From a virus (Duplodnaviria > Caudoviricetes): a stretch of 64,000 bases of DNA. This document shows, one piece after another, positions 1 through 64,000 of the stretch. The notes under the pieces are model-generated. The model was not told the origin of the DNA. It was given only the letters and a program-made list of their open reading frames with translations, and made no database searches. The stretch spans positions 3,253 to 67,252 of the IMG/VR virus record IMGVR_UViG_3300037512_000559. One strand, written 5' to 3'. Position 1 is the stretch's first letter. Each line of letters starts with the position of its first letter. The translations under genes and the position numbers were made by a program.

Positions 1-453
1 ATGTACACGGGACTTTCTTGGGTCACAATCGACACGGCCAATCAGACCCTTACTTTCGCCGCGCAGCAGAGCGGAGGGCAACCGCGTGGAGGCTACGTTT
101 CCGCGATAAACGCTAATGGCGGCGACTACGCCAATGTCAACGTTTTTCAAGGCGGCTACGCATCTATTTCTCGTTCTCCGAACTTCCTCATCTTCGATGC
201 GGCTGGCGGGACAAAGACATTTACGGTCTCTTACGAATACACTACGTTCGATGTGAGCTACCCACGCCCGACCATTACTATGCCATCGCTCATCATTACT
301 CCGTCAAACGGTGGCTCTGCAAGCGGTACTGGCTCGGTAACATTTACGGTGGTGTGCGGCCAGAAGGATACACAAGACCTCCTTCAAGGAACTATCACGA
401 TTCACCCGACCGCAACAGGTCTTTCGGATTTGACAATTAGAGTATCGCAATAA
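1..453 (+). CDS. C-terminal part of a tail/receptor-associated protein with BACON/Ig-like beta repeats (5' end probably outside the window)
   Basis: Beta-rich S/T/G sequence; WVTIDT...TLTFAAQQSGGQPRGGYV...NVFQ resembles a BACON repeat; first gene of the tail-fibre block. Confidence 0.5.
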   Translation: MYTGLSWVTIDTANQTLTFAAQQSGGQPRGGYVSAINANGGDYANVNVFQGGYASISRSPNFLIFDAAGGTKTFTVSYEYTTFDVSYPRPTITMPSLIITPSNGGSASGTGSVTFTVVCGQKDTQDLLQGTITIHPTATGLSDLTIRVSQ

Positions 454-465
454 AAACAGATAACA

Positions 466-1353
466 ATGGCAGACTATCAACTTCAACAATCCGGGCCTAC
501 CATCCAAGAGGCAATCAACATAGCTCTTGGTGTTCAAGCCCAAATATCGCAAGAGGCTACCGCGAGGGAGAACGCCGATGCGCAGCTTGCCAGCAAAACG
601 GAACTCCAGAGCGAGACCGCGAGGGCGATGGCGGCAGAAGCCCTGCTCGCCACCGCTGCCGCACTCGATTCTGAGGTTGCACGGGCTACCGGGCGGGAAG
701 GTGTATTGCAGGGAATGATTCAAGCAATCCTTGAGCTTATCCCGAATCAAGCCACCGATGCCAATCAGCTTGCCGACAAGAACTTTGTCAACTCGTCCAT
801 CGCAACCAGCGCGGCCACGTTCCGTGGTACTTCCGCCGCAGGGCTGACCTATCAGCAGTTTATCGCGTGGGCCAACTCCCTTCCTCACGAAGTCAACGAC
901 TATGTGTACTGGAACACAACAGATGGCGGAAATGTGGTTTACAAGAAATACAAGTTTGACGGTACTTCTTGGCTCTGGGAATACGACCTCAACAATTCGT
1001 CTTTCACCGCAGCGCAATGGTCGGCTATCAACTCGGCCATCACCGCAGAGCTTGTCGAAAAGCTCGGTGCGCTCCCGACAAACGCAGCCCTTCAACTCGC
1101 ACTTGCCGGGAAACAGGCTACTCTAACCTTTGACGAAGTGCCGACCGCCGGAAGCGACAACCCCGTAAAGAGCAAGGGTATCAAGAGTGCGATTTCCGCG
1201 CTTGAGACCTTTGTCGCCAACGGTGCGTTCGGCGTGAACTTCAACCAAGAGACCGGGCGCGTGTATGTCGTTACCCTCGAAAACAATACAACCATCAACG
1301 ATGCCACCCTCAACCAGACCACGGGGCGGCTGCAACTCGTTTATAACATTTAA
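466..1353 (+). CDS. Tail fibre/baseplate-associated structural protein
   Basis: EATARENAD coiled-coil segment and QLADKNFVNSSIATSAATFRG motif typical of phage fibre proteins; C-terminal NFNQETGR/NQTTGRL repeats. Confidence 0.55.
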   Translation: MADYQLQQSGPTIQEAINIALGVQAQISQEATARENADAQLASKTELQSETARAMAAEALLATAAALDSEVARATGREGVLQGMIQAILELIPNQATDANQLADKNFVNSSIATSAATFRGTSAAGLTYQQFIAWANSLPHEVNDYVYWNTTDGGNVVYKKYKFDGTSWLWEYDLNNSSFTAAQWSAINSAITAELVEKLGALPTNAALQLALAGKQATLTFDEVPTAGSDNPVKSKGIKSAISALETFVANGAFGVNFNQETGRVYVVTLENNTTINDATLNQTTGRLQLVYNI

Positions 1354-1357
1354 GGCT

Positions 1358-1657
1358 ATGGAAGGAACATACATCGGAACGAAACTCAAATACCAAGTGA
1401 CCGCCTCGTCATCCGGCTTCGATATGGTGGAAAATGACTTCACGGTGGAAATCACCAACGGCACAAAGAGCCGCGTTTTCGCCAAGAGCGAGCTTGTGCA
1501 GGATGAAAACAACAAGTTCTATGTGTGCTTCGACACGCGAGACTTCGGCATCGGGCAACTCACGATGATTATAACCGCCTTCGTGCCGGATTTGGACTTC
1601 GATGGCGGTATCAGAACCGAGGTCGAAAAGAAGGAACTAATCTACGTTAAGAACTAA
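1358..1657 (+). CDS. Hypothetical virion protein (Ig/BppU-like beta fold)
   Basis: ATG at 1358, 4 nt after the previous stop; 99 aa, beta-rich; tail-block context. Confidence 0.5.
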   Translation: MEGTYIGTKLKYQVTASSSGFDMVENDFTVEITNGTKSRVFAKSELVQDENNKFYVCFDTRDFGIGQLTMIITAFVPDLDFDGGIRTEVEKKELIYVKN

Positions 1658-1659
1658 CT

Positions 1660-1947
1660 ATGGGATGCCTCAATGTCATAATCAGCAGGGTTGGTAAACT
1701 CACCGCTTCGTTCACTCGAAATGGTGGGCTTACCGCATCCGCCAAGCGAATCGGTGGGGTTGCGACCTCCGCAAAAAGGGTCGGCGGCTTGTCCGTTGGC
1801 TCGGAGCGCGTAGGTGGTTTGAACGTTCAAGTCTCGCTCGTCTGCCCCGTGAACCTCGGTTCGGATATTTACCTTCTCGCCGCTGGCGATGGTTCTCTGC
1901 TTATGACACTTGACGGTGGATTCCTTTCGTTCAAAAGGAGGACTTAA
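1660..1947 (+). CDS. Hypothetical protein with 10-aa repeats
   Basis: R-[VIN]-G-[GK]-[LV]-x-x-S-x-x repeated about 5 times; tightly packed operon. Confidence 0.5.
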   Translation: MGCLNVIISRVGKLTASFTRNGGLTASAKRIGGVATSAKRVGGLSVGSERVGGLNVQVSLVCPVNLGSDIYLLAAGDGSLLMTLDGGFLSFKRRT

Positions 1948-1949
1948 CT

Positions 1950-2141
1950 ATGAAGATTTACAACCTAAACGAATCGAGCGGAGAGGAGATACAGGAACTC
2001 CTTGACAAGATTGACGACCTCGGCCCGGCAACTCAAGAGAAGGATGGCACGATGAGCCGCCAAGACAAGAGCAAGCTGGATAACGATGTACCGTATCGCG
2101 CACTCACAAACCTTGAAATAGAAGCAATACTAAATTCCTAA
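1950..2141 (+). CDS. Small tail-fibre-type protein
   Basis: ATQEKDGTMSRQDKSKLD fibre motif; C-terminal LTNLEIEAIL. Confidence 0.5.
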   Translation: MKIYNLNESSGEEIQELLDKIDDLGPATQEKDGTMSRQDKSKLDNDVPYRALTNLEIEAILNS

Positions 2142-2146
2142 CAACT

Positions 2147-2803
2147 ATGGCACAAGAAAAAGACTATTTTGAAAGTAACGGCCTACTCTATCTCTGGACG
2201 AGGCTCAAACAAATCTTCTATCGCAAACCGTCTGGTGGCATTCCGGCATCCGACCTTACGGAAGCCGTGCAAACCTCGCTTGGCAAGGCCGACACCGCAG
2301 TACAGGATGTGTCTGGCAAGGCCGATAAGGTTTCGGGCGGCACGAACAACAACTTTGCCGCTCTCGACGCAAACGGAAACCTAAAGGATTCCGGCAAGAA
2401 GGCTTCCGACTTCCAGACACCGCAGACCACACTCGCTGGCTACGGCATCACCGATGCGTACACGAAAGCAGAGGTTGACGCAAAGACATCTGCGGCATAC
2501 AAACCCGCTGGCTCTGCGGCAAGCCTCTCGGAACTCGGCTCGCTCACGGCGGCAAACTTGAACAAGCTCTACGATATGTCTGCGGCCTTCACCACGACCA
2601 GTGACTTCAAGGACTACGCCACGCAGGGGGCAAAGACCTTCCCCGCCGGAACGCAGGTCGCAATCATCAACACGGGTACGGAGCAGAACCCCGTCTATAA
2701 GTACGACACCCTCTCCGGCCTCCAAGACCTGTCGGCGTATCAGCTTTCGGCAGACCTCGTTCCAATTACCAACGAAGAAATAGACGACATTTTGGCTTCG
2801 TAA
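2147..2803 (+). CDS. Tail fibre protein
   Basis: GKADKV..., NFAALDANGNLKDSGK and TTLAGYGITDAYTK motifs common in phage fibres. Confidence 0.6.
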   Translation: MAQEKDYFESNGLLYLWTRLKQIFYRKPSGGIPASDLTEAVQTSLGKADTAVQDVSGKADKVSGGTNNNFAALDANGNLKDSGKKASDFQTPQTTLAGYGITDAYTKAEVDAKTSAAYKPAGSAASLSELGSLTAANLNKLYDMSAAFTTTSDFKDYATQGAKTFPAGTQVAIINTGTEQNPVYKYDTLSGLQDLSAYQLSADLVPITNEEIDDILAS

Positions 2804-2806
2804 GCG

Positions 2807-3037
2807 ATGAAAGATTACCTCAACAAGACGGGCCTCAACCACTTATGGGCTGGAATCAAAGCGCGGATTGTTCCTATCGAGCAAGCCGTGTCGGTCGCGT
2901 CTTTGGTTTTCACCGTGAACTTCAACCAGACTACGGGAAAGTTGACACTCTCACGGCCAGAAGGAGAATCGAGGCTTACATCCGCGTCCATTGACCCTAC
3001 GACCGGGCAACTCAAAATAACTATCAATACTAACTAA
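2807..3037 (+). CDS. Small tail-fibre adaptor-like protein
   Basis: N-terminal KDYLNKTGLNHLWAGIK resembles the start of the 2147 protein; C-terminus resembles the end of the 466 protein. Confidence 0.5.
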   Translation: MKDYLNKTGLNHLWAGIKARIVPIEQAVSVASLVFTVNFNQTTGKLTLSRPEGESRLTSASIDPTTGQLKITINTN

Positions 3038-3039
3038 TT

Positions 3040-4599
3040 ATGGCTGACACAATTACTATCGAAGCAGGTAGCCTTCCTGTATCGCGTGGTGCATTTGTGG
3101 ATGGAACGACCCAACCGTCGGACATCTACAAGTTCAATCGCTTCACTTATCTGGGGAGCGAGTTTGAGGCTACTATCGACCACCCGACTACCACGCCGGG
3201 TTCTCTCTCGAACGGCTATCCCGTAGCTAATACGGGGTGGCGCGTTGTGGCCGTTGGTGCTGGCGCAGAGACCGCCGCACAGGTGGACGCGAACACTCGC
3301 GCCATCGTGGGGCAGAACGCCCGCATCAATGCGCTCGAACTTGAGGCTCAAGACCTCTCTATGCGCGACAATATGGGTAACAAGATGATTCTCCGAAACA
3401 CCGCAAACACCTATGTTGTCCGTGCTGCCGGAACTTACTGCATTCCTCTTGTCTATGGCAATGGTATCAAGAACTCAAAGGAGAACGCACAGGCGTACAC
3501 CCGTCAAGGCTCTACCTATACCGCCGCCTTCGTCAATCACCTCGGAAACGCCATCACAAGTCCGTACATCGAGAAGAACTCCGGCTGCGAAGCTGGCTCC
3601 GTCGGACTGCTCTGGCAGACTGGTACTGGCCTCATTTCCGCAATCACGCTCGAACCCGGTACGGATTGCCGATACATCCGCTTTACTGCTGGCAGCATCC
3701 CCGCCACCAACGGCCTTGCGATAATTTTCGTGAAGGACTTGAGCGGCAAGATTATGTGGTCTTGGACTCTTTGGCTCACGACCGACAACCTCGACTTCGA
3801 GACCATCCAGAACCACACGGATGTGGACTACGAAATGATGCCGGAAGCACTTGGTACGATTTGGAACGCAGACCGTACCCGTTGCGTCAATCCGCACTTC
3901 CAATGGGGGCGCAAAGACCCGATGTGTCCTCCTTCCGCGTACAACTCCAACTCCAATATGTCGCTTTACGACATTGATGGCAACGCCTATTCTGGTTGGG
4001 GCGTTCTCGGAACGGATGGCGACCAACTCGCTACCAAGACTGTGGCGAACGCCATCCAGAACCCCAACCTGTTCTTCACGCGCTACGATTCGACCAATCA
4101 CAACTGGAACAATCTCGCGTGGTTCAACAACTTCTGGGCGGCAAACATCACGGGTAGTGGCGACCTCGCTGACAACCAAGACACCGCAATCAAGACCATC
4201 TACGACCCCTGCCCGCCGTTCACAATGCTACCCGCAGGACGCGCTTGGACTGGCTTCACCACCGATGGCGGAAACCACGGAGATAGCCTCTACCAATACT
4301 TCAACGTTGTTGACAAGAATGGTAGCGGCGATATATCCTCTGCCGACTTCACGAACGGCTGGTGGTTCAAGAAGAACGCATCCGATGATGTCGGAACGTA
4401 CTATCCGGCCTCCGGCTACCGCGACAGCGGTTCGGGTGGTCTCAGCGATGTTGGGTCGTACGGCTACTGCTGGTCGTTCGCTCCGGGCTCGCAGACCTAC
4501 GCCCGGGGCTTGGGCTTCCGTTCCGGCGGCGTTGGCCCGCTGCGCAGCAGCTACCGTGCGTACGGTTTCTCGGTGCGGCCCGCCAAAGAATTAAGTTAA
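3040..4599 (+). CDS. DGR target protein 1 (putative receptor-binding adhesin; C-terminal CLec-type variable region)
   Basis: 3' end matches TR with A-specific mismatches; TANTYVV, WSWTLWLT and FQWGRKDP motifs of Bacteroidales fimbrial-tip-like DGR targets; lies in the tail block. Confidence 0.9.
   Translation: MADTITIEAGSLPVSRGAFVDGTTQPSDIYKFNRFTYLGSEFEATIDHPTTTPGSLSNGYPVANTGWRVVAVGAGAETAAQVDANTRAIVGQNARINALELEAQDLSMRDNMGNKMILRNTANTYVVRAAGTYCIPLVYGNGIKNSKENAQAYTRQGSTYTAAFVNHLGNAITSPYIEKNSGCEAGSVGLLWQTGTGLISAITLEPGTDCRYIRFTAGSIPATNGLAIIFVKDLSGKIMWSWTLWLTTDNLDFETIQNHTDVDYEMMPEALGTIWNADRTRCVNPHFQWGRKDPMCPPSAYNSNSNMSLYDIDGNAYSGWGVLGTDGDQLATKTVANAIQNPNLFFTRYDSTNHNWNNLAWFNNFWAANITGSGDLADNQDTAIKTIYDPCPPFTMLPAGRAWTGFTTDGGNHGDSLYQYFNVVDKNGSGDISSADFTNGWWFKKNASDDVGTYYPASGYRDSGSGGLSDVGSYGYCWSFAPGSQTYARGLGFRSGGVGPLRSSYRAYGFSVRPAKELS
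4406..4592 (+). repeat. DGR variable repeat VR1
   Basis: 187-nt ungapped match to TR 5372-5558; 26 mismatches, 25 at TR adenines; all 17 AAY codons altered. Confidence 0.97.
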
Positions 4600-4609
4600 A
4601 ACCTTTACC

Positions 4610-4638
4610 AGCCCCCGACCATTTTAAGGGCGGGGGCT
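4610..4638 (+). promoter_or_regulatory. DGR target-recognition hairpin downstream of VR1/IMH
   Basis: AGCCCCCG-ACCATTTTAAGGG-CGGGGGCT; same loop and spacing as the VR2 hairpin. Confidence 0.8.
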
Positions 4639-4655
4639 ATAAAACCACCAACCCC

Positions 4656-4802
4656 GTGAAGGTAAAAATCATTATCAAGGATTCCGTAGTAGTTCTACCG
4701 AACGACGAATTGCGCAGGGAGATAGACAATTTCGACATCGCAAGCGCAACGCCGGAGGATTGCCACTACTTCATCAGAAGGCTCAAGAGACTATGGAAAT
4801 AA
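4656..4802 (+). CDS. Small DGR accessory ORF (48 aa), MutS C-terminal-like (MSL-type)
   Basis: Manually translated, GTG start, not in the ORF track; EIDNFDIASATPEDCHYFIRRLKRL resembles the MutS C-terminal D-x-x-x-x-TP-x-x-x-x-x-x-x-x-LK motif; overlaps the avd start. Confidence 0.55.
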   Translation: MKVKIIIKDSVVVLPNDELRREIDNFDIASATPEDCHYFIRRLKRLWK

Positions 4803-5155
4803 ACCAGTTACCCGTTTACAACAAGACGAGACGGTTGTTCTTGCAATTCGTGATTTCTACGAGAAAAAACCCGCCAGACATCAAGCAGGGCATAATCTAC
4901 GACACGAAGCAGCTTCTTATCGGTATTCTTCGTTGGATTTCGTTCGCCAACGAAGAAGTCACGAATATGGAGCAGCGTGCGCAGTTTATCAAGGACGCTA
5001 TTGGCGCGATGAAAACCGTGAAGATAAACGTTAGAATCATCTACGACCTTCACTATATCAAGACAAGCGGCTTTTCCTCCATAATCGAACTTGAGGAGGA
5101 TGTTTCTCGCCAACTCGCGGGGTGGTACAACACAACTACTAAAACGAACAATTAA
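4793..5155 (+). CDS. avd: DGR accessory variability determinant (four-helix bundle)
   Basis: 120 aa, helical; LPVY at the N-terminus, RIIYDLHYI...RQLAGW at the C-terminus; lies between target and TR. Confidence 0.85.
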   Translation: MEINQLPVYNKTRRLFLQFVISTRKNPPDIKQGIIYDTKQLLIGILRWISFANEEVTNMEQRAQFIKDAIGAMKTVKINVRIIYDLHYIKTSGFSSIIELEEDVSRQLAGWYNTTTKTNN

Positions 5156-5371
5156 CCCGTATGAACACGCCGCGAAATAGGCAGAAGATGGTTGAACCTG
5201 CGGTAAATCGTATTCACTCCGTCCAGTCCTTCTCAATTCAGCATCCGACCCTCAAGACAAGGATATATCAGATGCTGCTTGCGATTGCGTTTGTTTTCGC
5301 AACGGCGGAAGTCTATGCCACCGTCAACGTTTCGTCCCCGATGGCATATTCACAAAACAAGATGCTCATAG

Positions 5372-5558
5372 CGGCCTCCGGCTACCGCAACAACGGTTCG
5401 GGTGGTCTCAGCAATGTTGGGTCGAACGGCAACTACTGGTCGTTCGCTCCGAACTCGCAGACCAACGCCCGGAACTTGAACTTCAATTCCGGCAACGTTA
5501 ACCCGCTGAACAACAACAACCGTGCTAACGGTTTCTCGGTGCGGCCCGCCAAAGAATT
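5372..5558 (+). ncRNA. DGR template repeat (TR)
   Basis: AAC-codon-rich invariant copy of VR1 and VR2, between avd and RT; 3' IMH*-like end diverges (GAATTGGGGG versus GAATTAAGTT in both VRs). Confidence 0.95.
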
Positions 5559-5601
5559 GGGGGTAGTGGCGTGTTCATATTTCAAAAAAAAAGCAAGTGA
5601 T

Positions 5602-6768
5602 ATGAATTATTCGATTTCGGATATTCACTCGCTTGTTACGAGGGCTTATCTAAAAGCGCGTGAAGAAGAAAGGGGTACGGATGCGCAGGTCGAGTTTGAA
5701 CTGAACCTCGAAGGCAACATCAGAGACATTGAACTTGAACTTTACCGTCGCGTATGGTGGCCGCAACCGCTCGATTGGTTCGTGATTGTCGAGCCGACCG
5801 TCCGTGAGGTGTTCGCGCCGAAGTTCCGCGACCGCGTGGTAAGTCACGTTCTGTTTATGCTCATATCGCCAATCTTTGAGCGATACTTCGTGTTTGATTC
5901 GTTTTCTTGCCGAAAGGGGAAAGGAACTCTTGTTGGCATTGAACGACTTGAGCATCACATACGTTCCGTAACCAACAACTATACGAACGATGCTTGGAGT
6001 TTGAACTACGACATCCGGGCCTACTTTATGTCGATTGTTCGCGAGCGTCTATTCTACATAATAGATGACACTTTGGTTAAAAACCAGCTTCGCCAACCAG
6101 AACTCATTGATTACGACTTCGCCAGATGGCTCGTTGCCACCATCCTTTCACGCGACCCGCTTGAAGGTTGTGTTTACCACGGAAATCCGAACCTCATAAA
6201 ACTTATCCAGCCCGGCAAGAGCCTACGCGACCAAGAGCCGGGTGTTGGAATCCCTATCGGCGATGTGATGAACCAGTTGTGTTCAAACATCTACCTCAAC
6301 GAGTTCGACCAATATGTAAAGAGGGAACTTCATATTAGAAACTCTGTACGGTACGTTGATGACGGGAAGATGCTTCACCAAAGCCGTACATACCTTGAGG
6401 ATTGCTGGTGCTTGGCCGAAAAGTTCTTGAAGGAACGCCTTGCACTCACGCTCAACCCGAACAAAACAACCATTACGAATGTCTATGACACGATATATTT
6501 CCTCGGCTCTGCATTGAAGCCTTATCGCAGACACGCACGAAACGAAACTGTTGAGCGATTTAAGAAATATATCGAGGATGCGAACATCAACCTTGCGGAA
6601 GGAACGGTTGCCCCTAAACACGTTCTATCCAACATCAATTCACGCCTCGGATACTTCTCGCACTTCGATGAGTGGAGAATGATTCATAAGGCTCTTGAGG
6701 ATGCGCCATATATCACAAAATACTTCGATTTCACCCCAGACCTAAAGAAAGCAATTATCAAACACTAA
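5602..6768 (+). CDS. DGR reverse transcriptase (388 aa from the likely ATG at 5602)
   Basis: FRDRVV, DSFSCRKGKG, YDIRAYF, GIPIG..NQ..SNIYL and RYVDD motifs; adjacent TR and avd. Confidence 0.95.
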   Translation: MNYSISDIHSLVTRAYLKAREEERGTDAQVEFELNLEGNIRDIELELYRRVWWPQPLDWFVIVEPTVREVFAPKFRDRVVSHVLFMLISPIFERYFVFDSFSCRKGKGTLVGIERLEHHIRSVTNNYTNDAWSLNYDIRAYFMSIVRERLFYIIDDTLVKNQLRQPELIDYDFARWLVATILSRDPLEGCVYHGNPNLIKLIQPGKSLRDQEPGVGIPIGDVMNQLCSNIYLNEFDQYVKRELHIRNSVRYVDDGKMLHQSRTYLEDCWCLAEKFLKERLALTLNPNKTTITNVYDTIYFLGSALKPYRRHARNETVERFKKYIEDANINLAEGTVAPKHVLSNINSRLGYFSHFDEWRMIHKALEDAPYITKYFDFTPDLKKAIIKH

Positions 6769-6774
6769 TACAAA

Positions 6775-7485
6775 ATGGAAAAACGTTACACCTTTCTTGA
6801 ACCCAAGCTCTACGATGCGCTCCCGAATGGACGCATCCGGGTCTATTACGATGAAGTGGTTTCTACTGAAACCGTAACCCGAAAGGATGAGGAAACGGGT
6901 GCCGAGACGACCGAATCCTACACGGTGTACTCCTACCGCGTGGCGGATGCCGATGCACTTGAGCGCACCTCGCTCATCGTCGCCCTCATCCGCGCAGACT
7001 ATTCCGCTGACGATGAACTCGCCATCCAGAGACAGAAGGATGACAAGCCGGGCGATTACAACGCTTACAACGCTTACGTTGAGAAATGCAAGGCTATCGC
7101 CAAACGCACCATCGAAGGCGATACGCTCGACACCGTAAAGGAGATGAAGATTGCCGACCTCGGAATCTACGACGCTTCCCCGGCGGTCAACTCATTCACT
7201 ATCGGAAATGCGGTTATGTGGCTCTCGCCAGACCGTCGCTCCAACCTCAAGAACGCGGTCGAAGCACTCAGTTCGCAGGGTGTGGAAACCGTAACCTTTA
7301 TGGGTATGCGGCTTCCGGCGAATACCGCGCTCCAGATGCTCGCGGCCATTGAAAGCTATGCTGCGGTCTGCTCGCAGGTTACGGACTCCCACCGTGCCGC
7401 AATCTCGGAACTCGGCAACGCAGCGGAGGTCGCCCGCTACGACTTCACGGTTGGCTACCCCGAACATCCGGCATTTGAAATCTAA
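6775..7485 (+). CDS. DUF4376-like tail-associated/fibre-assembly protein
   Basis: YDASPAVNSF...MWL...YAAVC...H.AAI..L...YDFTVGYP pattern. Confidence 0.6.
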   Translation: MEKRYTFLEPKLYDALPNGRIRVYYDEVVSTETVTRKDEETGAETTESYTVYSYRVADADALERTSLIVALIRADYSADDELAIQRQKDDKPGDYNAYNAYVEKCKAIAKRTIEGDTLDTVKEMKIADLGIYDASPAVNSFTIGNAVMWLSPDRRSNLKNAVEALSSQGVETVTFMGMRLPANTALQMLAAIESYAAVCSQVTDSHRAAISELGNAAEVARYDFTVGYPEHPAFEI

Positions 7486-7490
7486 CAATC

Positions 7491-7565
7491 AACCGGGCGG
7501 GAGTAGGCGGCAGCGTGTCAGCCATCCCACCACGCGGGCTTTGGACGAAACCGCCCGGTTTTTTA
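7491..7565 (+). terminator. Terminator-like 10-bp stem with a 50-nt structured loop before the lysis cassette
   Basis: AACCGGGCGG (7491-7500) / CCGCCCGGTT (7551-7560) followed by a T-run. Confidence 0.5.
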
Positions 7566-7578
7566 ATACAACAAAACT

Positions 7579-8097
7579 ATGACAACTTTTGCACTCGTTA
7601 CTACCATCGTAAGCCTCGTCCTTATGGCTGGCTTCTCCGCCCTTTCTATCGTGAAATTCGGGTGGCAACTCGCTTATTCCTCGTTCTCGTCCAAATGGAT
7701 GGAGGCCGTACCTATGCACAACGTGAACCTCTGGAGCATCGTTACCTTCTTCATCGCGGTTCTGCTTATGCCCGCAATGATTGAAGTTGGCGAAGGGAGC
7801 GTTGTTCAGTTTCTCGGATTCTTTGCCCCGCTTTACCTTCTCGTTGCGGCCTTCACGCCGAAGTGGGAGACCGACAAGAAGCAGGGGAGAATCCACTTTA
7901 TCGGAACGGTTCTCTGCGCCACGGTGTCTATCGCGTGGATAATTTTCGTAGCCCATCTCTGGTGGGTATTGCCGATTGGTTTTGTCGCAGCGGCCATCCC
8001 CGCCTATTTCACCAAGACCTATAAGACATCGTGGGTGTTCTGGCTCGAAATGGCCGCTTTCACGTCGGTCTATCTCACCGTTTTCATAAAGGGATAG
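7579..8097 (+). CDS. Multi-pass membrane protein (lysis region)
   Basis: About 5 hydrophobic segments; directly upstream of the holin. Confidence 0.6.
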   Translation: MTTFALVTTIVSLVLMAGFSALSIVKFGWQLAYSSFSSKWMEAVPMHNVNLWSIVTFFIAVLLMPAMIEVGEGSVVQFLGFFAPLYLLVAAFTPKWETDKKQGRIHFIGTVLCATVSIAWIIFVAHLWWVLPIGFVAAAIPAYFTKTYKTSWVFWLEMAAFTSVYLTVFIKG

Positions 8098-8101
8098 CAA
8101 G

Positions 8102-8638
8102 ATGAAAGCCCTAACAGTCCTTGAAAGTGACGCGGCTATTGCCATCGAGAGTGGAATCTCGGCAACCGTGGTTGCGTTCCTTCAAACTGCGGTTTTACGA
8201 ATGATACCTTACTCCGTCCCGGCGATTGTGATTATCCTCCTTGACCTTTTGTATGGTGTCAAGGCGGCAAGGCATCGCGGCGAGAAGGTGAGGTTTTCAA
8301 CCGCAGTACGGAGAACGACCTCCAAGATTGTTTCCTACATCTGCTGGCTCATCCTCGCATCCACCCTCGCAATCTCTTTCGAGAAGGACTGGCTGGAGTG
8401 GGCGGTGCTTGGGCTTGTCTATGTCAACGAGTTCGCATCCATCATTGGAAACTACCTCGAAACAAAAGGCATTGAGTTCTCCTTCGTGAATCTTTACAGG
8501 TGGATTATCAAAGTCATCGCCGGGAAAGCTGGCGAGGCGATGGATTCCGCGGAGGCGGAGGAGATAATCAAGCCGAAACGTAAAAAGCCGGGTGTTAAGA
8601 CCCCGGATTCAGCAAAAGAACGCAAAAATCAAAGATAA
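8102..8638 (+). CDS. Holin (phage holin 4-1-like)
   Basis: LDLLYGVKAAR..GEKVRFSTAVRRT.SKI.SY and E..SIIGNY motifs; TM segments; precedes the endolysin. Confidence 0.75.
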   Translation: MKALTVLESDAAIAIESGISATVVAFLQTAVLRMIPYSVPAIVIILLDLLYGVKAARHRGEKVRFSTAVRRTTSKIVSYICWLILASTLAISFEKDWLEWAVLGLVYVNEFASIIGNYLETKGIEFSFVNLYRWIIKVIAGKAGEAMDSAEAEEIIKPKRKKPGVKTPDSAKERKNQR

Positions 8639-8639
8639 G

Positions 8640-9176
8640 ATGGCTAATTTCGACACATACGCAAAGAGGCTGCGCAAGTGGGAGGGGACGACCTACGCGG
8701 AAGTCCCCTTCGACAAGGGCGGGCCGACAAACTCCGGCGTTACCCTCGCCACCTTCCAACAGTTCTTCGGCGCAGACAAGACGAAGGAGGACTTGAAGAA
8801 GATGACGCAGGAACAATGGCGCACCGTTATGAAGGGTGGCTTTTGGGATAAATGCAAGGGGGATTCGATTAGAAACCAGTCCGTAGCGGAGATATTCGTG
8901 GACTGGTGCATCAATGCCGGAATCGGCAAAATAAAGAACGTGCAGAAAATCCTCCGCGTGGATGCGGATGGTATCGTAGGCCCGAAAACCCTTGCGGCAC
9001 TCAATTCGTGCAACCAGAAGGTTCTCCACTACCGCATCAAACGTGCGCGTCTGGAGCATTACTTCTCCTGTGTTGACGGAAGCCGAGAGGTGGATATTTA
9101 TTCGAGCAACCCTACGGGCAACCTCTCGTTCATTGACGGGTGGATTAACCGCACGGCTGACTTCCAGTACAAATGA
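8640..9176 (+). CDS. Endolysin, glycoside hydrolase family 108-like
   Basis: WEG...DKGGPTNSGVTLAT, FVDWCINAG, DGIVGPKTL and GW.NR motifs. Confidence 0.85.
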   Translation: MANFDTYAKRLRKWEGTTYAEVPFDKGGPTNSGVTLATFQQFFGADKTKEDLKKMTQEQWRTVMKGGFWDKCKGDSIRNQSVAEIFVDWCINAGIGKIKNVQKILRVDADGIVGPKTLAALNSCNQKVLHYRIKRARLEHYFSCVDGSREVDIYSSNPTGNLSFIDGWINRTADFQYK

Positions 9177-9673
9177 ACGACCTAAAGACCATACTCTGCA
9201 TCATAGGAATCGCGGCTGCGCTTGTGGCCGCATTCCTATTTGGGCGTAAGACGGTAAAAAACGCCCCTATAATCGAAGAAAGGGTAGATACGCTAATAGT
9301 TTATCGTACAGACACGATAACGCGAGAAAAACCAGTTTATGTGGCGAAAAAGGTGGTAGATACCCTGTTCGTCCCGATTCGTGATACCGTGAGCCTCCGC
9401 GATACGGTCTATATGGCTCTTGAGCGCGAGCAGAAGGTCTATGAGGATTCCTTGTACCGCGCTTGGGTATCGGGTGTTTATCCGTCCCTCGATTCCATTT
9501 CCATCTACCAGACCACGAAGATTGTTGAGGTCACGAAAACGATAGAGCGAAAGCCGAAGCGATGGGGGCTGGGCGTTACCGTCGGCTACGGCGCGACCCT
9601 ATCAAAAGAGCGAACCGTGAACCTTGAGCCGTTCATAGGCGTAGGGGTCAGTTACAACATCCTATCGTGGTAA
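9173..9673 (+). CDS. Spanin-like lysis protein
   Basis: N-terminal TM segment, DT-rich stalk, KRWGLGV.VGYG beta C-terminus; follows the endolysin. Confidence 0.6.
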   Translation: MNDLKTILCIIGIAAALVAAFLFGRKTVKNAPIIEERVDTLIVYRTDTITREKPVYVAKKVVDTLFVPIRDTVSLRDTVYMALEREQKVYEDSLYRAWVSGVYPSLDSISIYQTTKIVEVTKTIERKPKRWGLGVTVGYGATLSKERTVNLEPFIGVGVSYNILSW

Positions 9674-9678
9674 AAGAA

Positions 9679-9709
9679 AAGGGGAGCAACCATAACGGCT
9701 ACTCCCCTT
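9679..9709. terminator. Stem-loop between convergent late and early operons
   Basis: AAGGGGAG...CTCCCCTT inverted repeat. Confidence 0.6.
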
Positions 9710-9713
9710 AACA

Positions 9714-10154
9714 TTATCTCGCACTTGGACTAATGAGCCAATACGCGCCATCGCGCTTCTCTCGTCCGATTTGAACCGTCACGCCTTTCTTCTTCCCGAA
9801 TATGGATGTGACTTGCCGCGTAAGTCCCGCCGCCGCGAAACTTAACCCAGCCCGTTTGCCGCGAACTTTGAAACCAAGCTCATCGCTCGTTTTCTTGAAT
9901 CCGATTACTGACGGGTCTCGCGTGTCTTGCAGGGCAACAACCCTGTCGCCCTCCTTTAGTTCCATAAGGATACAGGCACGGAGCGAGAAATAGACCACTC
10001 CGTTGTTGCAGTCGAACCGAACCGTCGGACAACCCCTGTCTGGTAGTTTCGCGGGGTAGGTCTTGCGGTCAATGACCCTATACTCTCTTTCCATACTACT
10101 CTTGCTTTTTGAAATATCCGATTCCGCCACCCATTTCTCCGCGATAGATGTCAA
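9714..10154 (-). CDS. Hypothetical protein
   Basis: ORF track; last gene of the leftward operon; start uncertain. Confidence 0.5.
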   Translation of the reverse strand: MTSIAEKWVAESDISKSKSSMEREYRVIDRKTYPAKLPDRGCPTVRFDCNNGVVYFSLRACILMELKEGDRVVALQDTRDPSVIGFKKTSDELGFKVRGKRAGLSFAAAGLTRQVTSIFGKKKGVTVQIGREKRDGAYWLISPSAR

Positions 10155-10259
10155 ACCTATCGTTCTGGATAACGATAATCGTATGCGGGTCGTAGTTTGC
10201 GTTTAGCCATTCAATTACGGGCGAAATCAATGTCGCCGCATCAACTATCTCCTGTTTGC

Positions 10260-10694
10260 TCATAGCCGAATCTTCAAGTCTATGTGTTCAAGGTTGAGTA
10301 AGTGTTGCAATTCGTGTACGAATTGGATATTGAATTTTTCGATGCCGAATTTCCCAGACCTAACCCACTCAAAAACCTTGAAACGCCTCCCACTTGCGTA
10401 CACGGCCCAGATTTGCAACCCTTGCGGAGCTGGGCCTTCTCTCTTGAATCCGCTTTTTTCCAGAATATCTTTCGTGAGCGGAATCGGGAAGCAAGTGTCC
10501 GATGGGCGCGATGCAAAAACCTCCTTACCATCCTTCCCTGCGAACGTACACTCTACGGTCGCATCGTCCTCCGAATATGTTTCGGTGATTATCGACCAGA
10601 TTTTCGCCGGAAACAAATCCTTTTCTTGTGGCGCGTTGTTGGGGAAAACATAGATGTTCACCAAGTCCCCAACCATCAAATCTTTTGCTCTCAT
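10260..10694 (-). CDS. Hypothetical phage protein (YopX-like)
   Basis: DLMVGDLV...PIPLT.DILEK.GF...QFVHELQHLL pattern common in Bacteroidales phages. Confidence 0.55.
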   Translation of the reverse strand: MRAKDLMVGDLVNIYVFPNNAPQEKDLFPAKIWSIITETYSEDDATVECTFAGKDGKEVFASRPSDTCFPIPLTKDILEKSGFKREGPAPQGLQIWAVYASGRRFKVFEWVRSGKFGIEKFNIQFVHELQHLLNLEHIDLKIRL

Positions 10695-10930
10695 AACATT
10701 TCCCTTAACTTAAATTCCATACCCTTGAATCCGTGTTGGGTGTCCCAGATTTTCATTCTGCGACACTCACCGTTGCAGCCGAGCGACAGGTGGCAAGCAC
10801 CGCCACCAATGTTCGTCCATCCGCTCCGTTTATAGCAATTTCCCGAATATCCGAGATTCTTACACGCAAGGCGATGTTGGAATCTTTCAATCGGCTCTTG
10901 AATCGGTTTTGGCTTTTCTGCTTTCTTCAT
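10691..10930 (-). CDS. Hypothetical Cys-rich protein
   Basis: ORF track; overlapping stop/start coupling. Confidence 0.45.
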   Translation of the reverse strand: MKKAEKPKPIQEPIERFQHRLACKNLGYSGNCYKRSGWTNIGGGACHLSLGCNGECRRMKIWDTQHGFKGMEFKLREML

Positions 10931-11288
10931 CTTTTAACTGTAAAAATCGTTCAAACGACATTATGTTCACATTCCCGGAATCCACCCAGAGTTTGGCGAG
11001 TTCGATGTATTCCTTTTCGGCTTTTCCGTACCCATCCACGAACGCCTTTCGGTACAAACCGATGTGTTGCGAATTACCGCCGAAGCCATCATCGGGACAG
11101 GCTTTCTTTGCGGATTCCTCGGCTTTGCTTGCGCTATAACTCGCGTTTCCGACCTCGATTACATTCGGGCAGTTCTCACACTTGTGCCATACTCCGTAGA
11201 GCATACAACCGCCCCAAACCTCCTCTCGACCGTCAAGAGTTGTGGCAACCGAAATCGGTCGGTCTTTGAGTGTGCAATACTTACTCAT
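10887..11288 (-). CDS. Hypothetical protein
   Basis: ORF track; operon packing. Confidence 0.45.
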   Translation of the reverse strand: MSKYCTLKDRPISVATTLDGREEVWGGCMLYGVWHKCENCPNVIEVGNASYSASKAEESAKKACPDDGFGGNSQHIGLYRKAFVDGYGKAEKEYIELAKLWVDSGNVNIMSFERFLQLKDEESRKAKTDSRAD

Positions 11289-11415
11289 ATTTGGTTATTC
11301 TATCGGTTTAATCGCGATAACGGGTGGGGTCGCCTAATCATCTCCTATGTACTTAAGTAGTGCGAGTCCCAATAAAACAAGGTCTCCTATTACCAGAGAT
11401 TGAAATACAATGTTG

Positions 11416-12117
11416 TTAATCATTCGCGCGTTCAAGATTAAGTAGTTCTCTAACTGGAATAAACATATCGTGGTACACAAAACACGGGACGGGGCCAAAG
11501 CCGTAATCAACTACGATGTAGTGGATTCCGTCACTAAAGTGGCAGGGTGTATATCTCCACATCGGAAGTGACATCTTGGCGATTCGTTTTCCACGTTCTT
11601 CCGCAATCTCAATCTCCTTGTCGAAATCCTCCCGTGTGAAGGTTGCGGTTTCACTATTCTTATATTTCGCTTCGGTTTCCGCGATGCCATCCGCTTTTCC
11701 TTTTTCATAAATATCCGCATCCCTTTGTCCGAGAAAGACATCGCTTTTTAGAATCTCGTTCGTTAAAAGCTCCCTCGCAAGGTCGAGAAGTTTCTTGGCG
11801 CACTCCTTTCGGAACGGAATCATTTGCTCAAAGGATACATCGTTCTCAAACTTGCAACACATCTCCTCAATCGCCTTCTCGAAATCTAACATATCCGGCT
11901 CCTTATCTGCAAATAATAGTTCGCATCCGCCATCATACGACTTTCCATCCTTTGTAAACCAAGCGGAATCGGTTGTGTCGCCATCCCATATAACGGCGAG
12001 AATAGGTGTTGTACCCATACCCTCCGTAAACACAATCTTGGCTTGCTCTCCGTGTGATGTAACTAACTTTTGGCTCTTATCCGAAAGCCAACCTTCAAGG
12101 TTAAATTTCTTCTTCAT
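11416..12117 (-). CDS. Hypothetical phage protein
   Basis: 233-aa ORF with an N-terminal K.FNLE...KLVT..G..A.IV motif. Confidence 0.55.
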   Translation of the reverse strand: MKKKFNLEGWLSDKSQKLVTSHGEQAKIVFTEGMGTTPILAVIWDGDTTDSAWFTKDGKSYDGGCELLFADKEPDMLDFEKAIEEMCCKFENDVSFEQMIPFRKECAKKLLDLARELLTNEILKSDVFLGQRDADIYEKGKADGIAETEAKYKNSETATFTREDFDKEIEIAEERGKRIAKMSLPMWRYTPCHFSDGIHYIVVDYGFGPVPCFVYHDMFIPVRELLNLERAND

Positions 12118-12201
12118 TTTTGTGCGATTTCCCCCTTATGGATAACCATTATCTCATCTTTTATAATCGGCATAATAATTCCCATAACATCGAAACCTTC
12201 G

Positions 12202-12480
12202 CTATGCGTTTTTAATTTGTTCAAGAGCTGCATCCATACCGTGTAGAAGCATTCTCGCAACATCCTCGGACTCTCGCATAATATGACCGAGGGCGTTGAT
12301 AATGTGATGCCTTACATCGTCAATGCTATTTTCGCTAACCCACGAAACTCCGACATCATCCTTATGGATAAGCACGATGCCTTTGTATCCGTTTGATGCG
12401 AGCCAAGACATAAATTCGTTCAGCTTCTTTGTGTCGCTTTCAGACGGCGCGTAACCGTCTTGGTGTTTCATTTCTTCCAT
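12202..12480 (-). CDS. Hypothetical protein
   Basis: ORF track. Confidence 0.5.
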   Translation of the reverse strand: MEEMKHQDGYAPSESDTKKLNEFMSWLASNGYKGIVLIHKDDVGVSWVSENSIDDVRHHIINALGHIMRESEDVARMLLHGMDAALEQIKNA

Positions 12481-12613
12481 ATCAAAACAATGTTAGTTGC
12501 GCTTATCTTCCTTGATTTTGTCAGCGAGGTAGGCGATTGCCTTTGCAACGTTTGTTAATCCGTCATCAATAAAAATCCCAGCAATCACTATTGCTATTCC
12601 GAGCCAAGTCATA

Positions 12614-12832
12614 TTATTCCTCCTTGAGAATTAACCTCATCATCCTACGGACAATAAGAATTGGGAACATTATAGGCCAAAAGCAACCAGCGAATACGGA
12701 GTAATCAATATCTCCGCAACCCTCATCAATATCGTGATAACACCATAGTGAGCAGAGAATCCAGAGGATAAGGTGTGCAACTACGAAAATCAAAATCCAA
12801 TACCAGGTCATATTATTCCTTGCTATTATCAA
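12614..12832 (-). CDS. Small membrane protein
   Basis: Two hydrophobic segments with a FWP motif. Confidence 0.5.
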   Translation of the reverse strand: MIIARNNMTWYWILIFVVAHLILWILCSLWCYHDIDEGCGDIDYSVFAGCFWPIMFPILIVRRMMRLILKEE

Positions 12833-13212
12833 ATATCAATGTGTTCGCCCGTCCACTCATAGCCACTTCTCGGATAGGTTGATGTGTTCGCAATACCTCC
12901 GTCCTTTTTAATCGGGGAAAACTCATACTTGTACGATACGGTGGTTTCGCCCTTGAACTCGAACACGGACGGAATAATCCGCGTCACTACGGCTTTGTGT
13001 TCCCTGTCCGGCAACGCCTCTAACTTGGGATGCCAAGTGCTTCCAACATTCTTTCTTCTGTTGGTTTCCACCCACCTGACGACATCTCCGACCTTGTGCG
13101 GGGCACACTCGGACAGGCACTCAAGGGCCTTATTTGCGGCAATTCTTTCCCTATTTGCCACACTCGTGTGTTCGGTGTACTTTCTCACCAAGTATTCTTC
13201 TTTGCTTGTCAT
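12829..13212 (-). CDS. Hypothetical protein
   Basis: ORF track; ATGA-type coupling. Confidence 0.5.
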   Translation of the reverse strand: MTSKEEYLVRKYTEHTSVANRERIAANKALECLSECAPHKVGDVVRWVETNRRKNVGSTWHPKLEALPDREHKAVVTRIIPSVFEFKGETTVSYKYEFSPIKKDGGIANTSTYPRSGYEWTGEHIDI

Positions 13213-13237
13213 AGTTCAAATAGTTTTGGCGCATCCT

Positions 13238-13609
13238 TCATTGCTTCAAAAAATCATATATCCACGCCTCAAGTTTTTCGTAGTCCTCAAAATAGACATC
13301 AAGTGCTTCTTGGGACAACTTTCCGAGGAACGTGTTGTTTCCCATATTCCTCATCACAAGCCGCTTGATTTCACCCATATTGCGCTTGACCTCAAACTTG
13401 AGTTTTTTCTTTTCGCGCAGAATCGCCTGTATGTCGTCCATAAGGTTGTTCTGGACGCAAGCGAGCATCTGTACGCCTACCAGCTTCCGGCGGATTATAT
13501 CAGCCGTTTCCTCGTCGAAACCGCAAACGAGCGTTCCGAGTGCCACCTCTCTCGTTTCAGTTGCCATATTGGTCGCGCAATTGAAGGTACGACAAGACAC
13601 CAAAAGCAA
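13238..13609 (-). CDS. Hypothetical helical protein
   Basis: ORF track; start uncertain. Confidence 0.45.
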   Translation of the reverse strand: MLLVSCRTFNCATNMATETREVALGTLVCGFDEETADIIRRKLVGVQMLACVQNNLMDDIQAILREKKKLKFEVKRNMGEIKRLVMRNMGNNTFLGKLSQEALDVYFEDYEKLEAWIYDFLKQ

Positions 13610-13784
13610 TGGATATTACACCATATACACACCCCGTGATAATCCTGTATTGACCTATTTCCATCCCGGAGTTAAATGCCATCAAAACGGCGCAGATTGC
13701 ATTGACTACAATGTGTCTGTTGTTACGCTTCCGTCCATCCATAATGCGGATTGTGAGATGGTCGTTATTTCTTTGATTCGGCAT
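13557..13784 (-). CDS. Small membrane protein
   Basis: Two hydrophobic segments. Confidence 0.4.
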   Translation of the reverse strand: MPNQRNNDHLTIRIMDGRKRNNRHIVVNAICAVLMAFNSGMEIGQYRIITGCVYGVISIAFGVLSYLQLRDQYGN

Positions 13785-14181
13785 AGAACGGAATTATATT
13801 AACTTCCAAAGAAAAAACCTTGCGGCCATCATCCTTCTCCGTTACACGAACACGGTCTCCAAAGAACTTCATAACCGCATATCCAAGTTTGATAGCGAGG
13901 GCCTTGTAGATTCTGTGTTCGTCCTCATTGCCATCGTCAACAACATAGTTCGCCCAGATTTTCTTGGACGAAGCAAAGTCTGTGGTCGAGGTGCGAAGCT
14001 GCTTCTCCCACAAGTCGAGGTCTCGCTGCTTGCGCATTAGCCCACCATAGATAGTGTCGAGGTCGGTCTTTCTCTGCTCCGCCTCAACAATCATTCGTGC
14101 GCCCTTGACCCAGATAATAATGCCGATTGCTATTACCACAACGGCAAACGACAAGGCGCAAATTAGTAGTGTTAGTTTCAT
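13765..14181 (-). CDS. Membrane-anchored hypothetical protein
   Basis: N-terminal TM segment followed by coiled coil. Confidence 0.5.
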   Translation of the reverse strand: MKLTLLICALSFAVVVIAIGIIIWVKGARMIVEAEQRKTDLDTIYGGLMRKQRDLDLWEKQLRTSTTDFASSKKIWANYVVDDGNEDEHRIYKALAIKLGYAVMKFFGDRVRVTEKDDGRKVFSLEVNIIPFYAESKK

Positions 14182-14372
14182 TATTCGGTTATTACATTAA
14201 CGGTGATTCTTTCCTTCTGGTTGAAGCCGATAGCCCTACGATGCCTTATTTCAATGCACTCTATCCGAAGTCCCGTTGCGTATTCCCATTCCTCAACAAT
14301 CTCTGCGACATAAGACTCCAATTGGCGCGTGAGCGATTCTGGCTCCTTCTCAACTTTCTTCCTCTTTGTCAT
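14181..14372 (-). CDS. Hypothetical protein
   Basis: ORF track; coupled. Confidence 0.45.
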   Translation of the reverse strand: MTKRKKVEKEPESLTRQLESYVAEIVEEWEYATGLRIECIEIRHRRAIGFNQKERITVNVITE

Positions 14373-14611
14373 ATTTTCTCATACGGATGCGGGTATCGCC
14401 AAGCAAATACATCCCCGCACGGCTTTCCGTTCACAATCCAATTGCTACCATCCCATTCAGCACGGACGCAAACGGCGAAGCCGTGGGAGAGTATCGCCCA
14501 GACGGGTCGCCCAGCATCGGGTTTGTATTTCTCTGCGCTATTCCACATTAAAACGGGTGCATTATTCTTCGGAAGTCCTCGCCATCCGGCACGGGGCAAT
14601 CTTTTATCCAT
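14369..14611 (-). CDS. DUF551-like small protein (start probably near 14551)
   Basis: WNSAEKYKPD...VFAWRYP pattern. Confidence 0.4.
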   Translation of the reverse strand: MDKRLPRAGWRGLPKNNAPVLMWNSAEKYKPDAGRPVWAILSHGFAVCVRAEWDGSNWIVNGKPCGDVFAWRYPHPYEKI

Positions 14612-15096
14612 TGCATCCTCTTAACCTTCCAGTCTGGGAAATCCGTTTCCGCATCCAGCAAGACATCCTCGACTTCCGGGAAGATGTTGAGGCGTAGCGA
14701 GCGGAGCGCGTGAACTGGAAGCAGTTTTGCGAACGTGCTAATCTTGTAGGCTTCTCTGGCAAATAGCTTTGCCGCAGCCCTGTCGTGCGGGGTATAGCAG
14801 ATTCCGCTCAAATACTGGAGAATAGGCCCGTAGATGTCCGGCGTGGGGAGGATTGATGTGTAGAGATAGATTGTCGGTGCGTTCCCCGTATATATCCGTC
14901 CCTCGTTGATGTATTGCAACAAACAAAACAGCCTCTCCGGGTATAACAACGGTTCCCCTCCCGTAATGTTGATTTCCTCATACCGCATAATGTTGTCAAC
15001 GACGGGAATCTCCGAAATGTTGAACCTATTGTTGCAGCAGAGCGGACAATTATTGTTGCACTTTCCCGTAACGAGTAATCTTAACTTCTTATTCAT
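14548..15096 (-). CDS. Radical SAM protein
   Basis: CNNNCPLC (CxxxCxxC) and ITGGEPLL motifs. Confidence 0.85.
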   Translation of the reverse strand: MNKKLRLLVTGKCNNNCPLCCNNRFNISEIPVVDNIMRYEEINITGGEPLLYPERLFCLLQYINEGRIYTGNAPTIYLYTSILPTPDIYGPILQYLSGICYTPHDRAAAKLFAREAYKISTFAKLLPVHALRSLRLNIFPEVEDVLLDAETDFPDWKVKRMQWIKDCPVPDGEDFRRIMHPF

Positions 15097-15427
15097 TGCC
15101 TTCTTTCGCTACAATCTGTCGCATCTGAGCCGCGCTATTGATTTCTGGGTGTTCCTCCAGAACCTTGATGAACGCATCGCGTCCGAGATTCTTGTAGATT
15201 GACTTGAACTCCTCACGGATAAGGTCGGCTGGCTCGCCCGGCTCTATCGCCTTGTCTCGCCCGGCGCGTACCGCCTCTGCGGAACACTCAAATAGGTCGC
15301 GCCCCTTCTTGTCAACGATGATGTACTTGCATCCGTTGAAGTTGATACTCCCGTAGAACCTCGCAATTGAAAGCTGACTACTCCGCCACGCCTCCTCCGT
15401 TAACAGGATTGGTTTCTTTTCTTCCAT
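15089..15427 (-). CDS. Hypothetical protein
   Basis: ORF track; coupled. Confidence 0.5.
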   Translation of the reverse strand: MEEKKPILLTEEAWRSSQLSIARFYGSINFNGCKYIIVDKKGRDLFECSAEAVRAGRDKAIEPGEPADLIREEFKSIYKNLGRDAFIKVLEEHPEINSAAQMRQIVAKEGNE

Positions 15428-15590
15428 CGTGCTTCATTTGTTTAACATACTCGTCTGCGAATGTCATCGCGCAGAACAAATAGTCTCTTGGTGTTTGACA
15501 GGCTTTGCCTTTGTAAGAGAATTGGTTTCCGCTACCAACCATAGAGGCAAGGATTCGCAGAACCGCGATTCGATAAAGTCGTTTTCTCAT
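15378..15590 (-). CDS. Hypothetical protein
   Basis: ORF track. Confidence 0.4.
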   Translation of the reverse strand: MRKRLYRIAVLRILASMVGSGNQFSYKGKACQTPRDYLFCAMTFADEYVKQMKHDGRKETNPVNGGGVAE

Positions 15591-15600
15591 AGTTATTCAA

Positions 15601-15825
15601 TCAAAAATCTACTTTCTCCCATTCGGATTCCATTATCTCGTACCCGCAATGTTCGCAAGTATGAGCGTATGTAAAAAACGGTACGGTGTGTACCACTACC
15701 GCGCCCTGTACCGTTCCGCACTTAGGGCATCTAATCAACTCTCCGTGTGTTTCATTCATACGGCCTTTATTTATTTCTCCCAAGCCACCAATCGCAAAAC
15801 CACATCGCCAGATAGCAGCCGACAT
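15601..15825 (-). CDS. Zinc-ribbon protein
   Basis: CPKCG and CEHCG; real start probably the internal ATG (MNETHG). Confidence 0.5.
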   Translation of the reverse strand: MSAAIWRCGFAIGGLGEINKGRMNETHGELIRCPKCGTVQGAVVVHTVPFFTYAHTCEHCGYEIMESEWEKVDF

Positions 15826-16030
15826 AGTTGGTTGAGGCTTGCACTAAAATGGCTACCCATAAATCCGTTTCGGCGATGAACTTTATCACGATAGCGGAGA
15901 ATGTGTAGCAGATACAATTTGCGAGAGAGGCAATCGCCTTACTCGCCTTAATAACAAGTATGCTTCTAACAATGTGTAGAAACACGTTGAGAAGCGATAT
16001 GATGATGTAAATGGCAATCATAAGTTCCAA
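15767..16030 (-). CDS. Small membrane protein (DUF5698/UPF0316-like)
   Basis: NV.L..VRSILVIK...ASL.N...Y.F hydrophobic pattern. Confidence 0.45.
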   Translation of the reverse strand: MELMIAIYIIISLLNVFLHIVRSILVIKASKAIASLANCICYTFSAIVIKFIAETDLWVAILVQASTNYVGCYLAMWFCDWWLGRNK

Positions 16031-16325
16031 TCGAAGTCATCACAGGCATCCAGATACGCGAAGATTATCTGCTTATAGTTTGGGTCGCCATCGTGCTTCC
16101 TGCATCGGTTGTTCTGACCGTCGTGATACTTGCAGGAACCGCAACATTTCTTGCTCATTTTTCACCTCCTTTTGCAGTATTCGGGTTATCGGCGGAGGGG
16201 CGCTTGTTTCACCGCCAACCCGAAACTATTTACTATCCGATACGCGCCCTAAAGAAATACCTTGCTTCAAGCAAGTTCGTTATACCCCGTATTTACTACG
16301 GTCGTGTTGAGATTGGCAAAGCCAA

Positions 16326-16352
16326 CCGCCGCCCCTTAAAATGGTGCGGCGG
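16326..16352 (-). promoter_or_regulatory. DGR target-recognition hairpin downstream of VR2
   Basis: Minus strand CCGCCGC-ACCATTTTAAGGG-GCGGCGG, 18 nt after the end of TR homology, as for VR1. Confidence 0.8.
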
Positions 16353-16363
16353 AGTTAAAGGCT

Positions 16364-16924
16364 CTAACTTAATTCTTTGGCGGGCCGCACCGAGAAACCG
16401 TAAGCACGGTTGAAGTTGTACAGCGGGCGAACGTAGCCGGAACTGAAGCCCAAGCTCCGGGCGAAGGTCTGCGAGCTCGGAGCGAACGACTTAGATTTGG
16501 GCAGATACGGCATCCGAGACCAATAGTTGCCCTCATAACCAATGTTCTTCGGAGTGTCACCACCAACAGGAACGTAGCCGAGAGCGGGGAAGAAGATGGA
16601 TTTTCCGTTAGGCCCGGTCACTTCAAGCCCTTTCTTATCACCATTCCATTCCACTTGGCAGTTCTCAATCAATTCCACGAAGGCAGAGGGCATCGGGAGG
16701 TATTCGCCGAACTTCTCAACGGCTTCGTCAAACTTGAAATAACCCTCCACGTTCTCTTTCGCCCAGAGGCGACCAGATGGCAATCCGAGGTCAACCCACA
16801 CAACATCGTCCGGGTCGAACGCGGGGTTTTTCACTTCTTCGCCGAAGATTCTAACAAGCACTTCGCGTACAGCCCTTCCAGCCTCGCGGTACTCCTTTTT
16901 TGCAGAAAGCAGTTCTTTGTTCAT
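16364..16924 (-). CDS. DGR target protein 2 (remote, probably non-structural)
   Basis: WVDLGLPSGRLWAKENV and GPNGKSIFFPA motifs; the C-terminal ~40 codons match TR. Confidence 0.9.
   Translation of the reverse strand: MNKELLSAKKEYREAGRAVREVLVRIFGEEVKNPAFDPDDVVWVDLGLPSGRLWAKENVEGYFKFDEAVEKFGEYLPMPSAFVELIENCQVEWNGDKKGLEVTGPNGKSIFFPALGYVPVGGDTPKNIGYEGNYWSRMPYLPKSKSFAPSSQTFARSLGFSSGYVRPLYNFNRAYGFSVRPAKELS
16371..16490 (-). repeat. DGR variable repeat VR2
   Basis: 120-nt ungapped match to TR 5439-5558; 14 mismatches, all at TR adenines. Confidence 0.95.
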
Positions 16925-16929
16925 AGTCG

Positions 16930-17226
16930 TTAATTGCGTTTATTGATGTTTCTTTTTGATTCTTCGATTCTCGCTTTCAGGCGAGCGAGTTTACGGTTGA
17001 ACTCCGCAGAAACCTCATCTTCGCCAAAGATTATGGCAAGCTGGGTTGCGGTTATGAGTATGTCGGCAATCTCAGTCCGAACCTCATCCATCGTGGCGCG
17101 TCCACGGCGGAAGTGTTCAAGTGCCACAATCAGCTCTGCGGCTTCTTCCTCCGCGATTCTCGCTTGCGGCTCAATGCCCCATACCTCGATTGCGTCCTTA
17201 CAGATATTTCTAATTTCTTCTTTCAT
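16930..17226 (-). CDS. MazG-like nucleotide pyrophosphohydrolase
   Basis: AEEEAAELI...EIADILI (EEXXE...EXXD) motif; ATG at 17226. Confidence 0.75.
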   Translation of the reverse strand: MKEEIRNICKDAIEVWGIEPQARIAEEEAAELIVALEHFRRGRATMDEVRTEIADILITATQLAIIFGEDEVSAEFNRKLARLKARIEESKRNINKRN

Positions 17227-17227
17227 A

Positions 17228-19252
17228 CTAAAGGGGTAAATCGTCAAATTCTTCTTCTTGGTAGATGGTCGGCGCATCGTCCCATCCGTAGATAATGTTC
17301 TCGGCCTTCTCGTTCTTGATGCGCCTCGATTCCCGTTCATAGAATAGACCGATGAGAGTGTCAACGATACCCATAGAGCGATTCTTGGCTATCTCCACCA
17401 CGACATCGTAGTCCATCATTTCAAGCACCTTCGCAGACCCGAAAAAGTCACGCGCCCTTCGCTCGAAGTCGTTACCTACACGGTGCGAGATAAGGAGGTT
17501 GTCACACAGGTTCGTAAGGTTTGCAGTTCCGGCTATGGATTCCTTTCGGAGAAGCTGGAACGATTGTTCCTTTCGTGGGTGGCAGACAAGGAGGATGTGT
17601 ATGGATTCCTTCTTCGCAAATGTCTTTAAGTCCTTGATAAGCCTCGTCTCGCGCTCGTTTGAAGAACCAATCTGTTCGTCAAGGTCGAGGGCCATAAGGT
17701 TGTCGATTAGAACGAACTTTACACCTTTCTCTGATACTACCTCCTTGATTTTCTCAAAGAGCAACCCCCATTGCTCGCCGTAGTCGTTGTTGTATAGCCA
17801 AAACTTCCCGTCCAGCCACGCATTGATTTTCTCGCTCACGGCCTTCGGCGCGTAATAAAGATTATCAAAGCCTTGTTTTGCAACAACGTTTGATTTTCCA
17901 GCAGCCATCTGGTCGAGCCACGACTGAAAGCGGAATCCTTGTAACTCGCCGGAGAAACAGGCAGTTGGGAAGCCGCGCTGAACCGCGTTGAGGATGAAGT
18001 GGTCGAGAATGGTTGTTTTGCCGGAGCCGGATAGCCCGGAAAGAATTGTCACATCACCGAGCGCGAACCCCATCATTTTGCGGTCGAGTTCCGTTATGCC
18101 GGACGGTATGCAGACAACCTGCGATGGGTCAACCCATTTAATATCGCTCATAGAGAGCCAAATCTTGCCCCTCTCGTCCTCTTTTATGGGTTCGATGGGT
18201 TGCCGTACCATCTGCGAGTTGTAAACTCGTTTTTGACGGTGTTCCTCGCGGAATTGGCGGTCGTAGGCGGTGGGGTCGAAGTGAAGCCTAAAGTCGTGCC
18301 AAGTGTAGTGCTGGCAAGAGTTGTGGAGGCACTTGAATCCGATAGCCCCGGTGTCGAGTTTGAACAGGGCGGCATCCGGGGCTTTGTGATTCGGGTCGAA
18401 CGGGCAGCACTCAAGAACCAGCTTCTCGCCACCTTGAAACCTCCCTCGCTTCACGATGTGGATGTTGTGCGCGTTCACAAAGTTGTCAAGGTCGAAATCC
18501 TCCCTCGTAAAGCCGTTCTGCCTACTCGGTTGCTCCGGCTTCGGAAGCATAGCCGCGACCTTCTGGAGATACGCCTTGTCGGTTATCTTGAACTCGTCCG
18601 GCACTTTCACGAACTGCGAGATTCGCTGCGGCCTCTCCGCCGTGTTCACGCCCTTGTTTGAAGTTGTGCCAATCAGCTTGGAGATTCGGCTTGCGTTGAA
18701 CACGGAGGTGTCGATGTTCGCCGTATCGTTGCTGAATAGCATATCCAGCGCAAGGAGCAAGTCTCGCACAAGATTCGCGTTCTCTACCGTGTTGGCGAGG
18801 TATATCTTGTAGAGCAGATGGTATCCGTTTGCCGAAAACGCAACAACTGGTTTCTCGAACCCTTGAGAATCCAAGAACCTATACACCTGCGCGGCGAGTG
18901 CATAAGCACCTCGCACCTCGTCGTCCGATGCGTTCGTGTCGGAAGGCCGCTTCGGGTCAATGTCAATCAGTAGGGTAGTCCGATAGTCGATGTCCGTGTC
19001 CGAGGTTGTTGACTTCGGCGACTGCATCATCTGGTTCGTCTGGCTACGCCCCCAGCACGATTGCTTGATTGCGTTGATGGTGGCGTAGATGCCGAAACCG
19101 TCATACGGACGGATGGCATTGATAAGGCTATCTACATCCTCGAAATAGCCGGAGAATGTCTTTTTTCCAGAACCGAGGACGCGAACTTCAACGAGCGGGT
19201 TATCCTCCTTAAAGAGACTGAACCATTGCCTAATCGAAGGTTCGTGAATCAT
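17228..19252 (-). CDS. Primase-helicase (AEP/prim-pol N-terminus plus DnaB/Twinkle-like SF4 helicase)
   Basis: LIDIDP and SANGYHL primase motifs; CPF/CLHNSC zinc region; SGLSGSGKTT Walker A, LIDNL and LVCHPRK. Confidence 0.85.
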   Translation of the reverse strand: MIHEPSIRQWFSLFKEDNPLVEVRVLGSGKKTFSGYFEDVDSLINAIRPYDGFGIYATINAIKQSCWGRSQTNQMMQSPKSTTSDTDIDYRTTLLIDIDPKRPSDTNASDDEVRGAYALAAQVYRFLDSQGFEKPVVAFSANGYHLLYKIYLANTVENANLVRDLLLALDMLFSNDTANIDTSVFNASRISKLIGTTSNKGVNTAERPQRISQFVKVPDEFKITDKAYLQKVAAMLPKPEQPSRQNGFTREDFDLDNFVNAHNIHIVKRGRFQGGEKLVLECCPFDPNHKAPDAALFKLDTGAIGFKCLHNSCQHYTWHDFRLHFDPTAYDRQFREEHRQKRVYNSQMVRQPIEPIKEDERGKIWLSMSDIKWVDPSQVVCIPSGITELDRKMMGFALGDVTILSGLSGSGKTTILDHFILNAVQRGFPTACFSGELQGFRFQSWLDQMAAGKSNVVAKQGFDNLYYAPKAVSEKINAWLDGKFWLYNNDYGEQWGLLFEKIKEVVSEKGVKFVLIDNLMALDLDEQIGSSNERETRLIKDLKTFAKKESIHILLVCHPRKEQSFQLLRKESIAGTANLTNLCDNLLISHRVGNDFERRARDFFGSAKVLEMMDYDVVVEIAKNRSMGIVDTLIGLFYERESRRIKNEKAENIIYGWDDAPTIYQEEEFDDLPL

Positions 19253-19255
19253 CTG

Positions 19256-19669
19256 CTACTGCGGTTGAGGTCTCGACCCTGCGGCGGCGAAGAAGCCGCT
19301 TCGCACATCCTCCCCGTAATCTGGAAGCTGGTTGAGGAACGTTCCGAAATTCTTGATGAAGATTTGAGCATCTACGCACTCGCGCACATATCGGTCGATG
19401 ATGCACACCAATTCGTCTGCCGTATGGTCTTTCAGCAGCTTACGAATCTGCGCCTTGTTCTTTGCGCATTTACCCGTAGCCGTACCGCGAATCGGGCATT
19501 TCGTTGGATATTGCTTATAGACTTTTTCGACGGAATCGTCCGTAACCTCCACCGCTGCCCCCTCTGTTGCAGCAACCGCATCCGCGATGATTTCGTTAAT
19601 CGCCTCTCCCGTCTGGAGAGAAATGCTCCGAGCCAGAAGATAGGCTATGATTTCCAATTGTCTTTCCAT
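19256..19669 (-). CDS. Putative replication-associated protein
   Basis: VY..YPTKCP...FIKNFGTFLNQLPD resembles phage replisome-organizer C-termini; adjacent to the primase. Confidence 0.4.
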   Translation of the reverse strand: MERQLEIIAYLLARSISLQTGEAINEIIADAVAATEGAAVEVTDDSVEKVYKQYPTKCPIRGTATGKCAKNKAQIRKLLKDHTADELVCIIDRYVRECVDAQIFIKNFGTFLNQLPDYGEDVRSGFFAAAGSRPQPQ

Positions 19670-19676
19670 TGCCGTG

Positions 19677-20147
19677 TTATTCTATTGTTCCTTCTTTCCA
19701 CGCCAGCACGTTCTTACCAGACTTGCGCAGGTAATCCGCCAGCCAATTACACAAACCGTCCGCAGCCTCGTTATAGGTGTCGCCGCTATGACCGCGCACC
19801 CATTCGGTCGTGACGGTAAGATTCTTGCGCTTTACGGTGTCGGTATAGACCTTGATTATGTTCTCGTTGGTCTTGGCCTTCCATACACCACCAAGCACCT
19901 TTACGCAATACATAGAATCAGAGAGGATATGCACCGTGCTTCCGTCTGGAATGGCTTGCACCGTATGGACGAAAGCACCCAACTCCTGTTCGTTGTTGAG
20001 TTGCTGCTTGCCGTTATCCTTGCACCGTCTGGCCTTTACCCACCGATGCAGAACCCTTGACTTATCCTCGCTCAAGATGATACAGGCGGAAGCACCAACG
20101 CGGTCGCCCATATCGAAGTAACCATCCGTATATGCTATGTATTTCAC
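19677..20147 (-). CDS. rnhA: Ribonuclease HI
   Basis: YTDG, NNEQEL, LSDS.Y and WVRGHSG..YNE.AD motifs. Confidence 0.85.
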   Translation of the reverse strand: MKYIAYTDGYFDMGDRVGASACIILSEDKSRVLHRWVKARRCKDNGKQQLNNEQELGAFVHTVQAIPDGSTVHILSDSMYCVKVLGGVWKAKTNENIIKVYTDTVKRKNLTVTTEWVRGHSGDTYNEAADGLCNWLADYLRKSGKNVLAWKEGTIE

Positions 20148-20365
20148 GCCATATCGTTCTTTTCGTTCAACATATCATCCGGCAGCTTTCCTCGCTTGCT
20201 CCAGTACATACACAAGCCGTAGCACAGGCCACCGCTTGCGATACAGACAAGCACCATCCAATTCTCTTTCAGCCCCTCCTCTAATCCGCAGATGTATGAG
20301 AAAAGGGATGCCCCGCACAGGAGGGCGAGAATGAAGATTACCCACTTGCGAACCGTTTTCATCAT
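20144..20365 (-). CDS. Small membrane protein
   Basis: Two TM segments. Confidence 0.5.
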   Translation of the reverse strand: MMKTVRKWVIFILALLCGASLFSYICGLEEGLKENWMVLVCIASGGLCYGLCMYWSKRGKLPDDMLNEKNDMA

Positions 20366-21027
20366 TCCTCAGTTAGTATGCTATGGATGTTGATTTTCTT
20401 CTTCTCAATCAAAACCAACTCGCCATCCTCGATGCGGAATCCGATGTCGTGAAGGTGTTTGATTATCTGGCGAGGCGTGAAGTCGTTGAGCGTCTTTGCT
20501 TTCGCAAGCACAGAAGCATTCTGGACGGGCTTCTTATACTGCTTCTTGGCGAGTGCCATATTTATTGCATTTGCGAAGTCGGCGATGAAGTAAAGCCCAT
20601 CCTGCGGACAAATCGTGAAATTTTGTGCCGTTCCATCAGAAAACATAAGGTTTACCTCGCAATTGGACGCGATGGGGCAGAGCGCGATTCCGATGATGCC
20701 ATCAGCGTTTTGTCCGCCACGACAACTCTTGAACTTCTGCCAAAGATAGTATTGGAGCGCGATGAAATCAATCTTACCAACTTGATGAACATTTGCGTTC
20801 TCGCCACGAAACATCGCGGGGTCGTGGGCCGTGACGGTATCTACCGGGGTTCTACCCCCCCCCTCGGACACCTTCTGCTTCTTGGCCTCGCTATAAAACT
20901 TCATACTTACCGCGCCCTCGGTGCGCCCGAACATCTGGGCTATCTCCGAAAACTTTGCACCTTGTTCGCGCATCTTCTTCATTTCCTGCCATTCCGCATC
21001 GGAATACGGCTTTTGCTCTTTACTCAT
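20362..21027 (-). CDS. Hypothetical protein with N-terminal Myb/HTH-like domain
   Basis: YSDAEW.EMKKMR.QGAKFSEIA..FGRTEGAV; start preceded by the CACTAA..GCCTT motif. Confidence 0.55.
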   Translation of the reverse strand: MSKEQKPYSDAEWQEMKKMREQGAKFSEIAQMFGRTEGAVSMKFYSEAKKQKVSEGGGRTPVDTVTAHDPAMFRGENANVHQVGKIDFIALQYYLWQKFKSCRGGQNADGIIGIALCPIASNCEVNLMFSDGTAQNFTICPQDGLYFIADFANAINMALAKKQYKKPVQNASVLAKAKTLNDFTPRQIIKHLHDIGFRIEDGELVLIEKKKINIHSILTEE

Positions 21028-21055
21028 AAGGCATTAACATTTAGTGTAACAACAT

Positions 21056-21137
21056 TGGTGGAGATAGCAGGAATCGAACCTACGGGGAATAAATACGTTA
21101 TGGCAACATCCTACTACCCCCGCACCCAGCTATCCCC
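21056..21137 (-). ncRNA. tRNA-like element with alanine identity (no D-stem)
   Basis: GGGGAUA/UAUCUCC-A-CCA acceptor with G3.U70; T-arm GUAGG-UUCGAUU-CCUGC; no canonical D or anticodon arm. Confidence 0.55.
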
Positions 21138-21214
21138 GGTTTGGCGGTGGGGGAGTTTTCACCGCCTTGCGAACTAACGTTGATAGAAATAATTGTTATT
21201 ACCTCTCCCCTGTG

Positions 21215-21294
21215 TGCGCAGGGAGGGAATCGAACCCTCACTCCGTAGAACTGGCTCCTTGGGCCAGCGCGTCTGCCAATTCCGCCACCTGCGC
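21215..21294 (-). tRNA. tRNA-Leu (anticodon AAG, C33; CCA not encoded)
   Basis: Full cloverleaf: GCGCAGG/CCUGCGC, D-arm GCG-GAAUUGGCAGA-CGC, CUGGC-CCAAGGA-GCCAG, short variable arm, GAGGG-UUCGAUU-CCCUC, discriminator A. Confidence 0.8.
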
Positions 21295-21601
21295 AAAAGC
21301 GGGTCTGTTCCCCGCCGCCAGCAACTGCCCGTAATGGATGTATGATTATTAGGCCGACCACCCACTCCAGCTTGTCGGTCGAATCTTAACAGGGCATCCG
21401 ACAAGCCTTATTACGAACCTACCCAAGACCGCGTACCGTGCCAGTACCCGCGCATCGCCATCGGCCACCCTATACAAAACTAAAGCAACACGAAAAGCAA
21501 AGGTCTATCTCAAAAAAGGGCGCGAACCCCACACACATCACATCCCCAAATCTCCGGGTAAGAGTGTTATTTGGTTGATGTTAAAATTCTGGCCGCGCCC
21601 A

Positions 21602-21928
21602 CTAATTCGGCAATCCGTCTTTGCGGTGGAAAACCATAGGCGGCACTTTGCCCGCCTTGACTTCCGCATCGTAGATACCGCGTAATGCTTCGATAAGAAC
21701 CCCCTTTCCAGAGGGGCAATCAACAGTCCCGAAAGAGACGAGCATACTTGCCATTATCTCCGCGCTTCCACCACCAGCCGAATACATTTCAATCTGGTTG
21801 TTCTCATTTACCGCTCCGGCGTAGAGGATGGCCGCTATTTGCAGCCCGGAAGCCTCCGCCTCGCGCATTATTTCCATTATCTGCCCGAACAACGGGTCAA
21901 TCTTGCTTGCCAGTTCCTTCGCGGTCAT
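21602..21928 (-). CDS. Hypothetical protein (possible paralog of the next gene)
   Basis: ORF track; shared I.P...I.EI...AIL.AG pattern. Confidence 0.5.
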   Translation of the reverse strand: MTAKELASKIDPLFGQIMEIMREAEASGLQIAAILYAGAVNENNQIEMYSAGGGSAEIMASMLVSFGTVDCPSGKGVLIEALRGIYDAEVKAGKVPPMVFHRKDGLPN

Positions 21929-22229
21929 TATTCTGCTTTCTCTCTATGCCGCCAAACATATCACCAGCGATACCGCGAATGGCAATCAGTTTTGCGACAT
22001 CCATAAACATCCTCTCGTGCGGCTTCTCATCCGTGAACGCCTCGAACATAAGATAGCGAAGGTCTCCACCCCTGCCGTGAACCATCGTAGTATGGCGGTT
22101 GCCATCGCCAGCGAGAAGGATAGCGGAAGCCTCTTTTCCTTCCTCTTTGTACTTCTGTGCTATTTCCAGAATAGCCTCAACGTGCGGTGTGATTTCTACG
22201 AGAAAGTCATTCTTGACTTCGGGTTTCAT
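21897..22229 (-). CDS. Hypothetical protein
   Basis: ORF track. Confidence 0.5.
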   Translation of the reverse strand: MKPEVKNDFLVEITPHVEAILEIAQKYKEEGKEASAILLAGDGNRHTTMVHGRGGDLRYLMFEAFTDEKPHERMFMDVAKLIAIRGIAGDMFGGIERKQNNDREGTGKQD

Positions 22230-22459
22230 CGTCTTACCCCCCCCATTTCCACGTTTTCAGTTTCGTTCTTGGCTTTCAAAGCCTCATTTTTGATTTCTTC
22301 CATTGTTGTTAGGTGTTAGGATTGATTCTTCCGCAACTACGACATACTTTCCGTTGTCGAGCCGTACCATATACCCGTGCTTATGAAAGCCCGTGATTTC
22401 GCCCGAAAGGAATCGTGATACACCCTCCCACGAAATACGTTCGCCGATGTTGCGGTTCA

Positions 22460-22891
22460 TCAGAAGTTTGATAAAATGGTGTTGAATTGTTCCTCGGTGA
22501 TACGGCTACCGAGTAAGCCGAAAATTACATCCTTGACCCTTTCGTAAACCTCCTCAAACTCCGCGTTATCCATCGAAGAAAACTTCAAAGATTTCGGTAT
22601 CTCCACAAACTCCTTCAATCTTGGATTGTAGTATAGTTCGTAGAAACCAGCCGCCACGATGCAATATGCGCGAAATCCCTCCGTGGAGCGAAAACCGTTT
22701 TGAGTGCGCTCCGGCAGTAAAGAATATCCGGCGGATATGAGGGCGAAGAATTTTTTGTGGAACTTGTAGTTGCGAACCAGTTTTATTTCTGCTTCGTAAA
22801 CCTCTCCGTTCTTCAATTTCTTCTTCGCTTCGTAATCCTCATCGCAGAGCGGCATCAAGCCGTGCGTGGTGTTGAGGAGGTTTAGTTTCAA
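22460..22891 (-). CDS. DUF1367-like protein (NinB/recombination region)
   Basis: RNYKFHKKFFALI and PKSLKFSSMD..EF..VY motifs. Confidence 0.7.
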   Translation of the reverse strand: MKLNLLNTTHGLMPLCDEDYEAKKKLKNGEVYEAEIKLVRNYKFHKKFFALISAGYSLLPERTQNGFRSTEGFRAYCIVAAGFYELYYNPRLKEFVEIPKSLKFSSMDNAEFEEVYERVKDVIFGLLGSRITEEQFNTILSNF

Positions 22892-22917
22892 GGGGTGATA
22901 TGCAAAGGGTTAGCAGG

Positions 22918-23526
22918 TTAATCAAAGGGCAAATCGCCGGGATAGTTGTTCGGGTCAAGCTGCTGCGCCATACTCGGCTGGCCCGGAGGTGCGGCCGGAG
23001 GCATAGGTGCTGCCTGTTGCTGGGGAGGGAACGGTGCGCCCTGTGGCATAGGCGGCACTTGCTGCTGCGGCGGCATCTGTGGTTGTGCTACCGCGCCATA
23101 GGATTGCTGGTAGCCCGGCTGCGGTGCGCCAGGATAGCCCTGCGGCGGAGCGGATTGCTGGTACTGCGGGTATGGAGGATACTGCTGCTGCGGCGCAGCC
23201 TGTTGCGGCTTGTTGCCAACGAGTTGAAGGGTAGCGGCTCTGATTTTCGTCACAGAATGGTTCTGGCCGTTCTGGTCTTGCCACTTGTCGGTTTTTATAG
23301 AACCCTCGATAAAGACGGGAGTTCCTTTTCGGAGGTACTGTATCACCCCCGCGTTACCCCAGAGTTCAATGTTGTGGAACTCTGTGTTTTCGACAATCGT
23401 ACCGTCTGCTTTTTTGAACCGCTCGTTGGTTGCAAGGCCGAACGTGGCGACTTGGGATTGACCCACCACTCGAACCTGCGGGTCGGAGGTTAGGTTTCCT
23501 AAAAGAATTACTTTGTTTACACTCAT
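22918..23526 (-). CDS. ssb: Single-stranded DNA-binding protein
   Basis: SVNKVILLGNL..DP OB-fold, Q/P-rich linker, acidic DLPF tail. Confidence 0.95.
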   Translation of the reverse strand: MSVNKVILLGNLTSDPQVRVVGQSQVATFGLATNERFKKADGTIVENTEFHNIELWGNAGVIQYLRKGTPVFIEGSIKTDKWQDQNGQNHSVTKIRAATLQLVGNKPQQAAPQQQYPPYPQYQQSAPPQGYPGAPQPGYQQSYGAVAQPQMPPQQQVPPMPQGAPFPPQQQAAPMPPAAPPGQPSMAQQLDPNNYPGDLPFD

Positions 23527-23528
23527 TG

Positions 23529-24143
23529 TTAAAACTGGTAGATTATGATGTTATGTTCTTGACAGAAGCCTTTATGAAAGAGTTTCATCTTTTTCTCGAA
23601 CGCCTCCGCCTCCTTACGTTTTAAGTCCCTCTCGACCCTCAACCGTTCCTTTTCTGCCGGGTCGGAGGCTCTTGAGGCGGCATCGGTTAAATCGTACTGC
23701 TTCTGGCGAATCGCCTTAAGGGTATTCTTTTGCCGATTCTGCGACTTTTGCAGCAACTTGGTAAGTTCCCTCAAGCGATTGTCCTTCGCGTAGATTTCGC
23801 CATATCTTGACGCTCTATAATGGCAGGTAAGCCCATACTTACGAAGCACCTCGCGGAACTCCTCGCGACTCATCGTGAAGTTGTCGTTTGGCTCATCCCT
23901 GTCTATCGTCTGAAACAGGAGGATTTCGTAGCAGTAGCCAATCTCGCCCTCCACGAACCTTGCGCGGACGGGGAAGCGGGCTATCACCCACGGTTGGTTC
24001 TCGCGCTCCAACTGCTCGATGGTCTTGAGCGGATTGCCATAGGTTATCGTGGGCTTTGGCCTCCATCTTGGCTTTTTAGGCTTGTCCGATACTTTCTTAC
24101 TCGCCATCCTTGTCGGGTTTGAAAGATACGGACGCGGCCACAT
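23529..24143 (-). CDS. Hypothetical protein
   Basis: ORF track; start may be the later MASKK. Confidence 0.5.
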   Translation of the reverse strand: MWPRPYLSNPTRMASKKVSDKPKKPRWRPKPTITYGNPLKTIEQLERENQPWVIARFPVRARFVEGEIGYCYEILLFQTIDRDEPNDNFTMSREEFREVLRKYGLTCHYRASRYGEIYAKDNRLRELTKLLQKSQNRQKNTLKAIRQKQYDLTDAASRASDPAEKERLRVERDLKRKEAEAFEKKMKLFHKGFCQEHNIIIYQF

Positions 24144-25029
24144 TCACAGTCTTTGAGCATTGCGTAACCAGTTCCGGCGCAATCTTTTCGAGTTTCGCCT
24201 TATCTATCTGGCTTCGGCTGCTCGCCTTGCGGAGAACGAACTTGCCGCCATCCGTTGCGAGTTCCGTAAGGTTGTTCGCAACCATATAGTCGCATACCTT
24301 GTCGTAGTAGGTTTTAAGCGCATCCTCCAGAGCCTTGACGGTAGCCTTGAGTTCGTCAACCCTTGCGGCTTTGGCGACCACTTCGGAGATTTCGTCGTCG
24401 GACAGAACAAGCGATGCTTGTGGCTGCTCGGACATATCCACGAATACTCGGCCCTCTCTTTCGCAAGCGATGAGTTCATCCACCCATTCCGAGCCGAGGT
24501 CTTTGACTGGATAGAAGCCCTTAATCTTCTTGGTTTTCTTATCAAGATGCAAGCAGTACAAACCCTCAACCTTGATTTTCGGATTCTGCCGCTCGAACAG
24601 GACTTTGTAGATTGATAGCTGAGATTCGAGGGCGTGGGTATGAAGTTTCTGGGTACTCTTGAAGTCCACCAGAATAACGGTGTTCTTTTTCGAGCCTTCG
24701 TACACGCCATCAATGGATGAGGCAACGGTCGTGTCATCGCTGACAAGGTATTCGACCGCAACGCACTTCAATCCGAGCTTTTGGTACGCTTGGATGAGCG
24801 GAGAAATAAGAACGGCCTGTCCCGTTTCGTAGTCCTCAATCTCTTTATGGAGTGCCGTTCCTTCTTCCGCAGCCCTGCGGAGCGTGGCTTCCGGGATGCC
24901 GGAATAATCCGCCCCAAGCCCGTGCTTGCGCATCAACGATGTCACACCGATTAACTCGTCACCATTCTCGTTGAGGTAGATATGCGCCTGTTCGCTGAAA
25001 AATACTTTTTCGTTCTTTATGAGTTTCAT
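24097..25029 (-). CDS. PD-(D/E)XK exonuclease (YqaJ/RecE-like recombination partner)
   Basis: GVTSL..., GTALH..IE, SSIDGV...LVDFKST...QLSIY motifs; adjacent to the SSAP. Confidence 0.8.
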   Translation of the reverse strand: MKLIKNEKVFFSEQAHIYLNENGDELIGVTSLMRKHGLGADYSGIPEATLRRAAEEGTALHKEIEDYETGQAVLISPLIQAYQKLGLKCVAVEYLVSDDTTVASSIDGVYEGSKKNTVILVDFKSTQKLHTHALESQLSIYKVLFERQNPKIKVEGLYCLHLDKKTKKIKGFYPVKDLGSEWVDELIACEREGRVFVDMSEQPQASLVLSDDEISEVVAKAARVDELKATVKALEDALKTYYDKVCDYMVANNLTELATDGGKFVLRKASSRSQIDKAKLEKIAPELVTQCSKTVNVAASVSFKPDKDGE

Positions 25030-25634
25030 TTTGCGGATACTTCTCTTTGCCTCTTAGTGAAGGCGAGTTTAAACTCCTTGTCGTTGCCGAACCATTGCTT
25101 GTAGTGTTCCCAAGCTGCGTTCAGCATTTCCTGTGTGCTACAACCGTTGATATATTCGATTGCCGCATCACGCGATTCTTCGATGGCCTTCTCCTGCTGG
25201 TACTTCGATACATCGGCTTCCCAATACACGTTTGCTCCGATACCGAGGCTTCTACAACATTGCGAGAGCGCGTCCGTGTACGCCTTCTTTAGCGCATCGT
25301 CATCCACGAAAATTCCGTTTTTCTCTTGTGCTGCGACCATTGCGCCGCCAAATCCTACGATGGGTGCGCTCCACCCGTTAGCCGTTTTCGTGAATAGATG
25401 AACTTCGAGGTAAACCGCCCTTTCCGAACCGACTGTCTCCGTCCATTGTTTCTCCACTTCGGTGTACCAACCAACCCCAGCCGGGCCAAACTCTTTCGTG
25501 AGGGTCTGGATTCGCCACATCGGATTGATGTCGGTTTTCCCTTTAAGCCTTCCAGCTTGGATAGGCTTCTGCGCCTCGTTCGGCACTTCACGAACCCTAT
25601 TGTATAGTTCGAGATTCTTCTTTTCTTCTGACAT
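25026..25634 (-). CDS. Rad52/Sak-like single-strand annealing protein
   Basis: GRLKGKTDINPMWRI..LT..FGPAGVGW and DD.A.KKAYTDALS...LGIG..VY motifs. Confidence 0.8.
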   Translation of the reverse strand: MSEEKKNLELYNRVREVPNEAQKPIQAGRLKGKTDINPMWRIQTLTKEFGPAGVGWYTEVEKQWTETVGSERAVYLEVHLFTKTANGWSAPIVGFGGAMVAAQEKNGIFVDDDALKKAYTDALSQCCRSLGIGANVYWEADVSKYQQEKAIEESRDAAIEYINGCSTQEMLNAAWEHYKQWFGNDKEFKLAFTKRQREVSAK

Positions 25635-25637
25635 TTG

Positions 25638-25837
25638 TTAGTTTTTAGGTTTTCGCGTCCTACGGCGCACCTTGATTAGTGATTCTTCCGTGAGGGTGAG
25701 GCTCTTTGCTTCAAAATCTACGATGTAAAGCGGCGTACCGTCAAAAGCGGATGTCGAAATAGCCGCAACGGTTCCGTATTCATACCCCCCCCATTTTGCC
25801 GGGCTATCTTAACCCGGTCAAGAACTTCGAGGCTCAT
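25638..25837 (-). pseudogene. Small SH3/KOW-like protein frameshifted at a G8 tract
   Basis: Manual translation: MSLEVLDRVKIARQNG.. joins YEYGTVAAI...PLYIVDF in another frame; G8 at 25785-25792, one extra G gives 66 aa ending 3 nt before the next ATG. Confidence 0.5.
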
Positions 25838-25929
25838 AGTATTTGATTTTATGGTGTTTCAAGAAAAGGGGCGGAGAGACCGTGAAAAAGTAATGAAAAA
25901 ACACGGCAGGTCAGCCACTTCGCCCCAGA

Positions 25930-26175
25930 TTATTGCTCTATCCAATACTGCGCGACCCAAGCCGTACCACCGTCTGCGGTCGAAACTTGAATCTTCTTGC
26001 GCTTGACTTCGATTCCATTCTTCTGCTGGATGTCGGTGATTCTGGAGGCGAGGCGGGCGCATCCGAATCTGCGTAACGCCTCTTGTGAGGTCAGCTTACC
26101 TCCGCTCTGGAGGAACGCGAGGATTCTCGCCCGCTGCGTGTCGCTCCGAGGCTCGTTGTCATTGATGTTTGCCAT
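25930..26175 (-). CDS. Winged-helix DNA-binding protein (HTH_39-like)
   Basis: TQRARILAFLQSGGKLTSQEALRRFGCARLASRI; start preceded by a variant of the CACTAA..GCCTT motif (TCCTT-ATG). Confidence 0.7.
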   Translation of the reverse strand: MANINDNEPRSDTQRARILAFLQSGGKLTSQEALRRFGCARLASRITDIQQKNGIEVKRKKIQVSTADGGTAWVAQYWIEQ

Positions 26176-26194
26176 AAGGATTAGATTTAGTGAA

Positions 26195-27278
26195 TTATTC
26201 TGCTTGGTTGAATAGGTTTTCTCCCTCGTTGAATATCCGCCTCGTTGCCATCTTTTGATATTCTGGATTCAACTCTATTCCGATGTAGTTGCGGTTGAGT
26301 TTTCGTGCCACAATCCCCGTAGTCCCGCTACCCATAAAGGGGTCGAGAATAACACCACCTTCGGGGCAACCAGCAAGGATGCACGGTTGGATTAGTTTCT
26401 GCGGATAGGTGGCGAAATGCGCCTCCCGCGTAGGCTGAACATTTACCGACCATACACTCCGCTTATTTCTCACGGTGTATTCATCGTCCGGCAGACCATC
26501 CTCCCTGCGTAGGTGCATCGAATTAGGTCTTTGACCGTCATACTGCACGTTCTTAGTGCGTGGCACATAGTCTTTGCCGGAGTATCTTGCGAAGTGCGGG
26601 TCATCGGATTTTCCGTACTTGTTGCCACCGAACTTATGCCCCTTCTTGACCTTCGGCTTAAATGTTCTGGAGCCGGATTGATAATTTGTTCTCTCTTGGT
26701 CTGCGCACGGCTCCATTATCGCTTCGTGGTCAAAGAAATACTTGTCGCTCTTTGAGAACAGGAAGATGTATTCGTGGGATTTTGTACACCTATCCTTGAC
26801 GGATTCCGGCATCGGATTAGGCTTCGACCAGATGATGTCTTGGCGCAGATACCAGCCATCTGCCCTCATAGCAAATGCGAACATCCACGGAATACCGATG
26901 AGGTCTTTGCTCTTTATACCCCCCCCCGGTTACGCCTCTCGGAAGCCCACCCACAATCGCACCCGCGTTGGTATCTTGCTTTCCGCCGTTGCTATGCCTA
27001 CCGTTCCCGTTCTGCCCTTTTCCGCTTCCAGCATAGCAATCTCCGAGGTTCACCCAGCAAGTGCCGTTTGGTTTCAAAGCCCTGCGGATTTCGCGGAAAA
27101 GACTAACGAGTTTTTCGATGTACGCCTCCGGCGTTTTCTCAAGCCCTATCTGTCCTTCGTGACCGTAATCGCGGAGCGCATAATAGGGAGGCGAAGTAAC
27201 AACGCAATCCAGAAAGTTATCGGGGATTGTCCTCGCTATTTCAAGGGAATCGCCCAGATAAACCTTATTGAGTTCCAT
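26195..27278 (-). pseudogene. N4/N6 DNA methyltransferase (beta class), split by a +1 offset at a G9 tract
   Basis: VTSPPY in ORF 26817-27278; IIWSKPNPMPES and DPFMGSGTT in ORF 26195-26884; removing one G at 26919-26927 joins them (GGIKSKDLIGIPW), 360 aa. Confidence 0.85.
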
Positions 27279-27642
27279 TGCTACTTCTTTTGGCTTTCAA
27301 TTTCCTAAAGGTTTCCACCTCCGCAACGGGCTTATATGCGATAAGCATTACCGCGTGTAGGAGGCTTGTTATGCAAACAATCACAAACCAAGTGAAAATG
27401 AAGTCGTAAATTCCGACATTTGTTATCCGAATGAGGTAATCACCAATGTGTCTGGTGGTAAGCATAATTACCAAAATCACATAGTGGCAGAAGCAATACG
27501 GACAATGTATTAGGTCATCGAACCATCCTCCCATTTTGCCAACGGCCTCTCTCAACTTGCTAAAAATCCCAGCCCAAGTGATTGTATAGGATATGCTCGC
27601 CGCACATAATGAGACAAACACTATATACTCCAATCGCGTCAT
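27265..27642 (-). CDS. Membrane protein with CxxC motif (DUF1360-like)
   Basis: TM segments flanking LIHCPYCFCHY. Confidence 0.55.
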   Translation of the reverse strand: MTRLEYIVFVSLCAASISYTITWAGIFSKLREAVGKMGGWFDDLIHCPYCFCHYVILVIMLTTRHIGDYLIRITNVGIYDFIFTWFVIVCITSLLHAVMLIAYKPVAEVETFRKLKAKRSSNGTQ

Positions 27643-27995
27643 AGGCCAACTCTTATGTAATCACGGGGGTTATAGCGGTCTGTCACGCCGGACGGGGCGT
27701 GTCCTTTCATTATCACGGCATCTGGATATTGCTTCTTGAGTTCTCGCAAATCATCACTATCCAGACGCGAATAGACTTCATATTCTAATCCGGGATGGTT
27801 TCCGGGCAAGGCGATGTGGATGTCCGTCCCTCCGCCTCCGCACCCACAACCAACGACGAGCCGCCTATTGACAATTGTCCATTCCTCTGCCCTTTGTATT
27901 GGCCTCGATTTAAGTGCCTCAAACTCCGCTGCGAGGTCTTTGTTCTGCTGCGGCTTCTCCTCTGCCTTCTTGAATAGTTGAGTTACACCAGACAT
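27639..27995 (-). CDS. Hypothetical protein with GCGCGGGG motif
   Basis: ORF track; coupled to the ATPase and the membrane gene. Confidence 0.55.
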   Translation of the reverse strand: MSGVTQLFKKAEEKPQQNKDLAAEFEALKSRPIQRAEEWTIVNRRLVVGCGCGGGGTDIHIALPGNHPGLEYEVYSRLDSDDLRELKKQYPDAVIMKGHAPSGVTDRYNPRDYIRVGL

Positions 27996-27999
27996 AGCA

Positions 28000-29101
28000 T
28001 TAGATAGTTAAGGCGGTTCTAATATCGTTCAAAGTGATTCCCTTTTCAGCCTTCTTGCCGGTCGCCTCTCGTTTGATGGCGATGAGTGCGGCCTTCTCCA
28101 CGATATTCTTGACGAGCGCACCAGAAATGTCTTTCTTTCTCGCATCGGTAAGAATTTCTGCGGCGGACTTTGCAAGCTCTTTGCTACTCCCGTTGGTCTT
28201 GGTGGCTGATAGGTATATATTGAAGATGTCCTCAACATCATCCTTATCGGGTCGGCCTATCTCAACTGAAAGGTCGATGCGACCGGGCCGAATAACAGCC
28301 TCGTCAAGCTGGCCGAGGAAGTTTGTAGCAAGAATAATGAATGTTGCATTACCCTCGAATCCATCCATTTCCGAAAGGAACGTGGGGACGATGGTCGTGT
28401 CAACATCGGAGGAGAATCTGGAGCCGCGCCGAGGGAGAATTGCCTCCGCCTCGTCAATGAAGATAACGCTCCTTGTCTTGGTCTTTTTGTAGTTCTGCCG
28501 TGCGCGGTCAAATACGGCCTTGATAGATGCTTCTGCCGCGCCGACATAGGGGCTTAACATTTCGCCGCCCTTCATATAGATGAAGGAGTTGTTTGTCAGT
28601 TTCACCCCCTTGAGGAGTTGCGATGCGATAGCCTTTGCGACCATCGTCTTTCCGCATCCGGGAGGCCCATACAAGACGATGCCCTTCGATGGCGTAAGGC
28701 CATATTCTCGGTAGAGAGACTGCTGCGTCACGGGCAGTTCAACGGTGTCACGGATTTTCTGGATTTGTGATTTCAAGCCGCCGATTTCACTCCAATCAAT
28801 GAAGTCGAAATGGGGGGGGGGTCTCTTTCTCCATCAGTTCGCTCGGCAGGATGCCAATGATGGAATTGTTGCTAACAATAACCTTCGTGTTTAAGAACAA
28901 GCGAAGTGGCGAGCCATCTTTCTGCGGCTTAACGGGAAGAATAACGCTCTCGCCAGAACGCTTCTTAACCAGATACATTCCATCACCTTCTTCGGATGCG
29001 ATTACACCATCCGAGTATGGTGCGGTAATTAACTTCTCAAGGATTCCTTCGTATTCCTCTATACGATTGCGAAGTTCCTTAATTTCCTCTTGATAAGTCA
29101 T
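28000..29101 (-). pseudogene. ARC/Mpa/PAN-like AAA+ ATPase, split by a +1 offset at a C10 tract
   Basis: N-terminal coiled coil/OB region in 28796-29101; WSEIGGL..QI.KIRDTVELP, GPPGCGKT, FIDEAE, SSDVDTTIVPTFLSEMDG and RPGRID; removing one C at 28812-28821 joins the frames (366 aa). Confidence 0.85.
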
Positions 29102-29219
29102 AGCGCGGGGTGGATTTTTTTAAGATTTAACATATTGATAATCAATTACAAACGATAGCATTTCTCACCACCTACGAAGCGATGAGTTTCCATTCATTTT
29201 TCCATATATTAGCGAGTTA

Positions 29220-29483
29220 TCACCTACGAACGGGCCTGCAACGGTCAAGGTCGCTCTGGAGGAATCCAACCCGGAATCCACGCTCTACCTTGCGAATCTT
29301 CCCCTTCCGTACCCAATCCGAAATGGTCTGACGAGCGACACCGCAATATGCGGCAGCTTCGTTGACAGACATAACCGGGCCGTATTGCTCGTCAACGGTC
29401 GTAATGACGGAGGATAGAATGGTTTGAAGGTCTCCAATGGCAATGATGAGGCGTTTTGCGGTTTCCTCTGTGAGTTTAGACAT
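29220..29483 (-). CDS. Excisionase-like HTH protein
   Basis: MSVNEAAAYCGVARQTISDWVRKGKI (HTH_17/MerR-like); near the immunity region. Confidence 0.75.
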   Translation of the reverse strand: MSKLTEETAKRLIIAIGDLQTILSSVITTVDEQYGPVMSVNEAAAYCGVARQTISDWVRKGKIRKVERGFRVGFLQSDLDRCRPVRR

Positions 29484-29730
29484 CTTGTTTAGGTTTTGCG
29501 GTTACACGAATCGTCCGCTCGTCCATATTCGTATATACGGAGAAGGAACGGTCGCAATCCGGGTCGTTATTGAGTTGTGATGCGGTCGAGCGAATGGAGA
29601 GAATATCACTTACGGAGGCGCAGGTATATTTCGTTTCTCCAATCGGAACGGTCATAAGAAACCCCGTCCACCCCCTCTCCGCCAACCACCGCTCGGCAGT
29701 CTTGCCGGAATAGTCTTTCTTGTAGTTCAT
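29476..29730 (-). CDS. First gene of the early lytic operon, hypothetical
   Basis: ORF track; position after the leftward promoter and leader. Confidence 0.5.
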   Translation of the reverse strand: MNYKKDYSGKTAERWLAERGWTGFLMTVPIGETKYTCASVSDILSIRSTASQLNNDPDCDRSFSVYTNMDERTIRVTAKPKQDV

Positions 29731-30036
29731 TATCGTTCTCTGAGTTCTATATTCATTAAATAGTTGAGGGCTTGAAACACTCGCGGATAACGATTATCCG
29801 CGCCCATTACGATATAGCGCAAGGATTGGTCGTCCCTTACCCTGTTTAGTTCATCCGTCGGGCGGCTGCGTCCGCATTCCGTCTTGCTTCGGATGAATCG
29901 GGCAACCCTGTAATGTCTTGGGTCGCGCCCCCGTAGTTAATGTAGGCCGGGGTTCCACACGCGGAGTAAAACTTTCTCCGTACTTTCTTCCCGTTAAGGT
30001 CGGTGACACCTTTAATTAAGATTTTGGTTAAAGTTC

Positions 30037-30067
30037 ATTGACATTTCGTTTCCTTTTATTACCTTTG
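30037..30067 (+). promoter_or_regulatory. Rightward Bacteroidetes promoter for the repressor operon
   Basis: ATTG-N19-TACCTTTG. Confidence 0.55.
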
Positions 30068-30173
30068 TAGTCCAAGCAAGAACGACTGCTTATTGTTATT
30101 GCTGGATAGGTAACACCCCAAATGGGGAGGGGGATTCTTTGTGCCAATGAACTTGTATCAACCAAACCGAGGG

Positions 30174-30205
30174 CAAAGTTAAAGAGAATTTCCGTTGATT
30201 CCAAA
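30174..30205 (-). promoter_or_regulatory. Leftward Bacteroidetes promoter for the early lytic operon
   Basis: TTTG-N20-TAACTTTG on the minus strand. Confidence 0.7.
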
Positions 30206-30230
30206 TTTTTTTAACGAAATTTTTAAGTAA

Positions 30231-30554
30231 ATGGAAAATTTTAAGCAACGGTTAGTCCAATTCGCTCGTAGTCAATATGATATGGGACACACAAAATTTG
30301 AGGACTACTGCGGATTGAATCACGGAACGATTAGCGACATCAAAGTTAACGGCCCATCTGCGGCAAACGTAACGAAAATTGCCGTTAAATGCCCGGAACT
30401 CAACCTCAACTGGCTATTCCGCGGGGAAGGCCAGATGCTAAACCCGGCCACACCCGCCACTACGGAACAGAAGCCTACCGTTGAAGTCCACCACATCCAG
30501 ACTATCAACATCGGTAACTGGAAAGAGCTTGTCGAACTTATAAAGGACAAGTAG
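30231..30554 (+). CDS. XRE-family phage repressor
   Basis: HTH plus the PELNLNWLFRGEG.M motif typical of Bacteroidales CI-like proteins. Confidence 0.8.
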   Translation: MENFKQRLVQFARSQYDMGHTKFEDYCGLNHGTISDIKVNGPSAANVTKIAVKCPELNLNWLFRGEGQMLNPATPATTEQKPTVEVHHIQTINIGNWKELVELIKDK

Positions 30555-30556
30555 AT

Positions 30557-30871
30557 ATGAACGAACAGGAACGACTTGAATTTCTCATCCTATCCCTCGC
30601 CTCCGGCAACGCGAGAATTTTCTCACGCGAGACGGGGATACACCCATCGTCATTGTCGAAGATTAAGGCGGGTAAATTCCACCTCGCACGGTTCACCCGG
30701 CGGATTCTGGAGGCATACCCGCAGATAAATGACGAATGGCTTTTAAATGGCGTTGGCGACCCGATGAAGAAAAAGCCCAACGAGCGAGAGATAAACGCGA
30801 GATTAGACGCGATTGAGGGAAAGATTGACAGATTGCTCGAACTGCTGGAGAAAGTGCCTCAAATCGGATAA
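30557..30871 (+). CDS. Second XRE-family HTH regulator
   Basis: FSRETGIHPSSLSKIKAG HTH; YPQINDEWLLNGVG.PM. Confidence 0.75.
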   Translation: MNEQERLEFLILSLASGNARIFSRETGIHPSSLSKIKAGKFHLARFTRRILEAYPQINDEWLLNGVGDPMKKKPNEREINARLDAIEGKIDRLLELLEKVPQIG

Positions 30872-30955
30872 AATTAAAGAAACAAAAATGTTATACAAAC
30901 GAATAGAAGCAACTACATTTGTAGTGTTGTTACGGTAGCCGGAAGGCTGCTTATC

Positions 30956-30994
30956 CGAGGGGTAATCACAGTAGGGTTGCCCCTCGCTTTTTTT
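30956..30994 (+). terminator. Intrinsic terminator after the repressor operon
   Basis: 12-bp stem CGAGGGGTAATC/GGTTGCCCCTCG followed by T7. Confidence 0.75.
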
Positions 30995-31259
30995 GACCGC
31001 CCGCTTTTCTCATTTGGCCGAAAGTCAGCATTGGCGATAGCGATACGCAAAGACACCATTTGGTTTTTCCCTTTTCCCCCTTAAACCCCTTTATTCTTTT
31101 TCCAGAGATATGTTTTTGTTAAGTAAACAATGATATTGTGTATTAGGCTAAAATTAAATATTGGCTTTATTTATATTCATAGCTGAATTATATATATAAT
31201 TATCTTGAATAATTATAAAGCGCACACGCATACGCACGCGAGAAAAAATCGCCGCGCCG

Positions 31260-32417
31260 CTATTTGAAAAATGGATTTTCCGCCAGCATCCTTGCGTTTT
31301 CCTCTGCGGTCAGACGCAAATACCTCTGCAAGCTCTGTAAACTCTTGTGGCCGGATACGAGCATTAACTGGTGGAGTGGAAGCCCGGATAGGTGGAGATT
31401 GGAAATTGCGGAACGCCTCGCTGAGTGAGAGCATACGAGTTCGTATTTGGGCTTTATTTCAATCACCCTGCCAACCCCTTTGCTCTTTGTTACCGTAATA
31501 GGCGTGTCGATTTTCGCCTTCTTGCAAACCTCCTTTATCGTCTTGTTGAACTGCTGGTGGCATACCTTCGGTGCGCACCCGCCATTCCTCTGTAAAATCT
31601 CAATTACGCGAGGCGAGGCCGGGATTACCACCCTGCCTCCAGTTTTCTTCTGCGATATGCGAATCAAACCGTCTTGAATCATATCCATTTCGAGGCGCGA
31701 GTAGTCGGAGAACCGCATAGCGGTATAGCATCCCAGAATAAATAAGTCTCTCGTCTTTTTCTCCCTCGGAATCGTCAATTTCAACCGCCATAACTTTTCG
31801 ATTTCCTTCTGTGTGAGATACACGGTGTCTGGCTGCTCGGACATCCTTCGGAACGAGTGGAAATCCGTGTTTGAATGGTATCTCAACTTAGCCGCCTCGT
31901 TCATCATAGCCTTTAGCCGGGATATGATTGTCCCGATATAGTTCACGCTATACCCGGCATCTTGAAGCCTACGAACCAGAAGTAGGTAGAAGCCGGAATC
32001 CACCGTATCCCAATCATACGCACTCCCCATCGTTTCCTTAACCAGCTTGTAGTTGTTCCTCCTCTGTCGTTTCTGCGGGCAATCCCTGTTCGACCAAATC
32101 TCATAGTATTCCCAGAAAGACGGAGTTTCAAGACCGTCCATTTCTTCCGTTTTCTGCTCCCCGGTCAATGCGTACTGGATGGCATCGAGAATATCCTCCT
32201 CGGTTGAGAACTGGTTTAGTTTTTCATTGAGGCGGTTCTCTATGGAACGAAGTTTGTTGTTTACCGCCTCGTTCTTTACTCTCTGTTTCTTGAAATCAGC
32301 CGGGCGCACGGTGATACCGATAGCCTTCTTGTATTGCTTGCCGCCTTGATGGATGATTAGGATAAGGGGCGTACCATTCGCCCTGTTCTTATCCTTGAGG
32401 TAGAACGAAAATGTCAT
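31260..32417 (-). CDS. int: Tyrosine integrase (385 aa from ATG 32417)
   Basis: N-terminal arm-binding region, RDLFILGCYTAMRFSD, HSARRS and GHKS...RYL. Confidence 0.9.
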   Translation of the reverse strand: MTFSFYLKDKNRANGTPLILIIHQGGKQYKKAIGITVRPADFKKQRVKNEAVNNKLRSIENRLNEKLNQFSTEEDILDAIQYALTGEQKTEEMDGLETPSFWEYYEIWSNRDCPQKRQRRNNYKLVKETMGSAYDWDTVDSGFYLLLVRRLQDAGYSVNYIGTIISRLKAMMNEAAKLRYHSNTDFHSFRRMSEQPDTVYLTQKEIEKLWRLKLTIPREKKTRDLFILGCYTAMRFSDYSRLEMDMIQDGLIRISQKKTGGRVVIPASPRVIEILQRNGGCAPKVCHQQFNKTIKEVCKKAKIDTPITVTKSKGVGRVIEIKPKYELVCSHSARRSAISNLHLSGLPLHQLMLVSGHKSLQSLQRYLRLTAEENARMLAENPFFK

Positions 32418-32726
32418 ATTTGCCGTGTTTGTTTTTCGGCTACAAAGGTAGAAAAGGGGAATGAAAAAGGGAAGAAAAAGTTGACATTTTTGTAGTAAAA
32501 GGGAAATAAGTGTAAAGAAAAAGTAACTTTGAAATATAATATAAATACCTGAACGGGTGGGTATTACGGCGATTAGCTTTGGTTTCCAAGAGGTTGCGCT
32601 TCGTTGCCTCTGCGAATCTGCTAAGGGCCACAAGAAAACCCCACCAGAATATCTCTGATGGGGTTTGTTGTTGAAAGGGGGAAGGAAAAGTGGAAGGAAT
32701 ACCCGCCCCCCCCTTTTTTTTGGTGG

Positions 32727-32891
32727 CTAATCCTCAACGCAGTAATAATTCTTCAATTTCGACATCTTGAATAGCTTTTTGGCTAACCGTTTTTTCGCTT
32801 TAGAGTACGCCTCGCGCTTTGTGTTTGCATAGACATCCTCTTGGTAGGTAAGCGATTTGTCGAACAAGATGGTTACAATGTACTTCTTCAT
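32727..32891 (-). CDS. Small basic hypothetical protein (54 aa)
   Basis: Manual translation MKKYIVTILF...YYCVED. Confidence 0.45.
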   Translation of the reverse strand: MKKYIVTILFDKSLTYQEDVYANTKREAYSKAKKRLAKKLFKMSKLKNYYCVED

Positions 32892-32899
32892 ATCTGTTG

Positions 32900-33745
32900 T
32901 TATTTATCGTCATTCAGCCCCAGAAACTCCTGCGCAAGCCAAGTCAGCTTCGGGGCGGCAGGGGCGCAATACCGCTCCGTCATAGCCACGTTCCTGTGGC
33001 CGCTCATACGCGAGATAGAAACCAAGTCCATCCCCGATTGCTGCAAGTTCGTGACGAAGGAAATGCGGAAGGAATGGCTGGTAATGTAGTTCCATTTCTC
33101 CCCCTTCTTCGTTTCCCCGGCGGAATACACGGTTACAGGCGTGTCGATTCCGGCCCGCTTGCAGAGCCGCCGGATAATGTCGCAGCGAGAAGGTGTGCTT
33201 GGCTCGTCATCCCTGTGCGATTGCGCGTAGTTAATCCATCGGAGAACCTTCTTTGAGATAGGCACGGTGCTTTGGATTCTCGTTTTCTGGCTTACATAGA
33301 CCAGTTCGTTCCCTCGCACGTTCTCCGCCGTGAAGGTCATAATGTCGGAGATTCTGGCTCCCGTGTAGGCTTCGAGTAGGCATTCAATCTGCACAAGTGC
33401 CTCCTTCGGGTTTCTGGTAGATACCCCCTCGAATTTCCGTAGTTCCTCCGGCGTGAGATATGTACGCAGGGGGGCCTCGTTCTTTACAGAGAGGATTTCC
33501 ACCCAATCGTCTGGAAGGGTTACATAGTCCAGATGCCGCCGGACGAAGGCTTTGAAGTTGAGGATTACGGTACGGGCCGTAGAAGCCGCCAGATTCTTCG
33601 TGAGGGTGTCGCGTAGGTCATATAAGCTCTCTCTGCTTATATCGCTCCATTCGTTGATTCCAGCAGCCAACAGGTGCTTTCGCATAGTGGATGCCGCCCC
33701 GCCGTTATCGCGGAAGGAATCAAGTGCTTCTTGTAGTGTTTTCAT
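32900..33745 (-). CDS. Second tyrosine recombinase (short, no arm-binding domain)
   Basis: YTGARISD, HSFRISF and GHRNVAMTERY; 281 aa. Confidence 0.9.
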   Translation of the reverse strand: MKTLQEALDSFRDNGGAASTMRKHLLAAGINEWSDISRESLYDLRDTLTKNLAASTARTVILNFKAFVRRHLDYVTLPDDWVEILSVKNEAPLRTYLTPEELRKFEGVSTRNPKEALVQIECLLEAYTGARISDIMTFTAENVRGNELVYVSQKTRIQSTVPISKKVLRWINYAQSHRDDEPSTPSRCDIIRRLCKRAGIDTPVTVYSAGETKKGEKWNYITSHSFRISFVTNLQQSGMDLVSISRMSGHRNVAMTERYCAPAAPKLTWLAQEFLGLNDDK

Positions 33746-33808
33746 AGGGCATACAAAGTTAGTGATTATTTCGTGGGGACGGACAGGGCCACCCGCCCGT
33801 CCCCGTGT

Positions 33809-34009
33809 TTAGAACCTCCGAATTAGCCAGCTCTTTTTAGGCTTATTCCAAAGTCCATCGGAGTAGCCGGAGGCTATTGTATGGTTGTCGTATTTGACAT
33901 AGTAACGCCACATAGGAACGGCGCAATCTTTCTCCAGATACTTCTCTATGGTAATGGTCGCATCGTCGTAGATATTGCGGATTTCTTCGCGCTTGAGGAT
34001 GGTTGTCAT
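33809..34009 (-). CDS. Early cassette gene, hypothetical
   Basis: ORF with the conserved start motif. Confidence 0.6.
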   Translation of the reverse strand: MTTILKREEIRNIYDDATITIEKYLEKDCAVPMWRYYVKYDNHTIASGYSDGLWNKPKKSWLIRRF

Positions 34010-34069
34010 AAGGCGTTGTTTTTTAGTGAATTTGCAAGCGGAAGGAGCGCAAACCCATCCCGCCCGGTG

Positions 34070-34270
34070 TTACTTTTTCGACAACCACGCATCCCTCCGT
34101 CCCCTCGCTTCGTCCAGAGATTTCGCCACGCAGGAGAACAACTCCCCGTCCGTATGGCGGTAGTCGTATTGAACCAATCTTGTTGCTTTACGCCCAATCT
34201 TCTGGGTGTAAAATTCGTAGTTTTCGCGCCCAGCCGGGCAAGTGCTACAACCGTTAATGTCTGTTTTCAT
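34070..34270 (-). CDS. DUF3873-like protein
   Basis: INGCSTC..G.E.YE.....IGR....LVQYDYRHTDGELFSCV..SLDE.R..RD.W. Confidence 0.75.
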   Translation of the reverse strand: MKTDINGCSTCPAGRENYEFYTQKIGRKATRLVQYDYRHTDGELFSCVAKSLDEARGRRDAWLSKK

Positions 34271-34328
34271 AAGGCATAATTTTAGTGATTTTTGAAAGGA
34301 GGTTCCGGCGAGAGAACCATCCCCTGTT

Positions 34329-34523
34329 TTACCATTTCGGTGTGTTTTCGGCGATTAAATCGCCCCATTGCCTGTAGGTATATTCCCCGTATTTCTTCCT
34401 CATTTCATCGAAGTCATTGCAACCAGTAAGATTCGATAGGATGCAGAGCAATTCGTGATAATGTGCGGAAGTTGGAATGGTGTCGAGCATATTACCCAAG
34501 CAGTTCAAAAGAGATTCGGACAT
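34329..34523 (-). CDS. Early cassette gene, hypothetical
   Basis: ORF with the conserved start motif. Confidence 0.6.
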   Translation of the reverse strand: MSESLLNCLGNMLDTIPTSAHYHELLCILSNLTGCNDFDEMRKKYGEYTYRQWGDLIAENTPKW

Positions 34524-34583
34524 AAGGCATAAAAATTTAGTGGTTTGTGAAAGGGGTGGCGGTCAGACCACCCCTCCCGGTCT

Positions 34584-35150
34584 TTACTTCGCGTAAATCT
34601 TTGCGAGTTCGCAGATTTTCCGAAACTCAAACTCCGTAACGTGGCCAAACATCCACCTGTGACGGTCCGGAATACTCCTCAATGTAGCCATTACTTTCTG
34701 GTATGTCTCCAGAACTTCGTCGAAGTGTTCGAGGCAATCGCGGAGTTGTTCGATTTCTTTCTTAAAACCCTCTACGTTTTTGTCAACCAGAGTGCAGAAC
34801 TTTTCGGCATCCATCGGGCCGTTATACATAACCTCCCAAGATTTCGCGTTGACATCATTATCCAGATTCCAGAATCTGTTTGCATAGCCATAGGCCCGTG
34901 TCCCGTCTCGTAACTCCATCAACTCCACTTTGATTTGGTAGTGGAAGGTCTCATCGAATCCGCAGGAGAAGCAGGGATAGCCGTTGCCCCATTTAGGGCC
35001 AGCAGCGGCCAATTCGTTTGTAAATCGTCTGTTGACGATTTTCCCGTTATACTTCCGCGCAATAGCTTTCATTGTGTCCGCAAAAGCAATCATTTCCTCG
35101 TAAACCCTAATTTGGGTTGTTGCGTAGGTTTCGTAAGATTTGGATTTCAT
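34584..35150 (-). CDS. Early cassette gene, hypothetical (188 aa)
   Basis: ORF with the conserved start motif. Confidence 0.65.
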   Translation of the reverse strand: MKSKSYETYATTQIRVYEEMIAFADTMKAIARKYNGKIVNRRFTNELAAAGPKWGNGYPCFSCGFDETFHYQIKVELMELRDGTRAYGYANRFWNLDNDVNAKSWEVMYNGPMDAEKFCTLVDKNVEGFKKEIEQLRDCLEHFDEVLETYQKVMATLRSIPDRHRWMFGHVTEFEFRKICELAKIYAK

Positions 35151-35213
35151 AAGGCATTTTGTTTAGTGAATTTGTGAGGCTGGCATCGGTCAAGATACCC
35201 GCCCCCGGCTTTA

Positions 35214-35468
35214 TTATTTGTCCCACCACGCGAGTTCCGCATATTCGGGACTGCAAGAGAAGTCCTCCGGCACGAAGTCCACCCCTTCGTAATTTCGGAA
35301 GATTACATCGTCCGGCACGATTGCATCGGCATTCGCTATATCGTACCAACTTGGTTCGTCATAGTCAACGCCCATAATCTCGGCAAACTCGCCAGATTCG
35401 GCAAGTTGGGTCAGATACCCCTGCTTTAGTTCGGTCAACTGTTCTCGGTTCAGTTCGGTTACATTCAT
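35214..35468 (-). CDS. Early cassette gene, acidic hypothetical protein
   Basis: MNVTELNREQLTELKQ; very acidic; conserved start motif. Confidence 0.6.
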   Translation of the reverse strand: MNVTELNREQLTELKQGYLTQLAESGEFAEIMGVDYDEPSWYDIANADAIVPDDVIFRNYEGVDFVPEDFSCSPEYAELAWWDK

Positions 35469-35509
35469 AAGGCATTTAATTTAGTGATTCTTTGCAAGGC
35501 CCGGCGATT

Positions 35510-35881
35510 TCACTCCCCGGCCCCCGTTTCGTTTTCGGCAACGGTTATAACCCCGTCCCCGTCCTGTTCCAAGTGGAAGCCAAGCCCGTCTATTATAAGA
35601 CCAGCAACGCCCGGCTCCACTTCGTCCCCTCGGCGCAACCGCCTCAAAGCCTCATCAAGGGCTACAAAGTACAGGCAATTATCGTAACCGCCCTTTTTAT
35701 GCAGCCCCCGCCCCTTTGCTTTCTGCCAGACTTCCGAAAGGATTTCAAGGTATAACCCCCGCCCCCTTTCTTCTTTCATAGCCCCCTCCCTTTCTTTTTC
35801 GTCCCCTCTGCTTTTTGCAAACACCAGAAGGATTACCGGGATTTCAAAGGCAAGCGCGATTAGAAACCATTTTACAATCAT
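35510..35881 (-). CDS. Membrane-anchored hypothetical protein
   Basis: N-terminal TM segment; coupled (ATGA) to the upstream peptide. Confidence 0.5.
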   Translation of the reverse strand: MIVKWFLIALAFEIPVILLVFAKSRGDEKEREGAMKEERGRGLYLEILSEVWQKAKGRGLHKKGGYDNCLYFVALDEALRRLRRGDEVEPGVAGLIIDGLGFHLEQDGDGVITVAENETGAGE

Positions 35882-35985
35882 TTTGGTTCGGACTTAAAAA
35901 AGTGGATAACGCATTTTACAAAGGTTGCAATTACTTTGCAGCCAAGAGCGGTCATAACCGCCCAGAGAAATACGGTAGTGTTCAT
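35878..35985 (-). CDS. 35-aa hydrophobic peptide
   Basis: Manual translation MNTTVFLWAVMTALGCKVIATFVKCVIHFFKSEPK; conserved start motif. Confidence 0.5.
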   Translation of the reverse strand: MNTTVFLWAVMTALGCKVIATFVKCVIHFFKSEPK

Positions 35986-36048
35986 AAGGCAAAATAATTT
36001 AGTGAATTTAGCAGAAGCGGCCCGGCCAGAGGCCGCTCCCGGTTGGCA

Positions 36049-36306
36049 TTAGTTGTAAATCGTAAAATCCGAAGCCGGACGGAAAGTACAGGTATATCTG
36101 GATGGCGAAAAATACGGCTTCCGATATGTCCAATTTACATTCTTGTAGGAACTGTCCGAGCCGAAACCGTCAAGCATTTTATTAGCTTCGTTCCAATTCT
36201 GGCAAATGGCAACCTGTTTGTGTATCTTGTTTTCGGCGTGACCCCAGCCGGACACAGTAACCGAAATCCAAGCGGACGAGGGGCAAAGTTTAGCAAGATT
36301 TTTCAT
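36049..36306 (-). CDS. Early cassette gene, hypothetical
   Basis: ORF with the conserved start motif. Confidence 0.6.
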   Translation of the reverse strand: MKNLAKLCPSSAWISVTVSGWGHAENKIHKQVAICQNWNEANKMLDGFGSDSSYKNVNWTYRKPYFSPSRYTCTFRPASDFTIYN

Positions 36307-36375
36307 AAGGCATCAATTTAGTGGATTGGAAGCCCGGAAGCCGTCACCAGCAAACCGGGCCGGAAGCGTAGAACG

Positions 36376-36765
36376 TCACCCGATAATAGATATTCGCCCG
36401 GCGTTATAATAGTATTCAAACGAGGAGCCAGAGCGAGAAATAACACGATACACAGGAACGAAGAAAGGGAAATAACGGCCAACGTTATAAAAGTCTACGA
36501 GGGCGAAGCGGTCGAAATTGTTTATGATTTCCTGTTCACGATACCCAAATGGGTTGTTTTTACGTTCAATTCCGCGAGGCGTTTTCCACTGGTTAAGAAG
36601 CCAAGAAAGCCCCTTTTTTGTTTGCTCCTGTGTTATCCTCAAATTCCCATTATTAAAAATCTCCCAGACATCCGCCCCACGATTTGCGCGGGATTTAATT
36701 GTAATTATTTGGCGTTCAGTAATTACGCCAGCAGCGGCGATTGTTTCATAAAAATTAGTTTTCAT
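36376..36765 (-). CDS. First early cassette gene, hypothetical
   Basis: ORF with the conserved start motif. Confidence 0.6.
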   Translation of the reverse strand: MKTNFYETIAAAGVITERQIITIKSRANRGADVWEIFNNGNLRITQEQTKKGLSWLLNQWKTPRGIERKNNPFGYREQEIINNFDRFALVDFYNVGRYFPFFVPVYRVISRSGSSFEYYYNAGRISIIG

Positions 36766-37249
36766 AAGGCGATAAATTTAATTAGTGAATTTTGAGAGCC
36801 AGCAACCCGCGAAGGTTGAAGGCCCTTTTTGCGTCCCGCCCTTGCGGGGCTTGTGGTTTTTCCGTATTCTGCAATTCAACTGTTAAAGTATCCAACCACC
36901 AAAGCAAAGACCAGCAGCGGCCCCGGTTTATTTAGACACCCCCGGCGGAGTGTAAAAAGTTTTGCCTATCTGATTATATCAAAATGTCAAAGAGCGAAGG
37001 CGGGCGGGCGTTTGAGGTTCGCACTAAATCCCAATACAAATATAATAAATATATTGTTAGGTTGTACCAATAAAATGAAAAATTTTGCAAAAAAAGTGAA
37101 ATTGCGGAGTTTTGACAATTCGCAACACATTTTGACAATACCAAAGACCACAAGAGGCAACACCCAGAACCACCGAACCAAGACAGGACAAGACCAGAAA
37201 TAAAGCCGTTTTGGGTGGACGATGAGAGAGGAACAAAATGCCGGGTTTA

Positions 37250-37282
37250 TTTGGGTGTCGCGTCCATTTGTCGCTATCTTTG
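37250..37282 (+). promoter_or_regulatory. Bacteroidetes promoter upstream of the TerS-like gene
   Basis: TTTG-N21-TATCTTTG. Confidence 0.65.
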
Positions 37283-37304
37283 TAAATGGTTTATTTGTTG
37301 ACAG

Positions 37305-37850
37305 ATGGAAACAACATTACAAAGTACGACAATAACGGAGAGAGAAAAGGCCGCAATCCGTTTGCACGTTTTCGGAAGTGTGGAGGATTGGCGACTACTT
37401 TACACCCTTGCAGGGGGCAAGCAGGGAGGAACGCCAGCCACGACAACGCATTATATATCAAAGTGGAAGAACGCGCCGAAGGTAGCCGCAGAAATAGAAG
37501 CCCAGAAGCGCGAAAAGTTCGCAGCAGATGAGGCAATAAAAGAGAGATTGCGCGAGGAGATAAGGAGAGAGGACGAGAGGCGAGGAAGTGAAGCGCCGGA
37601 GCGAGCAACAAGGCAAAAAGTCGATTACGCCAACCCGGACGAGCAAAAACGACTATTAAACGACCTAATAAATAACACAAACGACCCCGACCAGAAACTC
37701 GACGCGCTTAAAATTATAATTGCAGGCCAGCGCGACGACAGACAAGCAGCGAAGGAGGGAAAGCAAGTAAGGGCGTATTTACCGCAAAATTGCCGCGATT
37801 GTGTTCTGTATCAAAGGGAGAAGGCCAAACAGGAGAAGAAAAACCAATAA
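37305..37850 (+). CDS. Putative terminase small subunit
   Basis: N-terminal HTH-like region (..SKWKNAPKVAAEI), charged coiled coil, then K.DAL.II oligomerization-like helix and C-terminal CxxC. Confidence 0.45.
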   Translation: METTLQSTTITEREKAAIRLHVFGSVEDWRLLYTLAGGKQGGTPATTTHYISKWKNAPKVAAEIEAQKREKFAADEAIKERLREEIRREDERRGSEAPERATRQKVDYANPDEQKRLLNDLINNTNDPDQKLDALKIIIAGQRDDRQAAKEGKQVRAYLPQNCRDCVLYQREKAKQEKKNQ

Positions 37851-38025
37851 TATACATTATATTATTAGGAAAAGAGACGCGAACCGCCAACGAGGGGAGG
37901 GGCCACCCCAAAACCCGGAAACATATCGCTCTCCCTTCCGACCCAAAATTATTTTTGCCAATTTTTTTGACCCCATCTACCAAGTCCCAGATTTTTTTTC
38001 TGGGATTTTTTTATGCTCCAGCCCG

Positions 38026-38304
38026 AAACTCGCACAAAACTCTGCAAACTCGCACCAAAGTCGCAACATTTTTGTCTTTGTAACAACCTCAAAATCTTGA
38101 TATTGCAAGAAAATATACGACTTTCGTTACTTTTTTTGGACACTTTACGCGAAGAAAAATAAAAAGATATATATGCGTGTATGTGTATAAAGAGTGAAAA
38201 AAAACTTGCGAAACTCGTAGATTTCTTTGTAAACTACTGTGGGAGAAGAACTTGCAGGCGCAACTTTTTTGCGACTTTTGCGACTTTGCCATTAAAAAGT
38301 CGTA
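38026..38304. repeat. Cluster of 9-mer repeats AAA[CG]TCG[CT]A in both orientations (iteron/pac-like)
   Basis: Copies at 38026, 38046, 38057, 38211, 38296 (+) and 38116, 38270, 38279 (-); AT-rich core between them. Confidence 0.75.
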
Positions 38305-38424
38305 GATTTCTCCTGTTTCCGGCATAAAGAAAGCCCCTCACGGCTGGGTGAAGGGCCTGAAAGGACGGAGGTGACGCGATGGCCGGGGCAAGCCTCCTGC
38401 TGCGCACCGCTGCGCTCCGTTTAT

Positions 38425-38529
38425 TGGTTGCGAGAATGGGAGTCGAACCCAATATCCGTAGGTTATGAGCCTCCGATGATTTTTAGCCGAGTGTTTTAAG
38501 CGCGGCCATATCCGTTTCACTCTCTCACG
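38425..38529 (-). tRNA. tRNA-Met(CAU)-like gene with a ~28-nt hairpin inserted in the D-loop
   Basis: CGUGAGA/UCUCGCA-A-CCA (C1:A72), D-stem GUGA/UCAU, loop CUCAUAA, T-loop UUCGACU; 105 nt in total. Confidence 0.75.
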
Positions 38530-38533
38530 GCGG

Positions 38534-38564
38534 CAAAGGTAATACTTTTTTGTTACCGACCAAA
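38534..38564 (-). promoter_or_regulatory. Promoter immediately upstream of the tRNA-Met-like gene
   Basis: TTTG-N19-TACCTTTG; predicted start coincides with the tRNA 5' end. Confidence 0.75.
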
Positions 38565-38569
38565 AATTA

Positions 38570-38601
38570 TTTGCGCTTTGTTGCTTTTGTGTATAACTTT
38601 G
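38570..38601 (+). promoter_or_regulatory. Divergent promoter for the rightward middle operon
   Basis: TTTG-N20-TAACTTTG; ATG at 38610. Confidence 0.7.
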
Positions 38602-38609
38602 TTGCCGTT

Positions 38610-38843
38610 ATGAAGGGCGACCAGCGATTCTTTCTACCCAATGTCTTTATCCCCATAGGTGGTACTATCGTCGTGAAGGGGCGAACATACCGATGCGTCA
38701 AGCGGCCCGATGTAATCCCCAGAAACGCCTGTATGGGTTGTGCCTTTCTCGGTAGCCATTGCCCGCCGAGGATTCAATGTACGAAATCGGAACGGAGTGA
38801 CAAAACCTTCGTATGGTTTGAGGAGGTGAAAGATGCTCGGTAG
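38610..38843 (+). CDS. Cys-rich hypothetical protein
   Basis: C.GCAF...C....C...ER.DK..V.F pattern of Bacteroidales phages. Confidence 0.55.
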   Translation: MKGDQRFFLPNVFIPIGGTIVVKGRTYRCVKRPDVIPRNACMGCAFLGSHCPPRIQCTKSERSDKTFVWFEEVKDAR

Positions 38844-39858
38844 CGGGATTAGGCCGGCGAGCGAGGAGACGGTAAACATCCTTGCCGAGAAGTTCAAGGC
38901 GTTATCGGACGCAGCGGGTAAAACTATGTGGAAATTAGATGAACTGAAAAAATTATATCCCAATTCCAATATGACGATTCACGATTTTTCTCCAATTCCC
39001 GAAGGTTTCTTTGGCGAATCCGGCCTTACTGAAACCTCGGCCAATCACATCGCTAATCTTGCCAAGCTGCACTACGAATCCCTTAAGGGAAAAATTGAGG
39101 CCATCAGCTTCGTGGAGGCCCGCGCCCAGATTGTAGGTTCGGACAAGTCCAATGTCATCAAGAAGGCAAATGTCATCCCGACCGTAGAAATCGTCTCGAA
39201 CCTCGACCGTATTTCCGCCCACAAAGGCTTCATCGCTTTCTTGCGCGAGGCTATCACCGCGAAAGAAGTCTTGATGCGCGAGATTGAGAACTACGAATCC
39301 CCGGAGAGGGCAAACATCCTTGAACCGAAACAGGAGCAGCCCATCACCCGCGCCGATGTGATTGTCGGCTGGAGCATCGGCGAGAGGGAGCGATACCTGT
39401 CGCTTGAAGCCCGCGCTTCCACCTATGGCGAATACATCCACCCCGGCGGCAGCTTTGATTCCGCCCGCAGGGATGCCATTTCGTCCGAAAGCGAACCCAC
39501 GAAGCTCGCACAGGGTGGCTTCACGGGTCGTGACACGATTATCATCGACCGCAAACTGAAAGCCTCTCTCTCCGACATCTCCGTTATGATGGATAGCTTA
39601 CAGGCTGAACATCGCAAGAGCGAAGCCGAACTCAACGGTATGAAGCACACCATCGACGAGGCTATCCGCGTGGATTCGGAGGAAAAGGCCGCAAGATACA
39701 AGGTGGCATACGACGAGTTCATTGAGAAGATGCAGAAGATTCGCATCGCAGAGAACGAAACCAAGATGGCTCGCGCAAAGGAGGTTGCCGCCCTCCGCAT
39801 TGTCATCCCTAAACGATACGCGGAACTTTATAAACAACTAACAAACCAGAAGGACTAA
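38833..39858 (+). CDS. Coiled-coil hypothetical protein (341 aa)
   Basis: GLTETSANHIANLAK and IAFLREAITAK motifs; heptad-rich. Confidence 0.65.
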   Translation: MLGSGIRPASEETVNILAEKFKALSDAAGKTMWKLDELKKLYPNSNMTIHDFSPIPEGFFGESGLTETSANHIANLAKLHYESLKGKIEAISFVEARAQIVGSDKSNVIKKANVIPTVEIVSNLDRISAHKGFIAFLREAITAKEVLMREIENYESPERANILEPKQEQPITRADVIVGWSIGERERYLSLEARASTYGEYIHPGGSFDSARRDAISSESEPTKLAQGGFTGRDTIIIDRKLKASLSDISVMMDSLQAEHRKSEAELNGMKHTIDEAIRVDSEEKAARYKVAYDEFIEKMQKIRIAENETKMARAKEVAALRIVIPKRYAELYKQLTNQKD

Positions 39859-39861
39859 CCC

Positions 39862-40100
39862 CGGACTGATGTCTTGACTGAAACCGAGGCTAACGATTGG
39901 CGTAGTCCGCAAAAAACCTTTTAGGGGGTGTAGGTAACACCCACTGCCGACTACCAAGTTTTCGTTTTTGGAGGAAACGACACTTCACCTATGACTCTCG
40001 CCCAAAGTATCTGTTCCGTACAGAACCTCAGACTTCGCCTTCGCAGGGCGGGAGGTCTTTGTCCTTGTCGTCACCCTAAACTGTGTGGCGGCTCTACGCC
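39862..40100 (+). ncRNA. Candidate multi-hairpin structured RNA
   Basis: Five consecutive stems in a ~260-nt gene-free interval. Confidence 0.35.
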
Positions 40101-40122
40101 ATCGAGTCCTTCCTTGTAACCT

Positions 40123-41439
40123 ATGGCATCCACATTCAGCATTGAACTCCACTCCCTGCTTTCCGCTCGCCACGACGACATCGCTTCCGCCCGTGGCGTG
40201 AAGGGCGTGAACGACCGCGTGGATGCCATAACCCTTCTGGTGCGCGATGCGCTCCGTCATTCATCCCTCTGCTTCATCGGTGGTGGTGATTTCCACTATT
40301 TCAACGGAATGTTCTACGAACGGGCGGACAAACTCTCAATTCTCGCCGATTTGAGCAACGTTCTCGTTGATTTGGGCTTCTCGCCTACCGATGTTCGGAG
40401 GATGGGCGAAATGCCGCTATCCGTGGTCGTGGAGCGGTCTTACGCGCCCAATCCCTTCCTCCTTTGCTTCAACAACGGCATACTTGAGGTGCGTGGTCTT
40501 GAGTTCGGAGACATAAACCCAAGACGAATCGTGACTGAGCGGATGCCATACGACTACGACCCGGAGGCAAAATGCCCCGCGTGGGAAACCTTCTTGGCGG
40601 AGGTGCTTCCAGACCCGTCCGTCCGGCTCGTCCTCCAAGAGTTTTTCGGTATGTGCTACCTCGACCGCTCGCGTATGTCCGTAGAGAAGTTTCTCCTCCT
40701 CATTGGGGCGGGAGCAAACGGCAAGAGTGTAATCTTTGAGGTGATGAAAAAGGCTATCGGCGACGACAACGTTTCCACCTTCGATAGCCAGCAGCTTACA
40801 AGCGAGAAGATGATACCCTATGTCAAGGGTAAACGCCTCAACTTCGCCCCGGATATGCGCCGCACCTCTGACTTCGATTCTTCGCTCAAGGCTCTGGCTT
40901 CGGGGCAGGATGTCGCAGGGCGTAAAATCTACGGCGATGCGGAGAAAATCAAGTGTCCGCCCCTCGTCTTTGCGATGAATGAAATGCCGAGGTTCAACGA
41001 CACCACCGATGCCTTCTTCCGCCGCCTCGTCCCCATCCGTTTCGACATCACCATTCCGCCGGAGCGACAAGATAAGCACCTCGTCCGTAAGATAACCGAT
41101 TCCGACCTTCCCGGCATCTTCAACTGGATAATCGAAGGAAGGAACCGTCTCGTCCGGCAGGGTGGTGAGTTTACCCGTAGCGAGGCGATTGAATCGTACT
41201 CAAAAGAACTGCGAACCATTATTGATGCCCGGCAAGCACCAGTTCGCACCTATCTCGCGTCGCGTGGTCTGAGTGTCTATCCCTTGTATGACGGTCAGAC
41301 CACCGTAAAGGTCTCTCAGCGCGAAATCGCTCTTGGTGTTGGCGACATATCACCTACGGCCATCACGCGGGAAATGAACCGATATGGCGTTGCGATGCAC
41401 CGAAGCCGTGAAATCTTCTATCGAGTGTACCAGATATGA
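40123..41439 (+). CDS. P4/D5-family primase-associated SF3 helicase
   Basis: FNNGIL, YDYDP.AKCPAWETFL, LIGAGANGKSV, FAMNEMP and FFRR motifs. Confidence 0.85.
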   Translation: MASTFSIELHSLLSARHDDIASARGVKGVNDRVDAITLLVRDALRHSSLCFIGGGDFHYFNGMFYERADKLSILADLSNVLVDLGFSPTDVRRMGEMPLSVVVERSYAPNPFLLCFNNGILEVRGLEFGDINPRRIVTERMPYDYDPEAKCPAWETFLAEVLPDPSVRLVLQEFFGMCYLDRSRMSVEKFLLLIGAGANGKSVIFEVMKKAIGDDNVSTFDSQQLTSEKMIPYVKGKRLNFAPDMRRTSDFDSSLKALASGQDVAGRKIYGDAEKIKCPPLVFAMNEMPRFNDTTDAFFRRLVPIRFDITIPPERQDKHLVRKITDSDLPGIFNWIIEGRNRLVRQGGEFTRSEAIESYSKELRTIIDARQAPVRTYLASRGLSVYPLYDGQTTVKVSQREIALGVGDISPTAITREMNRYGVAMHRSREIFYRVYQI

Positions 41440-41855
41440 ACCTAAAGAAACGCATAGCCAAGAAACTCGCGCCGTTTGTGGATAAGTATTGCCCTATTGC
41501 GCCTGTTACTCTCCCTACGCCCGTAATCAAAGAAACAATCCCGTATGAGAGGATGCGATGTGTCGTGGCTATTGATGCGCGGTATGCCGAAGGGATTGTA
41601 AAGAATGACGCGGGGCCGCTCAAATCTGGCGCATTGTTCTTCCGCGATGCCGTCTATGAAAGGGCGCGAGAACACGCAGTCGATGAGATAGTGAAAAAGC
41701 TAATATCCGACAAGTTCATCAAGTTTGAGTTGAGCGAGGATGGGCTTGAATATCGCGCATCTATGATTGCGGTTCGCCCCGACGACATCGCGGATGGGAG
41801 AAAACGGCTTGAGGCGGAATTTGTACCCACAAAAATCGAATATCAACGAATCTAA
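41436..41855 (+). CDS. Hypothetical protein
   Basis: ORF track; coupled. Confidence 0.5.
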   Translation: MNLKKRIAKKLAPFVDKYCPIAPVTLPTPVIKETIPYERMRCVVAIDARYAEGIVKNDAGPLKSGALFFRDAVYERAREHAVDEIVKKLISDKFIKFELSEDGLEYRASMIAVRPDDIADGRKRLEAEFVPTKIEYQRI

Positions 41856-41859
41856 ATAT

Positions 41860-42117
41860 ATGGCAAAGAAACACTCCAATCTCTACAATGCTGGCACGTT
41901 CGGGGAAATCCTTAACGCCAGACCTCCGAAGATGCCCTACGATAAGTATGTGGCAGAAAGAATGGCGCAGACCAAACGGCTCAAGAGCCGCCTCAACGGT
42001 TTTATGGTCTGGAAGTCCAAATGTATCTCCATCTTGAACGAAAGAGGTGAAGTCGTACCCGGCGGTGAATCGTGGGGTACGCTCGTTGGCCCCGTACCGT
42101 CCATTAGAATCAAATAA
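41860..42117 (+). CDS. Hypothetical protein
   Basis: ATG at 41860, just after the previous stop. Confidence 0.5.
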   Translation: MAKKHSNLYNAGTFGEILNARPPKMPYDKYVAERMAQTKRLKSRLNGFMVWKSKCISILNERGEVVPGGESWGTLVGPVPSIRIK

Positions 42118-42129
42118 AACCATAAAGCT

Positions 42130-42330
42130 ATGCAAATCGGAATACCAGCCATCTTGGGAATCGTTTTTGTGATTCTCAAACTCTGCGGAGTTATCGCTTG
42201 GTCGTGGTGGTGGGTCACTTGCCCGTTCTGGGGCGGACTCGCCTTAATTGCGGCCTTCTACCTCATCGTGGGTGTATTGAAGCTCACCATAAACGGAATT
42301 GGAAAGCTCAAAAAATTGGGGCGCAAGTAA
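42130..42330 (+). CDS. Small membrane protein
   Basis: VFVILKLCGVIAWSWWWVTCPFWG motif common in phages. Confidence 0.65.
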   Translation: MQIGIPAILGIVFVILKLCGVIAWSWWWVTCPFWGGLALIAAFYLIVGVLKLTINGIGKLKKLGRK

Positions 42331-42779
42331 TGAAAATCAAGAACGGAAAGGCGCATCTTGAGAAGGGCGAGGTGCGCATCGGAAATTTCTTCGTGAAGGA
42401 GGAATCGGAACACGTTAAGGTTACTGACCTCAACGCCGTGTTCTCCTTCCGCGTTCGCAAGGCAATCCCTGTTGGAATGTTCATCTACCAATCCCTTGAG
42501 GCCATCCGAAAGGGTGAGGAAGGTCACGCGAAGGGAATGGGTAACTACCTCGCGGTTCTCTGGTCGTTGATGTCAACCATCCCGGATGGCGAGTTCTTAG
42601 AAACCGCCTACCACGCTTGCGAGGATTGTATGAAACGCCACCCGGAGGTGTACGGCTTGAAGGCCGGAGAGCCTACCGAGGAGGAGCAGCAGAAGGCCGA
42701 GAGTGAGGTAAAGGAGATGATGCAATTCGAGGAAGAAGCTGAAAGATTAAAGGAAAATGAAGGTACTGAAACACGGTAA
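42330..42779 (+). CDS. Hypothetical protein
   Basis: ATG at 42330 coupled to the previous stop. Confidence 0.55.
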   Translation: MKIKNGKAHLEKGEVRIGNFFVKEESEHVKVTDLNAVFSFRVRKAIPVGMFIYQSLEAIRKGEEGHAKGMGNYLAVLWSLMSTIPDGEFLETAYHACEDCMKRHPEVYGLKAGEPTEEEQQKAESEVKEMMQFEEEAERLKENEGTETR

Positions 42780-42975
42780 CACAACGCGCCTTACGGCCAC
42801 TTGCCCGCATTGCGGCTGCGAGTTCGAGTTCCTTGAGACGGAAGCCATCGCCGGATGGTCGCCAAAGGATTTGTATATCCATTGCCCGGAGTGCCACGAT
42901 GTAGTCCGGGAGGTTCATTTCAAAGAACCGAGCGATGGCAACGAAAATCGGAAATACAACCCTCGCAAGGGGTAG
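42757..42975 (+). CDS. Zinc-ribbon protein
   Basis: CPHCGCEF and CPEC. Confidence 0.55.
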   Translation: MKVLKHGNTTRLTATCPHCGCEFEFLETEAIAGWSPKDLYIHCPECHDVVREVHFKEPSDGNENRKYNPRKG

Positions 42976-43123
42976 AAGGGTGCGGGTTGCGCAGCCGGAC
43001 GGCTCCATCGCCTACTTGGAGTGGGCGAACCGCATTGATACGCCGATGCAAGATACTTTGGGGCAGAATCTCGCTGAGAGGTACAACGACTCCCTGCGCG
43101 GGTTTTGCGATTTTCCGCTATAA
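42935..43123 (+). CDS. Hypothetical protein
   Basis: ORF track. Confidence 0.4.
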   Translation: MATKIGNTTLARGRRVRVAQPDGSIAYLEWANRIDTPMQDTLGQNLAERYNDSLRGFCDFPL

Positions 43124-43196
43124 CGAAAACCGCCCCGCGTTTCACAACGAAGGGCGGCAAAATTCACTAAATTTATTGCCTTATGTTTCCATAAGA
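43123..43196 (-). ncRNA. Candidate trans-acting antisense sRNA complementary to early-gene start regions
   Basis: Core CAUAAGGCAAUAAAUUUAGUGAAUUUUG; 3' terminator CCGCCCUUCG/CGCGGGGCGG-UUUU; 5' CUUAUG-GAAA-CAUAAG hairpin. Confidence 0.65.
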
Positions 43197-43202
43197 ACAC
43201 CA

Positions 43203-43234
43203 CAAAGGTAGTCTTTTTCTTTGGAAATGCCAAA
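43203..43234 (-). promoter_or_regulatory. Promoter of the candidate sRNA
   Basis: TTTG-N20-TACCTTTG on the minus strand, immediately after the RusA-like stop. Confidence 0.7.
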
Positions 43235-43582
43235 TCAAATCCGCGTCGGGCCATCAAAATGCTCGATGCGGACTTTTATATACTCCCGACCTTTCTTAAC
43301 GATAATTTTTCGGACGATTGCAAGGTATATCTCCTTGTCGTTAAACCCGTATTTCTTTTGGAGAATGTCGCCAAGAGGTTTGCAGGGGTTGTCGTAATCG
43401 CTCTGGGAGTTGCTGAAACCAAATTCGTAGTAGATTTGATAAGGTGGTTCTGGTAGGGTGATTCGCGGCAAAATAAAGAGCATCGCCCTTTCGTATCGCT
43501 TGTAGTCATCGGTCTTGAACCGCCTACCTTTCCACGCCTCGTTCACCGAGAGAGGCTTAATATCTACCCTAATCTCACTCAT
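43235..43582 (-). CDS. RusA-like Holliday junction resolvase
   Basis: PLSVN, DYDNP.K...DIL....GFND..I motifs. Confidence 0.75.
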   Translation of the reverse strand: MSEIRVDIKPLSVNEAWKGRRFKTDDYKRYERAMLFILPRITLPEPPYQIYYEFGFSNSQSDYDNPCKPLGDILQKKYGFNDKEIYLAIVRKIIVKKGREYIKVRIEHFDGPTRI

Positions 43583-44312
43583 TGGCAAAGACTGGTTCGG
43601 TATAGCAACAACAGTTCGGATGCAAAGGCAAAATTATCGTGTCTATCGGATAGACCTTATCCAGATACGAATCACACAGGGGGCAATCGTAGAACGAGCC
43701 GCGATGGATGGTGTAGCCGATTGCACCTTGCTCCGCATAGTCAAGTAGGGTGGCGAATTGGTACGCTCGTTCCATATAGTCCCGAATCAGCCTTTGTATC
43801 GCCTCAACGATATTCCTGTCATAGCCCTTACCCCACTTGAGCGCACCGAATCCAGCACCCCTCCAGAGTTCGGATGCCATCGGATTCGCAAGGTATGTGT
43901 TGAGGCTCGTCCATAGTTGCCATTTCGATAGTCCATAGACCGCCGCGACCGCAACCCAACACTCCAGAAGTTCCTTCAAGTGGGATGCGTGCATATCGAA
44001 GCGGAAAAGCATCGTTTCACCGTCTATTTCACGTTCTGCGTACTCCAGCGATTCATCTTCCCAATCATCATATTCGAGCGATTTAAGGAGGTTTCTCGCT
44101 TCATTACGGGCATCTTCAAGAAAGCCGTCCGACAATTGCCGCAGAATCTTGTTTACCCTTGCGTCCACTTCGGGGTTATCCGCGAATGCAAACTTATCGC
44201 TCCGTTCCCTCCAAACGAGGTCAAGGATGTCAAAGACCGCCTCGCGGACACGCGACCTTACGTTCCTTCCCGCTTTCGCAAGGGCATCCGTGACTATCTT
44301 CTGCTCGGCCAT
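43575..44312 (-). CDS. Minor head/head morphogenesis protein (SPP1 gp7/F-like)
   Basis: C-terminal HRGS...CPLC...LPLHPNC.C; follows the portal. Confidence 0.7.
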   Translation of the reverse strand: MAEQKIVTDALAKAGRNVRSRVREAVFDILDLVWRERSDKFAFADNPEVDARVNKILRQLSDGFLEDARNEARNLLKSLEYDDWEDESLEYAEREIDGETMLFRFDMHASHLKELLECWVAVAAVYGLSKWQLWTSLNTYLANPMASELWRGAGFGALKWGKGYDRNIVEAIQRLIRDYMERAYQFATLLDYAEQGAIGYTIHRGSFYDCPLCDSYLDKVYPIDTIILPLHPNCCCYTEPVFANE

Positions 44313-45808
44313 TATGCGTTAGCGCGGCTCTGGTTGACGGGGTTGTTTTTCTGCCCCTGCTGGGCGAGCGAATCGGCTACAAGTTGGTCGTGCGCCTCTT
44401 GCAGAATACGGCTCCACTCATCAGCCGTGCCGTAACCCGTGTCGTATGCGATTTCGGTTGCGGTCTGCTTCGACAGTACGCCAGCAGCCACAAGCTGAAC
44501 GAGGGAGTTAACCACATCACTCTCCGACATAAAGACATACGGGGCAAGGTATGGCTTGATGATGAACTGCTCGAAGTCAGAAGGCTTGCCGAGTTCCACG
44601 CTATATGAGTATCGAAACAGGGTGGCTACGCGGTCGAGGAACGGCTGATATTCCATCGAGTCCTCAAGGGCCTTCGTGAAGGAATCCGCAAAAAGCATCT
44701 TGACCGTGAGGCTCGACATATCCGAACCAGACTTGATTTCCGGCGTTTCCACCGCGAACGAGCCGCGCATAATGTTCTTCTCCATTATGCCGAGTTGCGA
44801 AGCAAAAGCACCGTCTGCGCCCTCTGCTGGTTCGAGGAATCCAACTTTTGCATTGGCATCTGAGGAGTCTATTCTCGCTGGCGTTCCGTCCGTATTCGCC
44901 ATCACCTCCATATCGCCGCCGAGGGTGTAGAGGATGCGAAGGGCGTATGCCGCATTGTTCTCTGCGAACTGCGAGATTGCGAGTTCGTAACCATCAATGA
45001 GAGGTTGGGACGAAGCCCAGACGGGGCCTGTGTTGCGGCGGTGGTATGCGACCGGGCAGATGGGGAATCCGTGAGCAATCGGGTCGCCCTCCATTTCCCA
45101 CTTACCCTCATCGTTCTGCTTGTAGGTTACGAAGAAATTGCGGTCTATGACATCAAGGTAGCAAGATTTCTTTCCATCCCAATCTTCTTCCCAATACTTG
45201 CGGCCAAGCAGTTCGATTTCCCCCGTCAGAGGGTGGTAGTGCGGATAGAGAATGTCGCCATCTTGGTATGAGAATACGCGCCACCCCACCTTGCCGTTGT
45301 CGAGGTACACATACACCGCGCAGTCAGCCGTGATGTAGTCCGACGCAAAGGCGTTGTCGATAGCCACCTCAAGGTTGTGCGCCTCCCATCCCTCGCGGTA
45401 TCGTGCGAGAATATCCTCCCCCTTCTGGTTACTATGATTGGAGATAACCTTGAAGCCGATGTTGTTACCGAGAAGGGCGGTCTTGCGTTTGGTCTTGATG
45501 CGCTCTTGGAATCCGATTGCGATGCGGCTGCGAACCTTCGCTTGGTATTTGCCCTCGCTCTGGTTGATGAACACGGAGTTGGGGTAATACTTGATGGAGT
45601 TGATAAGGTGCGAGTTTACGTTGTACTCGCAGAGGAAGTCCGCCTGTGAGCGAACGACGGTCTTGATGTCTTGCAGCGGCACGACACCAACGTTTGCGTT
45701 GTTGATGATAGGCCCCCAGACGTGGTTCGGCGGGATGGGAATGCGAAATGGCATCTTCCGCATAATCTGTTCGGGGGTCATCTTTCCGATTTCTGGAATA
45801 GGTCTCAT
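44312..45808 (-). CDS. Portal protein (SPP1 gp6-like)
   Basis: About 500 aa after TerL; FSY.DGD.LYPHY, PVAYHR, SG..LKMLF-like and LSK.TA.E patterns. Confidence 0.8.
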   Translation of the reverse strand: MRPIPEIGKMTPEQIMRKMPFRIPIPPNHVWGPIINNANVGVVPLQDIKTVVRSQADFLCEYNVNSHLINSIKYYPNSVFINQSEGKYQAKVRSRIAIGFQERIKTKRKTALLGNNIGFKVISNHSNQKGEDILARYREGWEAHNLEVAIDNAFASDYITADCAVYVYLDNGKVGWRVFSYQDGDILYPHYHPLTGEIELLGRKYWEEDWDGKKSCYLDVIDRNFFVTYKQNDEGKWEMEGDPIAHGFPICPVAYHRRNTGPVWASSQPLIDGYELAISQFAENNAAYALRILYTLGGDMEVMANTDGTPARIDSSDANAKVGFLEPAEGADGAFASQLGIMEKNIMRGSFAVETPEIKSGSDMSSLTVKMLFADSFTKALEDSMEYQPFLDRVATLFRYSYSVELGKPSDFEQFIIKPYLAPYVFMSESDVVNSLVQLVAAGVLSKQTATEIAYDTGYGTADEWSRILQEAHDQLVADSLAQQGQKNNPVNQSRANA

Positions 45809-45825
45809 ATTTCGTGTTTTGTTGA

Positions 45826-47475
45826 TTAGCAAAAGTATCCCCAATTACCCCTGCGCTCCTTTGTCTTGCGCTTTGCGTTGTCGGCGCGGTCAATGGCGTA
45901 GAGCAGGGCTTCGATAAAGTCCGGGGAATGACCGATAATGGCTTTCATATCAACCTTCTTGATGAGGGTCTTGGGGTTCTCCATTTCCGCCCATTTGAGA
46001 ACCATCCTCTCGACCATCAGCCGCTCCTCAATCGTGAATTGCGACTTGTTCTCCTTGAAGATTCTCCGCAGCACATCCGGCTCGATGGATATTTCTCCGT
46101 TCTGGAGTTTTTCGATGAGAATGCCCGCGCATTCGCTTTTTCGCTTGGTGTAGGAAGTCTTGTCTATCGCACCCGCCTTGTTGTCGAAGGCGTAGCAATG
46201 CCGCATATCCTCGCTCTGCTTGACCCAGTTACCCATACCGTTGACATCGAAGGCGAAATCTTCGTCAGCGATGCCGTTGCGCCTCTGGAATGCCTTGATT
46301 CGCGGTATAACATCCTCGGAGGTGAGCCACCTTGCGGCATCCACATCCACGATGTGCCAGCCATCCATAGCCCATTGAACGAACCAGTCACCGCGCAAGG
46401 CGATGTCTGCGCCACCGACCTTTCGCCCCGTTGTCTGCGGGGTATTGGCGAAGAAACGCGCCATATCCGAAGCCGTGACAAGCGCACCCGTATCGTCCAC
46501 ATCCCTCCAGACACCACGAATGTCATTGATGGTCGCCTTGCTGCCGCCAGACGAAATGCGGTTCATATATTTCGGGTCGGAAACGTGGAGGATTTCATTT
46601 TCGGCATACGCACCATCTATGAATGTCACGGAGGTAATGAAGCTCCTGTAATCCCTGTCGGGGTTGTCGGTCAGCGATGCAATCTTGGCTCTCGCATTCG
46701 GGTTGGCATACACCTCCTCCGGCGAACCGCCCCACGCAATCTCGGTGATGTCCTCACCGTATCGCACGAAGTACCTCAACACGCCACTCCGTTCTGGAAT
46801 CGCCTCATCGGTAACGGGGTCTATCCACCAATCCAAGAACCACCGTAGTTTGTTGCTCTTGCCAACGGGGTTGCAGGTGCAGATGAAGCGAGGGCGAACG
46901 CCCGTGGTGCTTCGGTTAGAACCCATAAGGTCGAAGATGACATTAAGGTTCTCCTTCGTAAACTCCGCCAACTCCTCGATTACGATGTACGGCATTTCCG
47001 CTCCTCGGAATCGGTCTTTGACTTGCTTGAGGTCGGCAAGGTGTTCCATCTTCATCACCGCCCCACTTCCGGCAAAGAACTTCGCTTCGTATGCGGTATC
47101 GGCAAAGGACGCGAAACCCCTAAAAATCGGTTTGCAAGACTTCCAGATACCTCGCTTTACATCGGCTTCGTAACGGCGGAAGCCGTAGAGGTTAACATCT
47201 GGATTGTCGGCATAATAGAACGCCCCGATGAGGCTAACCGCCGTCTTTCCGCTGCCTCGACTTCCTCCGCATATAATCAAGTCCGCCTCGCTTGTCAGCA
47301 CCTTCTCTTGAAAGCCCTGCTGGGGTACGATGTTCCATATCCGCTGACCCTTCCGCTTCAAATCCAGATTCTCCTTGCGGAGCAGATTTGCGTACTCGTT
47401 GGTATAGACCTCAACGCCCAGATTGAGAAAAACGGGGTCGAGATACAATCGTTCGTCTATGATGGCGGCTTGCAT
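45826..47475 (-). CDS. terL: Terminase large subunit
   Basis: GGSRGSGKT Walker A, IVIEE Walker B, TCNP, GADIA..D nuclease, SPDF.EA. Confidence 0.9.
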   Translation of the reverse strand: MQAAIIDERLYLDPVFLNLGVEVYTNEYANLLRKENLDLKRKGQRIWNIVPQQGFQEKVLTSEADLIICGGSRGSGKTAVSLIGAFYYADNPDVNLYGFRRYEADVKRGIWKSCKPIFRGFASFADTAYEAKFFAGSGAVMKMEHLADLKQVKDRFRGAEMPYIVIEELAEFTKENLNVIFDLMGSNRSTTGVRPRFICTCNPVGKSNKLRWFLDWWIDPVTDEAIPERSGVLRYFVRYGEDITEIAWGGSPEEVYANPNARAKIASLTDNPDRDYRSFITSVTFIDGAYAENEILHVSDPKYMNRISSGGSKATINDIRGVWRDVDDTGALVTASDMARFFANTPQTTGRKVGGADIALRGDWFVQWAMDGWHIVDVDAARWLTSEDVIPRIKAFQRRNGIADEDFAFDVNGMGNWVKQSEDMRHCYAFDNKAGAIDKTSYTKRKSECAGILIEKLQNGEISIEPDVLRRIFKENKSQFTIEERLMVERMVLKWAEMENPKTLIKKVDMKAIIGHSPDFIEALLYAIDRADNAKRKTKERRGNWGYFC

Positions 47476-47481
47476 ACACAA

Positions 47482-47553
47482 CAAATATGAAACAAAAAGA
47501 GAAACAAAGTGAAACATTTGTTTCCGTTTGTTCCGCGAAATACATTATGTTTG
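47482..47553. promoter_or_regulatory. Bidirectional late promoter centred on the palindrome GAAACA-TT-TGTTTC
   Basis: Palindrome at 47511-47524; TATGTTTG 21 bp to the right and CATATTTG (minus strand) 21 bp to the left. Confidence 0.65.
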
Positions 47554-47572
47554 TTGTGGTTATAGACGCGAA

Positions 47573-47746
47573 ATGACAGAAAACGCAGACAAAGGAATAC
47601 AGGTTCGCTGCCCTCTTTGTGGCAAGACCTTTCCCGTGCGAGTGAAGGAATTGAAGGGCGTTCTTCGTCTTTCCGTCCGATGCCCGCAATGCAAGCGGGT
47701 GAGCAGTCTTGAACTGCAAGACATAAACGCCGTGAGCGTACAGTAG
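47573..47746 (+). CDS. Com-like zinc-ribbon regulator
   Basis: VRCPLCGK...VRCPQCK. Confidence 0.6.
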   Translation: MTENADKGIQVRCPLCGKTFPVRVKELKGVLRLSVRCPQCKRVSSLELQDINAVSVQ

Positions 47747-47849
47747 GCTACCAGAGTTCCACTTTTGAGAACCAAACAGGCCCGTAAGCAGAGGTTATCA
47801 CGCCTCCGCTCGCGGGCTTTTTTATTAACCACAAAGTTCTTTAACACAG

Positions 47850-48509
47850 ATGAAAACAAAAATTCTGAACGCGCTCAAAACCGAATACGCGAATCTGGGG
47901 TTGGGTGACAAGGCTTTCGATGGGGTTGCCTCGTTCCTCGAAAAAACCATTACCGATGAGGCAAAGATTCAAGATGAAATCAAGACCGAACTCGTCAAGA
48001 ACCTCCTCAAGTCCATTCAAGGCGAAAGCGACTCGCTGCGCAACCGCGCAACCAAAGCCGAAAAAGACCTTGAGGACTACAAGAAGCTCCACCCGGAAAC
48101 CACCCCGCCTACACCGCCAACGCCACCGACGGAAACCGAAAACGAAAAGAAGTTGCGTGAGCAGTATGAGGAGTTGAAGAAGCGGATGGATGATGCGGAA
48201 AACGCCCGCAACAACGAAACTACACTCGCATCGGTTCGTAGCCGCCTCGAAACAAAGGAGGGTTGCACCAACAAGGGTATCCTTAATTCCGTTCTCAAGG
48301 GCTTCGCGCTCAATAAGGACGAAACGGAAGATGCCGCAATCGCCCGGCTCAAGGAGGATTACAACCGAACCTACACCGAAACCTTCGGGACAAGCCCCGT
48401 GCCTCCCCGTGGCGGCGGTAGTGGTGAAGGTGATGCGGCGGCAGAAGCAAAAGCCAAGAACGACTGGCTCCGTCAGCAGGGGCTTCTCCCCAAAGAAGAA
48501 CAATCATAA
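47850..48509 (+). CDS. Capsid scaffold protein
   Basis: Charged coiled coil with a Pro-rich linker; precedes the capsid genes. Confidence 0.7.
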   Translation: MKTKILNALKTEYANLGLGDKAFDGVASFLEKTITDEAKIQDEIKTELVKNLLKSIQGESDSLRNRATKAEKDLEDYKKLHPETTPPTPPTPPTETENEKKLREQYEELKKRMDDAENARNNETTLASVRSRLETKEGCTNKGILNSVLKGFALNKDETEDAAIARLKEDYNRTYTETFGTSPVPPRGGGSGEGDAAAEAKAKNDWLRQQGLLPKEEQS

Positions 48510-48529
48510 TCCACAAATCAATCATTACT

Positions 48530-49249
48530 ATGCCTAAATTCAGCTCTTTCAACGCTTATGGCTCCGAGGCCAGAAACATCGGCCAGAGCCATATCCCCGT
48601 TTGGCTGGGAACTGTGACCCCCGTCCCCGTGGGTGGCTCTCTCGTTTCCGCCTTCTTGAAGAAGGGCCTGCTCCTCGGTGCGGGTTTCCCTGTGAAGCTC
48701 GATAGCAAGGAGATTACCCCGTTCATCGGTTGGGTAGTCAAGGCTTTCACCGCTGGCGATGGTGTTGAGGTCACGACCGACTCCATCTTCCTGCACGCTG
48801 CCGAACTCGGCGGTGTGAAGATTCTCCCGGCGGTCGGCGACTTCATTATGAAGGTCGGCTCGACCTTCGCCGCTACGGGTAAGGCCGCAGCAGTTACCGC
48901 AGTTGACCTCGTTACCGAGGGCGACAACGCCGGAACGTATGAGGTCAAGGTGGCTCACTCTGCAACCGTTGACACCCCCTCCGCAGGTAGCGTCATCGCT
49001 ATCTCGTCTGCTGCCGCCGCCGGCTCCAGCAAGTCGCTCAAGGTTATCCCGAATGGCTACCTATACAACGACATCTATCTGGGCGACCTCGACGATTCCG
49101 ATGCCGCCGTTTCCGCAAAGACCATCGCCGCCACGGGTGCGGTCGTGAAGTTCCACGCCGAAGGTCTGATTGTCGAACTGACCCCCGCTTCGGCGGTCAA
49201 GTCGCAGATGGCAGCAGCCGTTCCGGGTGTGTTGCAGGTGCTTGTTTAA
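48530..49249 (+). CDS. Head decoration/auxiliary capsid protein
   Basis: A/V/T-rich; between scaffold and MCP; NGYLYND motif. Confidence 0.6.
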   Translation: MPKFSSFNAYGSEARNIGQSHIPVWLGTVTPVPVGGSLVSAFLKKGLLLGAGFPVKLDSKEITPFIGWVVKAFTAGDGVEVTTDSIFLHAAELGGVKILPAVGDFIMKVGSTFAATGKAAAVTAVDLVTEGDNAGTYEVKVAHSATVDTPSAGSVIAISSAAAAGSSKSLKVIPNGYLYNDIYLGDLDDSDAAVSAKTIAATGAVVKFHAEGLIVELTPASAVKSQMAAAVPGVLQVLV

Positions 49250-49275
49250 CCCTTTAACCCAGAGGAGAAAATACT

Positions 49276-50442
49276 ATGGATACCTACAACATTCAGTTCT
49301 ACGACCTGCTTTCTCGCGCACTTGGCGCAGGTGAGAGCATTCAGAGTTTTCTGAACAACACGATGGCCCTCAAGTACAATTCGCTCCAGCTTGACGGTTT
49401 TACCTTCGAGCCGACGATGCAGACCGACTTCACCTACGAGCAGATTGTAGGCGAGCTTGGTCTGAACGTGATGGCGCAGTATTACGACCTCGACTCGCCC
49501 GCTCTGCCGGACGGTACGATGGGCTTCAAGTCCTACACGGGCAAGATTCCGCGTATGAAGAAGGTCGAATACTTCAACGAGGACAAGCTCCGCAAGATGA
49601 AGCTCATTGAGGACAGAAAGAGTGTCACCCCCGAACAGGTGGCCCGCATTGCCTATGAGCAGCTTTTCATCACCGTTGACAAACTCATCGGCGGTCACAC
49701 CAATGCGCTGACCTATCAGCGTCATCAGGCGGTCTCTACGGGTAAGTTCACCATCAACAACACCAACAACCCGAAGGGTGTCAAGAACATCACGATTGAC
49801 TACCACGTTCCCGCGGCCAACAAGACCACGCTGACCTCCACCGCTCGCTGGTGGACTTCTTCGACCCACACCACGGCCAACGAGGGCGTAAATAGCGACC
49901 CCGTTAACGACCTTGTGGCGGTTGTCGCAAAGGCTCGCAAAGAGGGCGTTCGCGGTCACTTCGAGGTGGAGATTGACTACCTCAAGGAGTGCCTTATGCA
50001 CTCGAAGGTTCTTGCCGTTATCGGCATCGCCGCTCTCCCGGCTGCACAGGCCGCTTCGCAGTCTGCTTACGCGGGCATTATGTCCTACGAGCAGCGCAAA
50101 CAGGCTCTTGAGAGCATCATCGGTGCGCCCATCAAGGCCATCGACTCCCTTGTCCCTGTTGAGAGCATCGACAAGACCGAAAAGGCGTTCACCCGCAGCA
50201 ACATCAACGCATTCGAGAAGGATGTGTGGGTGTTCGTCCCGGATGGCAACATCGGTACGGTCAAGACCGTCGAGCCTATCGCCATCGAAGGTGGTAACTA
50301 CGGCTCGTTCTACGGTGGCAAGCTGCTGCTTACCATCGGCGTGGACTTCGTGAAGAAATGCCAGAGCTACAACACGGAAATGACCTCGCTGGTCGTTCCT
50401 TCCGTGCCGCAGTATATGTGGTATCTCTACCCGAACGCCTAA
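49276..50442 (+). CDS. Major capsid protein (phage E/HK97-like)
   Basis: 388 aa; GKIPRMK, Q.VSTGK.TI...NNPKG, W.......DP..DL and TSLVVP motifs. Confidence 0.85.
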   Translation: MDTYNIQFYDLLSRALGAGESIQSFLNNTMALKYNSLQLDGFTFEPTMQTDFTYEQIVGELGLNVMAQYYDLDSPALPDGTMGFKSYTGKIPRMKKVEYFNEDKLRKMKLIEDRKSVTPEQVARIAYEQLFITVDKLIGGHTNALTYQRHQAVSTGKFTINNTNNPKGVKNITIDYHVPAANKTTLTSTARWWTSSTHTTANEGVNSDPVNDLVAVVAKARKEGVRGHFEVEIDYLKECLMHSKVLAVIGIAALPAAQAASQSAYAGIMSYEQRKQALESIIGAPIKAIDSLVPVESIDKTEKAFTRSNINAFEKDVWVFVPDGNIGTVKTVEPIAIEGGNYGSFYGGKLLLTIGVDFVKKCQSYNTEMTSLVVPSVPQYMWYLYPNA

Positions 50443-50480
50443 AAGTTCATTGAAAGTGCTAACCAAACCTCGTCGAAGAA

Positions 50481-50858
50481 ATGGCTGACATCGCAAGCAA
50501 TATGACAATGGTGAGATGGCTTCGCGCAAAGGTCGATAACATCATTGACCTTTCGGATGACTTCATCTTCTCTACGCTTCTCGACCGTGGAATCACGGAC
50601 GATGCTACCCTCTATGGGAATGCTACGGAGAAGCAGCGCGACCTCTGCCTTGCAGATGTGTATTTCGGTGCAGCCATTTCTTCTACGAAGTCGGGGACGC
50701 AAGGAGAAAGCGATGGTGGTTGGACGCACTACATTTCTAACAAGAACGTGGTGAGCCGCGATGCTCTCTTGAAGATGGCCCGCGACCTCTACGCGAAGTG
50801 GGATGAGCCGTTCGACGACCCGGCAAAGGTTAAGATAAGCCTCAAAGACCTCTACTAA
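50481..50858 (+). CDS. Head-tail connector/adaptor
   Basis: RDLCLADVY...GGW.H...A..LY.KW; follows the MCP. Confidence 0.6.
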   Translation: MADIASNMTMVRWLRAKVDNIIDLSDDFIFSTLLDRGITDDATLYGNATEKQRDLCLADVYFGAAISSTKSGTQGESDGGWTHYISNKNVVSRDALLKMARDLYAKWDEPFDDPAKVKISLKDLY

Positions 50859-51292
50859 TGTCGCAATACTACAACCCACGATGGTCGAGCCGTTTTTGCG
50901 TTAGGGGTTCCTCGCTCGATGCGAGCGGGCTTCCCGTAACGGACGAGGATGGCGACCCCGTTCTCGCCACGGTTTCACTCGAAAGGGTTATTTGTGACCG
51001 ATACGGCAACCCAACCTTCGATTCGGCTGGGGAGTTGGTGACGGAAACGGTAGATGAAATGCCCTGCTCTTACCGAACAAGTACGGGCGGCATCAAGGAT
51101 TCCGGCGATGTGTTTCAGTCGGACTTCAAGATGTCTTGCCCGATGATGAAAACGCACCTCGAAGAAGGTACTATCATCGTAGTCACGGATAAGACGCATC
51201 AGTTCACGGCGGTTGTCAAGAAGATGACTACCTACAATTGGGGAACGAACATCTGGATTGACCGATACGGCAATGAACAGGACGGCTTATAA
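50858..51292 (+). CDS. Head closure/stopper protein
   Basis: Position and beta-rich content. Confidence 0.5.
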   Translation: MSQYYNPRWSSRFCVRGSSLDASGLPVTDEDGDPVLATVSLERVICDRYGNPTFDSAGELVTETVDEMPCSYRTSTGGIKDSGDVFQSDFKMSCPMMKTHLEEGTIIVVTDKTHQFTAVVKKMTTYNWGTNIWIDRYGNEQDGL

Positions 51293-51749
51293 CAACCAAC
51301 GCAAGAACAAATCAGCCTTCAAGCGCGGATTTGAGAGCTTGCGCAAGTACGCCGATGGTATGAGTGAGGTTGTGATGCGCAATATGGCCCGTGATGGGCT
51401 TAATGCGCTTCTCTATGAACACGACACCCACGAATCGAATATGCACCACGCGACCGAGAAGAACACCCTCGCCTATGCGCTTGCGCACAACGGTGTTTTA
51501 GTCGAATCCGGCTATCACAACGGTGGTGAGGATGACCTTCCGGGCGATGCGCTTGAAAACGCCATCAAACTCGCTTGCGAGCAATCCGGCTGGTGCGCAG
51601 TTATCCTTTCCGACTTGAACGGAGGATGGTATAACGTGGCATTGGAGGAGGACTTGCTCAACGCGGCCCGTGGCGACATCCAAGACAATTGGGGCGGATT
51701 CTTCGGCAACGAATATCTCACTCCCGGCGCAGTACCTAAACCCTCGTAA
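51273..51749 (+). CDS. Neck/tail completion protein
   Basis: Position in siphovirus gene order. Confidence 0.45.
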   Translation: MNRTAYNNQRKNKSAFKRGFESLRKYADGMSEVVMRNMARDGLNALLYEHDTHESNMHHATEKNTLAYALAHNGVLVESGYHNGGEDDLPGDALENAIKLACEQSGWCAVILSDLNGGWYNVALEEDLLNAARGDIQDNWGGFFGNEYLTPGAVPKPS

Positions 51750-51752
51750 ACT

Positions 51753-52172
51753 ATGAGCCTTTACGACCAGACACCCATAGAGACCGCAATCTGCGATGCT
51801 ATCCGTTCGGCTAACGTGTCGAAGAATGTGTGGGCCAACCGACCCCGTTCTACGCAAGCCGACCTCGCGGACTTCGTAGTTGCTCGCGTCAGCGGCCCGA
51901 TTCGCGCCCTTACGGGAAAAGACACCCTCGGAGAATGCACTATCTCCATCGCGCTTTTCTCCCGTAACGTGAGCAATATGAAGAACTCCAAAAAACTCTC
52001 CGTTATGGAGGGAAAGGTGGATGCGCTTCTCTCGGTCGGGTATCTTGGCGATAGTCTGACCTTCAAACCTTTCTCCCTCCGCGTCCTCGGCGATTCGGAC
52101 GATGGAAACGGTTATCACTTTCGGCTACTCAACATCCAAACTTACATTAAAAACCTACCTAAAACCGACTAA
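51753..52172 (+). CDS. Tail terminator protein
   Basis: Precedes the major tail protein; NRP...DFVV and D..GYH motifs. Confidence 0.55.
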   Translation: MSLYDQTPIETAICDAIRSANVSKNVWANRPRSTQADLADFVVARVSGPIRALTGKDTLGECTISIALFSRNVSNMKNSKKLSVMEGKVDALLSVGYLGDSLTFKPFSLRVLGDSDDGNGYHFRLLNIQTYIKNLPKTD

Positions 52173-52174
52173 AA

Positions 52175-52774
52175 ATGGCAGCTACTCTTACATCAGCTAT
52201 GCTCAACGACCTCAACACGGGCAACTCTGTGCTGAAGCTCATTCCGTATGTCGCTGGTACGGGCGTAAATTTCGATATTACTGGTGGCGTGGACTTTTCA
52301 CAGGCGGAGGAAATCTTCACCCTTGAAAACTCGTTCCAGATTAGCAAGGATGCGCCCTCGTTCACCTCGACCAAAATCGACCAGAAGCACAAGGTCATCG
52401 ACTCTGCGGTGAACGCTGGCGAGAACTACACGATGCAGGGCAACATTCCCTCCATCGCCGTTGCGCTCCTGTCCTTCGCTTTCGAGGAAGGCTCCGCCTC
52501 TGCCGCGAAGGTGAAAATCTCGGCCAGCGAATCCTACGAAGGCACGAAGGCGTATAAGCTCGGCTCGAAGGAGAAGGAGTACACCGTACTCGCAATCTCC
52601 CAGAGCGGCAAAACCGCCATCGCGTTCGCTCGCGTCAAGTTCATCTTCTCCGAACCGCAGCACGACGACAACTCCACCCCGACCTACGTTCACTTCGATG
52701 CGGTCGTTATGCCGAACGAACACGCCTCTGGCGACTTCGCTCCGCTCCCGACTCACACCGTCAGCAGCCAGTAA
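52175..52774 (+). CDS. Major tail protein
   Basis: 199 aa, beta-rich; followed by a terminator, chaperones and the TMP. Confidence 0.7.
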   Translation: MAATLTSAMLNDLNTGNSVLKLIPYVAGTGVNFDITGGVDFSQAEEIFTLENSFQISKDAPSFTSTKIDQKHKVIDSAVNAGENYTMQGNIPSIAVALLSFAFEEGSASAAKVKISASESYEGTKAYKLGSKEKEYTVLAISQSGKTAIAFARVKFIFSEPQHDDNSTPTYVHFDAVVMPNEHASGDFAPLPTHTVSSQ

Positions 52775-52798
52775 TCGGGCGATACGGAAACCCAAACC

Positions 52799-52830
52799 GA
52801 GGGGCGGGGTGAAAGCCCTGCCCCTTCTTT
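52799..52830 (+). terminator. Intrinsic terminator after the major tail gene
   Basis: AGGGGCGGG-TGAAAG-CCTGCCCCT followed by TCTTT. Confidence 0.65.
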
Positions 52831-52844
52831 AATTCTACAAGCGA

Positions 52845-53441
52845 ATGAATAAACCCGAACAACCATCCCTGCAATCGAGGAGCGAGTATGCCGACATCGT
52901 GAATAATTCCGTCACGAAAGTAAACATCCTCGGAACGAAGAAATCCGTCAGATTGCGCTGGATAAAGCCATACACACTCGAAAGGCTATCCCAAGTATGG
53001 CTTGAAAGAGAGAACGCCGCAGAGAGCGTCAAGACTGGTGCGGAGGTACTGAAAGATATGGCCCTTGAGCCGTATTTCGCTTTCAAGGAGGCGGCATTGA
53101 TGATTCTTAACCACGACATCAAAATCCGCCTTTTCTATTGGATTTACTGGCGCATTTTGGCGCATCGGTATAGCGAGGCACAGATTCTCCCAATCGTTGA
53201 AGAAGGTAAAAAAAAACTTCCGCTTTTGGCGCACTACGAAATTATGGTGTACTCGACGGATATGAGGACGGACTGGATGAAACTGACGAAAAAGGAAGCC
53301 GAGCAGTACCGAGCCGCACAACTCTCGGATGTGAAGCAGCTTTTGTCAAGGACTTCCCCTCTTACGGCCATCCTCGCTGGCGGTTTTTCCGATGGGAGAG
53401 GAACTTCGGGTACAGATGCGTCCTCACTTGCGCCCAGATAG
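52845..53441 (+). CDS. Tail assembly chaperone (G-like)
   Basis: Between the MTP and TMP; EEGKKK encoded by an A9 tract. Confidence 0.7.
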   Translation: MNKPEQPSLQSRSEYADIVNNSVTKVNILGTKKSVRLRWIKPYTLERLSQVWLERENAAESVKTGAEVLKDMALEPYFAFKEAALMILNHDIKIRLFYWIYWRILAHRYSEAQILPIVEEGKKKLPLLAHYEIMVYSTDMRTDWMKLTKKEAEQYRAAQLSDVKQLLSRTSPLTAILAGGFSDGRGTSGTDASSLAPR

Positions 53442-53641
53442 AGATTATGCAAGCCGACCTGCCTCACACGATATTCAAATCAGTATCGAGGGGCGGCAAG
53501 AGCGATACGAGGCACACGAGAGTCAATCCAAACGACCCGGCATTTGCGGCTCAACAGGCGGCTTACGACAGGGCCGTGGCGAAGCGCAAGGCGCAACAGG
53601 AAGGAAAGATACCCTACACAACCCAACAACTGTTTAGATAA
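53210..53641 (+). CDS. -1 frame extension (GT-like chaperone product)
   Basis: Frame open from 53210 to the TMP start; encodes FGYRCVLTCAQIEIMQADLP. Confidence 0.55.
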   Translation, partial: KKTSAFGALRNYGVLDGYEDGLDETDEKGSRAVPSRTTLGCEAAFVKDFPSYGHPRWRFFRWERNFGYRCVLTCAQIEIMQADLPHTIFKSVSRGGKSDTRHTRVNPNDPAFAAQQAAYDRAVAKRKAQQEGKIPYTTQQLFR

Positions 53642-56600
53642 TGGCAAACTTGGAAAATTTGAACTTCGCGGTCATCCTTGACGACAAGCAGTTCAATCAG
53701 CAGATGGCGAAGGTGCAAGCCGCCGCTGACGCATTCAATACTACGATGAGTAACGCCCTCGCAATCTCTGGCGTGAAGGGCGGAACGGAGAATATACGAG
53801 AGTTGGTGAAGGAGTTGAAGAACGCAGAAAAGGCGCAGCGCGACCTCAATGCTGCGGTCAAGGCTGCTCCTTCGGAGAAAATTGTAATCCGTCACAAGGA
53901 TGCACTCACGGCAACCAACGCAAAGTTGTTCGATACCGCGAAGATGCTCCGCACCATCGGCACTCTCACGGGTGGTGCGTTCTCCGTCTATGGGCTTCGC
54001 CGTTTCCTTTCCACCCTCATCGAAGTTACGGGTCAGTTCGAGGTGCAGAAAATGGCACTTCGCACGATGCTCCAAGACATTGACGCAGCCGATAAGATTT
54101 TCCAAGACCTCTACCGATTCTCGTCCAACTCCACTTACCGATTCTCCGAGTTGGCGAAGTATTCCAAGCAGCTTGCGGCCTTCAACATTGGCAAGGATTC
54201 CCTGCTCGAAACAACCAAGATGCTCGGCGATGTGGCTTCTGGTGTCGGCGTTTCGATGGATAGAATCATCCTCGCTTACGGTCACGTTAAGTCATCCGGC
54301 TTCCTTCGCGGTATTCAACTTCGCTCATTCTCCCAGAATGGCGTTCCCGTGCTGGACGAACTCGCAAAGATGTTCTCCGAATTGGAGAATCGGGCCGTGT
54401 CTCTGGGTGAGGTGTTCGACAAGATGACGAGGCGCGAGATTCCGTTTGAAATGGTCGAGGAGGCATTCAAGCGAATGACGAGCGAGGGCGGCAAGTTCTA
54501 CCAGATGCAGGAAGTCCTCGCAAAGACGCTCGCGGGTCAGATTAACATCCTCAAAGGTCGCTGGGAGAACTTGATGTACGCATACGGTGAGGCGAACGAT
54601 GGAATCCTCAAGAAACTTGTAAGCTCCGTAAGCAATCTTATCGCAAGCAGCGAGGAGTTTGGGCGATTCTTGGTTCAACTTATTTCCACCTTCGGTGCGT
54701 ACAAGGTAGCACAGTATATTATCATCGGGCTAACCGACAAGATGGCGTTCGCAAACCTCCGGCTCGTCAAGACATTCAACGCCCTTCATCTTTCAAATCC
54801 GTATGTTGCGATTGCCGCCGGGGTTGCCGCCCTCACGTTTGTAATCATACGCCAAAACAAAGAGTTGTCGGCATCGGAGAAGATTACGAAAGCCCTCGAA
54901 GATACCACCAAGAAATACGACCAAGCGCTTAATTCCGAGATTCGGGAACTTGACCTCTTGTATGGTGCGCTCAAGTCCGCAAAGGAAGGTACGGATGAGT
55001 ACAACGAGGCGAAGCTGGCGATTGAAAAGAGGTTCGACCCATACATCCAGCAACTCAAGAACGAGGGCGTTGAAGTAAATAACCTTGCAAACATCTACGA
55101 CCACCTCGCGGAAAGGGTGAAGAACGCAAGCAAGGAGAGATTTCTCGCGGATGCTCAATCTGGCATTTCCGCAGCATACGGAGAGGCGGAGCAGAACGCG
55201 GAGGATGCGTTTGTCCGTCTGCTTCCGAGAATCAAGGAGGTTCTTGGCCGCGAGGCAACCCCGGATGAGGAGGGTGCGCTTCGCCACTACATCAGAACTG
55301 GTGGTAAGAACGACCTGTATAAAGCCCTTGCTTCCGAATTGAGCGGCGCGGTCAAGGATGTCGTTATGGATATTAACGACCCTACCGGGCAGACCCAGAG
55401 GCAGACCGTAAGGCTCACGGGACAGGGCATTATAGACGATTTGACGGGAATCAAGAACAACCTTGACATCGCCTCTATTGCATACACCGACGCGATGAGG
55501 GATGCCGCCAAGAGGTTTGATGCCGCAAGCCGCGAAACGAGCGGTGTAAGGCCGGGCGACCCGCGAGATTGGGCGAAGCAAGTCAACTCCGTCCTCAACA
55601 CTCTTGACCCGGAAATCATCAAGAAAGCCGGGCTTGGTTTGAAGGAGAATGAGGGATATTACGAATATCTGGAGCGCGTAGGCAAGGAGTATAAGCAGAT
55701 TAACGAAGAAAAAGACAAGGCTCTCTCTACCGATAAGGCGAGCAAAGAACTACTGCTCGATGCCATCCGCCAAGTCGATGCTGCCCTTGAGGGAAACATT
55801 CTATCCGATGTCCGATACAACAAGACCCCGTGGAAGGAGAATGGTACGAGTGATGATGAGACCAAGAAACAGATTCAGTCTCTCAACAAGCAAGCAAGCA
55901 TCCTTCATAAATACAAAGACGCATACGATTCGCTTGAGCCGTTCCTCGGTGAAGATACCACCTCAAAGATGGCCGAAATCTTCGGCGGCAAGGCTTCCGA
56001 CTACGAGGATATTGATGAGAAGGTGATTGACCTTCTGGCCGACCTCCGTCTGCTCGGAGAAGCTGGCCAGCAAGCCGCAGAATCAATTGAGGCGCAGTTC
56101 GGTGTGAGTGCGGTATCGCAACTCACGAAGGCACTTCAAGCAGCGCAGAGGGCAGAGGAATCCTTCTTGAAGGTTGAGCAGAGCATTGATGAGTATCTGG
56201 GAGAGGATTTCACCGTTGATGGCGAGAGGGCCGCATACAAGATTAGCAAGGCACTCCGCGATTGGCGTAATGCCGACATCAAGGTTGACCAGAAGGTTGG
56301 CCGATTCGGTGAACGTATCGAAAAGGATGAGAAGGAACACATTATGCGCCAATGGGCCGATGAACACCCGCAAGCATCGTGGGACACCGATGGCCGATAC
56401 CAGCAATATCTCGCAAAGGAGTATTGGAGGCAGTACAAGGAAAGCCGAATCAAGGAACTCAAGGAGCAAGCGCAGCAGGAGAAAAACCTCAACGCGGCCA
56501 ACACCAGAGAGAAGATTCGTGGATACGCCCAACTCATCTTCAATGACCAGATGGGCGACTATGACCTCACGAATTGGAACGACAAGACCATTGCCCAGAT

Positions 56601-58080
56601 TAGTGAAATCCGCGCCGCAATCGCCAATGTCGAGTTGCCGGAGGATGTAAAGAAGGAGCTTGAGGATAATGTAGAACTCGCCCAGATGCTTGTTGAGGAA
56701 CTTGGAAAAATCAAGAAGCAGGAGGGTAGCAAGGCTGACAAAGCGGCAACGGACGAGTGGGCGCAGGGGGCGCAAAGAGTAGCTAAGTATCTCGGCAAAG
56801 CTGCCGAATATATGGAACGGCTCGGAGAAGCTACGGGCAGCGAGGCGGTAAGCGACCTTGCGGTTGGCCTCGGAGCATTGAGCGAGAACCTGCAAGCAGC
56901 CGGAGAGGGATACGCCGCAGCAGCGTCCGCTGGTGCTGGTGCTTACGCTTGGATTGGCGCAGTTGTCGGTGGTATTGGCGACATCACGGCAAAGATTATT
57001 GATTCCGTGGCCGAGGCAACCGAGGTTTCGAGACGCGAAATGGAGCAGTTCCGTGAGGATATGCGGAGAACATTCTCCGAGGGTCTTACGGAGGGTGTCG
57101 AAACCGCGTTTGGTGACAACCTTATCCAGAAGCTCCGCAACGCGAATAAGGAGTTGCGGCAGCTTGAATATAACCTCGGCCTCGTTGCCGGGCAGGGTAT
57201 GTCTGGTATGGGCATCAAGACGCTCACTCGTAAGTCTGGCTTCCTTAACATCGGAAGGACGGACTTTAGTCTCCAAGATGCCGCGAACGCAACGGGTATT
57301 TCACTTCTCAAAAACGGAATCCTTAACACCGACCTCCTCCGGGCAATCCAAGAAATGTATGTCCTTGACGAGAAGTCGCAGGAGTGGATTTCTACGGAGA
57401 TTATAAACCTTGAGGCTTACTCCGATGTCCTCAAGACCTTCGATGAGTTGATGGAGAATCTGTTTGGAAACGTTGCCGCTTCTGCCGCAGATTCCATCAT
57501 TGATGGGTGGATTGAGGCCGGAAATGCCGCTCTGGACTATGCCGACATCCTTGATGATGTGGCGAAGTCCTATGCCAAGATGCTCATCCAATCCACCATC
57601 CTCGATGAAGTATTCACGCAGGATGAAATCAACAAAATCAAGGCGTTGTTTGTCGGTGGCGACTATCAAGGCGCAATGGCAGCAATCGCCGAGGATATGG
57701 AGGCAATTGCTGGTCTCGAACCCGTGTTCCAGAATATCCTTGAAGCCTTCGACCCCTACTTCAACAAAGAAGGCAATGATGGCACTCTCGCAAACGGCAT
57801 CAATGGAATAACCGAGGATACCGCAAACCTTCTCGCATCATACCTCAACGCTATCCGTGCGGATGTGTCGATGATGAGGCTTCTTGCACAGCAAGGGTGG
57901 AGCAGCGTATCGAACATCGCTGACGCAATCGGTGTACTCCCGACCCTCAACGACCACATTATGAAGATAGCGGCCCACAATGCCAATATCGAACAGAGTA
58001 CACGGCAGATACTCGTTGAGTTGCAGGGCGTAATCGTCAACGAGGGCAGCGGCAGGGGTTTCCGTTCCTATCCGGCGTAG
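53641..58080 (+). CDS. Tape measure protein
   Basis: 1479 aa helical protein; tape-measure domain (AKYSKQLAAF, IILAYGHVKSSGFLRG.QLR.F...G.P). Confidence 0.92.
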   Translation: MANLENLNFAVILDDKQFNQQMAKVQAAADAFNTTMSNALAISGVKGGTENIRELVKELKNAEKAQRDLNAAVKAAPSEKIVIRHKDALTATNAKLFDTAKMLRTIGTLTGGAFSVYGLRRFLSTLIEVTGQFEVQKMALRTMLQDIDAADKIFQDLYRFSSNSTYRFSELAKYSKQLAAFNIGKDSLLETTKMLGDVASGVGVSMDRIILAYGHVKSSGFLRGIQLRSFSQNGVPVLDELAKMFSELENRAVSLGEVFDKMTRREIPFEMVEEAFKRMTSEGGKFYQMQEVLAKTLAGQINILKGRWENLMYAYGEANDGILKKLVSSVSNLIASSEEFGRFLVQLISTFGAYKVAQYIIIGLTDKMAFANLRLVKTFNALHLSNPYVAIAAGVAALTFVIIRQNKELSASEKITKALEDTTKKYDQALNSEIRELDLLYGALKSAKEGTDEYNEAKLAIEKRFDPYIQQLKNEGVEVNNLANIYDHLAERVKNASKERFLADAQSGISAAYGEAEQNAEDAFVRLLPRIKEVLGREATPDEEGALRHYIRTGGKNDLYKALASELSGAVKDVVMDINDPTGQTQRQTVRLTGQGIIDDLTGIKNNLDIASIAYTDAMRDAAKRFDAASRETSGVRPGDPRDWAKQVNSVLNTLDPEIIKKAGLGLKENEGYYEYLERVGKEYKQINEEKDKALSTDKASKELLLDAIRQVDAALEGNILSDVRYNKTPWKENGTSDDETKKQIQSLNKQASILHKYKDAYDSLEPFLGEDTTSKMAEIFGGKASDYEDIDEKVIDLLADLRLLGEAGQQAAESIEAQFGVSAVSQLTKALQAAQRAEESFLKVEQSIDEYLGEDFTVDGERAAYKISKALRDWRNADIKVDQKVGRFGERIEKDEKEHIMRQWADEHPQASWDTDGRYQQYLAKEYWRQYKESRIKELKEQAQQEKNLNAANTREKIRGYAQLIFNDQMGDYDLTNWNDKTIAQISEIRAAIANVELPEDVKKELEDNVELAQMLVEELGKIKKQEGSKADKAATDEWAQGAQRVAKYLGKAAEYMERLGEATGSEAVSDLAVGLGALSENLQAAGEGYAAAASAGAGAYAWIGAVVGGIGDITAKIIDSVAEATEVSRREMEQFREDMRRTFSEGLTEGVETAFGDNLIQKLRNANKELRQLEYNLGLVAGQGMSGMGIKTLTRKSGFLNIGRTDFSLQDAANATGISLLKNGILNTDLLRAIQEMYVLDEKSQEWISTEIINLEAYSDVLKTFDELMENLFGNVAASAADSIIDGWIEAGNAALDYADILDDVAKSYAKMLIQSTILDEVFTQDEINKIKALFVGGDYQGAMAAIAEDMEAIAGLEPVFQNILEAFDPYFNKEGNDGTLANGINGITEDTANLLASYLNAIRADVSMMRLLAQQGWSSVSNIADAIGVLPTLNDHIMKIAAHNANIEQSTRQILVELQGVIVNEGSGRGFRSYPA

Positions 58081-58081
58081 T

Positions 58082-58134
58082 GAAACAAAGAGAAACAAAT
58101 GTTTCCCTTTGAGGTTCAAATATAGATACCTTTG
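58082..58134 (+). promoter_or_regulatory. Late promoter for the distal tail/fibre/DGR/lysis block
   Basis: GAAACA-AA-TGTTTC (58092-58105), then 21 bp, then TACCTTTG (58127-58134). Confidence 0.65.
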
Positions 58135-58144
58135 ACACAAGAGT

Positions 58145-58666
58145 ATGGCTATTTACGTTCCACTTCTTTCAGATTACGCGCCCTTCTACATCCAGCGCGA
58201 TATTGATGCCTCTGCGGTCAATATCCAGACCGTCTATGGTATCACGATAAAGGCTCACGAGTATCCGTCCAAGCGGAAGGTAAAAGAGCCATACAAGAAC
58301 AACTGGAAAGACCAGCACGGCGATGACGAATACACCGACCATCTTTTCTATGAGGCGTTCACTCTCACATTCAAATGCGTCATCCTTACGCGGGAGTCGG
58401 ATTCCGCAACCTCCCGTGCGGAGTTGAAGAAGCAGATTCGCAACTTCCAGAACTTCATTGCACAGGGCGAGTTCCGAATCTATGACGACTGGACGAAGTT
58501 CGGTTTCCAAAAGGTTCGCGTAAGTGAGTTCCGCGAGATTGCGGAGGGAAACTTCTCCAATTGGGACGGACGATGCCGACTTATCTTCGATATGGTGTTG
58601 AAGGTCAACGACCCGATTACCAATATGACGCTCAGTAACGGCTCAATCGTGGAGGCGACAACATAA
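58145..58666 (+). CDS. Distal tail protein (Dit-like)
   Basis: Follows the TMP; KEPYKNNWKDQHGDDEY motif. Confidence 0.6.
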   Translation: MAIYVPLLSDYAPFYIQRDIDASAVNIQTVYGITIKAHEYPSKRKVKEPYKNNWKDQHGDDEYTDHLFYEAFTLTFKCVILTRESDSATSRAELKKQIRNFQNFIAQGEFRIYDDWTKFGFQKVRVSEFREIAEGNFSNWDGRCRLIFDMVLKVNDPITNMTLSNGSIVEATT

Positions 58667-61600
58667 TGGCAAGGTTCTCCATATACTCCGCGAATGGTTC
58701 TACGGTACGTTATTCTGGCGCACCCGTATATCGCGGTTCGCACCTCAAGCCTGCGTATCTGGAGTTCCGCGAGATAGCATCCCCAACAAAGATTTCGTGG
58801 CAGATTGGCGACTATGTGGACTATGGGCGCACGGGTTTTCGCTACAAGCTATACTCCATCCCGTACCCTACGAAACAGGCGGTCGCCAACGCTGCTGGGG
58901 ATTCCTTCGTGTATAAGGATGTGCAGTTCTTCTGCGCCACGAAAGACCTTGAGATAGCGCCATTCCGCGACCTCGTTATCTCGGACAACCAGATTCACTT
59001 CACCACCCTGCCGGAAGTCTCCACCTACGAGGATGTTTACGGCATCGCAAGGCGTATTCAAGCGAATATGGATTCCTTCTACGGCGAGGGTGCTTGGGTT
59101 ATCCGCGTGTTTGACACATCGGATTCAGAACTCCGTGCGCTGATGCTCGAAACGAAGGAGTTTAGCCTTTCGGACGGAACTTGCCTCGATGCCCTCTCGC
59201 AGATTTATAGCCAATGGAAGGGAATCGGGTGGATGTATTCTGTGGAGAACGGTGTGAACACCATCACCATCGGTCGCCCGAACGTACAAGATAGGGACAA
59301 CACCACAAACCTTTTTGCATACGGTGTCGGCAATGGACTTACGCTCATCAAGAAAGAGCAGAGCCAAAAGAACGACCTCGCAACGCGCATCTACGCCTAC
59401 GGTTCTACGCGAAATCTCATCGCTCGGTACTACAACAACCTCACGCCAGCTATCAAGGATGCCGAGAGTGTCTATATCCCCAACCTTATGATTCCTCTTT
59501 CCGAATGGGGAGAGACGGACGAAATGAAGGATGCTCGAAAGGCTTTTCTTGAGGCTTCGGAGGATATTGTTGCGAAATACGGATTGCGCCCCAAGACCAT
59601 TTATTTCGATGGTTCTGGCGACTACGAAGAAATCTACCCCTCGCTCGAAGGTATGACTGCCGGGCAGCTTCGTGCAGCGATGCAACCAACGGACGAATAC
59701 TATCCGTCCACGCGGTTCGCCGCGGATAGCCAGAGGCTTGATGAGGTGGCACTCGCAGAGAACCCTGCGGACGATGGCGTTATCGCCACCGAGGGTGGCG
59801 GCAAGTACATCCAGACCGTCAACCTTCTCGGCGTTTCGCAATCACATACCTACACCTTCGCAAAAGGGCAAGAATCCGCCAAGATACCGCTTACAGGCAT
59901 TGTTGTGTCGAACACTATTTCCGCGATGGGTAAAGTGTCTGTAACGCCTTCTTTTGCGGCAACAATCGAATCGTCCGTAAACCTCGGCACTTTATCTGTC
60001 CGCCTGTGGCTGGAAATTGGCGGTGTCAAGTACGGAAACATCGGTGGAAAGATTACGAGGGGCGTAGGTAACTCCTATACGGTAACGATTGACCCGTTCG
60101 ACATCAGCACAGAGGATGTCGGAGAGGTGCTTCTTACTGGCTACATCTTCGCCGCTCCTACCAACAAGGATGGCGCAACGCTTTCCTACGCACTCAATAT
60201 GGGGACAACGAAACTTGAGGTGCAGACCGTACTCAAGGATTCGTTCAAGGTTCATATCCGCCAGATTGGTTTCGATATTTCCAAGCAGCAGAGCGCGATT
60301 TCCGATGGTCTATGCACCATCGCCTTCAAGACTGGATGGTGTGCTGGGCGTGAGTTCACCGTGAAGAAATGCGAGTACCAAGAATCCAACGACCGTTGGG
60401 TGCTTACGGTTGCTCGCCACAACGACGAGAGCCTGTCTCAGTATTTCCCAAATTCCATCTACAAGATTGAGGCTGGCGACCGATTCGTGCTTACCGACCT
60501 CACGATGCCGGAGGTCTATATCACCTCCGCGATGCAGAGGCTTTTGGAACGCGCCCAAGAGGTGCTGACCGCGCTTTCCACGCCAAAGTTCATCTATGAG
60601 CCGGAGATTGACGCGAAGGTACTTGCCAGTTCGCCAGAATTGCTCCTTGAGGGTATGTATATGCCCATACAGGATGACGATGTTATTGAGGATGCGGTCA
60701 ACATTCGCGGCGTAGAATACCATCGCGATTGGGTGATGATTGATTCCATCGAAATCAATGAGGGTGACGAGGCTATTCCGACCTACAAAGTGACCCTGCA
60801 AGATGAGAAGCGAGAGAGTTTCCTCTCACGCATTTCCCGGCAGACGGGGCATAACACCCGCGACATTTCCGAAATCGAATTGAAAGACCTTCGCACGGAG
60901 GTGGAAGAACTTACACCGTCTGTCTATGAGCCGGAGGAAATATCGGTTGAGGTGGTCGCATCGCACCCCATCATCGGCTACGAAACTTCGTTTGACGATG
61001 AACCCGTGAATGAGGTTACTTTAACCTGCCAGACAACGGGCATTGATAACCCATCATACCAATGGTACTACCTCGGTGCTATCACTTGGGTTGCCATCAG
61101 CGGTGCTACCGGGCAGTCTTATGCCGTTGACCCCAACTCGCCGTATTACTACCAAAACGGAGATATTGTAGAGGATTTCCGATGCGTTGTTAACGATAAT
61201 CCAGACCTCGCGGCGAGTGTCCAGATTATGAAGGTTCTCGCCAACGCGGTCAGCGTTTCGTTGAGCAACCCGGCCCATATCTTTGCTGCTGGTGTTCAAT
61301 ATGCGGAGGCGGCTACCGACCGCACCGACATTCTCGGCTACAAAGGTGTTGAGAGATTCGCCACTAAAGTCAAGATGTCCGACATCCGATTCCTTGATTC
61401 CGCGAGGAACGAGTTGCTTGCTGGATATACTGGTGGCCGATTGAAGGATTCGCAGGGACGAGACCTCACAGATTCGCAGGGACGATACTTGACCGTTGCA
61501 ACGGGTAGCGGGGCGAGCCTCGTTGATGCCATCACAGGCGATGTGATGATGACCGTTGAGGTAGTGGATAACAACACGACCGCAACCTATTTGAACATCA

Positions 61601-64000
61601 CGACCATTGAGGGTAAAATGAACATCCCCGCTGGCGTGATTGAGATTCCTATCGTTATCCGCGAGGCGGACGCTTCGGCTGGAGTTACGGAGAAGGTTGT
61701 GAATCTATATTATTCGTGGTCTCTTGCCTTGCAGGGCAACACCTCCTTCACTTCTGTCGTTTTCACTCGCACATCTGGAACGCCGGAGGCTATCGCGGAT
61801 GACGATGGAGACTTCGACAATCCTGTTCCCCAGAATACATATACGGACTCCGCGCATAATTCTTACACTTGGTCTGACGGAATACCATCCGGCGATGCAA
61901 CCCTGTGGATGAGTATGCGCATCTTCTCCGCCAATGGCTACTATCCGCAAGAGGAACATTGGAGTACGCCTTCTCCGGCCTTCGATACCGCAGACATTGA
62001 TTTTGAGTATTCCGCCCTTGAGACCAACCCCGGTACTCCTTCCAACCCGGCCACGGGTGCTAATTGGCACAACACCGCAACCCAAAACGACATTTGGATG
62101 GCGATGCGCAAGAAGTCTGGCGGTGTGTGGGGTGCGTGGGAGGTATTCAAGGTCAAGGGCGAGAAGGGTGATAGCCCCTTGTTTGCCGACATTAACAACG
62201 AAATGGATGGCCTCACCGTAGGCCCGGACGGTATTCTGCAAGTTTCCGGCGGTGTCACCCTCACCACGAAGGTGTCTATGTGGTATGGCAACACGGCGCA
62301 GACCATCACGGGAATTGTCGCATCCATTAACCACCTTTCAAGTAACATTCACGTTACATATCCAAACGGAGTTGCGGCTGGCGATGTGCGGATTCAAGTT
62401 GACAACAACACTGACTTCAACACCTACGACAAGGTTGCAATCACATTGCTTGTCACTTGTGCCCTCGGCTCCCGGTCGGTTGTTTACACCCTTCTTGCCA
62501 TTAAGGATGGGGAGGACGGCGTGGTTTATAAACTCATCCCGGACTACGATGTTGTCAAGGGTGCGTACAACTCCAGCAACCAACTCGTCTATACGCCCAC
62601 GTCGGTCAAGGTTACTCGCTACAAGAGAAGTGGAAGTGGCGCGATGAACACCTCCACGGATGGCGAGATTCGATATAGTGTTGACGGGGGTACGACCATC
62701 CAGAACAACTATGACGCATCTACTGGCGTTTCCGTATCGAGCGTGGCTGCGGCTGGGAAAATCATCTTCTATTGGTACATAAACAATGTGATGATTGACC
62801 GTGAGACCGTTCCGATTGTCGTGGACGGGCAGAAGGGCGAAGATGGTTCTAATGGCTATTCGGCAAGCACTATCTATCTCTACAAGCGGTCGAGCAGCGG
62901 TGCGCCGACTACCGCGCCGGGAAACTCCATCTATACCTTCGCAACCGGCGTTCTTGCGGCGGCGGAGAGTGCGTCGCTTAATGGATGGCAGCAGACCATT
63001 CCGACTGGTGACGACCCGTGCTATGTCACGATGTTCTTTGCGCAGGACAACCAAGCCACGCAGTCTATTCCCGGTGGCTGGGTATCCGCCGGAGGCTCTT
63101 GGGCCGCACCAACTCGCCTCACGGGTGACAACGGATTGATGGGTAAGGTGATGCGTGGTATCAACGAGTTTTCATCGGATTACGGTGCTGGCGTAAAGAC
63201 GCAGACTCTTGTCGAGTATCAAGGCTTGAGCGATACCGACACGAGCCATATCTACTACGATATGGTCTATCGTGAGGTTTCCGGGACGCGAACCTACTAC
63301 TACTGCAAGGTTGGCGGTTCTGCCGCCCGCGCATACATCCCCGGCTCCACTACGGGATGGGAAACTTATTGGTCTGTCGCCACGCAGTTTGATTTCATCG
63401 CCACCCGCGTCCTTCTCGCCTCCAATGCCTTTATTGATGTTTTCTCCGGCAATGCGGCGTATATGTACGACAACGGTCAAGAGTACATAGTGGCGGGTAT
63501 GCAGGGTGGTTCAACAACGCTTGACGGCGGAAGCTCTGTTCCTCAAGTCAACTTCTTCGCCGGAACGGACGCTACGCACCAGAACCCCCTTACCGCACCG
63601 TTCCGCGTCACTTATCAAGGTGTTGTTTACTGCAAGGATATTCGTATTTCCGGCGGCCAAATCGAAATATCGAGCGGAAATGCGGTCGTTTTCTCCGTGA
63701 GCAACACGGGCGCTCTTGTCGCGGCGAACGCAACAATTACTGGCGGCTCTATCTCCATCAAAAACGCAAGCAACGTTGAAGTGTTTAAGGTTTCCACTAC
63801 CGGCAAACTTACGGCAAGCGATGTAAAGATTACGGGCGCAATAAAGGCATCTGGAACGGAGTACCCCGACGGGGAGGGAGGTAGCGGAACCGTTGCTATG
63901 TGGAGCGAAAACGGATTTAGGATGTCCGATGGCGCGGCTTGGTTTCACGGAGTCGGACTTAACTCCTATGGGGAGAAAACAAACACGAATATAACGCAAG
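58666..64000 (+). CDS. Large tail-tip/baseplate hub and central fibre protein (>=1778 codons, runs off the window end)
   Basis: Absent from the ORF track because no stop is reached; frame from ATG 58666 spot-checked open at 59341, 60781, 62101 and 63961; TRIYAYGSTRN and GEKGD/GQKGEDG motifs. Confidence 0.8.
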   Translation, partial: MARFSIYSANGSTVRYSGAPVYRGSHLKPAYLEFREIASPTKISWQIGDYVDYGRTGFRYKLYSIPYPTKQAVANAAGDSFVYKDVQFFCATKDLEIAPFRDLVISDNQIHFTTLPEVSTYEDVYGIARRIQANMDSFYGEGAWVIRVFDTSDSELRALMLETKEFSLSDGTCLDALSQIYSQWKGIGWMYSVENGVNTITIGRPNVQDRDNTTNLFAYGVGNGLTLIKKEQSQKNDLATRIYAYGSTRNLIARYYNNLTPAIKDAESVYIPNLMIPLSEWGETDEMKDARKAFLEASEDIVAKYGLRPKTIYFDGSGDYEEIYPSLEGMTAGQLRAAMQPTDEYYPSTRFAADSQRLDEVALAENPADDGVIATEGGGKYIQTVNLLGVSQSHTYTFAKGQESAKIPLTGIVVSNTISAMGKVSVTPSFAATIESSVNLGTLSVRLWLEIGGVKYGNIGGKITRGVGNSYTVTIDPFDISTEDVGEVLLTGYIFAAPTNKDGATLSYALNMGTTKLEVQTVLKDSFKVHIRQIGFDISKQQSAISDGLCTIAFKTGWCAGREFTVKKCEYQESNDRWVLTVARHNDESLSQYFPNSIYKIEAGDRFVLTDLTMPEVYITSAMQRLLERAQEVLTALSTPKFIYEPEIDAKVLASSPELLLEGMYMPIQDDDVIEDAVNIRGVEYHRDWVMIDSIEINEGDEAIPTYKVTLQDEKRESFLSRISRQTGHNTRDISEIELKDLRTEVEELTPSVYEPEEISVEVVASHPIIGYETSFDDEPVNEVTLTCQTTGIDNPSYQWYYLGAITWVAISGATGQSYAVDPNSPYYYQNGDIVEDFRCVVNDNPDLAASVQIMKVLANAVSVSLSNPAHIFAAGVQYAEAATDRTDILGYKGVERFATKVKMSDIRFLDSARNELLAGYTGGRLKDSQGRDLTDSQGRYLTVATGSGASLVDAITGDVMMTVEVVDNNTTATYLNITTIEGKMNIPAGVIEIPIVIREADASAGVTEKVVNLYYSWSLALQGNTSFTSVVFTRTSGTPEAIADDDGDFDNPVPQNTYTDSAHNSYTWSDGIPSGDATLWMSMRIFSANGYYPQEEHWSTPSPAFDTADIDFEYSALETNPGTPSNPATGANWHNTATQNDIWMAMRKKSGGVWGAWEVFKVKGEKGDSPLFADINNEMDGLTVGPDGILQVSGGVTLTTKVSMWYGNTAQTITGIVASINHLSSNIHVTYPNGVAAGDVRIQVDNNTDFNTYDKVAITLLVTCALGSRSVVYTLLAIKDGEDGVVYKLIPDYDVVKGAYNSSNQLVYTPTSVKVTRYKRSGSGAMNTSTDGEIRYSVDGGTTIQNNYDASTGVSVSSVAAAGKIIFYWYINNVMIDRETVPIVVDGQKGEDGSNGYSASTIYLYKRSSSGAPTTAPGNSIYTFATGVLAAAESASLNGWQQTIPTGDDPCYVTMFFAQDNQATQSIPGGWVSAGGSWAAPTRLTGDNGLMGKVMRGINEFSSDYGAGVKTQTLVEYQGLSDTDTSHIYYDMVYREVSGTRTYYYCKVGGSAARAYIPGSTTGWETYWSVATQFDFIATRVLLASNAFIDVFSGNAAYMYDNGQEYIVAGMQGGSTTLDGGSSVPQVNFFAGTDATHQNPLTAPFRVTYQGVVYCKDIRISGGQIEISSGNAVVFSVSNTGALVAANATITGGSISIKNASNVEVFKVSTTGKLTASDVKITGAIKASGTEYPDGEGGSGTVAMWSENGFRMSDGAAWFHGVGLNSYGEKTNTNITQ

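What the first reader, a model, noticed from the sequence alone, without database searches (positions are those of the whole stretch)
43123..43234. Candidate phage sRNA antisense to a shared start-codon motif of 11 early genes
Seen: a minus-strand unit with a consensus Bacteroidetes promoter (TTTG-N20-TACCTTTG, 43203-43234) and an intrinsic terminator (43127-43158). Its core, 5'-CAUAAGGCAAUAAAUUUAGUGAAUUUUG-3' (43185-43158), is the reverse complement of the element ...CAAATTCACTAAA-N-GCCTT-ATG. That element ends at the start codons 21027, 26175, 33745, 34009, 34270, 34523, 35150, 35468, 35985, 36306 and 36765. Pairing is bipartite: CAUAAGGCA covers the AUG and UUUAGUGAAUUU covers about -15 to -26, across a 4-6 nt variable gap. 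For the 35985 site, 10-nt and 14-nt blocks are identical. Read in the sense direction, this twelfth copy would encode only M-F-P-stop, so it is not a gene leader. The unit also sits at the 3' end of the TerL-portal-head-RusA operon. Inference: one small RNA could shut off translation of a whole early regulon (including a recombinase, two HTH-type proteins and the small-gene array), either at the late switch or in lysogeny. Start-associated sequences are known in cluster K mycobacteriophages, but I know of no cognate antisense RNA for such a motif.
Basis: partly seen in the sequence, partly recalled or inferred. Interest (0 to 1): 0.9.

Follow-up and report, generated by a model that had tools for sequence, protein, structure and literature searches.

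The report
Phage small RNA targeting early-gene starts
A cattle-gut Bacteroidales phage carries a gene for a roughly 73-base RNA whose exposed middle mirrors a sequence on the start codons of 11 of its early genes; in about a dozen related phages the RNA and that sequence change together, so one small RNA very probably turns this gene set down, though no transcript has been seen yet.

Summary
The motif occurs exactly 12 times in the 67-kb phage genome. Eleven copies sit on minus-strand start codons. One inverted copy lies between a full Bacteroidetes promoter and a hairpin plus U-run.

I found 19 such units in TerL-related rumen and gut phage contigs. All share one anatomy: a -33/-7 promoter, a short 5' stem-loop, about 20 unpaired bases complementary to that phage's own start-codon motif, and a terminator. 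At least four motif classes exist, each with a matching RNA. Predicted pairing is -22 to -29 kcal/mol within a class and -7 to -20 between classes. Of 31 predicted tetraloops, 22 are GNRA on the RNA strand and none on the other strand. Homology to relatives ends at the RNA's 3' end.

No published phage small RNA that I could find works this way. The nearest are the P1/P7 c4 and P4 CI antisense RNAs. Unchecked notes from this scan describe similar candidates in other phages.

No transcript evidence exists; the one metatranscriptome run did not cover the locus. Repression of translation is inferred, not shown.

The parts
43231..43234 (-). -33 box (TTTG) of the small-RNA promoter; it lies just past the stop codon of the RusA-like gene
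   Evidence: present in most of the 17 aligned units
43203..43210 (-). -7 box (TACCTTTG), 20 nt after the -33 box
   Evidence: one of 5 full-consensus sites in the window, 0.31 expected; the TTTG part is invariant in alignment A2; consensus as quoted in PMC7366714
43125..43197 (-). Predicted small RNA, about 73 nt. Its 5' end is inferred from the -7 box and its 3' end from the U-run.
   Evidence: homology with G002 ends at 43126; a variant contig joins 42921 to 43126
43179..43196 (-). 5' stem-loop: 7 bp with a GAAA loop. Its 3' arm is the anti-start-codon sequence and its 5' arm mimics the leader's start region.
   Evidence: the equivalent stems in L208 and L215 change with their own leader motifs
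43159..43178 (-). Unpaired A/U-rich seed, complementary to the upstream block of the leaders (about -15 to -26)
43126..43158 (-). Intrinsic terminator: GC stem, inner hairpin with a GUGA loop, then a U-run
   Evidence: compensatory stem changes in relatives
36763..36794 (-). Leader motif on the start codon of the 129-aa gene, the first gene of the early array
36304..36330 (-). Leader motif, 85-aa gene
35983..36011 (-). Leader motif, 35-aa hydrophobic peptide gene
35466..35493 (-). Leader motif, 84-aa gene
35148..35175 (-). Leader motif, 188-aa gene
34521..34549 (-). Leader motif, 64-aa gene
34268..34294 (-). Leader motif, 66-aa DUF3873 gene
34007..34035 (-). Leader motif, 66-aa gene
33743..33771 (-). 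Leader motif, 281-aa tyrosine-recombinase-family gene
26173..26199 (-). Leader motif, 81-aa winged-helix (HTH_39) gene
21025..21053 (-). Leader motif, 221-aa gene with a weak Myb-like match. It is preceded by a tRNA-like 3' end instead of a hairpin.
37037..37044 (-). Candidate -7 box (TATATTTG) of the leftward early promoter that would drive the array
   Evidence: sequence match only, not tested

Best explanation
Window 43197-43125 (minus strand) is a gene for a trans-acting small RNA of about 73 nt.

How it is made (inferred): the host's main sigma factor transcribes it from a full-consensus -33/-7 promoter, and it ends at an intrinsic terminator.

Its shape (predicted): a 5' stem-loop, then about 20 unpaired A/U-rich bases, then the terminator hairpin.

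What it does (inferred): the unpaired stretch pairs with the conserved block 15-26 nt upstream of 11 early-gene start codons. Pairing can then spread into the 5' stem, whose 3' arm is complementary to the start codon and the bases before it. The duplex covers the ribosome landing site in a host that uses no Shine-Dalgarno pairing, so translation is blocked and the mRNA is probably cut or destabilised.

Timing (inferred): the promoter is a host-type consensus, and in one relative the unit is not next to the late operon. The RNA is therefore probably made constitutively, including in a lysogen. It would set a threshold that early mRNAs must exceed and would silence early genes of an incoming phage of the same motif class.

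What is shown here: the anatomy, its conservation and the co-variation.
For: 1. Exactly 12 motif copies exist in the genome: 11 at start codons and 1 inverted inside the unit.
2. The promoter is one of only 5 full-consensus sites in 64 kb, against 0.31 expected. Its boxes and 20-nt spacing are conserved in G002 and L185 while the spacer sequence is not, and the same holds across 17 units.
3. Nineteen units in related contigs share the anatomy of 5' stem-loop, unpaired anti-leader and terminator, at 61-79 nt.
4. Leader motifs were found independently of the RNA, as the most repeated hexamer before the first ATG of ORFs. They fall into classes ending in GCCTT-ATG, GAGTT-ATG and GCATT-ATG, and a fourth ending in TTTAGCY-ATG was confirmed in L200. 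Each phage's RNA is the complement of its own class. Mean duplex energy is -22 to -28.6 kcal/mol within a class, except L216 at -17 to -21, and -7.5 to -20 across classes.
5. Finer co-variation: G000 leaders and RNA copy share one variant (TTCACTAAA), and G002 leaders and RNA copy share another (CTCACTAAT).
6. Strand-specific RNA signature: 22 of 31 tetraloops are GNRA on the promoter strand and 0 on the other.
7. The terminator shows compensatory changes in 4 of 6 pairs.
8. In L185 the unit is 82% identical while the flanking genes are 67-70%. Homology to G002 and to a variant contig breaks exactly at the RNA's 3' end.
9. Whole-record counts of the class B/C motif are many on one strand and one or two on the other, with zero in reversed-pattern controls. 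The extra opposite-strand copies in G057 and G059 are real gene leaders.
10. The mechanism is plausible in this host group. Bacteroides lacks Shine-Dalgarno sequences and Hfq, and its sRNA GibS represses by long single-stranded pairing over start codons (PMC7366714).
Against: - No transcript has been seen. The single metatranscriptome run holds only a few contigs of this phage and none over the locus.
- Co-variation of the inverted copy with the leaders would also arise if all copies were kept alike by gene conversion, or were read by one DNA-binding protein.
- In G000 the anti-start part is locked in the 5' stem.
- In some relatives (L191, L195, L197, G064) the RNA lacks the full complement of AUG.
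- A test for excess G-U-compatible differences was inconclusive: 39 compatible against 25 breaking transitions overall, and reversed in class A.
- Many of the 19 units are close relatives, so the number of independent events is nearer 5-7.
Confidence: 0.7

Rival explanations
1. The motif is a DNA site for a phage protein, either a repressor 'stoperator' or a recombinase site for cassette exchange. The inverted copy is simply one more site, oriented for plus-strand events. The promoter and terminator around it are incidental.
For: - The whole module (hairpin plus motif) is inverted, not only the motif.
- Cassettes between modules are swapped in variant contigs.
- A tyrosine-recombinase-family gene ends the array.
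- In cluster K phages the ESAS were read as protein-binding or promoter sites (PMC3203893, PMC11373665).
Against: - The motif always abuts the ATG with zero spacing in every class, which fits a translation-level signal.
- The promoter boxes and the U-run on the antisense strand are conserved across all classes.
- GNRA loops occur only on that strand.
- No strand-switch joints appeared in the contigs laid on the region.
Confidence: 0.1
2. The RNA is real and pairs with the leaders, but its effect is different. It might guide RNase III processing of the polycistronic early mRNA next to the intercistronic hairpins. It might cause premature transcription termination, as the P4 CI RNA does. Or it might activate rather than repress.
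For: - Every target site lies directly 3' of a strong hairpin that has no U-run.
- The P4 CI RNA acts by termination at repeated leader sites (my own knowledge, not checked here).
- Some relatives' RNAs do not cover the G of AUG.
Against: - In most units the complement of the start codon is part of the conserved stretch.
- The leader region is predicted unstructured, so there is nothing to open for activation.
Confidence: 0.13
3. The hairpin is only the terminator of the late (TerL to RusA-like) operon. The motif copy is a decaying leftover of a leader module, and the promoter match is a coincidence. No separate RNA and no function.
For: - The unit lies at the 3' end of the late operon in G000 and many relatives.
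- Hairpins are near-palindromic, so an inverted module gives a terminator for free.
Against: - A leftover would not stay more conserved than its flanking genes.
- It would not track motif changes through several classes.
- It would not keep its -33/-7 boxes.
- In the complete genome G064 the unit is about 35 kb away from TerL.
Confidence: 0.04

Closest known systems
c4 antisense RNA of phages P1 and P7 (immI; Rfam C4, RF01695)
   Same: A small phage-encoded RNA represses phage genes by pairing with short complementary sites at a ribosome-binding region. RNA and target differ together between heteroimmune relatives. (My own knowledge; Citron and Schuster 1990, not read here.)
   Different: c4 is processed from the same transcript as its targets and acts on two sites in one operon (icd/ant). 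Here the RNA has its own promoter, lies kilobases from its targets and matches 11 start codons. There is no Rfam match. The host is Bacteroidales, not an enterobacterium.
CI RNA of satellite phage P4
   Same: An RNA immunity factor that recognises repeated complementary sequences in early transcripts. (My own knowledge.)
   Different: The P4 CI RNA pairs with two leader sites and causes premature transcription termination. It is cut out of the very transcript that it controls. Here the sites are on start codons of many cistrons.
P22 sar and lambda OOP antisense RNAs
   Same: They are 68-77 nt, have their own promoter and intrinsic terminator, and cover a start region or coding end of a phage regulator (PMC12197685).
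   Different: Both overlap their single target gene, in cis. The RNA here overlaps none of its targets and has many of them.
Start-associated sequences (SAS/ESAS) of cluster K mycobacteriophages
   Same: An asymmetric motif sits within a few bases of the ATG of 11-19 non-structural genes, often preceded by an inverted repeat. [quoted passage not shown] I confirmed 16 forward copies and 1 reverse copy in phage Anaya.
   Different: The sequence is different and contains a Shine-Dalgarno core, and the host phylum is different. No RNA partner has been proposed or tested, and the function was still called unknown in 2024 (PMC11373665).
PeSL promoter/stem-loop cassettes of T4-type phages
   Same: Short conserved stem-loop-plus-motif modules flank small early genes in variable regions and mark the junctions of cassette swaps (PMC2839356, PMC4122927). 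Similar swaps are seen here.
   Different: PeSLs carry an early promoter. Here only about 27 nt separate the hairpin from the ATG and no host promoter fits there. No antisense partner is known for PeSLs.
Bacteroides thetaiotaomicron sRNA GibS
   Same: It works in the same host group, without Hfq, and uses a long unpaired seed that pairs over start codons to repress (PMC7366714).
   Different: GibS is chromosomal, has two metabolic targets and has no repeated target motif.

Membership tests
Trans-acting base-pairing small RNA (independent gene) | Own promoter | tested here: met
   Full -33/-7 consensus with 20-nt spacing. Boxes are conserved and the spacer is free in 17 aligned units. Sequence evidence only.
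Trans-acting base-pairing small RNA (independent gene) | Intrinsic terminator on the same strand | tested here: met
   GC stem plus U-run. Compensatory changes in 4 of 6 pairs.
Trans-acting base-pairing small RNA (independent gene) | Accessible seed complementary to targets encoded elsewhere | tested here: met
   About 20 nt are unpaired in the predicted folds of all units. The 11 targets score -20 to -28.6 kcal/mol against a background of -8.1.
Trans-acting base-pairing small RNA (independent gene) | A transcript of the predicted size exists | not testable with these tools
   The only RNA run holds few contigs of this phage and none over the locus.
Trans-acting base-pairing small RNA (independent gene) | Seed and target co-vary | tested here: met
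   At least four motif classes, each with a matching RNA.
P1/P7 c4 RNA family (Rfam RF01695) | Match to the family covariance model | tested here: not met
   No Rfam family at gathering score in the window. The only weak hit at the locus is an Enterococcus sRNA model at E=0.85.
P1/P7 c4 RNA family (Rfam RF01695) | Encoded upstream of, and co-transcribed with, its antirepressor target | tested here: not met
   The unit has its own promoter and lies 6.4 kb or more from its nearest target.
Cluster K SAS/ESAS | 13-bp consensus GGGATAGGAGCCC within 3-9 bp of the start codon | tested here: not met
   The motif here is different and abuts the ATG directly. The resemblance is in layout only.
Cluster K SAS/ESAS | Many copies in one orientation plus one opposite copy that is not at a gene start | tested here: met
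   11 + 1 here; 16 + 1 in Anaya.
T4-type PeSL cassettes | The module contains a host-type early promoter after the stem-loop | tested here: not met
   No -33/-7 arrangement fits in the ~27 nt between hairpin and ATG.

The most novel reading that the evidence does not exclude
The start-codon motif and its small RNA may form a matched 'barcode' pair that works as RNA-based immunity. A resident prophage's RNA would silence the early genes of any incoming phage with the same barcode. Selection to escape that silencing would drive the leaders and the RNA to change together. This would explain the several motif classes found among otherwise similar phages. The same logic may explain the start-associated sequences of cluster K mycobacteriophages, which are still unexplained and also have one lone inverted copy in a gene-free gap.
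Probability: 0.3. Interest if true: 0.9.

Novelty: new variant of a known kind. Interest (0 to 1): 0.8.

Why it matters
Phage antisense RNAs are textbook regulators, but the known ones act on one gene or one operon. Here one RNA is matched to a tag placed on the start codons of many genes, and the tag and the RNA diversify together in a family of gut phages. If confirmed, four things follow.

- A regulon could be defined purely by a start-codon tag, in a bacterial phylum that lacks Shine-Dalgarno pairing and Hfq.
- 'Start-associated sequences', whose function has been open since 2011, would get a concrete and testable explanation.
- RNA-based heteroimmunity could exist among Bacteroidales phages.
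- The system would offer a compact, programmable part for switching sets of genes in Bacteroides.

Tried and rejected
- **Annotated phage collection:** no similar record.
- **Exact 16-mer of the 5' stem-loop in viral contigs:** 91 hits, of which only two were real relatives and the rest chance.
- **Structured pattern in genome contigs:** no hit. The same pattern in metagenome contigs gave one new lineage, L185.
- **Rfam:** nothing at the locus.
- **RNA evidence:** the single metatranscriptome run (X20) held eight short contigs of this phage and none over 43100-43260, so it says nothing either way.
- **Plus-strand ORF 42855-43211 spanning the unit:** no family match. Relatives carry 1- and 2-nt indels inside the unit, so it is not coding.
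- **Host-type promoter inside the leader module:** does not fit the 27-nt space.
- **MAFFT/RNAalifold:** recovered only the terminator. The 5' stem-loops are misaligned because their sequences are unrelated, so their presence rests on single-sequence folds.
- **First cross-duplex matrix:** used pentamers before any ATG and picked wrong leader sets. It was redone with hexamers before first ATGs.
- **G-U wobble excess test:** inconclusive.
- **L223 and L209:** the contigs are fragments without a leader array, so their RNAs could not be matched to targets.
- **TerL relatives without a detected unit:** six (L193, L194, L199, L206, L213, L219) showed no repeated start motif in the sequence held, and a few others were equivocal. 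One of them, L194, turned out to have both the motif and the unit elsewhere in its complete genome, so absences in fragments carry no weight.
It was redone from coordinates.

Full report
**Where the window lies.** The window is 64 kb of a 67,252-bp virus record whose first 100 bases or more recur near its end, so it is probably a complete circularly permuted or terminally redundant phage genome. DNA runs that hold it are bovine gut metagenomes. Several features point to a Bacteroidales host:
- Bacteroidetes-type promoters.
- A DUF3873 protein.
- A TerL relative in a Bacteroidales MAG.

The phage is probably temperate, because it encodes a 457-aa integrase with an arm-binding domain.

**The observation.**
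- On the minus strand there is TTTG at 43234-43231, a 20-nt spacer, then TACCTTTG at 43210-43203.
- A predicted transcript starts about 43197. It has a 7-bp stem with a GAAA loop (43196-43179), 20 unpaired A/U-rich bases (43178-43159), and a GC stem with an inner GUGA-loop hairpin (43158-43129) followed by a U-run.
- A loose pattern finds exactly 12 motif copies in the whole genome: 11 on the minus strand ending at ATGs, and one on the plus strand at 43158-43185 followed by a 3-codon ORF.
- The full promoter consensus occurs only five times in the window, against 0.31 in shuffles. The other four sites sit at sensible places, including the divergent control region around 37.2-38.6 kb.
- Against 737 ORF starts, the 11 targets are the only ones with duplex energies below -20 kcal/mol. 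The background is -8.1 +/- 3.2.

**Context.** The unit lies in a convergent gap.
- Upstream on the minus strand is the TerL / portal / head-morphogenesis / RusA-like operon, ending at 43235.
- On the plus strand a primase-containing operon ends at about 43123.
- The targets head nine consecutive genes of an array (36765 down to 32900) and two genes further down the same strand.
- They include a tyrosine-recombinase-family protein, a winged-helix protein, a protein with a weak Myb-like match, a DUF3873 protein and small proteins of unknown function.
- The array probably starts from a leftward promoter with a -7 box at 37044-37037.
- The rest of that strand carries replication and recombination genes.

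**A complication, and how it resolves.** Nine array leaders and the inverted copy each have a GC hairpin a few bases 5' of the motif. The 'terminator' is therefore also the hairpin of an inverted leader module. This raises the possibility that the twelfth copy is just one more module. Relatives settle the question.

**Close relatives.**
- Two IMG/VR contigs (G001 and G002; RusA-like protein 83% identical) and one metagenome contig (L185) carry the unit at the same place.
- In the three-way alignment the -33 and -7 boxes, their spacing, the 5' stem, the seed and the terminator loop are invariant. The promoter spacer is unrelated, and one terminator pair changes on both sides.
- L185 is only 67-70% identical in the flanking genes but 82% in the unit. 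Its RusA-like gene and last plus-strand gene cannot be aligned at all.
- Homology between G000 and G002 stops at 43126, the RNA's 3' end. A variant contig joins 42921 to 43126.
- G001 and G002 have 4 and 7 forward leaders and one reverse copy each.
- Their leaders mostly read CTCACTAAT/A, as does their RNA copy. In G000 both read TTCACTAAA.

**More distant relatives.** TerL-based searches gave 52 viral loci and two MAG contigs. I scanned for a -7 box followed within 110 nt by a hairpin and a T-run, then inspected the hits. This found the same kind of unit in L191, L195, L197, L198, L200, L201/L202, L205, L208, L209, L210, L215, L216, L223 and L238, and in the complete genome G064.

The 18 units folded are 61-79 nt long. 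All fold into a short 5' stem-loop, about 20 unpaired bases and a terminator.

**Leaders in those relatives.** I identified leaders without reference to the RNA, as the most repeated hexamer before the first ATG of ORFs. The classes end in GAGTT-ATG (L191, L198, L215, L216) and GCATT-ATG (G064). Each leader follows a hairpin, as in G000.
- In every case the RNA's unpaired stretch is the reverse complement of that phage's own motif.
- L200 has a further variant (TTTAGCY-ATG) in both its leaders and its RNA. L208 has yet another.
- Mean duplex energies are -22 to -28.6 kcal/mol within a class, except L216 at -17 to -21. Across classes they are -7.5 to -20. One L215 'leader' in that set is the RNA-gene copy itself, which inflates that cell slightly.
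- Whole-record counts of the GAGTT-class motif are 10+2, 8+1, 9+1, 3+1 and 2+2, with zero for the reversed-pattern control.
- The second opposite-strand copies in G057 and G059 head a real helix-turn-helix-like gene.
- The sense side of the RNA-gene copy opens ORFs of 0-21 aa in most units, with chance ORFs of 29, 52 and 109 aa in three contigs and none conserved.

**Which strand is functional.** Of 31 predicted tetraloops in the 19 units, 22 are GNRA on the promoter strand. None is the complement, which would be GNRA on the other strand. About 1 in 32 is expected by chance. RNAalifold recovers the terminator with compensatory changes in 4 of 6 pairs. In G000, L185, L208 and L215 the 5' stem pairs the anti-start sequence with a mimic of the leader's start region. 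That stem changes together with the leader motif, for example CUUAUG/CAUAAG in G000 against GUUAUG/CAUAAC in L215.

**Mechanism.** Anatomy, conservation and co-variation are shown. The following steps are inferred.
- The RNA is made from a host-type promoter.
- Its unpaired seed nucleates on the leader's upstream block.
- Pairing extends over the start codon.
- Translation initiation is blocked, probably with cleavage or decay of the mRNA.

The host background makes this plausible. Bacteroides mRNAs lack Shine-Dalgarno sequences, the genus lacks Hfq, and GibS represses through a long unpaired seed over start codons (PMC7366714).

That holds in many relatives, but in G064 the unit is about 35 kb from TerL. 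I therefore favour constitutive or lysogenic expression, a threshold on early gene expression, and class-specific silencing of incoming phages. The last point is a hypothesis only.

**Rivals.**
- A DNA-level site (repressor or recombinase) remains possible. Arguments for it are that the whole module is inverted, that the hairpin loops are conserved on free stems, and that cassettes are swapped at the modules. It does not explain the conserved antisense promoter, the U-run, the strand-specific loops or the zero-distance link to ATG.
- A different outcome of pairing, such as processing or termination, cannot be separated from translational block in silico.
- A functionless leftover is very unlikely, given the conservation above flank level and the class tracking.

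**Known relatives of the idea.**
- The 2025 review of phage small RNAs lists sar, OOP, aQ, VpdS, DicF and others, but nothing that targets a repeated start-codon tag (PMC12197685).
- The closest in function are the P1/P7 c4 and P4 CI RNAs (my own knowledge). Neither Rfam nor the layout supports membership in those families.
- The closest in layout are the cluster K SAS/ESAS. Pope et al. noted a single opposite-orientation SAS that is not at a gene start, and left open whether an RNA or a protein binds the SAS (PMC3203893).
- In phage Anaya I confirmed 16 forward copies and one reverse copy. The reverse copy lies in a 385-bp gene-free gap after a terminator.
- In 2024 the role of the SAS was still called ill-defined (PMC11373665).
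- This scan's own unchecked notes describe similar candidates in a flavobacterial phage, a Serratia prophage, a marine jumbo phage and a gut Bacteroidales prophage. I did not test any of them.

**Verdict.** It is a new variant of phage antisense control rather than a new kind. Confidence that the unit is a real small-RNA gene is about 0.85. Confidence that it represses the leader-tagged genes by pairing is about 0.7.

Noticed in passing
L189:5760-5860 (opposite strand to the late operon): A second, convergent small unit. It has a -7 box TATCTTTG and a terminator whose loop (CGUUGUGAAAACG) is almost the same as the terminator loop of the window's RNA. Its body matches no leader that I could find. 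The terminator hairpin seems to move between units and orientations.
   Followed up: partly
L209:4357-4441 and L238:16757-16853: Some relatives carry a second promoter-to-terminator unit directly after the first, with a different unpaired stretch. These phages may have two small RNAs with different target sets.
   Followed up: no
window 33770-36830 (minus); also L191, L198, L244, G064 leaders: The hairpins before the leaders keep a loop close to YYTGACCG on unrelated stems in several phages. In L198, L205 and L208 the RNA's terminator is an inverted copy of such a hairpin. In L198 its loop is complementary to the leader loops, so loop-loop contact is possible there. Whatever reads the loop is unknown.
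   Followed up: partly
window 34009-34534, 36044-36243, 36343-36760, 42921-43126: Contigs from other cattle-gut samples skip or replace whole genes between leader modules and next to the RNA's 3' end. The modules therefore act as cassette junctions, like the PeSLs of T4-type phages.
   Followed up: partly
L245:39871-39883 (Mycobacterium phage Anaya, record 59870-59882): The lone reverse-orientation start-associated sequence of this cluster K phage lies in a 385-bp gap with no gene, after the terminator of gp96. A plus-strand RNA from this gap would carry the complement of the SAS, including its Shine-Dalgarno core.
   Followed up: partly
window 21054-21127 and 21214-21294: The leader at 21027 is preceded by a tRNA-like 3' end (T-arm and acceptor-like sequence) rather than a hairpin. 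A tRNA-Leu(AAG) gene lies 190 nt further up.
   Followed up: no
   Followed up: no
L252 and L254 (G057 about 60984, G059 about 48362): In two complete relatives, a helix-turn-helix-like gene on the strand opposite to the array also carries the leader motif. The RNA would therefore also reach a likely regulator.
   Followed up: partly
L192:18355-18502: In G002 a consensus promoter directly precedes a tRNA-like sequence.
   Followed up: no
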